From Eledone cirrhosa (lineage: Eukaryota): a stretch of DNA of 64,000 bases. Location of the stretch: NCBI GenBank assembly GCA_964016885.1, contig OZ024741.1, positions 389,856,001 through 389,920,000 of the forward strand. The letters run 5' to 3'. Made by a program: the position numbers and the translations under genes. This document shows, in pieces, positions 1 to 64,000 of this stretch (positions are counted from its first letter, which is position 1; each line of letters opens with the position of its first letter). Under the pieces are notes generated by a model. That model was not told the origin of the DNA, did no database searches, and saw only the letters and a list, made by a program, of their open reading frames with translations.

Positions 1-1493
1 GGTCGGCTTTTATCACCTCATCCCAAGTCATCTTGGGTCTCCCCACTCCGCGGTTTCCATCAACTTCTAGTGCTCTGCACCTTTTTATGCAGCTGTCATC
101 CTTCATACGCATCACATGTCCATACCAGCGTAACCGCCTCTCCTGCACGCAGCATTTGATTCCTCTTATGCTCAGTCTCTCTCTCAATTCATTTATGCTT
201 TGTCGTTCACGTATATTACTGTTACACATCCATCGGAGCATGCAGGCTTCGTTTCTCTCTAATCTACGTAAGTCTTCCACCTTCAGCGCCCAGGTCTCAC
301 TACCATGCAACATCGCTGTTCGGATACACGCATCATACAGTCTGCCTTTCATTCTGAGGGAGAAGCCTTTTGCAGCTAGCAGTGGTAGTAGTTCCCTAAA
401 CTTCTTCCATCCCGTTCTTACCCTAGTTATTGTACTTTCTGAGCACCCACCTCCGTTGCTAATTCGGTCACCTAGGTAGCAGAAGCTGTCTACTGTTTCT
501 ACAGGGCCCTCCCAGAGATTGGTGGTACTTGTTTCCTGTGGCTGTTTGCTTGCTGTTTCAGCACAGCTGCTGCATGTGAATCCTACATTCTTAATTAAGC
601 TTCCTGAGATCCCGCTACATCTCTTGTGTACCCATTGTTTGCATTTGGGGCAAAGAATGGAGTTCCTACCTACACCTTTCCTACATACTGAGCAAGGCCA
701 TTTCCCTGAGGGGATCTGGGTTCTGTTTTCTCGTCTACTTATAAGGACCTTAGTCTTTGTCATGTTGACTTTGAGGCCCTTTCTCTCTAGTCCCTGCTTC
801 CAGGTTTGGAATTTATTCTCTAGTTCTACCATAGATTCAGCTATGAGTGCGAGGTCATCAGCATACAGGAGTTCCCATGGGCATCCGGTCTTAAACTCCT
901 CCGTTATTGCCTGCAGGACTATGATGAACAGGAGAGGGCTAAGAACAGAGCCCTGGTGGACCCCAACCTGTACGCTAAATTCCTCGCTATACTCATTGCC
1001 AATCCTAACTTTGCTGACTGCTCCCCTATACATGGCTTGTACCGCTTTCACAAGCCATTCATCTACTCCTAGTTTTCTAAGAGCCCACCAGATTACTGCA
1101 CGTGGAACTCTGTCAAAGGCTTTCTCAAGGTCGACAAATGCCAAGTAGAGTGGCTTACTTTTAGCTAGGTACTTTTCCTGTAATTGCCTCACAAGGAAGA
1201 GCGCATCAGTGGTGCCCTTCCCTGGAACAAACCCAAATTGCATCTCGTCTATATTCACCCGGTCCCTAATCAGCTGTGCTATAACTCTTTCTGTTACTTT
1301 CATGACCTGGTCCATCAACTTTATACCTCTATAGTTTCCTCTATCTAGTGCATCGCCTTTACCTTTGTAGCAGTTGACAATGATGCTACTGCACCAATCT
1401 TTTGGTATGGCCCCCTCTAGTATTACCTGGTTAACGATACGTGTGGTTATAGTGTGACCTACAGACCCAGATGCCTTCAGCATCTCGGCAGCT

Positions 1494-1495
<2 letters not shown>
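1..1495 (-). mobile_element. RTE-clade LINE, 5'-truncated RT region (runs off window start)
   Basis: Minus-strand translation gives KGKGDALDRGNYRGIKLMDQVMKV, AFVDLEKAFDRVPR, GVHQGSVLSPLLF, PWELLYADDL and GRPK.TWDEVI; the 5' end abuts a (TA)n tract. Confidence 0.92.
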
Positions 1496-1550
<55 letters not shown>

Positions 1551-1581
1551 TATATATATATATGTGTATATATATATGTAT

Positions 1582-2079
1582 AAAGCATAAATGAATTGAG
1601 AGAGAGACTGAGCATAAGAGGAATCAAATGCTGTGTGCAGGAGAGGCGGTTGCGTTGGTATGGACATGAGATATGTATGAAGGATGACAGCTGCATAAAA
1701 ATGTGCAGAGCACTAGAAGTCAATGGAAACTGCGGAGTGGGGAGACCCAAGAAGACCTGGGATGAGGTGATAAAAACCGACCTTACACAATTACACCTCT
1801 CAAAGGCGATGACACACGGCCGTGACCTCTGGCGTCACGCAGTAATACAGAGTACCCGACCTCCCATGGGTACAAGCTGAAGCATATAGACAATATGCCC
1901 CCACACCCTCCCACTGCAAGGTGGTCGTGGAGGTGCCATGGCAAAAAAGCACCCAGCCCACACTGTAAAGTGGACGTGTAGGCGCCACGGAAAAAAAAGC
2001 ACCCAGCACTCACTGTAAATGAGTCTAACCCATGCTAGCATGGAAGAATGGACGTAAAACGGTGATGATGATGATGATG
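1582..2079 (+). mobile_element. RTE LINE 3' fragment with 3'UTR and (GAT)n tail
   Basis: ORF 1596-1880 has ERRLRWYGH...GRPKKTWDEVI; ends ...GGACGTAAAACGGTGATGATGATG; flanked by (TA)n. Confidence 0.9.
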
Positions 2080-2087
2080 TATATATG

Positions 2088-2118
<31 letters not shown>

Positions 2119-2123
2119 GTATG

Positions 2124-2172
<49 letters not shown>

Positions 2173-2176
<4 letters not shown>

Positions 2177-2672
2177 GAGGTTAGTAATGGCACATGGAAT
2201 ATATAAGAGACAGAATACTTTTTTGTGAAAAAACATATAATTTTATAAGGTAAGGAAATAATAAAGGGTATAAAAAATGACCGGTTTCGATGGGTTTGCA
2301 AAAGCCATCTTTTCAAATGTTGATTAATATTAAGAAAATTAATAATAAGAAGAGTTAAAATTTGAGATTTGAAAATTCAAGTATAAAATTCAGTGTGGTA
2401 TTTCATAGTAGTTTTCATCTTGGTAGCAGCAAGTTGACTGCTGTGTGCCTTTCTGGTAGTGAATGAGGAGTTATTTGGGGGAGTGGGTTATTTTATAAAG
2501 GTCAGATTTAGCAATGGCCAGATGGCCAGCTGCTGGTCAGTGAGGGGGTGGAAGCAATATACATACATATATCTCCCTGTGGTCGGTAGGAGAGGGGAGA
2601 GTGATAGTGCACTTACACCTATATATACACACATACCCTCATCCACACACACATACATATACATATACATAC

Positions 2673-2703
<31 letters not shown>

Positions 2704-3821
2704 CACATATATATATATATACATATATATACATATACACACATACATACACACACACATACATATACATACACACACACACACACACATATATATATAC
2801 ACATACACACACATACATATATACACACACACACACATATATACATACACATACATCCAGATACACACATACATACACACATATATACACATACGCATAC
2901 ATCCAGATACACACACACAATACATACACATACATACATCCACATGCACACACATACACACACACACACACACATACACATACATACACCCACACACATA
3001 GAGAAATGGCCTCCAAATATATATATATATACATACATACACATATATTTTTTCCATAATATAAGAAGTTAGGACAGTGAAATTAAAATACAAGTCATTC
3101 TGATCACATTGAGTTCTTCATGTAGATTGGGCCCCGCAACCGACAGTGGTGAATTCTGTGTGCGCATATATATATATAGATATATGTGTGTGCACATGCA
3201 GGGTTTAACATGGATGTGTTGGTCACACAAAAGCATGGTCTGTCAACGAATAAACCTGATTCTACAGAATTGGTCTCTGGTCTTTAATAGTAGTGATAAT
3301 TATATACATGCACACATACACACACATATATCTGTCACTCCGTGCGTATGTGTGTTTATATTTTATGACAATTCTATTGGGGTGATAAATGACCAACACA
3401 TCCATGTTAAACCCTGCACGTGCACACACATATATCTATATATATATGCGCACACAGAATTCACCACTGTCGGTTGCAGGGCCCAATCTACATGAAGAAC
3501 TCAATGTGATCAGAATGACTTGTATTTTAATTTCACTGTCCTAACTTCTTATATTATGGAAAAAAATATGTGTATGTATGTATATATATATATATTTGGA
3601 GGCCATTTCTCTATGTGTGTGGGTGTATGTATGTGCATGTGGATGTATGTATTGTGTGTGTGTATCTGGATGTATGCGTATGTGTATACCCTTTATTATT
3701 TCCTTACCTTATAAAATTATATGTTTTTTCACAAAAAAGTATTCTGTCTCTTATATATTCCATGTGCCATTACCAACCTCAATTTTCTCTATAACCTTCG
3801 TTTTGTGTAGAAACTTACACT

Positions 3822-3827
<6 letters not shown>
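2173..3827. mobile_element. Nested fold-back Penelope-like non-coding insertion
   Basis: Outer inverted repeat 2173-2272 / 3685-3784 plus unpaired tail 3785-3827; inner inverted repeat ~2885-3225 / 3390-3688; hammerhead motif next to the left arm. Confidence 0.6.
2273..2320 (-). ncRNA. Type I hammerhead ribozyme motif, U3-A8 variant core
   Basis: Minus strand reads ACAT-TTGAAAA-GATGG(CTTTTGCAAAC)CCATC-GAAA-CCG-GTC-ATTT: stem II GATGG/CCATC, GUC triplet, weak stem I. Confidence 0.6.
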
Positions 3828-4300
<473 letters not shown>

Positions 4301-4666
4301 TGAATATACAACGTAATAATATACACCATCAGTAAGTAATTCATTGAGGTGAATCTTTCTATAAATATTGGTTGTTTTATCTAGAAATTGTATCATATAC
4401 TTGTATTATTTGAAATTAATACAGGACATCATTGTATGGCCACTGGGCAATATTGGTAAAATAGTGTTGCTGTACATTGAGATTGCTAAAAAATTAATTC
4501 CAGTGTTTTCTATAAATAAATGTCTAACTCCAAGTAAAATAACAATAAATCAAAAGAAGGGTGTAAAGGCTTAATATATACATATGTACATATATATACA
4601 CAAATACATGTAAATATATATCACTATATATACACATGGACATGTAAACATATATCATTATATATA

Positions 4667-5742
4667 CGGTGGATTGGCAGTATCGGTAGAGAGTCAGACA
4701 CCATGCTTTGATGTATAGAGTTACGTCCCTTTATGATCTGAGTTCAAATCCCGCCGAGGTTAACTTTGCCTTTCATCCTTACGGGGGTGGATAAAATAAA
4801 GTACCAGTAATGTACTGGGTAATTGCTGGCCTTGTGCCTAAAATAGAAACAATTATATATACACACACATGTAAACATGTATCAGTATCGGTAGAGGGTC
4901 GGACGCCAAGCTTTGACGCATAGAGTTACGGCCCTTGCTATTCTGAGTTCAAATCCCGCCAAGGTTAACTTTGACGCATAGAGTTACGGGGTTGATAAAA
5001 TAAAGTACCAGTAATGCACTGGGATAATTGCTGGCCTTGTGCCAAAAGTAGAAACAATTATATATACACACATCGGTGGATTGGCAGTATCGGTAGAGGG
5101 TCAGACGACATGCTTTGACGCATAGAGTTACGGCCCTTGCCATTCTGAGTTCAAATCCCGCCGAGGTTAACTTTGCCTTTCATCCTTACGGGGTTGATAA
5201 AATAAAGTACCAGTAATGTACTGGGTAATTGTGGCCTTGTGCCTAAAAGTAGAAACAATTATATATACACACACATGTAAACATGTATCATTATATACAC
5301 ACGCACACATGTAAATGTATTGTTATATACACACACACATGTAAATATGTATCATTATATATAATGGCGGTGGATTGGCAGTCTCGGTAGAGGGTCGGAC
5401 GCCATGCTTTCCAGCATAGTTACGTCCCTTTACGATCTGAGTTCAAATCCCGCCGAGGTTGACTTTGCCTTTCATCCTTACTGGGTCGATAAAATAAAGT
5501 ACCAGTAATGCACTGGGTGATTGCTGGCCTTGTGCCTAAAGTAGAAACAATTATATATAATGGCAGTATCGATAGAGGGTCGGACGTCATGCTTTGATGT
5601 ATAGAGTTACCTCCCTGTATGATCTGAGTTCAAATCCCGCCGAGGTTAACTTTGCCTTTCATCCTTACGGGGTCGATAAAATAAAGTACCAGTAATGCAC
5701 TGGGTAATTGCTGGCCTTGTGCCAAAAGTAGAAACAATTATA
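4667..5742 (+). mobile_element. Cluster of five same-orientation tRNA-derived SINEs (Nin/Deu-like central domain)
   Basis: Units at ~4667, 4884, 5075, 5366 and 5560 with A-box TGGCAGTATCGG, B-box GAGTTCAAATCC, GCCTTTCATCCTT..GGGTCGATAAAATAAAGTACCAG and tail GGCCTTGTGCC..AGTAGAAACAATTA. Confidence 0.8.
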
Positions 5743-5975
5743 TGTACACACATACATATAAAATATATCACTATATATACACAAATACATGTAAACATAT
5801 ATCACTATATATACATATATACATGTAAACGTATACCAGTGTATATACACACATACATGCAGAGATATATTGTAATACCTACACAAATACATGTATATAT
5901 ATATCACTCTATATGTAGACATACATACATGTAAATATATATCTTTATATATACACAAATACATATATCACTATA

Positions 5976-6577
5976 CTAGCATTAAAGCCTGGCGTTGCTC
6001 GGGGTCAGTAAGTTACCAAAGTTAGGTTGCACCACCCATTTTATGGCAGCACTTTTTTGTCTGCCAGGCACTGGGTGAATGAATTGCAGACCTGGACTGC
6101 CGAAGCAGGAGCTGCACCAGCAGTGACAATTGTAGTTTCGCCTATGGATATTATCTCTGTGCAAAGAAGTGTTAAAATTTATTGTTTCACAGTACTTGCG
6201 CAACATGCGCGTAGACGATGCCAGCCGAACAACAGAGCTGCGATGGAGTTGTTCTGCATGGTTGTCTAATGTGTGTTTTCTAAATTTAAGACAGTAGGGA
6301 GGGGTGTGATATGGGGGAGAGTTAGCTGCTGTTTCTAGCAGGTTTAGTGACCTCATAGAGGATATGTGTTTTCTAAATTTAAGACAGTAGGGAGGGGTGT
6401 GATATGGGGGAGAGTTAGCTGGTATTTCTGATACTTCTTTCTTCCACGTTCGTTGAGAGATGTTTTAAAAAAGATTTACCGCTATTTTTTTTTGTTGTTG
6501 AATAAATTTATCTGTTGCTTTTGAATAATTGTCATTGAAGTAAATAAATGTTTGACCATTCCACACTCAAAAACAAA

Positions 6578-6618
<41 letters not shown>

Positions 6619-6944
6619 TCATTTCTTTCTCTCTTCTTTCTTCGGCGTTCCTAAAGGAAGTTTATAAGTTTAAGCGTATATAAGAGAAAGTTGCAGCATG
6701 TATGTAGTTTTATCGAATTTTAAGGGGAGTAGAGAGAGGTTATCAGATTGTATTAGAGGGGTAAAGCGTCATGTATTTAGTTTTATCGATTATTTCCGTA
6801 ATTGTGGGTGAGTTTGAAATAAATAAATAGTCGTTGACCTAAGTTAGACCATTTACAAAATTCTTACAGACTTTGAGTTGAATCGGTTTGAAATTGTGCA
6901 AATGTATAAAATTGAAACATACATACAGACCTGCCTTTTATAGA
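5976..6944 (-). mobile_element. Non-autonomous Helitron
   Basis: Minus strand starts A|TCTATAAAAGG..TCTGTATGTATG and ends CCCGAGCAACGCCAGG-N9-CTAG|T; no TSD. Confidence 0.75.
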
Positions 6945-6947
6945 TAA

Positions 6948-8186
6948 CTAGCAGTAAAGCCTGGCGTTGCTCGGGGGTCGCTCAGTAGCTGTGTTAAAGT
7001 TACAATGTTAAGTTTCTTTTTTGGCTTAAAAACTGTAGTGTCTACTGTGCAGACTTGCATGTGGTGTTTTTGATTAATATTCCCTCAACCAACAATATGC
7101 CTTATGAAGTTAAGAAAACATAACGATAACCCGAATTAAAGTAAATTCAGCCTTATAAGACCGTAAAATTAATTTAAACGTTTAATAGGGAAAGTTTGCT
7201 AACCGTCGTAATAAAAAAATAAATATCAATAACTTACGAAGTAATGAACTCGCCGAACTTTTAAAGCGTTGTAGCATACAAAGGCAGTACAGTGCAAATG
7301 AAGCTATTAAACAAACTGGAGATTCCAATTCACTCTACTAAAGATTTACTTAATCGTCTGCACATTCGCTAATCGTCTGCTCATTCCATAAAAGGGAAAT
7401 AATCGCCTATATCACCTCTCTGCATGACTGTCTGTCTGCACGCCTATATCACCTCTCTGCATGACTGTCTGTCTGCACGCCTATATCACCTCTCTGCACG
7501 ACTGTCTGTCTACACGCGTATATCACCTCTCTGCACGACTGTCTGTCTGCACGCCTAACGAAATTTACAGATACATATATTTTAAATAAACTTATATAAT
7601 TTTTGCTTTTTTTTACGAAATATTTGCTTGTTTTACGTAGTCTTTAAATAGACTTGTTTTCAAGTAAAAATATTGTTTTAAAAGGCTTTTAAATGGAAAT
7701 GAAGCAAAACGGAAACTTAGTGTTCGAACTGATGAATTTTGCAGGTCAAAATTTTGCTGGCTCGACAACTGTTCGTGTATTGTGTTAATGTCATTTTAAA
7801 CGCTGAGAAAGCCAGCGTAATTTTTTTAATTTTTGCACGCAGAAAATGTAAACAGAACGTAAGACGCTACGCTGAATGTAAACAGAACAAAGGGAAATCA
7901 TTTTTTTAATTTTTGCACGCAGAAAATGTAAAGAGAACGTAAGACGCTACGCTGAATGTAAACAGAACAAAGGGAAATAACTGATCACTTACGCTCAAAA
8001 ATCGATACATTATATTCGATTTCGTCAGATAGGGTGGGTCAATTTGAAATATTTTTTTCCGATGTCTTCGCTAGGGCTCAATGTACAAGTATAGCAATTT
8101 CGGTGCAATTCCGTGAGAGATTCTAAGAGGAGATGTGTGCCAAAAATCGATAGACAGACAGACAACCTCAGTTTTATATATATAGA
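6948..8186 (-). mobile_element. Non-autonomous Helitron, head-to-tail with the previous copy
   Basis: Minus strand starts A|TCTATATATATAAAACTGAGGTTGTCTGTCTGTC and has the same hairpin+CTAG end; internal 37-bp x4 (7404-7557) and 80-bp x2 (7821-7978) tandem repeats. Confidence 0.8.
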
Positions 8187-8259
8187 TGATATACACATAT
8201 ACATGTGTATATATATCACTATTTATACACACAGATATAAACATATATCATTATATATG

Positions 8260-8530
8260 ATTGGGGTCGATAAAATAAAGTACCAGTAATACACTGGGTA
8301 ATTGCTGGCCTTGTGCCAAAAGTAGAAACAATTATATATACACACTGCGTCGGACAACATGTTTAGTGGCATAGAGTTATGACCCTTTATGTTCTGAGTT
8401 CAAATCCTGCCCAAGTTAGCTTTGCCTTTCATCCTTACAGGGTCGATAAAATGAAATACCAGTAATGTACTGGGGTTGAATTAATCGACTTCCCTTCCCC
8501 CAAAATTGTTGGCCTTGAAACCATTATTTC
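8260..8530 (+). mobile_element. Two partial copies of the Nin/Deu-like SINE
   Basis: Same B-box and GGGTCGATAAAAT.AA.TACCAG domain as 4667-5742. Confidence 0.7.
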
Positions 8531-9776
8531 TACAAACATACATATACACATAACATTATACATATTCTCATACATATAGAGATATATCATTATATATACA
8601 TACATATAGACATACAACATTATACACACTTGTATATGTAGACATATATCATTGAACATTCACATAGTACACACACTATAACACTTAAAGGAAACATCAT
8701 AAGAGACTGAATGCTACATTGTTTGGAGACCAAAGAGATACAATGTAAAGTTTGAGAGGACTCTTCAGTCTAGACAAGCATGTAACAAGCTCTCTAGTAC
8801 TGGTGCCATGATAAAATGTCCCCCGTACACCCTTTAATGTGTTAGTGTTGGTGTCACAATAGAACACTCCCAGTCCACCTTGTAAAGTGCTAGTGTTGTT
8901 GATAAATAACATTATTTGCTGAAAGGGAAGTAGATAAATAGAAAGATGGAAAATCATATTCTTAGAGAAAGCACTATTCAAAAATTACTGTGTATGGCAC
9001 AGAAAAAGTGGTATTGTGTTTCTATTTGCTGAAAAATAGATGCCAGTTCCACTTTCTGTGGAAGGGTTAAGGAGTGGATCCAGTTATAAATCAGATACTT
9101 TTAAAATTCAGAGTGAAATATTTCTGCAAAAAACTAGAAAGTAATGCTCAGAACATCTGGTTTGATGTCATATCATGTGAATTAATTGAAGTGATCTAGG
9201 AAAGCAATTTAATACCAACAGTTACTACAGTATTCAAAATCTATTGAAAAGAAAGAGAAATAATAGCCTACATTATGGGACTACATAAAAGTGATGAATG
9301 TACCTTGTTTTGAAAATGTCAGTTAAAGCTGACAAGTTGTTTAGTAAAATAGCAACTTAGTAACACATACCAGCTTTGCAATACTTATAGAGAACAATGA
9401 ATGAACTTCTTGAAGTATATATTCTTGATATCTATTATAAATTCACAGTCTCATCAATAGGTATTTGAATAGAAGGAATCTGTGTTACAATTGGACACTT
9501 CAAGTCTTATAGAAGAAAGTCAACATTGTAATGAACTGGTCAGTCAGTCTAATTGTACATTATTAGCCAAAATGCAGTCAGCAGAATTAAGTATATTAAG
9601 TAACTTTTGACATTTCTTGACATTTAGTATAGAGTGTAATAATTTGACTATGCATACACACGTGTGTGTATGTGTATATATATATATATATGTAAAAAGT
9701 AAACACAAATAACAAAGCAAACAACACAGTACAGTGAAGTAATATTAGTTTAAATACTTGAAATAATATGAAAAGA

Positions 9777-9813
9777 ATCTTAATGCTTCGACACTAGTCC
9801 TTCATCAGAAGAT
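9777..9813 (-). ncRNA. Degenerate hammerhead motif in a Penelope-like terminal fragment
   Basis: ATCTT-CTGATGA-AGGACTAGTGTC-GAAG-CATT-AAGAT; GAAA is mutated to GAAG. Confidence 0.4.
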
Positions 9814-10002
9814 AGAATGAGAAATAAAAGATGAAATAGAAAGATAGAGTGAGAAGAGGAACGTACAGAAAAAAAAACATTAAGAAAATAAAACAACACA
9901 TGCATATTCGGCCAATATATACATATACTTTTTACTTCATTAAATTGGAGATTTTTTGCTCTTTCTCTGGTATATACCATACTGTGAAACAAGACTTTAA
10001 GA

Positions 10003-10478
10003 TTCTTCTTCTTCTTCTTCTTCTTCTTCTTCTTCTTCTTCTTCTTCTTCTTCTTCTTTCTTCTTCTTCTTCTTCTTCTTCTTCTTCTTCTTCTTCTTCT
10101 TCTTCTTCTTCTTCTTCTTCTTCTTCTTCTTCTTCTTCTTCTTCTTCTTCTTCTTCTTCTTCTTCTTCTTCTTCTTCCTTCTTCTTCTTCTTCTTCTTCT
10201 TCTTCTTCTTCTTCTTCTTCTTCTTCTTCTTCTTCTTCTTCTTCTTCTTCTTCTTCTTCTTCTTCTTCTTCTTCTTCTTCTTCTTCTTCTTCTTCTTCTT
10301 CTTCTTCTTCTTCTTCTTCTTCTTTCTTCTTCTTCTTCTTCTTCTTCTTCTTCTTCTTCTTCTTCTTCTTCTTCTTCTTCTTCTTCTTCTTCTTCTTCTT
10401 CTTCTTCTTCTTCTTCTTCTTCTTCTTCTTCTTCTTCTTCTTCTTCTCTTCTTCTTCTTCTTCTTCTTCTTCTTCTTG
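10003..10478. repeat. (TTC)n/(GAA)n microsatellite, ~475 bp
   Basis: Seen directly; source of the poly-E/K/R/L/S/F ORFs. Confidence 0.98.
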
Positions 10479-10522
10479 GATGGGATGAGGGGTTAACTGA
10501 GTCAACATTTAGTTTCATTAGA

Positions 10523-10722
10523 NNNNNNNNNNNNNNNNNNNNNNNNNNNNNNNNNNNNNNNNNNNNNNNNNNNNNNNNNNNNNNNNNNNNNNNNNNNNNN
10601 NNNNNNNNNNNNNNNNNNNNNNNNNNNNNNNNNNNNNNNNNNNNNNNNNNNNNNNNNNNNNNNNNNNNNNNNNNNNNNNNNNNNNNNNNNNNNNNNNNNN
10701 NNNNNNNNNNNNNNNNNNNNNN
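10523..10722. other. Assembly gap (200 N)
   Basis: Run of N. Confidence 1.
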
Positions 10723-10724
10723 TA

Positions 10725-11170
10725 CAAAGGGAAGGGAGTATGACACCATTGTGCTGTGTGCAATGCTGCATGGTAGTGAAACTTGGATTGTGATCGCAGA
10801 GGACATGCATAGACTGGAGAGAAATGAAGCAACCATGTTTTGTTGGATGTGCAATGTAAATGTGAGAGAAAGGCAGAGCTTGGACGAGCTGGGTATAAGG
10901 GGAATCCAAGATGGTATACAGGAGAGAAGACTGCGTTGGTATGGACATATGATGCACATGGACAATGACTGATAGGTGAAGAAATGCCAGAAAATCCCAG
11001 TGGAAGGAAGCCATCATAGAGGATGATAAAGAAAGACCTGGGCAGAGGTTATGAGAGTGGACCTCAAATTGCTAAGACAGGCAGAGTTGACAAAGAAACG
11101 AGACAAGTGGAGAGATGCCATGCTGAGAAGGCAAGCATGGAAGAGTGGATGTAAAAATGATGATGATGAA
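10725..11170 (+). mobile_element. Decayed RTE LINE 3' fragment
   Basis: AMLHGSETW...LERNEA...ERRLRWYGH; (ATG)n tail. Confidence 0.85.
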
Positions 11171-11206
<36 letters not shown>

Positions 11207-11251
11207 GTGACGAAACATAAGTCAATTGTATGAACTCATAATCCTTTATTT

Positions 11252-11308
11252 ACCTCTATATATATTTCGATGATAGCCATTGTATGGCTATGACCTCATC
11301 AGGCAGTT
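11252..11308 (-). ncRNA. Type I hammerhead ribozyme motif
   Basis: Minus strand reads CTGATGA-GGTC-ATAGCCA(TACAA)TGGCTAT-CATC-GAAA-TATATA-TA; imperfect stem I; sits in a short insert between (TA)n tracts. Confidence 0.6.
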
Positions 11309-11477
11309 AGTAAGTTCTTAGATATGCCAGCACTGGGTTTTTGGTATTGATGGTTTTAGAGCCTTGGGTCATATGTCCCACCCTCCTGTCTATATATATT
11401 CTTATATGTTTATATGTGACTGTTTATATATCCATGTATATGTATTCGTGTGTGTGTGTGTATATATATATATGTAT

Positions 11478-11532
<55 letters not shown>

Positions 11533-11716
11533 TATGTATGTATACGTACATACATATATGTATACAGATGTACGGTAGTATGTATATATATATAGATACA
11601 TGCACACATATATATATATGTACGTAAGGGTTTATGTTCGGTTTGTTTGTTTGTAAACAAACAAACAGCCCGAATTACGCTGTACAGTGTTCAGGCAACC
11701 ATCGTCACCTTTTTGT

Positions 11717-12525
11717 TCAACACTGACAGCTATAAGTACCAGAGAAGCTCCCATGAGCAACCTGTTTAAACTCCTCTGTTATGGCCTGAAGGACTATGAT
11801 GAACAACAATGGGCTAAGAACTGAACCTTGATGAACTCCTACCTGTACCTTGAATTCCTTGCTAAACTCATTTCCTACTCTCACGTTACTGACAGCTCCT
11901 CTGCACTTAGCTTGCACTGCTCTCACAAGTCATTATTCTACACCTAGTTTCCTTAAGGACCACCAGATAATAGATGAAGGTACTCTGTCAAAAGTGTTCT
12001 CTAGATAAAAAAAACAACTAAATATAGTGGTTTATTTTTGGCTAGGTACTACTCTTGAAGTTACCTCGCTAAGAACAGTGCATCTGTAGTACTTTTCCCA
12101 GGCATGAAACCAAACTGCATCTCATCTATTTTGACTCTTTCCCTAATTAACTGCGCTATAACTCTTACCGTAACTTTCATAACTTGGTCCATTAGTTTTA
12201 TTCCTCTATAGTTGCTCCACTCTAGAGTATCACCTTTTCCCTTGTAGCAATTTGTTATTCTACTGCGGCACCAGTTATTGGGTATGAATCCATTATGTAT
12301 TACTTGATTTACTATACAGGTTACTATTCTGAGTCCTACATCTCCTAATGCTCTTAGCATCTCAGCAACTATTTCTGATGGTCCTGCAGCTTTACCATTT
12401 TTTATCTCCTTGATTGTGTCTTTGACCCTAAAACTATCAACTTCAATAGCTGGTCTTTCCTTTGGGTAAGTTGGGAGTAGTTTCTCTTCCTCCCATTCAT
12501 TCTCTACATTCATCAACCTCTCATA
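11717..12525 (-). mobile_element. Decayed RTE LINE RT fragment
   Basis: GKAAGPSEIVAEML, NYRGIKLMDQVMKV, QFGFMPGKSTTDALF, GVHQGSVLSPLLF, with stops and frameshifts. Confidence 0.9.
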
Positions 12526-12536
12526 GAGAATGAAAT

Positions 12537-12574
<38 letters not shown>

Positions 12575-12704
12575 TGTTTTTACGTTTGGCACAAGGCCAG
12601 CAATTATCCCAGTGCATTACTGGTGCTTTATTTTATCAACCCCATAAGGATGAAAGGCGAAGTTAACCTCAGTGGGATTTGAACTCAGACCGTAGAACTG
12701 ATAG

Positions 12705-14270
12705 CATATGGAATAAATTTAGGGACAATAGAATATCAAGATAGGGATATTTCAAGGGGAGAGACAGCCTGTCACCACTGATGTTTATAATGTGCATGAT
12801 ACCACTGACAATGATTTTGAGAAAAGCTAAGTCTGGCTATGAATTCAAAGGTCGCCAGCAAAAAGTCAACCACTTATTATTCATGGACAACCTCAAGCTT
12901 TATAGTAAGAATGAATCCCAGCTTGGTTCCCTCGCTGATACGGAATATACCTTTAGTGCTGACATCAGAATGGAGTTCGGATTAAAAACGTGAGGTGTGT
13001 TAATCTTGAACAGAGGCAAAATTAAAAGCATTGAGCGGCTTGTGCTGCCATAATGGAAGGTTATGAAGCAAAGAGAAGAGGAAGGTTATAAGTACTTAGG
13101 GATATTGGAAGTTGATAAGATAATGCAGGAGGAAATGAAAAGAAAATTTAGGGTGGAATACATGTGCAGACTAAGACTTATTCTCAGGTCATAACTGAAT
13201 GGACGGAATAAGATGGAAGCTATCAATACATGGGTGGTATCACTCCTTAGATATGGGGCAGGTGTGATCACTGGACAGTAGAAGAGCTAAACAGTTTAGA
13301 CCGAAAGACAAGAAAATATTGACTAGATATGGGGTATTTCACCCAAAGAGCAACATAGACAGATTATATGTACCAAGAAAAAGAGGAGAGCAAGGACTGA
13401 TGGAGTGCGAAGACAGCATTGGAACAGAAGAAAATAACATGGCGTGGTACATAAATAATTCCACAGAACCAGTGTTGCTGGAAGTAAGAAGGTCAGGGAT
13501 GTACAAAATAGAAGATTGCAAAGAAAAAACACAGGACAAGCATTCGAAGATGGATGAAACTGAAAGTAGACGGACAGAGAATGTATGGATGAATCCATAG
13601 AAATGTTGAAGATAGGACAGAGAAAAAAGCTGGTTAGGGATGGCTAAAAGTGATCTTTTAACCATCTTTTGACCAAGTGGTGATCGCACCTGACTCCGGA
13701 AACAGAAGCCTTAATTTGTGCTCTAAGAATTAATTACATCAAGCATAGAGTACACCACACAGCAGAAAGTGATAAATGTAGAATGTGTGGCATGAATGGA
13801 GAAACTGTATGGCATATTACCAGTCAATGAACACCACCTCTAGCTCAGAAAGGATATAAGAGACATCATGACAACATAGCAAGGCTAGTCTATTGGGCAC
13901 TTTGTGTCAAATATGCACTTGACAGAGCAGATATGTGGTACGAACATAACCCTGAGGACGTCATTGAAAAAGATAATGCAGATATCCTGTGGGACTTTGT
14001 GATACAGTGTGACCATGAGATTGAGCACAGGAGACCAGATATTGTATTAATTGAGTAAGAAAGCAAACAGTGTTGGATCATAGATATAGCCTGTCCAGTT
14101 GATAACAAGGTATGTGATATAGAAGGAAAAAAGTTTGATAGATATGACAGGTTAGCTTGGGAGGTTAAGCAGTTGTGGTCACTGAAAAAGGTGGTGGTAA
14201 TAGCAATAATAGTTGGAGTTTTGGGAACAGTGAGTAGGGACCTTGAGAAGTACATTGAATAAATAGGATG
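12705..14270 (+). mobile_element. Decayed R4/Dong-clade non-LTR retrotransposon (RT plus restriction-like endonuclease)
   Basis: DSLSPLMF, VNHLLFMDNLKLY, FHPKSNIDRLYVPRKRG, C-x2-C knuckle, WDFVIQCDHEIEHRRPDIVL..WIIDIACP. Confidence 0.85.
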
Positions 14271-14432
14271 GAAAACTAATCAAAAACATCTCCACTGCTC
14301 CGGGTGTTACCTCAGTTCACTGGTAGTGAACAACTAACACTGCAATATATCTCTAGCATTCGAAGCTGAGTGAAGAAACAACAACAATAATAATAATGAG
14401 TAGGACCATAGTATCAATAAAGCATCAGAAAT

Positions 14433-14770
14433 GGAGGCACATGGCTTAGTGGTTAGAGCATTGGCCTTGCAATCGAAAGGTTGTGAGTTCAATTCTCAGA
14501 CCGAGTGATGTGTTGTTTCCTTGAGCAAGACACTTTATTTCACATTGCTCCAGTTTACTCAGCTGTAGAAATGAGATGATAGGGACTGGGGTCCATATCA
14601 TTCCACTGCAAAGTGGTCATGTAGGTGCCACGGCAAAAAAGCACCCAGCACTCACTGTATATGAGGTTGGTGTTAGGAAGGGCATCCAGCTGTAGAAATC
14701 AAGCCAGAATCAGTTCCCGTCCCACCCTTGCAAGCAGGGAAAAGCGGACGTAAAATGAAATAATGATGAT
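14433..14770 (+). mobile_element. tRNA-derived SINE with RTE-type 3' half
   Basis: A-box TGGCTTAGTGG, B-box GAGTTCAATTC, CCTTGAGCAAGACACTT core; 3' half matches the RTE 3'UTR at 35284-35550; (ATG)n tail. Confidence 0.88.
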
Positions 14771-17700
14771 GAAATGAAACCAAGCTAAAACAGTTCTGTG
14801 TGAGCAAGACATAGTCATCTGATCTGACTTGTCTCACAACAGGACAACTTGTCTAACCCATGTTAGCGTGGAAAATGGACATTAAATGGTGTTGATGATA
14901 ATGATGATGATTAAGATAACATGACTAAATGCTTTAGTTTTGTTGTTTTTATTCAAATCCTGTGAGTGTCAATATTACATTTCCCTGACTTTTTAAAACA
15001 ATTAAGTAACAGTCATATACTAGTATCAGTTCAGTCAAGTACACTACCTTCTCTACAAATATTGGGTTTTGTGTTTAACCAAAATAGATTAGTTTATTGT
15101 AATGTAATCAGTGTTATAAAGTTTTAAGCTTCTTGTCAGCTTTGATTCTTGATCAGAACTATATCCCTGCACATGTAGGTGTGTCACAACTTCCTATTGT
15201 CTCTTCTGTAAAAAATATTTTAGGCTGATACCTATATTATAAGTTTCAATCAATTACCTCAGATTTAGCCCTTTTCTTACCATATTTCTAAGGGCAGCAA
15301 ACTGGTAGAGTCATTAGAACGCCGGATAGAATGCTTTGCGGTATATTTTCTGGCTCTCTGAGTTCAAATCTTGCTGAGGTCAGCTTTGCCTTTCATCCTT
15401 TCAAGGCAGTCAAGTTGATTCCTCCTCTATATCTCTTTCTCACTTCCTCTCTCTCACTTTCTATCCTTCTCTGGAAGAAATCTGCCTGGAGAGGAATGGA
15501 ATCCACCAAGCTTTAAATGCCCAAGAAATGTTGTATGCCACTATGGCGCCACTACAACTCCATCAAGAGTTACGGAACCAAACCATACATACCGTTACCA
15601 TATTTCTAATTTTAGAAATAATCAAATATTTTGGAATAATTTAGTAAAATAGATACATTTTCTATTTATCAGCTAACATTTGCAACATTGCTTAACGAAA
15701 ATCAATTTGATAAAATTATGATGAGAGGTTTTAGTATAAGTATGAACACTTTAAAATGGTCAATTTTGTATCAAAGAAGCAGAAGCAGTGGCAGGCTGGC
15801 TTGTATAAAAAGATGTAATAGCCACTTGTTATACTTCTGATATGAAATAAATTCCTTTCTCTAGAAAGGTGAAGATATAACTGCTACCCAGTACAGTAGA
15901 TCATGTGGTTCTGCTATACAAGTAGAAGTACAAAATATGACAAGACAAAAATATATTTAGCAAAATGTAAATAAAAACTTAACAAAGTATTATTCATTTT
16001 GACACTAACTTAGCTGAAACTTGTTCTAGTTCTATGAAACAGGATCCCTCAGCATAATTTTGTATGCATGCATGGTTCCATAACTCCTGTAGAGCCACAT
16101 TTTTGACATATGGCATTTCTAAGGCAATTTTAAATCTGGTAGAGCCCATTTCCTCCTTAAGTCTTAATACAACAGATTTCTTGCAGAAGATAGAGAATGA
16201 GTGAGAGAATGGAAGTGAGAAAGAAATTTAGAGGAAGAATCAACCCCATTACTTGACTGGTACCCTTTTTTTTTTTATCTTTGTAATGAAATAATTGAAT
16301 AATTAGTTATTTTATTAAATCCCACCAAATCTTTCAATTATTAATTGAAATAGAGTATATTTAATTAAAAACACTGACATAAACAAGTTAAAAGCTTAAA
16401 GTACTTTTCTTTGTCCCAACTGAAAATTTAGCTTAGTTTCTGTTTCATCTCAGAGAAATTTTTCTGAATCTTAGAAGAACCAACTACCTCAAACAAAAGG
16501 AATTCCATCAAGACACAAGAATGCCTAAGTATTTTTCTATGACAATCTTACCAACTTGGTATGCTATTTCAGTTCTTTTAGGTTTGATAAAATAAATAAC
16601 CTGTTATTTTGTATCATATCCTAAATTTGTGGTTAGCTAACTCTATCAGATTTGATCTGGTTTTTGAGCAATTTTTAGGTTAACTATGTCCCTAGTACCA
16701 TTTAAGAGTGCATGTGTCTGTGGAATGCTCAGCCACTTACATGACCATTTCATTGAATGATTGGAGCATTCATCGTCAGAAACAATGAAGGTACTCTCTA
16801 AAAAACACATTTACAAGGAAGCATACTAAATCTAGGAAGTTAAGGTTTTTGACCAGTTGTCTTTCTATTTTCAAGCAGCTATGATAAGACAGTGTAGAGT
16901 GTCTTGCTTAAGAAAACAGTGTTTATTATAATATATTTATAGAATTTTATATCTACTTCCCTAAATTAAATTTTATTATAGATGTATAGAAATGTCTAAA
17001 TCACCTCTTTCTTAAAATAGAATTCTATAGCATTAATTTTCTAAAATATACTTGTCTGATATGAATTTCTTAGACAATGACATTTGTAAGCATTTTGTGT
17101 TCATAAATTTTAGTTGAATAATTACTTAAAGGAAAATCAAAATAGCAACATGGCTGAATAGATAAGGTATTGGTGTGTGAGCTTAGCAATACAAGTTCAA
17201 TTCTGCCATTATTGTTTCCTTCATTTTCTGAACATTTCATTCTAAATCACCTGACTTCATTAATACAGTATGGGGGGGGGGGGGGGTTTAATTATCATGA
17301 ATTGGTATTTTCTGGCAACATTAGAAGTAGGTTATTTTTTTATGTAGAGTCCACTCTGTAAAGTAGTTGTGTTAGTGACAAAAAGCACCCAGTCCACCCT
17401 GTCAGTTGATCATTTTGGTGCCTCAATAAAAAGTACCCAGTCCTACCTATCAGTTTTTCATGTTAATGACATAACAAAAACACCCAGTTCACACTGTAAA
17501 TATTGGTGTTAATAAGGGCATCCAGCCATAGAAACCAAGCCAGAAACAGTTCTGTGTGGGCAAGACATGGTCATCTAATCTGATTTGTCTCACAATGGGT
17601 CAACTCATCTAACCCATGCCAGCATGGAAAAATGGACAGTAAATGGGAATGATGATTATGATATGTAATATACTAGTATCCAATCCAAGTGGGCATTTTT

Positions 17701-18949
17701 ATCTCATCTATCTATCTCTTGAGTATTTTGTTAGTATTCAAATCAGTACATATTGTAGTTTACCCCTTGACCTAGAAGAAATAGCAGTTAAGTTTTCCTC
17801 AAATCACACCATAGTGTTTTAAAAATAAATAAGACACATGGAATAATGGAGTCCTAGATGCTCCTACATAATATAATCGTGACAGAAATACTATATTCGA
17901 CTTAAGTTCATTGGAAATAGTTTCAACTTTTGATACCAAACCGCCTAAAACTGTTCCTTGTTCAATATTACAAAACTGTTTATTTTAAAGTGTTTATAAA
18001 AAAAACTTTCAATCAGAATTTTATGTTAAGTGGTGTTCCAAACACCAGTTTAATAATGAGAAACTTAGTTATTTTACTAAATCCCTCCAAATTCTTGATT
18101 ATTTTCAAAATTATTTGAAAATGATAGGCAGAATCTATCATTAGAGATGGAATGAAAGGGTTTAGCCACTAGACTGATTGCAACCTTAGTTCACTAAGAA
18201 TGTACTATTTAATCTATAATTCTTGCAAATACTGGAATAATTATTGATGGCCTTAACTTTTTTTTTTTCTTTTATAAACCAATTCCTATACTCTAAAGTG
18301 TTGTAGTTGTTGTTGTTGCTTAGCGCCAGGTCAGTCCTCGCAGAACAGACATATAATTAAATGTATTCTAGCTATGACCATCTCGTTTCCGGAAGCATTG
18401 CATATCTAGGAATATATAATCCAATTTGTCCACCCATTTTCATGGTGATAGTGTATAATTTGTGGAAAATGTTACTATTTCTAGTAAATCTAGCTACTGC
18501 TTGAAATGGTATTTGTTGTGTGTGTATGTGTATATAGTAGTAAAAAAAATAGGATATAGTCAAGTATCCTGCACATACTTATACATTTGACTTAGGCTGT
18601 GTAATGTTGCTGCAAAAGGGTGTCCAGCTATCATGACTGCTTCGCCAAAATGTATAGATGCCTGGAGACAACTGAATAAACATATAAGATGGATCGATTG
18701 AAAGCAATGAAGTAGGAATGGAAAACTTGGAATGAGTCATAGTGACTTGTTTTTCGGAAAGATTATTGAGAATATGTCCTTGACTAGAACAAATTGTTCA
18801 TTAAGTTGATTAGCAGTTTTTAAAAAGTCATAAAGAAAAAGAAAAAATGTTACTTTCTTTCAATCTTTTAGGCCTAACTCTAGTTAAATGATGGCTGTGA
18901 GGGAATTAACAGATAACAAAATTAAAACAAAAAGGTTCCTCAATAGGGA

Positions 18950-19625
18950 GGAGACATTCGAGGGTCATTCATAGAAAAAAACCCCCCATAAAACCACGGA
19001 TGCTCTGATTTCTAGGGTAAGTGCCCTGTCCCAGTTGTTCTCCTCCAATCTACACTCAGAGCGGGCCATTCCACTTGGGCCATGCCCACTTCTCTCACCC
19101 ACCTTTCAACAAATTACTTTGAAGGCAGCACTTCTCTCTCTATTCCTATTTTCCTCCTCAAGTGAATCTGAAGAAGTTAATCAGGGCTTCACCAAAAAGG
19201 AAAGTGCTCATCTTCAAACCTTTCAAGTGTGTCCATCATACAACCTTTTTCACCATGGCTACATGACATAAAAATGGCCTGCCCTTCTTGACTAAAAGAA
19301 GGCGGCGGGACAATCTTCTCAATGGACTCAGTTGATAACCGAATTTGTCCTACACGCGACAACAGGTGTTCGACATAAACCCACAAGTCAGCAACGCTCG
19401 GACAATGGACGATTGCATGGAGAATGGTTTTATCACCCTGCACGCATCTCGGCCAGGCCTGGCTTACAGCACTTCTATGCCTATAGAGTTTATCTCGAAC
19501 TGGCAAAGCTCCTTGGTAGCAATGCCAGGCCAGGGATTTCTGGAATTTATCCATGGGCCCTGGACCGTAAGTCCTCTCAAAAAGAGTGGCTAGTTAATTT
19601 CTGTCAATGTCTAGAGTTTCCGTAA
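18950..19625 (-). mobile_element. L1/Tx1-like LINE C-terminal (zf-RVT) fragment
   Basis: W.CYQGALPVRDKL...(C)PRC..GD.TILHAIVHCP.VADLW. Confidence 0.7.
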
Positions 19626-19869
19626 GAACTTTTTCAAATTTTCAAAAGTCATAATTTCTCATGGTGAAGAGAAAGAACAAATTATCTGTACTATAAATAG
19701 TATCACTCCCTTCCTCTGTGTTCTGTTAATATAAGAAAAGACAACAATAAGTTACTGAGAAGAAGGAAGGTAGCAGACAAAGACCAAATACAACAAAATC
19801 AGCAGCAACATTAGATGTGGGTAGCTTCAATTTACCAATCCCCTTTTTAGGGGAGAATGAATAAATGAA

Positions 19870-21620
19870 TAAAAATAATAATAACATCAGAAAGTAACAA
19901 CAAAACTACTGCACCAAAAGGAAGACAAAAAACTCAATGTATCAAATTAACTCGTGAAGAATATAAAGAAGTGATATACTCATTCTATCACTCATTGGGA
20001 AAACCATCGGAATCAAAACACACAGTAAATTCTTTTAGGGTATGGAGGGAAAGAAATCCAGAAAATCTGGACAAAAACAAACTTTTGAAATTAAGACGAA
20101 AGTTGAAAAAGATTTAGAAATACCAATCAGAAAGGGATAGAAATTAATATGTGACATAAGAGACACCACAAAATGTATTGACTATATTATCACCAGGAGA
20201 GATTTCACTGAACATTGAAGATATCAGAAACACAACAGAACACAACGGCAGGTTGACAATAGGGATGGGGGTACTTCAACTTATGAATACAAAGATCAGA
20301 TAGAACAAACAAAACAAGAAATTATCAACGAAATTGGAAAGATAAAAAGCATTAGTATGGGTGAAAGAGAGTCCTTACAAACATTGACAAGCAACAACTA
20401 GAACAAAAGACACAAGAACTGGAAATCAGGCTGTTAAAGCAACAATTGAAGAGGTGGAGTCTGATATATCAGAACTGAATGAGGTTATTTATGCAGCAGC
20501 AACAGTAATAGAGATGAAATGTGGGTTAAGAAAAAAGCGAAAAGGACACAACACTTACAAAACCAGAATGGAAGATAAAAATTGAGAAAGAAATTGAAAT
20601 GATAAAGGGAGAATCTGTGAAATCAAGAAATGGAAGGAAAGTGATTAAGAAATACAAAGTAACTTCAAAACCTGATATTCCATCAATCAAAGAAACCTTG
20701 AAACAGAAATTACAGCTGAAAGCTCAAAGAATCAGAAGATTTGAAAAGTGAAATAGGTTTTGCAGGTAAAATAAGTTGTTTATGTCTGATGCTAAAAGGT
20801 TTTATTGGGACACAGACAATTCAAGTAAAGGAACCTCCTTCACTTCATGAAATTGAAGAAATCTGGAAAACCATATGGAGTACAGAAAAATCTCATAATG
20901 CAAATGCAGAATGGATAAAGAACATGGAAGAAACATACAAAAATTTAGAAAGGCAAACTTGGCAAAACATAACTTTGGAAGAAGTGGAATTGGCACTAAA
21001 TAAGCCAACAAATGGAAATATGGAATTGATAAAGTGCCAAACTTCTGATTATCTTCTCTAACCCATTATATGTTGGTAATGTGTTATAAGGAAATCATGC
21101 ACAATCCTAAGAAAATTCTTGACTGGTTTGCATAAGGTATAACATATTTCTTGCCAAAATCAACAGAAACAAATATTCCCCAAAATTATCGTCCTATCAC
21201 TTGTGAAGGGCCATAAAGAGAAAACATGTTTCTTAATTGACATGAGCATTCCACCAGATCGTAACATCTCAAAAATGTTTGGAAATCTCAGGAAGTATAA
21301 AGATCTATTAACTGAAATTGAGAAAATGTGGCATCATAATGCCTGTAGAAAACCAGTGATAGTCAACGCACTTGGAATGATAAAAAAGGGCACTGAAAAA
21401 TATTTGGCCTGAATACCTGGAAAGTCATCTCTGCAAGAGATACAGAAAATAGTGCTGACTAGCTCTATCCATGTCCTGAAAATGGCATTATCAATTTAAA
21501 AACCTTGCAAAGACATTTACTGTAGTTTGTGCCCTTGTGGCATCATTTGTGTGACAATTGATTGTATGTGTATTACCAAAACTTGCTTTGGGTGTCAGGT
21601 TGACAGAATTAAAAGGAACT
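19870..21620 (+). mobile_element. Decayed R4/Dong element with large internal deletion
   Basis: N-terminal region (KLQLKAQRIRR, IWKTIWS, LPKSTETNIPQNYRPITC) joined directly at ~21205 to endonuclease CFLIDMSIPPDRNI..KYKDLLTEIEKMW..PVIV.ALG. Confidence 0.75.
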
Positions 21621-23928
21621 TTCAAATAATGATAATAATAATGGTGGTGATTGCAGTGGTGTTGGTGATGATATTTGTGATGATGCTCATGATAGTGGTG
21701 GTGATGATGTTGGTGATGGTGGTGGTTGCAGTGATGGCAGTGGTGTTAGTGATGGTGGTAGTGTGATAATGATGTTAGTGATGGTGGTGGTTGTGGTGAT
21801 ACAGAATAATTACTTGATTAGAAAGAATTATCAGGAAAGTCCTTGCATTGTTCAATCAACAGAACAGCTTTCTCGTGAAATTAACGTTCAAATAGCTGAG
21901 AATTCCACTGACACATGAACCCCTTAACATTATTCTCTGGAAGATTCGGCTTAACACATTGTGAAACACGGCTGGCCCTTTCAATTACAGATGCAGTCCA
22001 AATAAGTGAAAGAACAAGAATATTCTTCATCCTACACTATGAATTGTGATTTGATAGGAAGTGTAATTAAACTTGGGTCATCACATCAATACTGTGTAAC
22101 AATAACAACAGCAATGATAATAGTAAAGTTCTCTAACATTGACACTAGGATAGACATTTTAGGTAAAGAGTTGTCAAATTAATTCAGCCCTTGATTATAT
22201 TTATTATTATTTATTTATTTATAAGTACCAGTAATGCACTGGGTAATTGCTGGCCTTGTGCCTAAAGTAGAAACAATTATTATTTATTTATTTATTCAAT
22301 CTAAATGTCTGTATAATGATAGTAAGCCATGATAGACAAGGGAAGTATCTAGTACTTCTTACAGTTGTAAAACAAAAACAAGATAGACAAAGATAAGTAA
22401 ATATAAAAATAATATTTAAATAGGGAATGTCAACTGGAGTCAAAATAACCATTAAAGACAGATAAAGAAAAAATAGGAAGCAAGGGAAGCTGTAAAGCAG
22501 CTAGGAAGTTCTGTTGTTGAATCTTTTCATAACCTCCATGTACTTAAAGATTTTATTTATAGTTGGTAGATCTTTTACAATATATTGTATCTCCAATATT
22601 GGTACTTTTTTAATGATCAGCTTCAAGATGTCCTCTTTCAGTACCAATAGAACTGTGTAACTGGAACAGAACCTCTCAAATATTCCCATTGTACCAAAAG
22701 GTGAACAACAATTTTAACTCTTTCATGACTGTATTTCTAATCAAATGCATTCTATTTCAATTAATTAATGAACAATTCTAAGGAATTTTAATTTAAATAG
22801 GAACACTTTAAAATGGGTGGTTTTGTTTCATTGAACCAGAGGCAGTTTTGGCCTGGCCAGTATCAAAAGGGCTAAGCACTTATTCTTAGTTTTTTTCCAT
22901 GTGTCATACATAGTCTTTTGTTTACCACCAATCTGTTTGGTAATTGGAGTACCTAGTTGAAACCTGTTTTAGCAAAAATTGCAAGAGTGAACAAGACTAC
23001 ACTCTGCAGATGCTTGTAGGTTGAATAATGCCAGTTGGGAGAGGGGTACTCACCCTTTGAGATCAGGATGATTGTCTACTAGAATTAGACTAAATGTATT
23101 TAATTGAATACCTAATTTGTATACTATGTGTACTTGTATACTATGTGTACTTGTTACATATTTTTTCGCATTTCTATGTAAACCCCACTATCATGCTGTA
23201 ACATCTCTTATTAAAAATATACCCATGCAAGCACGGAAAAGCAGAAGTGTAATGGCTGTGATGATAATGATGATGATGAGTGTTTCTTTCTCATTTATTA
23301 ACTTGCATCTATTTATTTTTCTCTTCTAACCATTTAATTCTCTTGCATCCCTACTCTGACCCTCTGCTCCACACATTACAAACAGCATTTATATGATACT
23401 TTTAAACTTCCCACACTTCTTGTAACTTAGTTTTTTTGTCTGGCTTATATTTCATATTTGTTGAATAATTAATTTACTTTTCTACTTTTCAGTATATATC
23501 CTTTGTCTCATTTTTATGTGTTTTAATTTTGATTCTTGCATCAAGTAATCTATCTTTTCATTTTCAAAGATGGTGTGTTTGTTGTTAACAATTTCAGAAG
23601 TTGCTCAAGTTTATGTTGAAGTAGTTCAACACTGACTTCTGAACTCTTATCAATTATCTTCATAGTGAAGGTCATTTTGCTATATAACCTAATTTATTTT
23701 ATTTGCTGATCATAACCTCTACATAAGGTATATTTATAAAGGTAATTAGCCAATACAGAGCAATAAAACTGTTTTATGAGCTTGCTTATATTATTTAAAA
23801 GCCAAACAGACTAATTACTTTAAACTTCAGTGCTCATTTCTAAAAGCTGTTTGTACAAGGAATGTGATAACTGAAAAGTAGTCATACAAAAGCTATTTCA
23901 ATGGCAGTTGTTGTCATTAAATTGATTA

Positions 23929-24793
23929 TCTATATATCTAAAACAGAGAATGTCTGTCTGTCTGACTCCCTAAAACTCAAGAACCACCCAACCGATTTTT
24001 TTCATACATTACACATGTAATACTTATGGACGTGTGAGTGTTTTGAGCAAAAAATATTTCAAATTTTCAATGCCCTAGGGACTGCATTAGATAGCTATAA
24101 CGTCGCGCCCTTATAATATCTGTCTGTATGTCTGGTTGTCTGCATTACGACATTATGACACTATATGTGTGTGTATATATGTATATATAGTGTGTGTATA
24201 TATATAGTGTGTAACATTTTTCGAAATATTTACTTCTGCGTTCACAGATTGATTTTTTTAGTTTCAGAAGATCCTGTTAAGAGTGAAAGCAACGATTCTT
24301 TGCTTAAACTTTAATCTGTTATTTTAATATATATATATATATATATAATTATATATTTGTGTGCAGGTATTTTTGCATACACAATAACAAAATATAAACA
24401 AACGTATTTATTTCACGAGGCTCGATAAGCATAAATATATATCAAAATCAAATATATAAGAACCCTAGAGCAAATATTGTTCTCATTGCTGACGAGGCAG
24501 AGGGGGATATACATGATTGGCTGAAGACGGACGAGACTGTGTTAGTAGTACGACCAACAGCCACTATCACACCAACAGCAGCAAAAACAACAACAAAAAA
24601 GAGAGGGAACGCAATTACATGCTTTTGAAAAATCTTAATGGAAAATTATTTGCCTATTCACCCAAGGCCACTTCACTTTTTATTAGGACTTCTGCATCAA
24701 TTGGTGAACATACAACGAAACTGTTTCAGAAAGGAGTGATAAACATGCCAATCTATGTTTAGAATCCCGAGCAACGCCGGGCCATTCTGCTAG
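23929..24793 (+). mobile_element. Non-autonomous Helitron
   Basis: A|TCTATATATCTAAAAC..TGTCTGTCTGTC start; CCCG(AGCAACGC)CGGG hairpin 24766-24781; CTAG|T end; second copy at 51319-52043. Confidence 0.88.
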
Positions 24794-26529
24794 TACTTCC
24801 TAATTTGAATTTGAGAAATTAGCAGGACAATAGAGGAAATTTGCTCAGTCTGCCTAGTTGACTATAGGTTTTATTTTTCATATTGAAAATCATAAATTTA
24901 TCATTAATCAAGAAATAGCTGTGAAATGAGCAAATAGGTATATTGTTTACTGCAATCAACACCATCTGTCTTCAATACTTAGAAGGTGGTTAGCGTGTTC
25001 AGCTCATGATTGTAAGTTTGTGAGTTTGATTCCCAGAAAGGGTGATGCGTTGTATCTTTGAACATGACACTTTATTTCATGTTGCTCCAGTCCACTCCAC
25101 TAGCAAAAGTGAATTGTACCTGTAATTGAAGCCTTGTCCCACATTGTGTCATACTGAATCTCCCTGAGAACTATGTGTCTGTGAAATGCTCAACCACTTA
25201 CACATTAATCTTATGAGCAGGCAGTTCCGTTGATTGGATCAGATGGAGCTCTTGTCAGAAACCATGGCGGTCCAACGACACTTATACTCTGAAGAAACTA
25301 ACAAATTACCATTCTGATTAGAGTCCCACCCTTGCAAGCAGGGAAAAGCGGACGTAAAATGATGATGATGATGATGATGATTAGCACCCAGTACTGTAAG
25401 GTGGTTGGTGTTAGGAAGGACATCTAGCATAAAAAAGATTTCCAAACAAGGGGTTGGGAGGACCCTTCAGTTTGTGTCAAAAGACATAACAACTTCTCTG
25501 CATTCGATATGACCATACATTAGTGAGAAGCAAACCCTTTGGCCTGTCTAGGAGGTTAGTAGCCCTGCTTCAGTATTGATTTGGTCTATGTATGACCATC
25601 CAACCCTTGCTAGCTGCGAAAGTGAAAATTAAATGAGGATGATGATGAAGATGAGCACTACCAGCACCACTATCATCTATACCATCTCTAATCAACACAT
25701 TGAAGGAGTCTATATGTGGTTGCTCAACCTGCTACAAATAGCAGCTAAATCTCATTCAAATGTCAGCGTCTTAAATAGGGATTAATATAGTGAGTTAATA
25801 GTTGTGAAAATAAAAGATTAAATTATCTTGGATTGAATGCCAGTTGAATGATGTAAGTTTGGTTCATAGAAACACATGTCCATTTATAGAGAACATCTGA
25901 CAGTGATCCTTCTAATTTCTGGGGAAGGTCTTTTTTTAAATAATCACACAAACTGTAATCTGACAACACCATTCCCCAAAAATCTATTCATAAATAGAAG
26001 ACATTTCCAAAATGATACTGATAACAATAAAAACAGGAAATACTGATATCTTCCTTTATACATCACAGTTCCACATAGATCTTTATTATCATCATCATTA
26101 TCATCATCATATCCGCTTTTCACACTGGCATGGGTTAGATAGGATTTCATGGTCTGGGACCAGAAGGGTTGGAGCAACCTCATCTTACTCATACGCTCAA
26201 TATTTGGCATCGAACTACAGATGGATGCTCTTCCTAACACCAGCCACCTTACAAAGTGTACTAGATGTGTTGCATTGTGCTACCAGTATTAGTGATGTTG
26301 TCATCCTTATCCAGACCAAAAAGTCCTCTTAGGCCATTGAATATATAAAAAAAATCCCAGCACTTCACATCATCATCATCATTGTTTCAACATCCGCTTT
26401 TCCTGCTAGCAAGAGTTGGACTGGTCCTTATAGACCAAGTCAGTTCTGAAGTGGTGCCACTGATCTCCCAGGCAGGCCAGGGACCTGTGTCTTGCTTATG
26501 TATAGTCTTGTAGCAAGAGTTGCCTCCCT

Positions 26530-26917
26530 TGTTATGACGATCACATCACCAGTAGCACTCTCTAGACAGGAAGTAGCTGGAGTTACTTCCCGTTGAGGTG
26601 GCAGAACCTTCTTAGGAACTTCCGTCCAGGGAACTATAAAACGAGAGAGCTGAAAGCTATCTCTCTCTTTTAACCTGCCTGGCCCTTCGACCAGGCGCGT
26701 TCCGCCGAGGGTATACTCTCTGGCAACCTGAACATGGTAATGTAAAGACCTCTTGGTCTCTTGCGCGCTGACTTCAAAACGGTAAACAACTAACTTTAAT
26801 TCATCCTTTCATCTCTCTTGGCATGTCAACTATTCTGCTCTACATAGCTCAACCTTGTTAAAATTAAATAAACATTGTACATACAACCCAGTGTCCTGTT
26901 ATAATTGGTGACCCTGA
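26530..26917 (+). mobile_element. LTR with adjacent primer-binding site (Gypsy-like), truncated
   Basis: Starts TGTTATG; TATAAA at ~26635; AATAAA at ~26867; followed by TGGTGACCCTGA; the terminal CA is not intact. Confidence 0.5.
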
Positions 26918-27009
26918 GAAAAAAATAATAGGATCTGGTGTTGTGTGAATATGCATGCTGCTAACCCTCATGAACTTTGATCATTTCTGATGTAAGGGTT
27001 AGCTTTTAG

Positions 27010-27600
27010 AGAGATCTTCTTGTTAAGCCTCCTCAGTAAAGTCTATGCTAAGTGTCTGGCAAAGAGATACAGGGAGATTGGCGAGTCCAAGCTAGCTGAT
27101 GAACGGTGTGGTTTTTGCTCTGGATGCAGCGCAGCCAATCAAATATTCACACTGCGGCAGATCTTTAAGAAATCATGGGAGTATTACCAAGAGGTATATT
27201 CTTGTTTTGTAGACCTCAAAAAGGCAAATAACCATGTATCTCAGGACCTGCTGTGGAAGGCTGTGCAGGAGTATGGAATTGATCATCAGCTTTTTGCTGC
27301 CCTGATGTCTCTATACGAATGCCTGAGTATTTGTGTTTGGATAAATGGTACTAAATCGAAACCATTCAATGTGGAAGTTTGACTCTGCCAAGGATGCTTG
27401 CTGTTACCCTCCTGTTCATTATTTTGTTAACAGGATTGACATGCGCAGCTAGGTTGGAAGTGGTATCATGACTGGCAGATGTAAAATCAGTTGGCTGGAA
27501 TTTGCAGACGACATGGTGTTATGTAACGCGACAGAAAATGATCTTCGACATGCACTTGATAGAACTGATGCCATGTGTTGCATGGCTGTAATGAAAATCA
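27010..27600 (+). mobile_element. Decayed RTE-like RT fragment (second subfamily)
   Basis: LLSKVYAK, QIFTLRQIFKKSWEY, CFVDLKKA, LEFADDMVL. Confidence 0.8.
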
Positions 27601-28372
27601 GTGCATGTTGCATCCCAGAAGAGTGGCTCACCTCCACGGAATCGGAAGATCGTGATCCCATCTGGCCTTCATCCATCTCCTTAGTACAAACCCACCAGCT
27701 TGATCTGTGAAGGAATGCCTGTGGCACTGAAGCAATACTTAATGATCTTATTGAGAGCAGTATGGTGTGGGAGGCAACCGGTACTGTGATGGCATGATAT
27801 ATTATCATGTGTTCTTAGATATCATATAATGATTACAGAAGGGCTTTAAACAGTTATTAACCCACACTTCATTATTGATAGAAACAAAAGTTAATCAATT
27901 ATTCCATTAGCTTCAACCAATATCTTCATTTATAGAATCACCTCTGCTAATGATGACATGGAATGAAGTCTATAAAACCATGAAAAGAAGTACACAATAT
28001 TATTATGATTTCTACTGTTGACATGAAGCCAGCAGTTTTGTGGGAAAGTTTATTGATTCTATCCCAATATTTGATTCTTAGTTTATTTTATCAACTCTGG
28101 AAGGTTGAAAGGTAAAGTTGACCTTGTTGGGATTTGATGTTAGAATATAAAGAGCTAGAACAAATACTGCAAGGCAGTTGTCTGACATTCTAATGATTCT
28201 GCTAATCTACCATGCTGTACAATGTTAGGGTAAGAATTTCTACTGTTGGCATAAGGCCACAGGTTGTGGAAAGGGAAGAGGGCTGTAGTCAGGGCTGGAC
28301 TTTCACCTACTGTGGCCCTTCTCTAAAAATAATCTCTATTATTATTTTTTTATATTAATGTTAATGATAAAG

Positions 28373-28440
<68 letters not shown>

Positions 28441-28442
<2 letters not shown>

Positions 28443-28545
28443 TCCAGGGGGATTACTTTGAAGGAGAATACTCTTAGTGTGAAGTTTGGGTTTGAAATAA
28501 ATCTTTTGTGACATCAGTCCTGGAACTTTTCTGACACACCTCGTA
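28441..28545 (+). mobile_element. mariner 3' terminal fragment
   Basis: GGGGATTACTTTGAAGGAGA (GDYFEG) followed by ACTTTTCTGACACACCTCG|TA. Confidence 0.55.
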
Positions 28546-28549
28546 TATA

Positions 28550-28928
28550 TCATTTCATTTTACGTCCGCTTTTCCCTGCTTGCAAGGGTGGGACGGGAAC
28601 TGATTCTGGCTTGACTTCTACAACTGGATGCTCTTCCTAACACCAACCTCATTTACAGTGAGTGCTGGGTGCTTTTTTCTGTGGCGCCTACACGTCCACT
28701 TTACAGTGTGGGCTGGGTGCTTTTTTGCCATGGCACCTCCACGACCACTCTACAGTGGAATGATATGGACCCCAGTCCCTATCATCTCATTTCTACAGCT
28801 GAGTAAACTGGAGCAATGTGAAATAAAGTGTCTTGCTCAAGGAAACAACACATCACCCGGTCTGAGAATTGAACTCACAACCTTTCGATTGCAAGGCCAA
28901 TGCTCTAACCACTAAGCCATGTGCCTCC
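28550..28928 (-). mobile_element. tRNA-derived SINE with RTE-type tail
   Basis: Reverse complement of the 14433-14770 family. Confidence 0.88.
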
Positions 28929-28971
28929 ACCTATATATATATAATTTATTCTTTATCATTAACATTAATAT

Positions 28972-29113
<142 letters not shown>

Positions 29114-29144
29114 AGAAAAACCACAGACCCTCCATCTCAACTCA

Positions 29145-29182
29145 CCTTTTGAATAGCAGAAGAACTGCGAAACCGGTAAAGG
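29145..29182 (+). ncRNA. Minimal type I hammerhead motif, variant core
   Basis: CCTT-TTGAATA-GCAG(AAGAA)CTGC-GAAA-CCG-GTA-AAGG: stems I and II perfect, positions 3 and 8 are U/U. Confidence 0.6.
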
Positions 29183-29319
29183 AACCAAATAAATATATAT
29201 ATTTTAAAAAAAAATAAGACTCCAGTTGCATTTTCGATTTCATCTCTTTTTCTTTATACTTTCACTCGTGTAGGACACCTCGGTTATTTTTCAATTTGTA
29301 AAAAAAACCTCACTTTCTA

Positions 29320-29356
<37 letters not shown>

Positions 29357-32300
29357 CATATATAATTTTTGAGGATTTAGTGTTAAAGAATAAAAACTAA
29401 TGATAGAATAAAAATATATATTTTTAAATGAGGCCCCTGAGGATGTGTGGTCCTAAGCTATAGCTTACTCAGCTTATAAGTAAGTCCAGCACTGTAGAAA
29501 TCAACCTTCACTCTTCAATACTCCTATGAGGTTGTACATAGGAGGTTTCTTGTGTGTTTTAATGATAGAGTCGCCAGTCCTATCATAAAAAGTAATGTGA
29601 AATGAAGAGTCTTAATCAAGAACAGACACACCACCCAGTCCATCAATCAAACCCACAAACTAATGATTAAAAGTTTAACACCTCAACTACTAGGCCACAC
29701 TGCCTGAATATCATTTAACTTGTTCTACTAATTCTTCCCACCACTGTCCCATCTAATGTTATAACATAAATTAGTAGAATGGCAGAAAGAGTAGGGTATA
29801 TTGCAATGTTTTATTATAACTCCTTATGTGCTCAAATCTCACTTTAAACAGCTTTGCCTTTCAAATTTCTGTAATATTTGTTGTTGTTTAGCTCCATATA
29901 TGTCCTGGTTGAGAAAGACCTAGGATGGAAGACACTCCAGCTATGACCATCACGTTATTCCAGTACACTCACCTGGAAAACATTAGTTGTGATGACACTG
30001 GTGCCAATCTGTATCAGCCTTTGGTTTCTTTTGAATACTGTTGGTGTTTTGGCGAGCAGGGACTGGCAGGCATGAACAACTGCTGGTTTTCCACAAAACA
30101 CCATACCCAAGCATGTACCTTGGAGAGCAAACCCATAATGAGTCAGTCATGGTTACAAAACTCAAGGCCAGTCAGGAACAAAGTGAGCCTTTTCTTGTCT
30201 TTTCAGTTTTTCTGAAAACACATGCAACTGTGCACATTTACCTACCCATGCAATTCCAAATTCAAACATACAAGAAAAAGTAATAATGAGCTTTCGAGGC
30301 CAAGTCAAGATCTTTTTACCCCTTTGATATCAAACTGCCTAAAACCACCTCTTGTTCTACAAAACAAAACCGTTTGTTTTAAAGTGTTTTTATTTATCTA
30401 AAAACCTTCCATCATAATTTTATGTAACAGCTTCTGGGGTGTTACAAACACCAGCTTAATGTTGAGAAAGTTAGTTATATTACTAAATCCCTTCAAATTC
30501 TTATTTTCAAAGTGAATTGAAAATCATGGGCAACGTCTTTTTTAGAAATATGATAATGAATTACTGTATTACAATTATAAGAGGCAGGAATTTCATTCAT
30601 TAAAAATTTTTATTTGTCATTAATTTCCTTTCATTACCCCCCCCCCCCCCCCAAAAGCAGACATCTAAATTTAAGAGGGATTAGTGGAGGTTTATTATTT
30701 GTTTTTATATCACATAAAGTGCAGGCATAGTGTGGCTGCCACAGGCTTTGTGTTCTACCTGTCTGTGTGGCACTTTGGGCAAATGACTTAAACTATAGCC
30801 CCCAGCTAACTAATGCTTTCATAGGAGGCCAGTTAAACATGCAAAGAGTGAGTCATAACAAAAACAACCAAACTGAGGAATAATTATTTCAGTGATATTT
30901 AAAGAAAAAAGAAATCATGTAACATTTTAGGCAATCAGGAATGCACATGTTTGCATTTCATATTTATGTTATTACTTAATTATTTGTTGTTGTTTAGTGC
31001 TTATTTTATTCATCCTTGTAAATTTGATACTCATGCACACCCAATTGGAGTACTATAATCCCCACCAAAATGTGAGTCTGATAACTCCCTTCATCTTTAT
31101 TTACTGTATGTAGGGCAAATCAGCTAGCCAGCCAGCTAACAAAGCCCCTTCTCCCCACCCCTTCTCTCTATTACACACTCATTATAGGATTTAAGTTCCC
31201 TATTTAAATTTTATTTGTTTTTTTTTTTGTTTTTTGTTTCCTAATTGTAAGAAGTACTAATCTGTCATGGTTTACTGGTTCTATACAGACCTATTTGATT
31301 AAATATATACATAATATATACATTTATTTTCAGTGTGACATTCATTCCTTTTCTAAAGCTGTAAATATTGGAATGCTAGGAAGTGTGTGGTGGACTTGGG
31401 GAATATATAATAAGATATAAATTCAAACTTTTAACTTAAAATATTTTCACGGTGAAGATGTATGACTTAGTGATTAGAGAGTTGGATTCACACTTGTGAG
31501 ATTGTGAGTTTGATTTCCAGGCTGGGTGATGCTTTATGTCCTAGCGCAAGACACTTTATTTCACATTGCTCCTTCTACCAGGAGTTGCAACTGGTAAATA
31601 GTATTAGTAATTGAACCAATAGAAACCCAATGGAAATATTGTTTCCTTGGTCCAATCTGATAAGTTCCATCCCACTCAGTAAGTGAATAAGGTTTGGGAT
31701 GTTATCGATTCAGATATATATGAAAATTGTATGAGACAATTTTGCTGTAACTTTGACGCGTGAAAGTTAAGATTTTCATGGTTAGATTTTTACTAACTTT
31801 AAAATCTACTGTCATCACCTCCACCACCACTACAGCCACCACAAGCATCAACACCAAGATCATCCTCCACATAATTATTGACAACCCAGAGTGCTTCAAA
31901 GTAGCTGTTCGACCTATTAGAAATATATCAACCAAAACCATATCCCTAAAATTGCACTCTTCTTTTAAAATAGAGTGAAGGTGCATGGCTTAGGTGTTAG
32001 GAAGTTGGATTCACAATTGTGTGGTTGTGAGTTGGATTCCCAGGCTAAGCAATGCGTTATGTTCTTGAGCAAGACACTTTATTTCTCATTACTGCTTCTG
32101 CCAGGAATTGCGATAGTGTCAGCGATGGAAAGACCGAAAGAAAGATTTTAAAAATAAATAAAAGGATGCTATGTGTATCAAAGATAATATAAACAAAGAG
32201 GGGATGATCATAGCTTTGAAATTAGGTCTACCCTATGTGGTCTGATCTAGGGTTAAATAACAACATTGTCATCATTGTGACTATGATCTTCATCAGCACC

Positions 32301-32485
32301 ACCATCATGCAACTTCAAACATTAAATCACTGTTCCAACTGTTATTATTTTGTGATAATATCATGACTGTATTATTGTAAATATAAAAGTATAGAGAACC
32401 ACACTTTGATGTTTACAATAAGAATAGAATTAGTGGGATGTTTGGATGGTAGAATGGTGGGATGGGGGGGGGGGGGGGGTCTATC

Positions 32486-32749
32486 ATTAACACTTTTGAT
32501 ATTGAACAGTCTAAAACCTCGCACCTGGGCCTACAATACAAAATTATTCATTTTAAAGTCTATATATTTATCTAAAAACCTTCCATCACAGCTTTATGTA
32601 AAAACATTTGTTAAGTTATGTTCCAAACATCAGCTTAATAAGAAAGTTAGTTATCTTACTACATCCCTCCAAATTTGTGATTATTTAAAAAATTAATTGC
32701 AAATCATAGGCTATGTTTTTCATGAGTAAAATGGTAACGAAAGGGTTAA
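32486..32749. mobile_element. piggyBac-like MITE (related copies ~15590-15810, 17920-18165, 22715-22873, 30316-30560)
   Basis: TTAAC.CTTT ... AAAGGGTTAA ends; shared internal TTCCAAACA.CAG.TTAATAA..AGAAA.TTAGTTAT.TTACTA.ATCCCT. Confidence 0.5.
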
Positions 32750-35091
32750 AACTCCTAAGGAATTTACTCATAGGAGTCCAGATAAGCCTGCAAAGGGTTA
32801 AGTCATAACAACAACCGAACCGTGGATTTACAATTTCAGTGATAAATTTCAGTAATTAAATATTTTTCCATCTCCGGGTGTACTTTAGATGATTTAATCT
32901 ACTATTATTTATAATTACCAACTGTTTTTATAGTTATCTGCATTATGGCAACTATATTTTCAAATTTACATTTTTTTTTTTTCTTTTTAGAAAACACCAC
33001 ATTAGGCATAGAAACTAAAACAAACAAGAATATGAGACCAAATTGTGTAATATATCAAATGTTGAGTCAATGATTCACTGTGTTAAAAGATATTTTGTAT
33101 TAAAATTATTTCTCACCCATGAGTTATTTTTCGAAACTTAAACTTAGGACAGTTTGAATAGACTACTGTCTTTCGCAATATTGTGCTTTTTTTCTTCCTT
33201 TCTTTTCATTCATTGCTATTCTTCTTCCTCATCCTTTCATTGTTCTTACTCCATATCTACATATCAATGTTTACATATAGTGTAAATAATTGCTAATTAA
33301 CTGTTTCCAATTAACTAATTATTTACATATGTATGTACTATTATCACCTGTATAGAAACATACGTAGAAATTAAAGAATGAATTTAAGTTGTTAAACTTG
33401 GTTTTTCTTCATTTAGATATTAATGCTCTGCTACCAGTACAAGAACTTCAACTTTTGAAGTATATTTCAACCGTTTTGAATTCCTTACAAGCTGAGGATT
33501 TTTAGTGTGCACTGAGCTTCCCTTACCAAAAATAATAGTGGAACACTCCATTATAATCACCTATATATGCTATATATATATATATTGGTGTTAGGAAGGG
33601 AATCCATCCATAGAAAGCTTGCCAAACAAGGAGTTGGGAGGACCCTTGAGTTTGTGTCAAAAGACACAACTTCTCTGCACTCGATATGATTGTATGTAAA
33701 CAGGATACAGACCTGCTCCAGTACTGACTTGATCTATGTAAACCCATCCAACCCTTGCTAGCAGGAAAAGCAGATGATGATGATGAGAGACAGTTGTGGT
33801 GCTACTATTGGCTACACACACATACACACGCTGAATACAATTTCATTCATTCATCGTTTTCTGTTAAGAAGATGCTACTCACATGTATTGGCTGTTACCA
33901 TCCTCTTCAGCATCTCGCCTGTCTTCTCTCTCTCTCTCATTCTTTCTCTCTACTGCTGCTGCTGCTCTGGTGCAGGGCTGTAAATTCCCTCAGTGTCACT
34001 TACAGCCTAAAGTCTGATGGTGTTAGAATTAGTACTATCCCATGGTTAGCATTGAGAAAAGATACTCTCTCTTCCCCTTGTCATCACTTAAGTGACTGAC
34101 AGCCTGACTGCTCCAGGAAAAAAGAGAAAGAGAGAGGGAACAAGGGAGAGAAAGAAAGAGAGAGAGAGAGAGAGAGGGCATGGTAGTCAGAGTCTGCTGC
34201 AGTTGTTGTCAGAACAGAATGCTAGCAGTAAAAAACTGACTGCACATACATGATGCATTTATGTTCTAACAGCTGGCTCTCCTGCCTGATGCTAACTGAT
34301 CATCTACTGGCTCTTCTCTTATAACACTGGGTCTTTCTCTCTCTTTTGTCAGTGTCACACCGCTGCAACTTACACGCTTATCTACATTGCCATTGTTATC
34401 TTTCTTTTGCATGTGTGTGTATATGTCTGTACACATGATTGTTTGTGTATATGTGTACATATATATTGTATATATGTACATATATATTTGTGTGTATCTG
34501 TTTGTATTCTTGTTTGAGTGTGTGTGTCTAGGAACTGTCTGTAGGAAGAGTAGATCAATAAGGTCTAATTTTGCCTGTAGTAGGAGGGGGGGGGGGAATA
34601 GAACACACGGCTGCAGTAGGAGGGAGGGGTGGGAGGGAGGTGGATATAACACACACATTGTTTGTAGAGATTTGTATCGGATGGAAACCTATGAGAATGT
34701 GCACTCTTGGCTACAGTGTGCACTACTAGATGCAGTGTGTGCTGCTGAGTGCAGTGTACACTCACTTGATTGCTTCCAACAACACACTCCAAAGAGTTGA
34801 TGCCAACAAGAAAAAAGAAAATATATACATACACACTGTCTTGGTTATATATGTATGTGTGTGTATGTATATTATATACACATAATCATTTAATATCAAC
34901 TTTTCTATGCTGGTATGGGTTGGACATGCACTCACCTACACACACATAAACATATACACCTACACATGCACACACACATTAATGGATGGATAGGTAGATA
35001 TGTGTGTGTGTATCTCTATCACTATCTATCTATCTATCTATATAATGTGGAAAGTGATAAAAGGCTAAACAATGTAATATATATATATATA

Positions 35092-35282
35092 TCAGAATGG
35101 AGGCAGTAAAAACCAGTTAGTCCATTACTCACCAGAGTACTCGATACTTGGGGTAGTAGAGTGGGTAATATGAAAAATTTAGGATCCCAACGGCTGAGCT
35201 CCTGCCTTTTCAATAGCTAGAGTTCGGATCTAACTGTTGAAATGGCAGGAGCTCAGCCATCGGGATCCTGAATTTTTCATAT
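35092..35282 (-). mobile_element. Mini fold-back element (palindrome plus conserved tail), copy 1
   Basis: Hairpin 35168-35282; unpaired 35092-35167 is homologous to 42741-42817. Confidence 0.75.
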
Positions 35283-35283
35283 A

Positions 35284-36095
35284 TCATCATCATCATCATC
35301 ACTGTTTTACGTCCGTTCTTCCACGCTAGCATGGGTTAGACGCGTTGTCCTGTTGTAGGCAGTGTCCAGTCGGCTGACCATGCCTTGCTCATATGGGAAC
35401 TGATTCTGGCTTGATTTCTACAGCTGGATGCCCTTCCTAACACCAACCTCATTTACAGTGAGTGCTGGGTGCTTTTTCGTGGCGCCTACACGTCCACTTT
35501 ACAGTGTGGGCTGGGTGCTTTTTTGCCATGGCACCTCCACGACCACTTTGCAGTGGGAGGGGGTGGGGGCATATTGTCTATATGCTTCAGCTTCGGCTTG
35601 TACTCGTGGGGGGTCGGGTCTTCTGTATTACTGTGTGACGCCAGAGGTCACGGCCGTGTGTCATCGCCTTTGAGAGGTGTAATTGGGTAAGGTCCGCTTT
35701 TATCACCTCATCCCAGGTCTTCTTGGGTCTCCCCACTCCGCGGTTTCCATTGACTTCTAATGCTCTGCACCTTTTTATGCAGCTGTCATCCTTCATACGC
35801 ATCACATGTCCATACCAACGCAACCTCCTCTTCTGCACACAGCATTTGATTCCTCTTATGCTTAGTCTCTCTCTCAATTCGTTTATATTTTGCCGTTCGC
35901 GTATATTACTATTACACATCCATCGGAGCATACAGGCTTCATTTCTTTCTAATCTGCGCAACTCTTCTACAGACTGCGACCAGGTCTCACTACCATGTAA
36001 CATTGCTGTTCGTATACACGCATCATACAATCTGCCTTTCATTTTGAAGGAAAAGCCTTTTGCAGCTAGCAGTGGTAGTAGCTCCCTGAACTTCT
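35284..36095 (-). mobile_element. RTE LINE 3' fragment with complete 3'UTR
   Basis: ORF 35587-36042 MKGRLYDACIRTAMLHGSETW...; (ATG)n tail. Confidence 0.92.
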
Positions 36096-36138
<43 letters not shown>

Positions 36139-36943
36139 TTTACAGTGCTGAGACAGGGGAAACCTCTAATCATGGGAGTACTCAATGCATGGGGAAATGC
36201 AGAATGGGTATAGAGATATGTAAATTCCAGACTGCAATTTTACCACCTCTTCTCCCCATATGGTCATGTATGAGCCTCTGTGTATGCATGTGTTGTGTGA
36301 TTGTGTATGGATGTGCATGTCTATATGTATATGTTTGCTCATCACTGTGCAGGCATACATGTGAATGTGCTTGTGTGTACATACTCTACCCACTCTTTCC
36401 ATTTACTCACTTATTTGCTCTGTAAACATTTACCTTACCCCATTCCTTTCATTAAAGTAATAATTCATTTATTTATTCATGCATTTCTCTGTAAAACCTT
36501 CTAAACCTCTCCATTATACTTGTGTGGGCTTGTATGTATGCTGTATACACATAGTACACTTTATTAATGGTTACCAACCCCATATAATCCACTATTTTAC
36601 CATTTGTTCATTTACCTCTATATAACCCACTTTTTATTGTTAATTCTATTCTTTACTTAAAAATACTCCTTTAGCCTCTAAGCGATCTCTATAAATAGCC
36701 CTACCCCCACCTCCTCCACCACCTATTCCTATGACCATTCTCTTCATATGCAAATCCTACCCACTAACCACCCCTACCCTCATTCACACTACTTCTTTCT
36801 CCTGACCCCTTGCCTGTCCAGATACACTTACTATTCTCTGCACCCACCCCCATTTTCTCCATCAGACCAGTTTACTACTATGATAAATTCAACCAAAGCA
36901 CTACCAAGACCAGTGACCTATTTTTTCACACCTTACAAATATT

Positions 36944-37001
36944 ACTGCACCCTTGAAAAGGCTTGCTGAACAAACAAGCCGAAACCACTTGGTGCCGCGG
37001 T
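36944..37001 (+). ncRNA. Degenerate hammerhead motif, U3-A8 variant core
   Basis: CACCC-TTGAAAA-GGCTTG(CTGAACAAA)CAAGCC-GAAA-CCACTT-GGTG; cleavage triplet not intact. Confidence 0.45.
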
Positions 37002-37027
37002 CTGAAATTATATATATATATATATAT

Positions 37028-37198
37028 ACTAATAATAATAAAAAGGACGGTGTGTTAAATCTTCATTACATTTATTGGGGTGTGATGCATGTTTTGCAAT
37101 TGATCAGCTCCAGGCTCAATCTGTATCGATCTGGCCCGATTCAATACAGATCAATCGCGAAATTCACATCACACCTCAATAAATTTAATAAAGATTTA
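37028..37198. mobile_element. Mini fold-back element, different family
   Basis: Imperfect inverted repeat 37056-37105 / 37149-37198 with a one-sided ~28-nt extension, inside (TA)n. Confidence 0.6.
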
Positions 37199-37209
37199 TA
37201 TATATATAT

Positions 37210-40200
37210 ACATCATCATCATCATCATCATCAGGTTTAGCGTCCGTGTTCCACGCTTGCATGGGTTTGGACGGGGGTTTTCCCACTTGAGGCAAGAGTG
37301 GTTGTCTTGCTCGCATAGGACTGTCTGGCGGGTTTTCTACAGTTGGATGCCCTTCCTAACACCAACCACATTTACAGTGTGGGGCTGGGAGGTTTTTACC
37401 GTGTTGCCTACACGGCCACATTACAGCGTGGACTGTCTGGCGGGTTTTCTACAGCTGGATGCCCTTCCTAACACCAACCACATTTACAGTGTGGGGCTGG
37501 GAGGTTTTTACCGTGTTGCCTACACGGCCACATTTACAGCGTGGACTGTGTGTTTTTTTGTCGTGACACCTACATGATCTCATTTGTTTCGGCCTGGATG
37601 TTGTGGGACCAACATAACTTTACATTGAAAGGGGCGGTGTGGATGGGGTGGAGGTGGTGGGACGGGGGGGGGGGGGGGTTTGATAGAGATGCCTACTGAC
37701 TGTAGTAGGTTTTTACTTTGTATTTAGGTAAGGCGGGTCTTCTCTATTACTGAGTACCGCCAAAGGTCTCGGTCCAGTGACATTGTTTGGAGAGGTGTAA
37801 GCGTGTGAGGTCGGAATTTATCAGCTCGTCCCATGTTTTTCTGGGTCTGCCTACTCCGTGGCTACCGTCTATCTTTATTGCCCTGCACTTTGTTATACAG
37901 CTGTCGTCTTTCATGCGCATCACGTGACCGTACCAACGTAGCCTTCTCTCGAGTAAACAACATCTGATCCCTCTTATTTCTAATTTTTTCCTTAGTTCGT
38001 TTATGCTTTGCCGTTCACGTATATTACTATTGCACATCCAGCGGAGCATGCAAGCTTCATTCCTCTCTAGTCTGCGTATATCCTCTGCACACAATGCCCA
38101 GGTCTCACTGCCATGCAGCATTGCTGTTCGTATGCAGGCATCGTACAACCTGCCTTTCATTTTTAGGGAGAACCCTCTAGCGGCTAATAGTGGTATAAGC
38201 TCTCTGAACTTTTTCCATCCAGTTCTGACTCTAGCTACTGTACTTTCAGAGCACCCTCCCCCACTGCTGATTTTGTCACCCAGGTAACGGAAGCTGTCCA
38301 CTATTTCTATAGAACCCTCTGCGCAGTTGAAGGAGCTAGTATTTTGTGGGCACTTGCTGCTACTTATTGCACCAGAGCACCGGCCCCATGTAAAATCTAT
38401 GTTCTTAGTTAGCTTACCTGTGATCCCACTACATCTTTTATGCACCCATACTTTGCATTTGGGACATAAAATGGAGTTTCTACCTACGCCTTTCCTACAC
38501 ACTGAGCATGGCCATTTCCCAGATGGGACTGCCGCCATATTTTCTTTCCTACAAACTAGAACTTTTGTCTTAGCCAGGTTAATTTTAAGGCCTTTTGATT
38601 CTAGGCCGTGCTTCCATGTTTGGAATTTCTTCTCTAGTTCGGTCATTGATTCAGCTATGAGCGTTAGATCATCTGCGTATAGGAGTTCTCATGGGCAGCC
38701 GGTCTTGAACTCCTCTGTTATAGCCTGAAGGGCAATAATAAATAGTAGGGGGCTAAGAACAGAGCCCTGATGGACACCAACTTTTACGCTAAACTCTTCA
38801 CTATATTCGTTGTTAATTCTAACCTTGCTGACTGTTTCTTTATACATGGCTTGTATAGCTCTCACAAGCCATTCGTCAACACCTAGTTTTCTAAGAGACC
38901 ACCAGATAATGGAACGGGGGACTCTGTCGAAGGCTTTCTCCAAGTCGACGAAAGCTAAGTATAGGGGTTTACTTTTAGCTAGGTACTTCTCCTGTAGTTG
39001 TCGTACAATGAAAAGAGCGTCTGTGGTACTTTTGCCTGACACAAATCCGAACTGCATTTCATCTAGATCAATTCTCTCTCTGATTAGTTGCGCTATTACT
39101 TTTTCCGTGACCTTCATGACCTGGTCGATTAATTTAATGCCTCTATAGTTACTCCTATCTAGGGCATCTCCTTTTCCCTTATAGCAGTTAACGATGATGC
39201 TGCTACGCCAGTCCTTCGGAACAACCCCATTCTGTACGACTTGGTTAACTATCCGGGTGACCATGGTGTGTCCCACCGAACCAGATGCCTTCAGCATCTC
39301 AGCAACTATTTCCGAAGGACCAGCCGCCTTACCCGTCTTCATATCTTTGATTGCCTTGCTTATTGTACTACCCTGGACTAACACTGCTGGTCCCTCTATT
39401 GGGTCGATGTGGGGGAGACTGTCTTTCTCCCATTTGTTCTCCTCATTTAGAAGCCTTTCGTAGTGACACTTCCAAGCTACCTTCTTATCAGCGTCGGTGA
39501 TGGCAAGTATGCCATCATCGTTAAGCACACACTTCTCCCCGATAATATCACGGTTTTCCTTGACACATTGCCTGGCAATCCTGAACACCTCTCGTTTTTG
39601 GTCCTCACGTTGTAGAACATGCTTGAACTTTCTTTCCTCTGCTTCCCTTCTTGCGAAGTACACTTGTCTCCTAGCTTCCCTCCTGGCTACCTGATAGTCT
39701 TCTCTACTTCCCCCATCCCGCCATGCTTTCCAAGCCTGCTTTTTGGCCTTAATTGACTCCTCCACCTTACTGTTCCACCACCATGTTACTCTCCTCCTAC
39801 CTACAGGCCTGCTCCAGCCACAGACTTCGTCTGCCGCCGTCAGCAGGTTTGCTCTCAGGAATTCCCACTGTTCCTCTATATTATACGACTCTAATTGCTC
39901 TTCCTTACTGTCGAAAGCGTCAAGTAATATGCTTTGAAATTTATTTCTGGCTATGGGGTCCTTTAGCTTCCATATTTTTCTCCTGAGGATAGTCCTCTTC
40001 CGCTGTCTAGTACATCTCGTCCTGACTATGAGGTCACTAATTATCAGTCTATGTTGGGAGGTGAATTCTTCATGGGGGAGGGATTTAGTGTTAACAACAG
40101 ACACTCTGTCACGTCTTCTGGTAAGGATATAATCTACCTGGCTTGTGTGTTCCCTCGATCTATAGGTGATCAAGTGATTGTCTCGTTTTTTGAAGTTAGT

Positions 40201-41070
40201 GTTACAGATAGTTAAGTTATTTGCGTCGCAGAATTCCAGGATTCTGGAGCCTTCCTCATTTCTAGTACCGAACCCATAGCCTCCATGGATTCCGTCATAG
40301 CCGTCACAATGCTGTCCAACGTAACCATTTAGGTCGCCTGCAATAACTATATAGTCACTGTCGGTTATTTGGGAGGTAGCGAGCATCAGTGTCTCGTAGA
40401 ATCTGTCTTTTATAGCACCGGGCAGTCCGGATTGTGGTGCGTACGCAGATATTACTGTCACCGTAGTTTTATTGAGGACAAGTCTTATTTTAATTATTCT
40501 GTCGTTCACTCTATTTACGTCTATCATCTTATCTGCCCACTTTTCTGCTACCATGATTCCTACCCCACCCAACCCATTGTCATTTCCCACCCAGAAAAGC
40601 TTATAGCATCGTTCTTTACCCACGATGAATCTAGCCGACCCTCCCCTCCACCTGGTCTCTTGAATACAACAAACATCGACCTCCTTACGTTCAAGCATTT
40701 CTACAACCTCGTTAGAGCGACCCTTTAAGGTGCCTACATTCATGGTACCAACTCTGAAGTTTTGGATTGCGTTTGGAGGGCGGGAGCGGTGGGGCGCGCG
40801 GGGGGGGGGGGGGGATGGGGTTATGTTAGCCATCCTGGGCCGAAACAAGGCGGAGTGCTTGCATTCTCGTCCACGAGGTGAATTTGTCTTTATCTTTGGC
40901 ATTGTCGCTGAGCGTCCACATTTTTCTCTCTTCAACTCTCCAGAATTCCGTAGTCCATCCGTCATATCGAAAAGCAACCAGTTAGGCGATAGTATGGGCC
41001 TCTGACTTATGATTGGTCCACGTAATAATGGTGGTGCGTGGGGGCGGGTGGGAGGAATGATGTGTTGTTA
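37210..41070 (-). mobile_element. Near full-length RTE LINE
   Basis: Single APE+RT frame; 3'UTR with internal duplication (~37317-37545); (ATG)n tail in (TA)n. Confidence 0.95.
37747..40977 (-). pseudogene. RTE APE endonuclease-reverse transcriptase polyprotein, disrupted
   Basis: APE motifs GTMNVGTL, CIQETRW, SAYAPQ, AGDLNG, QVDYIL, SQHRLI; RT motifs FVDLEKAFDRV, QGSVLSP, then in-frame TGA (38689-38691, TGG in the copy at ~875) before ELLYADDL; 1-bp frameshift near 37785. Confidence 0.93.
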
Positions 41071-42650
41071 GCGAGAATGTAAGGTTTAAGATAAGATCAC
41101 CGTATTTTGGGCATAATTTAACAATAAACGAAAATACAAGATTTGTTTTGTTTAAGAAAATACGATAGAGAAAATGCGGTGATAGGGAAAATATGATTTT
41201 TAGAGAAAAAAAAAAAAAAAATATGATATAGAATGGTGAAAATATGATATAGTGTGAAATTAGGACATAGAACAGTCATTGAATGAATGGATTCGAATGG
41301 AGAGAAGAATCGAGAAAAATATTTGGACGTTACTTTATACCGCAAGAAGAGCCATCCCAGAAATAGCGAGTTGGCGATTGTGATTAATTTTGGTAGGGAT
41401 TTATCTTATATGTATAGAGAGGGATGGGGCAGGAACCAGCATGATGTATGGGTAGGGGGTAGAAGATGGGATGGAGCAGAGGTTAAGAGTTTAAATAGGT
41501 ACTAGAAGTTTTGCGTAGAACTTAGCAAGTTTAACAAAATATATTTAAAGGAATATATAATAGTGATTTGTTTTTGTTATGAAAATACGACAGAATATGA
41601 AAATATGACAGAATTAAGCGAGAATGTAAGGTTTAAGATAAGATCGCCGTATTTTGGGCATAATTTAACAATAAACGAAAATACAAGATTTGTTTTGTTT
41701 AAGAAAATACGATAGAGAAAATGCGGTGATAGGGAAAATATGATTTTTAGAGAAAAAAAAAAAAAAAATATGATATAGAATGGTGAAAATATGATATAGT
41801 GTGAAATTAGGACATAGAACAGTCATTGAATGAATGGATTCGAATGGAGAGAAGAATCGAGAAAAATATTTGGACGTTACTTTATACCGCAAGAAGAGCC
41901 ATCCCAGAAATAGCGAGTTGGCGATTGTGATTAATTTTGGTAGGGATTTATCTTATATGTATAGAGAGGGATGGGGGGGGGGCAGGAACCAGCATGATGT
42001 ATGGGTAGGGGGTAGAAGATGGGATGGAGCAGAGGTTAAGAGTTTAAATAGGTACTAGAAGTTTTGCGTAGAACTTAGCAAGTTTAACAAAATATATTTA
42101 AAGGAATATATAATAGTGATTTGTTTTTGTTATGAAAATACGACAGAATATGAAAATATGACAGAATTAAGCGAGAATGTAAGGTTTAAGATAAGATCGC
42201 CGTATTTTGGGCATAATTTAACAATAAACCAAAATACAAGATTTGTTTTGTTTAAGAAAATACGATAGAGAAAATGCGGTGATAGGGAAAATATGATTTT
42301 TAGAGAAAAAAAAAAAAAAAATATGATATAGAATGGTGAAAATATGATATAGTGTGAAATTAGGACATAGAACAGTCATTGAATGAATGGATTCGAATGG
42401 AGAGAAGAATCGAGAAAAATATTTGGACGTTACTTTATACCGCAAGAAGAGCCATCCCAGAAATAGCGAGTTGGCGATTGTGATTAATTTTGGTAGGGAT
42501 TTATCTTATATGTATAGAGAGGGATATGGGGGGGGGGGGGCAGGAACCAGCATGATGTATGGGTAGGGGGTAGAAGATGGGATGGAGCAGAGGTTAAGAG
42601 TTTAAATAGGTACTAGAAGTTTTGCGTAGAACTTAGCAAAATATATTTAA
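41071..42650. repeat. Tandem array of ~550-bp units (about 2.9 copies)
   Basis: Units begin GCGAGAATGTAAGG at 41071, 41618 and 42171; nearly identical apart from G-run length. Confidence 0.95.
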
Positions 42651-42740
42651 CATATACATATATAATATCTAATGAGAATATATGCACATGTATACTCAGT
42701 AGGGTAAATTTTTCTGAAAATGTATATATATATATATATA

Positions 42741-42936
42741 ACGAAGGAGTTGTGGTAAGGAACCAGATCGACCATAACGCACCAGAGTACTCAATACTTA
42801 GAGTAGTAGAGTGGGTAATAGGAAAATGTATGACCCTGACGGCAGAACTCAAGCCGTTTCGACGGCTATTTCTGGACTCCAGAAATAGCCGTCGAAATGG
42901 CTTGAGTTCTGCCGTCGAGGTCATACATTTTCCTAT
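42741..42936 (-). mobile_element. Mini fold-back element (palindrome plus conserved tail), copy 2
   Basis: 59-bp arms 42818-42876 / 42878-42936 centred on 42877 with three non-Watson-Crick positions; (TA)n on both sides. Confidence 0.8.
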
Positions 42937-43067
42937 ATATTTATATATATATACATATTTACATATATATATGTGTGTGTGTGTGCACATTCGCAGAGGC
43001 ACATACAAATATATATGCCTGTGATGTTTGTGTGAATATATTTATATCTATCTTTCTAACTCCCTCT

Positions 43068-43105
<38 letters not shown>

Positions 43106-43108
<3 letters not shown>

Positions 43109-45910
43109 TAAAATAACAGATTAAAGTTTAAGCAAAGAATCGCTGCTTTCACCCTTAACGGGATCTTCTGAAACTAACAAAGTCAATCTGTAAACGCAGA
43201 ACTGGATATTTCAAAAAACGTTGCAACCGGAGGAAGACAGGAAGACGATACTTTGGTTCGTGGAAACGTTCGCTGGCAAAGAACGGGAAAAAACGAATAA
43301 TACGTCATTAAAAGGAGCGGTGAAAAACAATTACGCGCAAAGACAGAACCACGTTTAGGTATAAAAGAGGTCGTAGACTAATGTTCTCTTAGGTGGTGCA
43401 TAGAGACGTTCTCTGGCAATGAACGAAAAAACAAAGATAATAAGTCATATGTGGAGAACAATAGCACGCAAAGACAAAACCACGTAGATGGTATAGCAGA
43501 AGTCGTAGACTAAAATTCTAACTAGGAGACCAAATGAATCTCCGCTACAGAGTTAAGAATAAAGTAAATAAATACAATACAGAAGTAATAGAAATAAATA
43601 AATACATACACGCAAACAAATACGTACATACACAAGCATACGCAAAACCTTACCATAGGTATACAAACACACACATATAAATATGTGTGTGTGTGTGTAT
43701 GCTTGTGTACAAATAAATAAATAATTATATAAATGTATATAAGTAAATAAATACGTATATAACAATCGCACACACATACCTACATATAAATACACGAATG
43801 TTCGGAGACGTAAGTCAACTAAAACAAGAAGTACACATATACACACACTCACGATACGTACGAACCTGCATACTCACGCAGACGCAAAACTCCAGTATAC
43901 ACATAGCCAAACCCTAAATACCAGAATATATAAAAATGATACGCCATAACAATCAAATATACGTACGAGAAGGTATACAACCTTCACAAAACATACAGGT
44001 AATATATACTTACCTATGCAAATAAGTAAAGGAATAAACAAAACATATACTTAGCTCCCACATCAGGACGTAAAATATCCACGTATAGATCGTACTATCC
44101 GTTAGGGTATAACGTGGGGCTATAATACAGGAAAGTTTTGTGCAATTTATGTTTACAAGCCGAAATTGCCTCAGATTTTTTGTTTAAGATGTGGTCTGTG
44201 GCGTAGAGTATTTCCAGGGCCTCAGCGGCGCAGAGGTCACATGGTCTTTTATTTCCATTATACGATCTAGCCCTAGCTAGGATCTCCCAGTGTAACTTAT
44301 ATTGGGTGTGGTTGTCTTTTAGACTCCAGATATAAGCTGAAAGTGACGTCATATTCCTTCTTAGAGGGTAACGAAAAGAATGGGTATGCATGTAAAGACG
44401 CTGCTTGAAACTATTGGCGGTTAACCCTATGTAGGCCCTACGGGATGTGGGTGTTACAACCTTATATTTGTAGACAATGTTACTAGAGAGGCATTTCCCG
44501 GATAGGGGGCAATCAGCCCGATTCCTACAATTACAGTTAGTACTAACTACAGGGTTACACGTGTTCCTACGGCTAGGTAGTTTAGCTAAATTTGAAGCTG
44601 TGATGTTATGTGCAAGGTTAGGAGTTGTAGAGTAAGAAATTTTAATAGTATTTCTATTAAAAATTTTACTATGTTTATGTGTAGGGGGAAAATGCTTCGT
44701 AATAAGGGAAAGAAAGATCTTAGCTAATGGTGTGGCCACCTCCATATTATATGGTGGGTTAAACCAACAAATGCGACGGGATCTATTTCTTCTAGGTCTA
44801 TTTTCGTACTCTGTATATGCTACCTTATCGACAAATCCACTTCGAGCAAGAGCTTCATTGTAATAAGTGGAATGGTCATTGAAAATGCGCTCATTGGTGG
44901 AAAGACGGGAAAGCCTCAACGAAACGTTTCTTACCAGGTTCTTGGTTATGCTGGCAGGATGGTTGGAATGCTTACTTATGTAATTAAGCGTATCATTCGG
45001 CTTTCTATATGGGTAATACAACCCATTCAATAAATTGAGGGTAACGTCGAGGTAATTAACGACCGAGAGATTGGCCTCAACCTGTATAGAGAGGTTGAAG
45101 CCTTTAAAGAAGGCTGTGAGTTCTTTTCTGAACCTGTCGCAAGCACGAGGTCCGCACTTAGTCATGGTCAAAAGACCATCGTCACGGTACAAACCACCGC
45201 CCGTGTTGGGGAATTCGTCCTTGATAGAGAAAAGAAGGAAAACGCCAATAAGATCAGTAACCTCCGCAGAGTCACTGGCGCCCATACTCACGTCGAATGG
45301 GGTACTATTGGATTTTTTAATCCAAAAAGAGTCGTCGAAATTAATCACCGACTTTCGGGCATTGAAATCCTTAACCACTGTGAGTGTTTTAGCGAAATTG
45401 ATAGCTCTAAGGAGAAGTGGTAAAGTGATGGAGGAGTAGTAATTGTTGATGTCGAATTGGATAAAACGGCAATGTTCCTTGTTGCATATGCCGTTGAACC
45501 AATCAATCACCGCGAAAGAATTGTTCCACAGTGCAAGAGGGGCCAAACTTCTAATTTCAGGTATAATTCTATCAAGAATCGTTTTACTAAGTCTACCTAC
45601 ATCCGACTTCGTAGGGTTAATAAGCCGAATAGCGGGGTTGTTCGGAAAATTGGATTTGTGATCCTTCAGGGTAAAGTGGGGAGAAATAGGGTCCAGAGGT
45701 TCCGTCCGGTCCAGGATGTTGAGATCAGATGTGATTTTAAACCCAGCATCGTTGATTTCATTGATGACGCACCGATTAGTTTTACGGTAATCCTTAGTTA
45801 CAGCATTATGTAGCAGTTGATGGTAAGTACTGCGCTCCACTTGATATAGGTTGCCAGTTTTGTCGGAATGGACGTGCACGGCGTTAGAATACTTAATAGA
45901 ACGAATAGGT
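43106..45910 (-). mobile_element. Penelope-like element (Naiad-type), 5'-truncated, with ~1-kb 3' region
   Basis: RT+GIY-YIG ORF; 3' region has a diverged direct repeat (43266-43381 / 43407-43512) and ends in (TA)n. Confidence 0.85.
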
Positions 45911-45954
45911 ATTTTTGTGTTTGAACAGGTATTTATTTCAGTAGACATGCACAA
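44095..45954 (-). CDS. Penelope-like reverse transcriptase with GIY-YIG endonuclease (partial)
   Basis: SDKTGNLY, LKDHK, RLINPTKS, QFDINNYYSSI, MGASDSAEVTDLIG, GLYRDDGL, YLDVTL, SNHP, WFNPPY, CNCR..CPL..C, IVY...YIGLT, CDLC..E; the first ~15 aa are probably flank. Confidence 0.9.
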   Translation of the reverse strand: MCMSTEINTCSNTKIPIRSIKYSNAVHVHSDKTGNLYQVERSTYHQLLHNAVTKDYRKTNRCVINEINDAGFKITSDLNILDRTEPLDPISPHFTLKDHKSNFPNNPAIRLINPTKSDVGRLSKTILDRIIPEIRSLAPLALWNNSFAVIDWFNGICNKEHCRFIQFDINNYYSSITLPLLLRAINFAKTLTVVKDFNARKSVINFDDSFWIKKSNSTPFDVSMGASDSAEVTDLIGVFLLFSIKDEFPNTGGGLYRDDGLLTMTKCGPRACDRFRKELTAFFKGFNLSIQVEANLSVVNYLDVTLNLLNGLYYPYRKPNDTLNYISKHSNHPASITKNLVRNVSLRLSRLSTNERIFNDHSTYYNEALARSGFVDKVAYTEYENRPRRNRSRRICWFNPPYNMEVATPLAKIFLSLITKHFPPTHKHSKIFNRNTIKISYSTTPNLAHNITASNLAKLPSRRNTCNPVVSTNCNCRNRADCPLSGKCLSSNIVYKYKVVTPTSRRAYIGLTANSFKQRLYMHTHSFRYPLRRNMTSLSAYIWSLKDNHTQYKLHWEILARARSYNGNKRPCDLCAAEALEILYATDHILNKKSEAISACKHKLHKTFLYYSPTLYPNG

Positions 45955-46560
45955 ATCACTACAGCTATACTTCTACAGGTGTGCATGCAAGTACACGCAT
46001 GCATTAGCAGGCACATATACACACAACAATGTAAAAACTTTGCATATGAGAGATAAATAGTTAGATAGACAGGTAGGTAGTTATGTAGGTAAATGGAAAG
46101 AGAGAGAGAGGGTGGAGAAAGAAAAAGAGCTAAGGCAAAACTGATTAATTTGTTTATTTACAAATACACCCAGCCACACAAAAAATACACACACACTTAT
46201 ACATATATACACAGCTTTAATCAAAATTCTATTTCATATTAGGGAACATTCTATTACGTATTAGGGAAAATTGAGGAGCTCCACTCTCTATTTCATTTTG
46301 TTACTTCTGTATTCTCTGTTCTATGTCTGGTGTATTCTCTATCCTGTGTCCTCTCTACTTTTCTTCTACATCCTTTGTTCCTTTCTAATTTCCTTGGCCC
46401 ACTCACATGAACTTCTTCCTCATAAACAACTGACTGATCTATACATTATTCTATGTACTATACATGCACCTTTGACGAGTTGTAGTGCACCTGAGCACTT
46501 TACACAATAATTTCATTATTATTACATACACACAAACACACACATATGGATGTATGTGTA

Positions 46561-46614
<54 letters not shown>

Positions 46615-47454
46615 AGGGACATATGTATTTCTTCCACTTCACAGAACAGCTGGAATTGTGAGTAAATGGTATTTTCATTATTCTATTGTCTCAGTATTCA
46701 TTTACAATTCTGTTTTTATTTTTATTTTTCAAATGGTTGAGATCTATAATAGCAATTTTTGAATATACCTCATTTCATTTTTCCCGCCACCACAGTCCCT
46801 AGGCTTACAAAAGGTTGTTCTTCTACTCGTGACGTCACTACTTGCTGCCAACAACCATAGCCATCATAGTAGTAAGTGACCAACGCATGGAGCTGGACAG
46901 GCTACCTCCAGTCTCTCGCTATTTAGTAACATCTGCTGATGAAGCATTGCAGTATTTTGGCAGGCATATTTGCACTTATATGCTGCCACTGTAACTAGCA
47001 GGTTGTGAGTTGCATCTGTTAGTGCAGTCTACAATTGCAGAAACCGATTGGGTCTTGGACAGTAATATGTGCAACCGCTCCATTACAAATATATATTTTG
47101 TTAGCACTCTGAGAATGGTTGGCTTGCATATATGTTCAAACTATTTCTTATTAGGTGAGTAATTGAAACAACCGAGATTATAGAAAATGTTTTTCCTATG
47201 GGTTCAGTAACTAAACTAAATATGTATATATATATATAATTACAAGGTGCTTACAAGCCAAAATTAAAAGTTCAGGACATTTAATCAGACAATTGTTTCT
47301 TCCCACAGGAATATACAACCAACAGCAAGTTATTTTATTTAACAATTTGCTATTAGTTAGCACAACCCATAGGAATCATCAGAGTTTAATTAAAATACAA
47401 AACGATTAATACAGTATCAATACAAATCATTTAAGAACAAAAGATAATATATAT

Positions 47455-48105
47455 CATCATCATCATCATCATCATCATCGACGTTTAACGTCCATGTTCC
47501 ACGCTTGCATGGGTTTGGACGGGGGTTTTCCCACTTGAGGCAAGAGTGATTGTCTTGCTCGCATAGGACTGTCTGGCAGGTTTTCTACAGTTGGATGCCC
47601 TTCCTAACACCAACCACATTTACAGTGTAGGACTGGGACGTTTTTACCGTGTTGCCTACACGGTCACATTACAGCGTGGACTGTGTGTTTTTTTGTCGTG
47701 ACACCTACACGATCTCATTTGTTTCGGCCTGGATGGTGTGGCACCAACATCACTTTACATAGAAGGGGGGGTGTGGTGTGGATGGGGTGGGGTGGGGGGT
47801 GTATTTTGTTAGAGATGCCTACTGACTGTAGTAGGTTTTACTTTGAATTTAGGTAAGGCGGGTCTTCTCTATTACTGAGTACCGCCAAAGGTCTCGGTCC
47901 AGTGACATTGTCTTGGAGAGGTGTAAGTGTGTGGTCGGAATTTATCAGCTCGTCCCAGGTTTTTCTGGGTCTGCCTACTCCGTAGCTACCGTCTATCTTT
48001 ATTGCCCTGCACTTTGTTATACAGCTGTCGTCTTTCATGCGCATCACGTGACCATACCAACGTAGCCTTCTCTCAAGTAAACATCTGATCCCTCTTATTT
48101 CTAAT
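47455..48105 (-). mobile_element. RTE 3' fragment, same subfamily as 37210-41070
   Basis: Near-identical to ~37210-37985 but lacks the 3'UTR duplication; both ends in (TA)n. Confidence 0.92.
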
Positions 48106-48252
48106 ATATATATATATATATATACTGTATATATATATATATACATACTGTATATGTATATATATACTGTATATATATATATATACTGTATATATATATA
48201 CTGTATATATATATACTGTACATATATATATACTGTATATATTCATTTCCTT

Positions 48253-48580
48253 TCATTTCATTTTACGTCCGCTTTTCCCTGCTTGCAAGGGTGGGACGGG
48301 AACTGATTCTGGCTTGATTTCTACAGCTGGATGCCCTTCCTAACACCAACCTCATTTACAGTGAGTGCTGCGTGCTTTTTTGCCATGGCACCTCCACGAC
48401 CACTTTGCAGTGGAATGATAGGGACCCCAGTCCCTATCATCTCATTTCTACAGCTGAGTAAACTGGAGCAATGTGAAATAAAGTGTCTTGCTCAAAAAAC
48501 AACATCACCTGGTCTGAGAATTGAACTCACAACCTTTCGATTGCAAGGCCAATGCTCTAACCACTAAGCCATGTGCCTCC
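48253..48580 (-). mobile_element. tRNA-derived SINE with RTE-type tail
   Basis: Same family as 14433-14770. Confidence 0.88.
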
Positions 48581-49729
48581 ACATCACTTAACTAATTGAG
48601 TAACAGGTCCAAATAACAAGGTATTTAATATATTAAAATGCTTAAATCTTATTTGGAAGAGTAGTAACTTGCCAATTATGAATTGGAAGTTATATAGTTT
48701 TATCAAAGCAATATTCATAGTTTGGAGAAGCAATCCTTCGAATTGGATTGGGTTAAAGTAGAAAGATATTCACTGCAGAGTTAATATTATATCAGAAAAC
48801 ATGAAATTATGCGGAGTGAATATATATATTAATGTTTAAGTTGTTACAGACATGTTATAAAGACTGTAACAATTATTAAGTAATCAATTATATTCAACTA
48901 GATGTAAAAATAATATATTAATATAAATAAATAGTGTAATATTTACAAATTTCAAAATATTCGAGTAAGGGAGGTAATTCAAGGGATTATACCGGTGTTA
49001 AAGCTACAAAGAATACTTTTAATTTTGTGTTATTAAAATATATTAAGTTGTGTTAATATGTTTTTATCATATATACTTATCTAAAGAATATTTATCTTAT
49101 ATGTTGCAATGAGGTATATGTGTGTGAGGTATTTAAGAAAATTAATAAGTTATAATGAACTTATGGTCAAACTTAAACGAGATTAGATGAGATAAGATAA
49201 TATATTGTATTAAATAAATCAATATATATCGTTAATAATGTATCTGTATCATTTCCGTATATAAATGTGGGAGACTACTGGCAGATTATTACTTTATTAT
49301 GAATTTAGCATGAGATTAAGTACTAGTTGAATAATATATACATAGTTAAATTTATGTGTTTATGTTATATGCCTATCTAATATATATTTCTCCTATAAAT
49401 TTATCAAATGTATAGCAATGAATAGAATGAACCATCACTAGCAATAATATTGAAGTATATATTATTATTAAGGTAAAAAAAAAGAGGAGGTTAGATAAGA
49501 TAGTAAGTATATTGTATTAATAAAACTAACCATCTGCAACACGAATTTCAGGAAACCAGCCAACCACCTGATTTCATATCAATCAGGTGAACAGACAAGC
49601 CAAATCAATTACTTACTTGTTAGACAAGACAAACAGACTGTAATAAATACTACGGTCTTCCCCAGGAATGAATTCACCGCCCAGCACAAGTTAGTTAGAC
49701 ATCAAAATAAATAAATAAAAAAAATAACC

Positions 49730-50625
49730 AGACCTGGACACAATGCAGCAATGGATCACAGACTGGCAACTGAAGCTGGCTGTGGACAAGTGTACCACCA
49801 TGCATTTTGGGAGGAAAAATCCAGCGTCCACATACTCCCTCCACAACACAGATATCAAGAAGTCCTCTTCTGAACGTGACCTGGGCATTACTGTAAGCAG
49901 CAATTTGCATTGGACAAAGCATGTCTCTAAGATTGTCAAGAAGGCCGAGGGTGTCTTGGCATCTCTCATCAAGACCTTTGTTAGCCGCTCTCCAGCCATC
50001 TATTTAAAGCTGTATACAGCTATGGTACAACCACACTTGGAATTCGCATCATCAGTCTGGAACCCCTATCTTGCTCAGAACATTGACCTCCTGGAAACTG
50101 TTCAGAGACGTGCAACCAAGCGCATACCCTCCATCAGACACCTACCATACCCTGAACGCCTTGCTTCCCTGGGCATGGATTCATTGAAGCTCCAACGTCT
50201 GGCAATGGACTTGGTAAACACCCACAAAGTTATTAACCATCTCGCCAACAACAACTCTGAGCACCTTTTTGATCTCCATGTGTCTAACACACGTGGACAT
50301 GCCTACAAAATCAGAAAACAGCACAACTCCCATGACTTTCGTAAACATTTTTTCACGCTCAGAGTTGCTGAAGCATGGAACAAACTGCCTGCATCAGTTG
50401 TTAGCTGCTGAAACACTGCATCCTTTAAAACACTCATGCTTCCTGAAATACGCCAAAACTACACCTGATGTACCCCTTCCATACACATGCACACATGTGT
50501 ATATCATGACTCATGCACTGTTCATTTTCCTGACGTTTGTACATTACCCTATGTACTATACATACACTTTTTGATGAGTTGTAATGCACCTGAGCACTGT
50601 ACACAATATTTCATTATTATTATTA
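49730..50625 (+). mobile_element. CR1-clade LINE 3' fragment
   Basis: ERDLGITVSS.L.W..H, LYTAMVQPHLEFASSVWNP, LETVQRRATK, TRGH.YK, FFTLRVAEAWNKLP; (ATT)n tail; a short tail copy lies at ~46445-46523. Confidence 0.9.
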
Positions 50626-50639
50626 TAAGACACACAGGA

Positions 50640-51092
50640 AAATATGGTGACGGACGATGTGGAAGCTAAAGGACTCTCAGTTTAATATAGGTTTAGAAAG
50701 GTCATACAGGATGCACTTGTTGAGTGGGATGACGAGCTAGATACATATAATGTAGAGGAGAACTGGAAATTCTTATTGACAACCTTTTACAAAATACTGG
50801 CGAGACTTGCGGCTGGAGTAAAGCACCAGCCAGACGGAGGGTGATCTGGTGGTGAAACAGCACAGTAAATACAACCATTAAACCAAGAGACAGGCTTGGA
50901 AAGAATGGAAAATGAGGGTAGCAGAGACCGGTACCAAGATGCTAAGTAACAGATACACACAGCTCAGAGAGAGGTTGAATAAAGCCAATGTCTTGAGCAG
51001 TGAGGATCAAAGACGTGAAATATTCCATATTGCAAAGCAGTGTGTTAGTGTGAATCCAGATGTTGGGGGAAAATGTGTTAGATATGATGCTA
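50640..51092 (+). mobile_element. Decayed RTE internal (endonuclease-RT linker) fragment
   Basis: Similar to WKLKD..YNIEEQW.FL..CGW..RRV.WW..EDQ.RE.F.IA.QCV of the 38689-40977 ORF. Confidence 0.7.
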
Positions 51093-51318
51093 CAGTCCGT
51101 ATTCTTTTCTGTTTTACTATTTCTCTCCTTTTTATATTTTTCTCCATGTAGTGATTTCCAGAGGTTGACTGAGAAGATGGGACTGTCCGTCTTCCATTGT
51201 TTTTTTTTCCATTGTCTTTGTCCTATGCAGTCCCTATTTTAAATATGTAGATATATAGATTTATATATGTGTGTATGTATATATATATATATATATATAT
51301 GTGTGTATGTGTGTCATA

Positions 51319-51710
51319 TCTATATATATATATATATAAAATAGAGAATGTCTGTCTGACCCCCTAAAACTTGAGAACCACCCAACCGATTGTTTTCAAA
51401 CTTTACAAATGTTATTCTTATGAGACCGAATTAGGTGATTTAGCGATCTCTCTATAATTCTTAGTCTGTCTTTTTAGATAGATACATAGCTACGATGTCA
51501 CACCCTTATATCTGTATGTATGTCTGGCTGTCTGCATTACAACATTATGTGTGTGTGTGTATATATGTATATATAGTGTATATATATATATATAGTGTGT
51601 AACGTTTTTCGAAATATTTACTTCTGCGTTCACAGTTTGATTTTTTTAGTTTCAGAGGTGAAAGTTTAAGGGTGAAAGCAGCGATTCTTCACTTAAACTT
51701 TAATCTGTTA

Positions 51711-51750
<40 letters not shown>

Positions 51751-52043
51751 TATATTCGTGTACAGATATTTTTGCATACACAATAACAAAATATAAACAA
51801 ACGTATTTATTTCACGAGGCTCGACAGCAGCAAAAACAACAGCAAAAAAAGAGAGGGAACGCAATTACATGCTTTTGAAAAATCTTAATGGAAAATCATT
51901 TTCTTATTCACCCAAGGCGACTTCACTTTTTATTAGGACTTCTGCATCAATTGGTGAACATACGACGAAACTGTTTCAGAAAGGAGGGATAAACATGCCA
52001 ATCTATGTTTAGAATCCCGAGCAATGCCGGGCCATTCTGCTAG
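51319..52043 (+). mobile_element. Non-autonomous Helitron, copy of 23929-24793 with internal deletion
   Basis: A|TC start, CCCGAGCAATGCCGGG hairpin, CTAG|T end. Confidence 0.88.
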
Positions 52044-52643
52044 TATATATATATTTATGTGTCAGGTCGCTCTTCAGCACTATTGGTAACATGTAACCCA
52101 GTACAAACTGTACATTGTCAGGTCGTTGGCAACTAAACTGGCAACCCCACAAAGCTTGCTTGGTGAGGAAGGTGTTTTGGACACCCATTGGGATGAAAAG
52201 CAAAACCCGTCAAATGACAGAGAAACTCAAGAGAATCAGTGGCAATCCAATAAAGTTTTTTTGTTTTTTTTTTTGTCTTCATTAAAACATCTCTCTAGGA
52301 AAAGGTCACTCTGATATAAAACCTGTGACTTCTTTGCATCCACTTTTTCTTTTTGGGCAAATGTATTTGATGTTTAGAGAGTGGGATTGGCCCAGTGTAA
52401 AGCCTTTCCTCACTTAAAAAAGCTTCACGCACAGGCATCACTTGATATGTGACATTTTTTGCGATTTATGGTTTTGCTTGGCCATAGGCAAGTCTCTTGC
52501 AGGAGTAAAAAGCTACGTCCGTGAATCTCATGCTTAAGTATCAAGCGATGGCATTATTCAAAATTGAGTTGCTGCCATCATATATATATATGTGTATATA
52601 TACGATATTAAATAAATGGAAACTATATTTATAAAACCATATT

Positions 52644-52709
52644 TATTTCATTATATATATTTCAGGGATATCATATTAACAATATGCTATGCCTTCCTCA
52701 GACAAAATA
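52644..52709 (-). ncRNA. Type I hammerhead ribozyme (mirror copy)
   Basis: Reverse complement of 58335-58400. Confidence 0.75.
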
Positions 52710-54059
52710 CAATATAGACAGTTTTATAGATAAATAGATTTGACATACCGTTCAACATCGACTTGTATTTGAAAAGTTGATTTGGCAGTGAAAAAATTGT
52801 AAACAAAAAGAAAGAAAGAGAGAGAAGGAAAGAAAGAAAAGAAAGAAAGAAAACGAAGAAAAAGAAGAAAAAGAAGAAATGCATGTAACAAAATAGAGAG
52901 ATGGAAAGATAGATAAAGAGAAGAACTTCATGTAAAGAAACAGAGAGAGATATATATAGAGAGAGGAAATAGATAGAGATAGATATATATAGAGAAAAGT
53001 AGGTAGATGGACATCCGTTGAATAAACGTATCAATGATACATTTATTTATTTATTTATTTATTTAGCTCTAGTATTAATGTAAGGGAGATATATGTGGTT
53101 AGGAGAGAAACCAGCTGTTATATAGAGAGAAAAATGAAAAGTAACCAGACATAGGCGAGGCATAAAAACCCTATGTTTTAATGTAGAAGTATTAGTATGT
53201 ATAAAAACCAGGCACTATAATGTAAATATCAGTATTCCTGAATGAGACACGTGTCCATAATGTGTGAAAAGTAATGATCTTATGTTTAGTTTTAAAAATT
53301 CATATGTTTATATGATAACTACAAACATCGATGTGAATTTACGTGATCAACTCTGCAAACCCCAATTTCACACGGAGAACATTCTCATTGTGCTATAAAA
53401 ATTTAAGTATACATATATGTGTATATATATACACATATATATAGAGTCTATATTAATTTTAACAATACTATTCTTGTCTTTACTCTACATGATTATCTAT
53501 CAAGCAGAAATAGAGAACAGATCTCAATATATTAATAAAAAATATATTAATAAAAAAAATATCAGAAACAAAAACAAAAAATAATAATAATAATAATAAT
53601 AATAAATAATAATAAAATAGAAAACTAAAAAATATTACGAAAAAATATTACATATTAAAAATAAAAATATTAGAAAATACTACAATAATAAAAATAAACC
53701 ACAAAGATCAACCCTTCAAAATTAATTGACAATATATTGCCAAGTTCATTATAAGCATCAGAGTCGAAAACAGATAAAGCTAAAAATTATTTATCAAATC
53801 GCGTCTAGCAAAAATCATTTCAAAAAGTTTAGGATGCCCATTTGGTCTACATGCGTTCTTATATTTAATATAGAAGTTTATCTAGTGTAACGTTTATTCG
53901 AAATATTTGGAGCATCAACTTTTAGGGTAGTTTAATTTTTCATGAAGAATGTTTAAATAAAAATAAAAATAAAAATAAAAATAAAAAGAAGAATAAAAAG
54001 AAGAAATCGAAAGATTTATCGGCTCGTTTCCCAAATAATTATAAATCAAACTAAATATA

Positions 54060-55886
54060 CTACATTTTAAATTTAAATTTATATTTAAAAGTTGAATTTA
54101 ATCTATGTTTGCAGCAACTGAATAAATTTGTCCGTAGATTAAGGGAATTTTTAGATTTTAGTATAAAGAATATCTCCTCTGCGCAGAGGTCACATGTCTC
54201 AGAGGATGAATTAAAAGGAATCCCTCTTGAGACTATATTCCAAGCCGTCGAATATCTAACGTTATCTAGCTTAAGTTGCCAGAGTACGCCTGATAGTGCT
54301 GTTGAAGATTTTTTGCTTGGATCTGTGAAAGAATTCTTGTGGTTATTATAGCGAAGTTTAAATTCCGTCGATGTGGAACCGACGTAGTTAAAAGAATTAG
54401 AGTCAGTTTTAACATTACAATTGTATATTATATTTTTAACTAAGCAGTTGTTATTTAACGGACATTTAGATCTATCTCTACAGTTACATTTGTTAACTTG
54501 TATATTATTTATGCTATTACCACTAGGTTTTAAGTTCCTATTATTTATTCTATTAATATTTTGTGCTAAATTTTTGGTGGATGAGTAGGTTAATTTTATA
54601 GTATGTCTATTGAAAATTGAGTGATACCTATGTGTTCTAGGGAAGCGATTATCAAGAGCTTTAAAAAATAGTTTAGCGATGTGGGTTTTAATGTTTAGTG
54701 AGAAAGGGGGGGCAAACCAAATTATGTTCCTAGTTCTATTTCTTTTTTGGCTTTTGGAATTATTGTAATGCTTTCTATTATAGTTGTTAAGGTTGTTGCC
54801 GTAATTAAAATAGTTGTTATTTTGTTTAGTTTGTCTATCATTATCTATGTACATAATCTTATCACTATATCCTGCTCTAGCTAACGCTTCATTGTAGTAC
54901 TGGGCTTTTTCGTCGAAAATCTTTCTATTAGACGAGATTCTAGAGATACGTTTTTGAACAGAGTTTACTATAGTGTTTTTGACAGATCTGGGGTGGTTAG
55001 AGTTAAAGCTGACATAGTTTAAGTTTTCATTCAACTTGTGAAAAGGATAGTGAAGACATGTGTTGAGATTTAATGTTATATCTAGGAAATTGACTATTCT
55101 ATGGTTGTTCTCAATTTCTATTTTAAGATTAAAGTAATTAAAAAATTGTGTAATTTGTTTACTTTTTCTATTTAGTTCAGAGTTATTATTATCAATAAGT
55201 AAAAGCATGTCATCTCTATATAAACCTCCGGTAGTACCAGGTATTTTCCTATGTAGCGAATTGATTAAAAATAAGCCCACAAGGTCAGTTACCTGAGCTG
55301 AGTCGGATGATCCCATAGTAATGTCAAAATTGCTATCTCTATCTGTCCATAGTTGGTCATTAAATTCTATCAATGTTTTCCTAGCCGATAATATAATGTG
55401 CATTTCATTGCTAGTTAGGTCTGTATGTTTGAATGCGTAATTTAGTGCCTTATTTAGTAGATTAGGGGTAATAGAAGAATAATAGTTAGCAATATCAAGT
55501 TGAATAAACTTATTATTATTGTTATATTTAATTTGCTTAAACCACTCAACAACCTCTCCAGTTCCCTTCCACAAGCTCAGGTTAGGTAAACAATCCAAGT
55601 TCTTAATTTGCTGTATCACCCTGTCAAGAATGTTTTTGCTTAATTTGCCCAGGTCCGATTTTGATGGTGTGATCAATCTAACTGGCAAGTCATTTTCAAA
55701 ATTCCTTTTGTGATCTTTCATATTGATCTTCGGTTTCCTGGGCACGAAAGGTTGTGTTCTGTTCTCAATTTCCAACTCGTGCATTATACAAGATGCTTCG
55801 ACATTCATTTTCTCAAGCTCGGCCTTATCTGCTACCTTGTACTTTTTCCTCAGTTCCTTCAGTATGAGGCCATTATACATGTCTTT
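54060..55886 (-). CDS. Penelope-like RT with GIY-YIG endonuclease, 5'-truncated
   Basis: MKDHK, RLITPSKS, QLDIANYYSSI, MGSSDSAQVTDLVG, GLYRDDML, FLDITL, SNHP, WFAPPF, CNCRDRSKCPL..C, IIY...YVGST, CDLCAEE; the N-terminal ~19 aa of the track ORF come from the inverted arm. Confidence 0.9.
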   Translation of the reverse strand, partial: KDMYNGLILKELRKKYKVADKAELEKMNVEASCIMHELEIENRTQPFVPRKPKINMKDHKRNFENDLPVRLITPSKSDLGKLSKNILDRVIQQIKNLDCLPNLSLWKGTGEVVEWFKQIKYNNNNKFIQLDIANYYSSITPNLLNKALNYAFKHTDLTSNEMHIILSARKTLIEFNDQLWTDRDSNFDITMGSSDSAQVTDLVGLFLINSLHRKIPGTTGGLYRDDMLLLIDNNNSELNRKSKQITQFFNYFNLKIEIENNHRIVNFLDITLNLNTCLHYPFHKLNENLNYVSFNSNHPRSVKNTIVNSVQKRISRISSNRKIFDEKAQYYNEALARAGYSDKIMYIDNDRQTKQNNNYFNYGNNLNNYNRKHYNNSKSQKRNRTRNIIWFAPPFSLNIKTHIAKLFFKALDNRFPRTHRYHSIFNRHTIKLTYSSTKNLAQNINRINNRNLKPSGNSINNIQVNKCNCRDRSKCPLNNNCLVKNIIYNCNVKTDSNSFNYVGSTSTEFKLRYNNHKNSFTDPSKKSSTALSGVLWQLKLDNVRYSTAWNIVSRGIPFNSSSETCDLCAEEIFFILKSKNSLNLRTNLFSCCKHRLNSTFKYKFKFKM

Positions 55887-56984
55887 CAAATTACACAATT
55901 TTTTAATTACTTTAATCTTAAAATAGAAATTGAGAACAACCATAGAATAGTCAATTTCCTAGATATAACATTAAATCTCAACACATGTCTTCACTATCCT
56001 TTTCACAAGTTGAATGAAAACTTAAACTATGTCAGCTTTAACTCTAACCACCCCAGATCTGTCAAAAACACTATAGTAAACTCTGTTCAAAAACGTATCT
56101 CTAGAATCTCGTCTAATAGAAAGATTTTCGACGAAAAAGCCCAGTACTACAATGAAGCGTTAGCTAGAGCAGGATATAGTGATAAGATTATGTACATAGA
56201 TAATGATAGACAAACTAAACAAAATAACAACTATTTTAATTACGGCAACAACCTTAACAACTATAATAGAAAGCATTACAATAATTCCAAAAGCCAAAAA
56301 AGAAATAGAACTAGGAACATAATTTGGTTTGCCCCCCCTTTCTCACTAAACATTAAAACCCACATCGCTAAACTATTTTTTAAAGCTCTTGATAATCGCT
56401 TCCCTAGAACACATAGGTATCACTCAATTTTCAATAGACATACTATAAAATTAACCTACTCATCCACCAAAAATTTAGCACAAAATATTAATAGAATAAA
56501 TAATAGGAACTTAAAACCTAGTGGTAATAGCATAAATAATATACAAGTTAACAAATGTAACTGTAGAGATAGATCTAAATGTCCGTTAAATAACAACTGC
56601 TTAGTTAAAAATATAATATACAATTGTAATGTTAAAACTGACTCTAATTCTTTTAACTACGTCGGTTCCACATCGACGGAATTTAAACTTCGCTATAATA
56701 ACCACAAGAATTCTTTCACAGATCCAAGCAAAAAATCTTCAACAGCACTATCAGGCGTACTCTGGCAACTTAAGCTAGATAACGTTAGATATTCGACGGC
56801 TTGGAATATAGTCTCAAGAGGGATTCCTTTTAATTCATCCTCTGAGACATGTGACCTCTGCGCAGAGGAGATATTCTTTATACTAAAATCTAAAAATTCC
56901 CTTAATCTACGGACAAATTTATTCAGTTGCTGCAAACATAGATTAAATTCAACTTTTAAATATAAATTTAAATTTAAAATGTAG
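55887..56984 (+). pseudogene. Inverted duplicate of the C-terminal RT thumb and GIY-YIG region
   Basis: Translation identical to the 54060 ORF from QITQFFNYF onward; lacks the catalytic YRDD. Confidence 0.88.
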
Positions 56985-58334
56985 TATATTTAGTTTGATT
57001 TATAATTATTTGGGAAACGAGCCGATAAATCTTTCGATTTCTTCTTTTTATTCTTCTTTTTATTTTTATTTTTATTTTTATTTTTATTTAAACATTCTTC
57101 ATGAAAAATTAAACTACCCTAAAAGTTGATGCTCCAAATATTTCGAATAAACGTTACACTAGATAAACTTCTATATTAAATATAAGAACGCATGTAGACC
57201 AAATGGGCATCCTAAACTTTTTGAAATGATTTTTGCTAGACGCGATTTGATAAATAATTTTTAGCTTTATCTGTTTTCGACTCTGATGCTTATAATGAAC
57301 TTGGCAATATATTGTCAATTAATTTTGAAGGGTTGATCTTTGTGGTTTATTTTTATTATTGTAGTATTTTCTAATATTTTTATTTTTAATATGTAATATT
57401 TTTTCGTAATATTTTTTAGTTTTCTATTTTATTATTATTTATTATTATTATTATTATTATTATTTTTTGTTTTTGTTTCTGATATTTTTTTTATTAATAT
57501 ATTTTTTATTAATATATTGAGATCTGTTCTCTATTTCTGCTTGATAGATAATCATGTAGAGTAAAGACAAGAATAGTATTGTTAAAATTAATATAGACTC
57601 TATATATATGTGTATATATATACACATATATGTATACTTAAATTTTTATAGCACAATGAGAATGTTCTCCGTGTGAAATTGGGGTTTGCAGAGTTGATCA
57701 CGTAAATTCACATCGATGTTTGTAGTTATCATATAAACATATGAATTTTTAAAACTAAACATAAGATCATTACTTTTCACACATTATGGACACGTGTCTC
57801 ATTCAGGAATACTGATATTTACATTATAGTGCCTGGTTTTTATACATACTAATACTTCTACATTAAAACATAGGGTTTTTATGCCTCGCCTATGTCTGGT
57901 TACTTTTCATTTTTCTCTCTATATAACAGCTGGTTTCTCTCCTAACCACATATATCTCCCTTACATTAATACTAGAGCTAAATAAATAAATAAATAAATA
58001 AATGTATCATTGATACGTTTATTCAACGGATGTCCATCTACCTACTTTTCTCTATATATATCTATCTCTATCTATTTCCTCTCTCTATATATATCTCTCT
58101 CTGTTTCTTTACATGAAGTTCTTCTCTTTATCTATCTTTCCATCTCTCTATTTTGTTACATGCATTTCTTCTTTTTCTTCTTTTTCTTCGTTTTCTTTCT
58201 TTCTTTTCTTTCTTTCCTTCTCTCTCTTTCTTTCTTTTTGTTTACAATTTTTTCACTGCCAAATCAACTTTTCAAATACAAGTCGATGTTGAACGGTATG
58301 TCAAATCTATTTATCTATAAAACTGTCTATATTG

Positions 58335-58400
58335 TATTTTGTCTGAGGAAGGCATAGCATATTGTTAATATGATATCCCTGAAATATATATAATGAAATA
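58335..58400 (+). ncRNA. Type I hammerhead ribozyme in the Penelope-like 3' terminus
   Basis: TATTTTGT-CTGAGGA-AGG(..CATATT GTT AATATG..)CCT-GAAA-TATATA-TA-ATGAAATA; stem I is 8 bp with two G-U pairs; predicted cut after 58392. Confidence 0.78.
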
Positions 58401-58539
58401 AATATGGTTTTATAAATATAGTTTCCATTTATTTAATATCGTAAATATACTCCAAATACTTGTTGAGTGCTTTTATATCAGTTATAAATATTTACTAGTT
58501 GTAACCCAACAATTTAAATATAACTTTCCATATATGTAT

Positions 58540-58697
58540 CATCATCATCATCATCATCACCGTTTTACGTCCGTTCTTCCACGCTAGCATGGGTTAGACG
58601 GGTTGTCCTGTTGTGGGCAGTGTCTGGTCGGCTGACCATGCCTTGCTCATACAGGAACTGATCTGGCTTGATTTCTACAGCTGGATGCCCTTCCTAT
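58540..58697 (-). mobile_element. RTE 3'UTR tip
   Basis: Matches 35284-35437. Confidence 0.8.
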
Positions 58698-58730
58698 GTA
58701 TATATGTATATATATATATGTGTGTATGTA

Positions 58731-59550
58731 TTGAATAAGAAAAAGCGAAGTAGTTTCACATGTTAAAGTCCTTTAATGATAATGCTGTGATACATATTTC
58801 AATGACGACAGTGGCGACATGCTGTCTGATGATGTCACGGCACTGGGTATACTGAAGCGTGTGGCCACTTTTTAATCTTTAATTTTTAATCTTTAATTTT
58901 TAATTTCTAATTTTCAATCATAATTTCCACTGTGAAACCATAATACCTAGAAATAAGTATATATTCTCTTAACGGGTGATGGTCAATTCTATTGTCCATG
59001 CTTAATTTAGGGGTAGTATTGACACCTATTGAAACTCATACTCTCCCACCCCCACTAGGTTTCGGCCAACTGCCACTGGCAGGGCAACTAGCAGTAAACT
59101 ATAACCGTGTCATATTACAGACCTGGATGGGGTGATTGTTTGGTTGAGAGGGGGACCTGCCTAGGCGAGTTTCGTAGAACTTTGGGGTAGTTGATGGTCA
59201 ACTTCCTTCAGACTTGCGCCTGCGCAGATCGGTGGGGGTGAATTGGGACTCACAAGGGAACGGGTGAAGAATTCAAGAACACACACTTTGTCCGTTCCGA
59301 TGTCGATTCAATTTGGATTGCCTCGGAAACATAACCTTATTATGTAGGAAGCTGTCTGATGATGTCACGGCACTGGGTACACCGAACCGTGTGACCACTG
59401 TTGTCATTGAAATATGTATCACAGCATTATCATTAAAGGACTTCAACATCTGAAACTACTTCGCATTTTCTTATTCGATATATACTCCGTCACTCCTATG
59501 TGGAAAAAGTACGTTGAGTGCTTGAACTGAATTGCATCAATGTTTACCTT
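58731..59550 (+). mobile_element. Non-autonomous hammerhead-bearing Penelope-like / retrozyme-like element
   Basis: Direct repeat 58821-58869 / 59351-59399 (period 530); inverted repeat 58731-58814 / 59396-59478; tail 59479-59550; no ORF. Confidence 0.7.
59351..59425 (+). ncRNA. Type I hammerhead ribozyme with long stem II
   Basis: GCTGT-CTGATGA-[ACGGCA/TGTTGT, TGG/CCA, TACAC/GTGTG]-GAAA-TATGT-ATC-ACAGC; stem I GCTGT/ACAGC is perfect. Confidence 0.72.
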
Positions 59551-59620
59551 ATGTATATATATGTATGTATATATGTGTGTGTGTGTATATATATGTATGT
59601 GTGTGTATATATATATATAT

Positions 59621-59968
59621 GGAGGCACATGGCTTAGTGGTTAGAGCATTGGCCGTGCAATCGAAAGGTTGTGAGTTCAATTCTCACACCGGGTGATGTG
59701 TTGTTTCCTTGAGCAAGACACTTTATTTCACATTGCTCCAGTTTACTCAGCTGTAGAAATGAGATGATAGGGACTGGGGTCCATATCATTCCACTGTAAA
59801 GTGGTCGTGGAGGTGCCACGGCAAAAAAGCACCCAGCACTCACTATAAATGAGATTAGTGTTAGGAAGGGCATCCAGCTGTAGAAATCAAGCCAGAATCA
59901 GTTCCCGTCCCACCCTTGCAAGCAGGGAAAAAGCAGACGTAAAATGAAATGATGATGATGATGATGAT
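59621..59968 (+). mobile_element. tRNA-derived SINE with RTE-type tail
   Basis: Same family as 14433-14770. Confidence 0.88.
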
Positions 59969-60092
59969 ACATATACATATCTAATCTAAAGTCTGTCTCA
60001 AGCCAGAAGGCTCGTTAGGCCGGTGCTTATCCTGGTTTTGTGGCGAGAAGTGACTGAGGGCACAAGACTCCTCCCTGGATAGGACACCAGTC

Positions 60093-61005
60093 TATTGCAT
60101 GGTTAAGTCAGTTTCCAGACGCTGGAGCTTCAGTCTATCCATGCCCAGGTAAGCAAGGTGTTCAGAGTATGGTAGATGCCTGATGGAGGGCATTCGCTTA
60201 GTTGCACGTCTCTGAACAGTTTCCAGTAGGTCAATGTTCTGACCAAGAAATGGGTTCCAGACTGGTGATGCAAATTCTAAGTGTAGCCGCACCATAGCTA
60301 TCTACAGCTTTAAATAGATATCTGGAGAGCGGCTGACAAAGGTCTTGCTGGGTGATGTTAAGACACCCTCCGCCTTCTTAATAATTTTAGAGATGTGATT
60401 TGTCCAACTCAAATCGCTGTTGACCGTAATGCCCAGGTCACGTTCACAAGAAGACTTCTTGATATTAGTGTTGTGGAGAGAGTATGTGGACGCTGAGTTT
60501 TTCCTCCCAAAATGCATGGTGGAACACTTGTCCACAGCCAGCTTGAGTTGCCAGTCGATGATCCATTGCTGCATTGTGTCCAGGTCAGATTGCAGGAAAG
60601 ATCTATAGTGTTCAGCAGCTGTCCTTTTTATCTCAAGGTACAGCTTGATGTCATCTGCATATTTCAGCACTGTGGCGTTCTTTAAGTTGGCATCTATGTC
60701 ATTAATATATGCAATAAATAAAAGGAGATCAAGAACAGATCCCTGTGGTACACCAGCTGACATGTCATACGGTGAAGAATGCTGTCCTAAAACCGTGACT
60801 ACCTCTTTTTGACTGAGAATGAAGGACTTCAACCATTTAAAAAGTTCATCTTTCACACCCATTGCAGAGGGTTTTGCCATAAGCCTTTTGTGTGGCACAG
60901 AATTGAAAGCTTTCGCAAAGTCAAGGTAAACAACATCCACCCATGAGTCGCCATCAGTGATCCAGGTGATGTATTCAAGAAACTCGCTAAGTTGATCATA
61001 GCAAC
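60093..61005 (-). mobile_element. CR1-clade LINE RT fragment
   Basis: DVVYLDFAKAFNSVPHKRL, GVPQGSVL, KYADDIKLY, ERDLGI, LETVQRRATK. Confidence 0.92.
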
Positions 61006-61089
61006 TAAATATATATATTGATGGTGATGCTTGGATATTCCAATGTATGTATGTGTGTGTGTATATATATGTGTATGTATGTTGACTTG

Positions 61090-61400
61090 TTCTTCTTTTT
61101 GGTAAATATCATCTTGGTTAAGAGAGTGGGGCTGGCTTTGTGCAGTGCCTTTGCTCACTATAAAAGCTTCACGGCACAGGCATTGCTTTATATCTGGAGA
61201 TCTCTCTGCACTTGTCGTCACATGGTACCATGGGCCTAGCACTATGTGTCAATAATTGTCACAAGTGTAGTGTTTGTACCAGAGTTTTCAAGTCGCTGGC
61301 TGAACTAAAGTCACATTCGTTCAGCGCATCGGTAGGAGTTCTCCTACATGGATATAAAGTAGTGGCCATACTCGAAAACGAGTTGGCAGCCACCACCATG
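61090..61400 (+). mobile_element. 3' end of an RTE-like LINE with terminal zinc finger (related copy ~52370-52580)
   Basis: CSVCTRVFKSLAELKSH; shared TTA.AGAGAGTGGG..AAAAGCTTCAC..CACAGGCAT and GAGTTG...CCA.CA end. Confidence 0.5.
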
Positions 61401-61463
61401 TATGTATATATATATATGTATATATATATATGTATATATAAACACACACACACACACGCGCGC

Positions 61464-61498
<35 letters not shown>

Positions 61499-61849
61499 CA
61501 AGTACGAACAACAAAAAATACACTGATACTTTCATATTTTCATTTAATATTGTTTTTTTTTTCACAAGTGTGAGTGAGTCTGTGCAGGCCTCTGTGTGAG
61601 TCTACACTTTTTTTCTCTCCTTTTATCATCTTGTCTCATCTATGCATTGATGATTTGCAGCTGGAATCTAAAATTTTTTTTTTTTTTTCTATTATTTTCC
61701 TTATTTTTAATTTGTTAAAATACCACTATATATGTGTTGGTATCAGTGTCTTTATGTTTGTGTGTGTGTATATATAAAAATAGTGTGCATATATATATAC
61801 ACATACATGTGTGCGAATGTATGAATGTATGTATATATAAATATATATA

Positions 61850-63120
61850 CAGGGTGCGGACGATATTTGTTTGCAAGATTACTGTCTAGGAAAAAATAAC
61901 ACAGTAGTTTTATTTTTTAAGATATATTTATCAAACTTGGGTCAGTTTGTCTTCATGACTTGTTCTTTCGATCTCACTTGATAAACCCGCCATTGGCTTT
62001 GATGACGACCTCAAGGCGGCCTCGGAACCGGCTACAAGCCTTCGTCACTGTACCCGACTTAGGCCCTTAAAGGCACCTGTGATCCTGGCTTTCAGATCGT
62101 CTTTCGTATTGCAGTTAGATCTGTTGGTGTCTCGTTCAACTGCGCCCCACACAAAGAAGTCGAGGGGGTTGCAGTCAGGTGAGCTGGGAAGCCAGATGTC
62201 AGGTGAAGTGTGGTCGACGAAATTCTCTGACAGCCAGGCTTGGGTCTTTCGGTGTGTATGGCAGGGCGCTGAGTCTTGCTGCCACACGTACGGCCTACCT
62301 GCAGCTACCCTACCTGGTCGATCCAGGGCTTCACTACCTCACTCAGTACGCGGATGTAGCAATCGGTGTTCAGCTTGAGGCCCTCAGGGAAGAAGTGAGG
62401 TGGCATGACATCACCTTGATTGCTGACGACACCTAAGACCAATGTTGTCGCTGGAAACTTTGTCTGCATGACTCTGGGCACGTCTTTGGGTGAGACAGCG
62501 AGCCACCTGTTGTTCTGGGAGTTGATCTTCTGGTCTTGGCATGTCTTGGCATGTCTGGCTCCAGTGGATGTTTCAGCTTGTTGATCAGCTTCTTTGCGTG
62601 CTTCAGTCGCTTTTCTTGCATCGCCTTTGACAGAAATTGTCCTTTCCTCATCTTGTATGAAATGTAGCGAATGTCTTCATGTACCACCAACCTAATGAGC
62701 TTTTCATCCACGCCTTTCTCCCTTGCAATGGCACGCATCGACTTGCTAGGTTCATTGTTGATGATATCCTGAACTTCAGTGACAAACTCAGGCGTTCTGA
62801 AGGCATCAGATCGTCGATCATGTGTTTTCCTCTTTGATGTTGTTTCGTAGTCGAATCCTGAATCTTCCAATTCCTTTCTGACCTTTTCCACCATTCTCCT
62901 GCTGAAATTTCCTTATTTGTCCTCCCGGCGTGGATTCCAAGAAGAACTCCGTGTCTCTTCCACAAATTTGGTTCAAAATTATTCATAATCAATTATTCTG
63001 AAAATAAATAATGGAAATATAGTCACTGTTTTTATGAAGACAAGAGTGACAACGGAAGTAAAAATAAATTTGCATAAAATTAGCTGTTGAAAATTGCGAA
63101 CAAATATCGTCCACACCCTG
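61850..63120 (-). mobile_element. Tc1/mariner DD37D (maT-type) transposon, frameshifted
   Basis: 27-bp TIRs CAGGGTGCGGACGATATTTGTTTGCAA / TTGCGAACAAATATCGTCCACACCCTG; TA TSDs; WQQDSAPCH...SPDCNPLD with 37 residues between the two Asp. Confidence 0.9.
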
Positions 63121-63159
63121 TATATACATGTGTTTGTATGAATGTATATGTGTGTATCT

Positions 63160-63510
63160 TAGTTCCTCCAGTCCCTTGTGGAACATTGGGCGACGAGCTT
63201 CCTCCACTTGATCCTGTCACTGGCGGCCCTTCTAGCACATCTCCAGGTAATTCCCATCTCCCGCAGGTCCTCCCTGAATGTGCTCCGCCATGTTTTCGTG
63301 GTCTTCCCCGTTCTCTCTTGCCACCTTCTGGTACCCAATCCATGGCAATATGAGCAGGTCGATCTGCCGGCAAACGAAGGATGTGGCCCGTGAACCGCCA
63401 TCTCCTTTTCCGGACAATGTCCCTTAACCTCTCCAATCCTGACCTCCTCATCATTTCCTCTGTTGCTAACTTGGTCTCTCCATGAAATTTTCAATATGGT
63501 CCAAATGCAA
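63160..63510 (-). mobile_element. RTE-like LINE 3' fragment (third subfamily)
   Basis: ILKISWRDQVSN, RRWRFTGHILRLP, W.PEGGKRERGRP, TWRST, DRIKWRKLV. Confidence 0.85.
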
Positions 63511-64000
63511 CGTAATCTTCACTTTGCTACCATTTTGGCCGAAAAAATTTTCCAGGATTCATAAAAATAGATTCTCTTGCCCCTCAAAATCGCTATTACT
63601 CCCACTCTCTCTAACATATACGTCCCTCTCGCTATCTCACTCCCTAATATAAATAAGAATGTTACGAAGGACAAAATCTCAGAATTTGTCAACTCTTATT
63701 AAATGGTCAGTCGATTTCTACGAAAATGTAATGTATAATATAACATTTTCTTCTTGTCTCCTAAACCTGGTTCATTCATCCATATATATCTACAATCGTT
63801 GTTTTCCTATAATTCCGTCTCACTGTTCTAAATAATCTTCTCCACGCTTGTTCTAAATAATCTTCTCTTTGCTAATTACCCCATTCCCCTCCCGCCCCCA
63901 CTCTCCACCTTTACAATTTGGACCAATCACAAGTCAACGGCCTATGCTATCACTTCTGGCTGCTTTTCAATATGATGGATGGACTAAGGAATTTCTGGAG

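Follow-up and report, generated by a model that had tools for sequence, protein, structure and literature searches.

One-tailed hairpins of ~190 bp in Eledone cirrhosa are ends of Penelope-like retrotransposons, probably joined head to head after run-off reverse transcription

Two elements of ~190 bp in the genome of Eledone cirrhosa each consist of a tail on one side followed by a hairpin, which raises the question of how a palindrome with a single tail arises. The window analyzed here is a stretch of 64,000 nt (contig OZ024741.1 of assembly GCA_964016885.1, positions 389,856,001 to 389,920,000). Both elements, which an initial annotation of the window had described, are present; they are designated copy A and copy B (Table 1). 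They are 72.7% identical over 172 columns (blastn against the window, E 8e-23), and are the only two hairpins that pass a window-wide scan (loop <30 nt, arm score >=25, GC >=0.25). As had been noticed, the arms differ more between the copies than within them: the two arms are 89% identical in copy A and 95% identical in copy B, against 69% between an arm of A and an arm of B. TA runs adjoin both copies, also as described. On the right flank of copy A, a short TA run is followed by an (ATC)n run.

Table 1. Positions of the two copies, their parts and other Penelope-like elements (PLEs) in the window
Feature	Position	Strand	Remarks
Copy A tail, 77 nt	35092..35168	-	minus-strand start of PLE 5' leader after pLTR end
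Copy A hairpin	35168..35282
Copy A tail-bearing arm, 53 nt (L031)	35169..35221	-	pLTR 3' end, PLE family A; ends before +1 site
Copy A tail-less inverted arm	35220..35281	+	begins at +1 A (35221), G (35220) before it
Copy A hammerhead-like motif, 3' half	GAAA 35239..35242		in tail-less arm; putative cleavage after 35261
Copy B tail, 78 nt	42741..42818	-	start of PLE family-B 5' leader
Copy B hairpin	42818..42936
Copy B tail-bearing arm, 60 nt	42819..42879	-	ends exactly at +1 site (42878), then C at 42879
Copy B tail-less inverted arm, 58 nt	42878..42935	+	hammerhead-like 3' half: GAAA 42894-42897, putative cleavage after 42916
5'-truncated Hydra-type PLE, third family, next to copy B	43103..45972	-	~50% amino-acid identity to family-B ORF
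Long Hydra-type PLE, other family, same layout	52594..58530		2564-nt inverted arms 52594-55157 and 55887-58450; tail from 58451

Parent elements of the tail and the arm

Tail and arm together form the end of two related Hydra-clade Penelope-like retrotransposons. Beyond the arm, long copies continue into a 3'UTR and an RT/GIY-YIG ORF, and beyond the tail into a 5'UTR and an ATG. The suspected link to the Penelope RT/GIY-YIG machinery is borne out by these long copies, in which this arm and tail are attached to PLE ORFs. The arm is the last ~60 nt of the pLTR, and the tail is the first 77-78 nt after the pLTR. For family B, a full pLTR-tail-ORF-pLTR unit of 3096 bp with a pLTR of 300 bp is found in locus L121; the arm and tail of copy B are 92.8% identical to this element over 138 nt. 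The C-terminus of the PLE ORF lies ~720 nt upstream of the arm in at least 9 of 30 family-B loci selected by their interior. Family A is tied to the ORF in L122 and L123, which are 78.7% alike over 1844 nt and have the ORF end ~1.1 kb upstream of the arm. The arm and tail of copy A are 85-88% identical to long family-A copies (L063, L064, L075 and L080), and tandem family-B copies (L103, L107 and L109) have a homologue of its tail that continues into the 5'UTR and ATG; the tail of copy A would lie between the two RT start sites proposed below.

Translations of L121 and L124 give a single ORF with a YRDD RT core and, by motif, a C-terminal VIY..YIG endonuclease. The natural PLE copies examined contain frameshifts and stops. 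Family B (L121) has LRWRT (RWK-like), SDKTG (DKG changed to DKT), a CNCPDRSTC linker (CxCX5C), CNLC and CKH; family A (L122), the N-terminus of which was not recovered, has a CTCPDRSSC linker (CxCX5C), CNLC and CKH. The Hydra clade is defined by a CxCX5C linker and by CxxC and CxH around conserved E and N (PMC8557442, in part). Placement in this clade is by these motifs, and a likeness to Hydra-1_Obim appears by eye. Pfam and PDB searches with the PLE ORFs gave no match, and a homologue search gave 2254 matches, nearly all without names, which supplied no clade label.

The layout of an inverted 5'-truncated copy with a tail at one end, which is known for PLEs (PMC8557442, in part), is also found here, together with a pLTR formed by partial tandem arrangement (L121, L124 and L093-L097). 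TA runs lie beside most copies examined (no formal count), which points to insertion into (TA)n, where target-site duplications are unreadable. In contigs of two runs aligned to the full element, loose ends that pass into (TA)n occur at the pLTR end as well as at the tail end. The copy number of the ~190-bp hairpins in the genome is estimated at ~150,000. A DNA search with the tail of the abundant subfamily B2 gave no match, presumably since highly frequent words are ignored.

Two further PLEs lie in the window. The one next to copy B belongs to a third family and is not its parent. The tails of the two copies had been likened to those of insertions at 58444 and 59479; this likeness is marginal in sequence (23-66 of 1000 shuffles reach the score), and what stands is the layout common to the 58444 element, the ORFs of which (54060-55958 on the minus strand, 55665-56984 on the plus strand) carry CxCX5C, CxxC and CxH motifs. 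Several other candidates (Helentron/HINE, DIRS, Crypton, TA-targeting Mutator MITEs, densovirus termini and a tRNA-derived SINE) were dropped on finding the ORF link. An RNA gene was rejected on the same link and on a search of the window against Rfam, which gave no match.

Where the arms stop and which base follows

Among 118 tail-anchored insertions, 66 of the 118 tail arms end 50-64 nt from the end, as do 62 of the 86 tail-less arms, those under ~15-20 nt escaping detection. Only six tail arms and six tail-less arms are longer than 70 nt; the full range is 7 nt to >700 nt, and junctions vary copy by copy. The short insertions (minis) have a tight size mode with a median of 192 nt, and this fixed size of ~190 bp is the unexpected part. 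Since both arms stop alike although the tail cDNA is 78 nt longer, the stop is set by a site in the template and not by length. A single template position serves both arms across four subfamilies: 100 of the 182 arm ends within -10..+9 fall at -1..+2.

This position is the A of a TYAGTY motif, which we take to resemble the initiator (Inr) consensus. In 100 read-through arms, its context is TTTAGTC in 51, TTCAGTT in 12, TTTAGTT in 8 and TTCAGTC in 5. The internal promoter of Penelope lacks a TATA box and has Inr and DPE (PMC2377424); a DPE match at +28 was unconvincing by eye here.

The stop also lies inside a type I hammerhead-like motif with three helices, which long copies carry in the pLTR; the arm is its 3' half, and minis are without the YUGANRA strand. 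The core is TTGACAA in 23 of 26 family-B matches, corresponding to U3-A8, a noted hammerhead variant (PMC4209133), and CTGAGGA in 5 of 10 matches in families A and C; mixed C3-A8 and U3-G8 cores also occur. An Rfam search of five loci at E<=5 gave only low-scoring hairpin and microsatellite matches, with no hammerhead. Arm ends form no clear peak at the putative cleavage site (19 nt), few arms ending at 17-20 nt.

At the stop, an untemplated C is often added. Genome-wide, 1157 palindromes consist of two B/B2 arms that both end at +1 and are separated by 0-4 nt. In the first 50 of these, single-base inserts are C:G in 20 of 22 cases, including 10 of 10 in subfamily B, where the templated base is A; no insert is present in 7. 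The untemplated first base is C rather than T in a ratio of 14:5 at +1, compared with 10:21 elsewhere (p=0.008). The C is not universal: it is the next base in only 5194 of the 26,796 exact B arms reaching +1, of which 8359 go on with the templated AAAT, and in 3 and 5 loci of two 30-locus samples. In addition, the partner arm could also have supplied the base in about half of the C cases (10 direct joins). The same holds for the C at 42879 of copy B, which is either cap-derived or from the partner arm; G 35220 of copy A is either a cap-derived base or a shared 'GA' microhomology. Full-length L1 insertions have an extra G from the cap (PMC11702581).

Origin of the palindrome

We consider it probable, from the sequence features above, that each mini results from two reverse transcriptions, each begun at its own internal start site, which reach the capped 5' end of the mRNA and run off it, the two products being joined head to head. 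Transcription would begin inside the upstream pLTR at the A of TYAGTY. Reverse transcription would start at two sites, the end of the pLTR and that of the tail, as happens in the anole element PAc, which nicks and extends both strands, has two internal RT starts that define the tail, and has a predicted dimer (PMC11167929, in part). With these sites 60 and 138 nt from the cap, both cDNAs are short. A single cut in a (TA)n run would likely provide the primers, one on each side; the reverse transcriptase would likely run off the capped 5' end after ~60 and ~140 bases, and end-joining of the cDNA 3' ends, head to head, would give tail-arm-arm'. One RNA, or one source locus, would supply both cDNAs. 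For long and full-length insertions, the model calls for a tandem read-through RNA with a whole unit upstream of the start sites; more speculatively, if the hammerhead cut the downstream pLTR, the 3' start sites would be lost and minis favored.

An alternative keeps the PLE origin and the two primings, and explains the stop by template structure that stalls the RT, or by cutting of the RNA, within hammerhead helix II or the inner hairpin instead of by a capped end. The stop is indeed inside the long helix II and beside a second hairpin in families A, B2 and C, stops are spread over -10..+2, and about one third of the arms reaching +1 continue (12 of 30 in one sample). However, it lies 16-18 nt beyond the first contact of the RT with helix II, and it falls on the same A of TYAGTY despite family-specific loop II sequences. 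A bias toward C is not expected from stalling by itself either, and we regard this account as unlikely.

The initial annotation had suggested that the second arm is made by fold-back, as in a published self-priming model (PMC3846280) in which a single cDNA folds and copies itself. This fits poorly and is, in our judgment, quite unlikely as a general account, though single copies may have arisen in this way. A copy cannot outgrow its template arm; of 85 insertions, however, 39 have the longer arm on the tail-less side (17 on the tail side, with 29 within 2 nt), although deletions inside tail arms inflate the 39:17 count and short tail-less arms are missed. Nor can a tail-less first strand give a tail. 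Among the first 50 palindromes described above, 29 have an apex of 0-1 nt, which is too small for a hairpin loop, and 10 have the C on both arms. Fold-back is compatible with the recurrent apex GGACTCCAG, which would allow a one-pair snap-back, and with the three of 118 copies that have tails at both ends and are whole palindromes, although copies with two tails and copies with none (e.g. L279), like the arm-length counts, also speak for two primings. Fold-back also accounts for both arms of a copy being of the same subfamily: arms of B are 93.3% identical within a copy and 86.7% between copies, and 19 pattern matches to two-RNA chimeras of B and B2 contained no true chimera. The arms thus give no sign of two different RNAs. 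Against fold-back, a few copies (L006, L280 and L287) have different B sub-variants on the two arms.

It had also been proposed that the elements are a separate minimal parasite family. In the corresponding scheme, a few master minis are transcribed and re-mobilized by the PLE protein, which would suit the tight size mode and the recurrent apex sequences, and nonautonomous PLE derivatives are known (PMC8557442, in part). The wide range of arm lengths and a mini with ORF sequence at its apex (L009) speak against a separate family. Most junctions are unique, one apex occurs on different terminal haplotypes (L001, L005, L006 and L013), and a long parent with the same arm was found for every mini subfamily tested. 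Moreover, minis are without the sequence downstream of the tail, and PAc needs the first 172 nt of its ORF (PMC11167929, in part). Self-propagation of this kind seems to us very improbable.

Finally, three further ideas are scarcely credible: a conventional TIR MITE, a structured RNA whose pairing is under selection, and a later collapse of long inverted insertions by central deletion. Hairpins with TA flanks, the three symmetric copies and the instability of long palindromes would suit them, but the ORF link is direct, the parent is an RT element and not a DDE transposon, tails at both ends are as rare as stated, which agrees with the earlier view that these are not TIR MITEs, there is no Rfam match, and a collapse predicts neither a single stop base nor an added C. 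As for concerted evolution under pairing selection, arm-arm and copy-copy identities are equal within the old families (85.5 and 84.6% in A, 84.2 and 83.9% in C), so that the arms decay independently, and the 'concerted' differences are inherited family differences.

If run-off from both sides of a cut is true, it would explain the inverted ends of PLEs. The minis would then be a very large natural data set, with a one-base transcription start, a cap-dependent extra C and two independent cDNAs as predictions. On the widest reading, which we hold to be evenly balanced, the commonest Hydra-clade Penelope product here is a ~190-bp 'strong-stop' insertion of two cDNAs, made from both sides of a cut, each running off one and the same mRNA at its capped 5' end; ~10^5 insertions would preserve, to the base, where transcription starts, the cap and the two RT start sites, PLE inverted ends would be settled as twin priming, and the genome would be seeded with short perfect hairpins, possibly a major dsRNA source for A-to-I editing. 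Octopus bimaculoides has an unusually high dsRNA potential and hyper-editing (PMC5625713), and ~150,000 short hairpins could add to a potential of this type. As a caution, hairpins that look like MITEs and reach high copy numbers can be by-products of a retrotransposon.

Comparison with known systems

The origin of the tandem and inverted structures and tails of PLEs has been named an open question (PMC8557442, in part). Published work either proposes self-priming on an antisense template (PMC3846280, in part) or leaves the steps unvalidated (PMC11167929, in part). No prior description of the mini class was found in the literature searched, which excluded subscription papers, Dfam, Repbase and bioRxiv supplements; the available part of PMC8557442 describes no predominant ~190-bp class that has a fixed stop and an added C, and a term search of its supplement text with six short motifs of the present families gave no match.

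The closest relatives, as far as the available part of Craig et al. 2021 (PMC8557442) describes them, are the Hydra clade EN+ PLEs, including Hydra-1_Obim. They share a single ORF with RT and C-terminal GIY-YIG, LRWR (RWK-like), DKT, the CxCX5C linker, CxxC..E..N..CxH, the (TA)n target, a hammerhead or (here) hammerhead-like motif in the pLTR, and an inverted copy with a tail. The families here differ from those described, the unit is 3.1 kb, and the tail is 77-78 nt rather than 30-40 bp. In Poseidon PAc of Anolis carolinensis (Frangieh et al. 2024, PMC11167929, in part), two internal RT starts define the tail, as proposed here, both target strands are cut and extended in vitro, and a hammerhead lies near the start sites; however, PAc belongs to another clade, and the inverted structure and run-off minis are not covered in the part available.

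As in L1 twin priming (Ostertag and Kazazian 2001, via PMC11702581, in part), two cDNAs would start at opposite target ends and be united by end-joining, with an extra base at the RNA 5' end, but L1 cDNAs cover adjacent, non-overlapping RNA, whereas here the same 60 nt would be copied twice, which yields a palindrome. Non-LTR retrozymes (bioRxiv 10.64898/2026.07.22.740005, in part) are also short non-coding pLTR derivatives, with a type I hammerhead; they form head-to-tail tandems with the whole ribozyme, whereas minis are head to head and retain only the 3' half of the hammerhead-like motif.

Elements, copy number and Penelope parentage

The two elements reported by the initial annotation, copy A (35092-35282, family A) and copy B (42741-42936, family B), are both present, each with a tail of 77-78 nt and a hairpin of 114-118 nt, and both lie at TA runs as claimed; they are 72.7% identical to each other. 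For one exact 24-mer taken from the B arm, the genome of 3.0 Gb has 26,796 occurrences (reversed control, 0). In 56 stretches of 10 kb, picked blind to content, we counted 28 element clusters in 560 kb, which extrapolates to about 150,000 copies in the genome (95% interval 104,000-223,000, computed with 29 clusters). The elements are a real and abundant feature of an already known element class. At L002, L021, L097, L144, L146, L156 and L256, short insertions (minis) of different subfamilies stand back to back in one (TA)n run, and thus such runs are re-targeted. The loci L115 and L116, 44 kb apart on contig C2, have identical element coordinates and arm calls, which points to either a recent segmental duplication or a duplication in the assembly.

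Long copies were found by querying with sequence beyond the hairpin apex, which some copies retain, and these join both arm and tail to ORFs of Penelope-like retrotransposons (PLEs). In family B, at least 9 of the 30 loci have the C-terminus of an RT/GIY-YIG ORF about 720 nt upstream of the arm. At L103, L107 and L109 the tail continues directly into a 5'UTR and ATG, and L121 contains a complete unit of 3096 bp, pLTR-tail-ORF-3'UTR-pLTR (pLTR, the PLE terminal repeat whose 3' end is the arm), with 92.8% identity to copy B across 138 nt. L009 is a mini with ORF sequence at its apex. For family A, L122 and L123 (78.7% identical across 1844 nt) have an ORF end some 1.1 kb upstream of the arm. The motifs that PMC8557442 gives as diagnostic for the Hydra clade of PLEs are present in the parent ORFs, and the supplement of that paper lists Hydra-1_Obim, an octopus member of this clade, as targeting (TA)n. 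That minis derive from PLEs is, in our judgement, practically certain. Pfam gave no match, even at E 10, for the PLE proteins at 44095-45972 and 54060-55958; a homologue search with PLE proteins returned 2254 homologues. PLEs of this kind are easily missed in annotation.

Arm ends and the origin of the second arm

After 12 overlapping loci had been dropped, 159 tail anchors were catalogued, and 118 were retained when those selected for a long interior and duplicate views of two-tailed copies were excluded. The tail queries carried 12 and 32 nt of arm and so slightly disfavour very short ones. Arms end at a distance of 50-64 nt from the pLTR end in 66 of 118 tail-bearing and 62 of 86 tail-less cases, and six of each extend beyond 70 nt. 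The second arm was undetected in 32 of the 118 copies; the median mini size is 192 nt. Since the cDNA that includes the tail is longer by 78 nt and yet the arms end alike, the stop follows a site in the template. In 76 of 100 contexts from read-through copies this site (+1) is the A of TTTAGTC, TTCAGTT, TTTAGTT or TTCAGTC, matching the invertebrate initiator (Inr) consensus. Penelope is described as having an internal promoter with Inr and DPE (PMC2377424).

Genome-wide, both B/B2 arms reach +1 with 0-4 nt between them in 1157 palindromes. Of the 50 that head the listing, a single pair is inserted in 22 (C:G in 20), C stands on both arms in 10, and 7 have no insert; in subfamily B, whose templated base is A, all 10 single inserts are C:G. 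At 255 loci, 240 arm ends were scored, and the untemplated first base at +1 was C in 15, T in 5 and G in 2, one C being a duplicate view and both G misassigned read-throughs. Since some references have A or G as the templated base, the fair comparison is C against T, namely 14:5 at +1 versus 10:21 elsewhere (p=0.008). In L1, a G added at the 5' junction is reported as a sign of capped, fully copied RNA (PMC11702581). Against the extra C, however, C comes next in only 5194 of the 26,796 B arms reaching +1, the templated AAAT continues in 8359 of them, and C is next in just 3 and 5 copies of two 30-locus samples. In these samples, far read-through was also seen in 12 of the 30 B arms.

The initial annotation proposed fold-back, in which one cDNA copies itself into the second arm; self-priming is also a published proposal (PMC3846280). 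No B x B2 chimera was found among 19 palindromes with discordant B/B2 marks, all of which are point mutants or within-B variants, so that two cDNAs would share one RNA or one source locus, as fold-back likewise predicts. A fold-back copy, however, is limited to the length of its template, yet among 85 copies the tail-less arm exceeds the tail arm in 39 and falls short of it in 17, and an apex of 0-1 nt, seen in 29 of 50, is too small for a loop; both disfavour fold-back. In addition, a first strand without a tail could not provide one, and the extra C can occur on both arms. In PAc, the Poseidon element of Anolis carolinensis, both strands are cut and extended, and two internal start sites define the tail (PMC11167929).

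Arm differences mirrored within a copy had been read as concerted divergence. In 51 copies with both arms, compared over the first 45 nt, the identity between the arms of one copy and that between copies are 85.5% and 84.6% in family A (n=12), 84.2% and 83.9% in family C (n=13), and 93.3% and 86.7% in B (n=26, a set that mixes subfamilies); A and B arms are 74% identical. The near-equal values mean that the mirrored differences are real but are parent-family differences present at birth, and they speak against ongoing concerted change in A and C. After insertion the two arms decay independently of each other, and neither pairing selection nor ongoing gene conversion is needed to account for the pattern.

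Proposed pathway and related families

PLE origin, two 3' ends, a single stop site, the C bias and same-subfamily arms are established; the full pathway of Inr start, two primings, cap run-off and end-joining we consider probable. The mRNA would begin at the Inr within the upstream pLTR, which would put the two start sites of reverse transcription at 60 and 138 nt from its cap; nicked (TA)n ends would prime both cDNAs, and the run-off products would be united by end-joining. More speculatively, a hammerhead may cut the downstream pLTR, so that the cap-proximal start sites would be the sole ones left, which could be why minis outnumber long insertions. This pathway replaces most of the earlier mechanisms, while the PLE link is kept through the ORF-joined long copies.

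On the sense strand, the arm corresponds to the 3' half of a hammerhead-like motif of type I; the motif is whole in long copies only, and an Rfam search did not detect it. Its core is U3-A8 (TTGACAA) in 23 of 26 family B sequences (L121, L092 and other long copies) and mostly C3-G8 in family A; the helix II region, about 55 nt, contains the putative transcription start.

Related families and neighbouring features, in the window or at other loci (L)
Feature	Location	Strand	Description
Hydra-type PLE	window 52594-58530		inverted arms 2564 nt, 100% complementary; spacer 729 nt; one-sided tail
Third Hydra-type PLE family	window 43103-45972	-	
Further tail+hairpin family	L041:2310-2454, L021:101-224, L042:2440-2640		complete CTGATGA..GAAA hammerhead motif within arm
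Additional unrelated tail+hairpin families (at least two)	L019:239-358, L036:2241-2531, L092; L046:335-493, L030:925-1125		in TA runs
Inverted PLE-like end	window 58720-59555		CTGATGA motifs ~58829 and ~59358; tail after 59479
Direct repeats	window 41070-42469		three near-identical, spacing 547-553 nt, just upstream of copy B
LINE ORF, 792 aa	window 38689-41067	-	endonuclease and RVT_1 domains

In the third Hydra-type family, 9 of 38 short copies at the loci analysed stop at 66-74 nt, where there is an initiator-like TTAGTT, a pile-up which suggests that the run-off rule is general. Arm ends of the hammerhead-bearing family lie mostly near 59-74 nt, and one of the unrelated families piles up near 145-154 nt. 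Relatives of the 52594-58530 element also make tail+hairpin minis (L024:1259, L021:678, L038:1846), L065 has a tailed hairpin related to the inverted PLE-like end, and the LINE has many fragments elsewhere within the window.

Our literature searches found no earlier description of such minis; the C-marked fixed stop on both arms, a variant within a known element class, bears directly on the mode of Penelope integration. The known PLE layout, according to PMC8557442, is an inverted 5'-truncated copy with a tail on one side, and the 52594-58530 element has this layout too, at a 2.5-kb scale.
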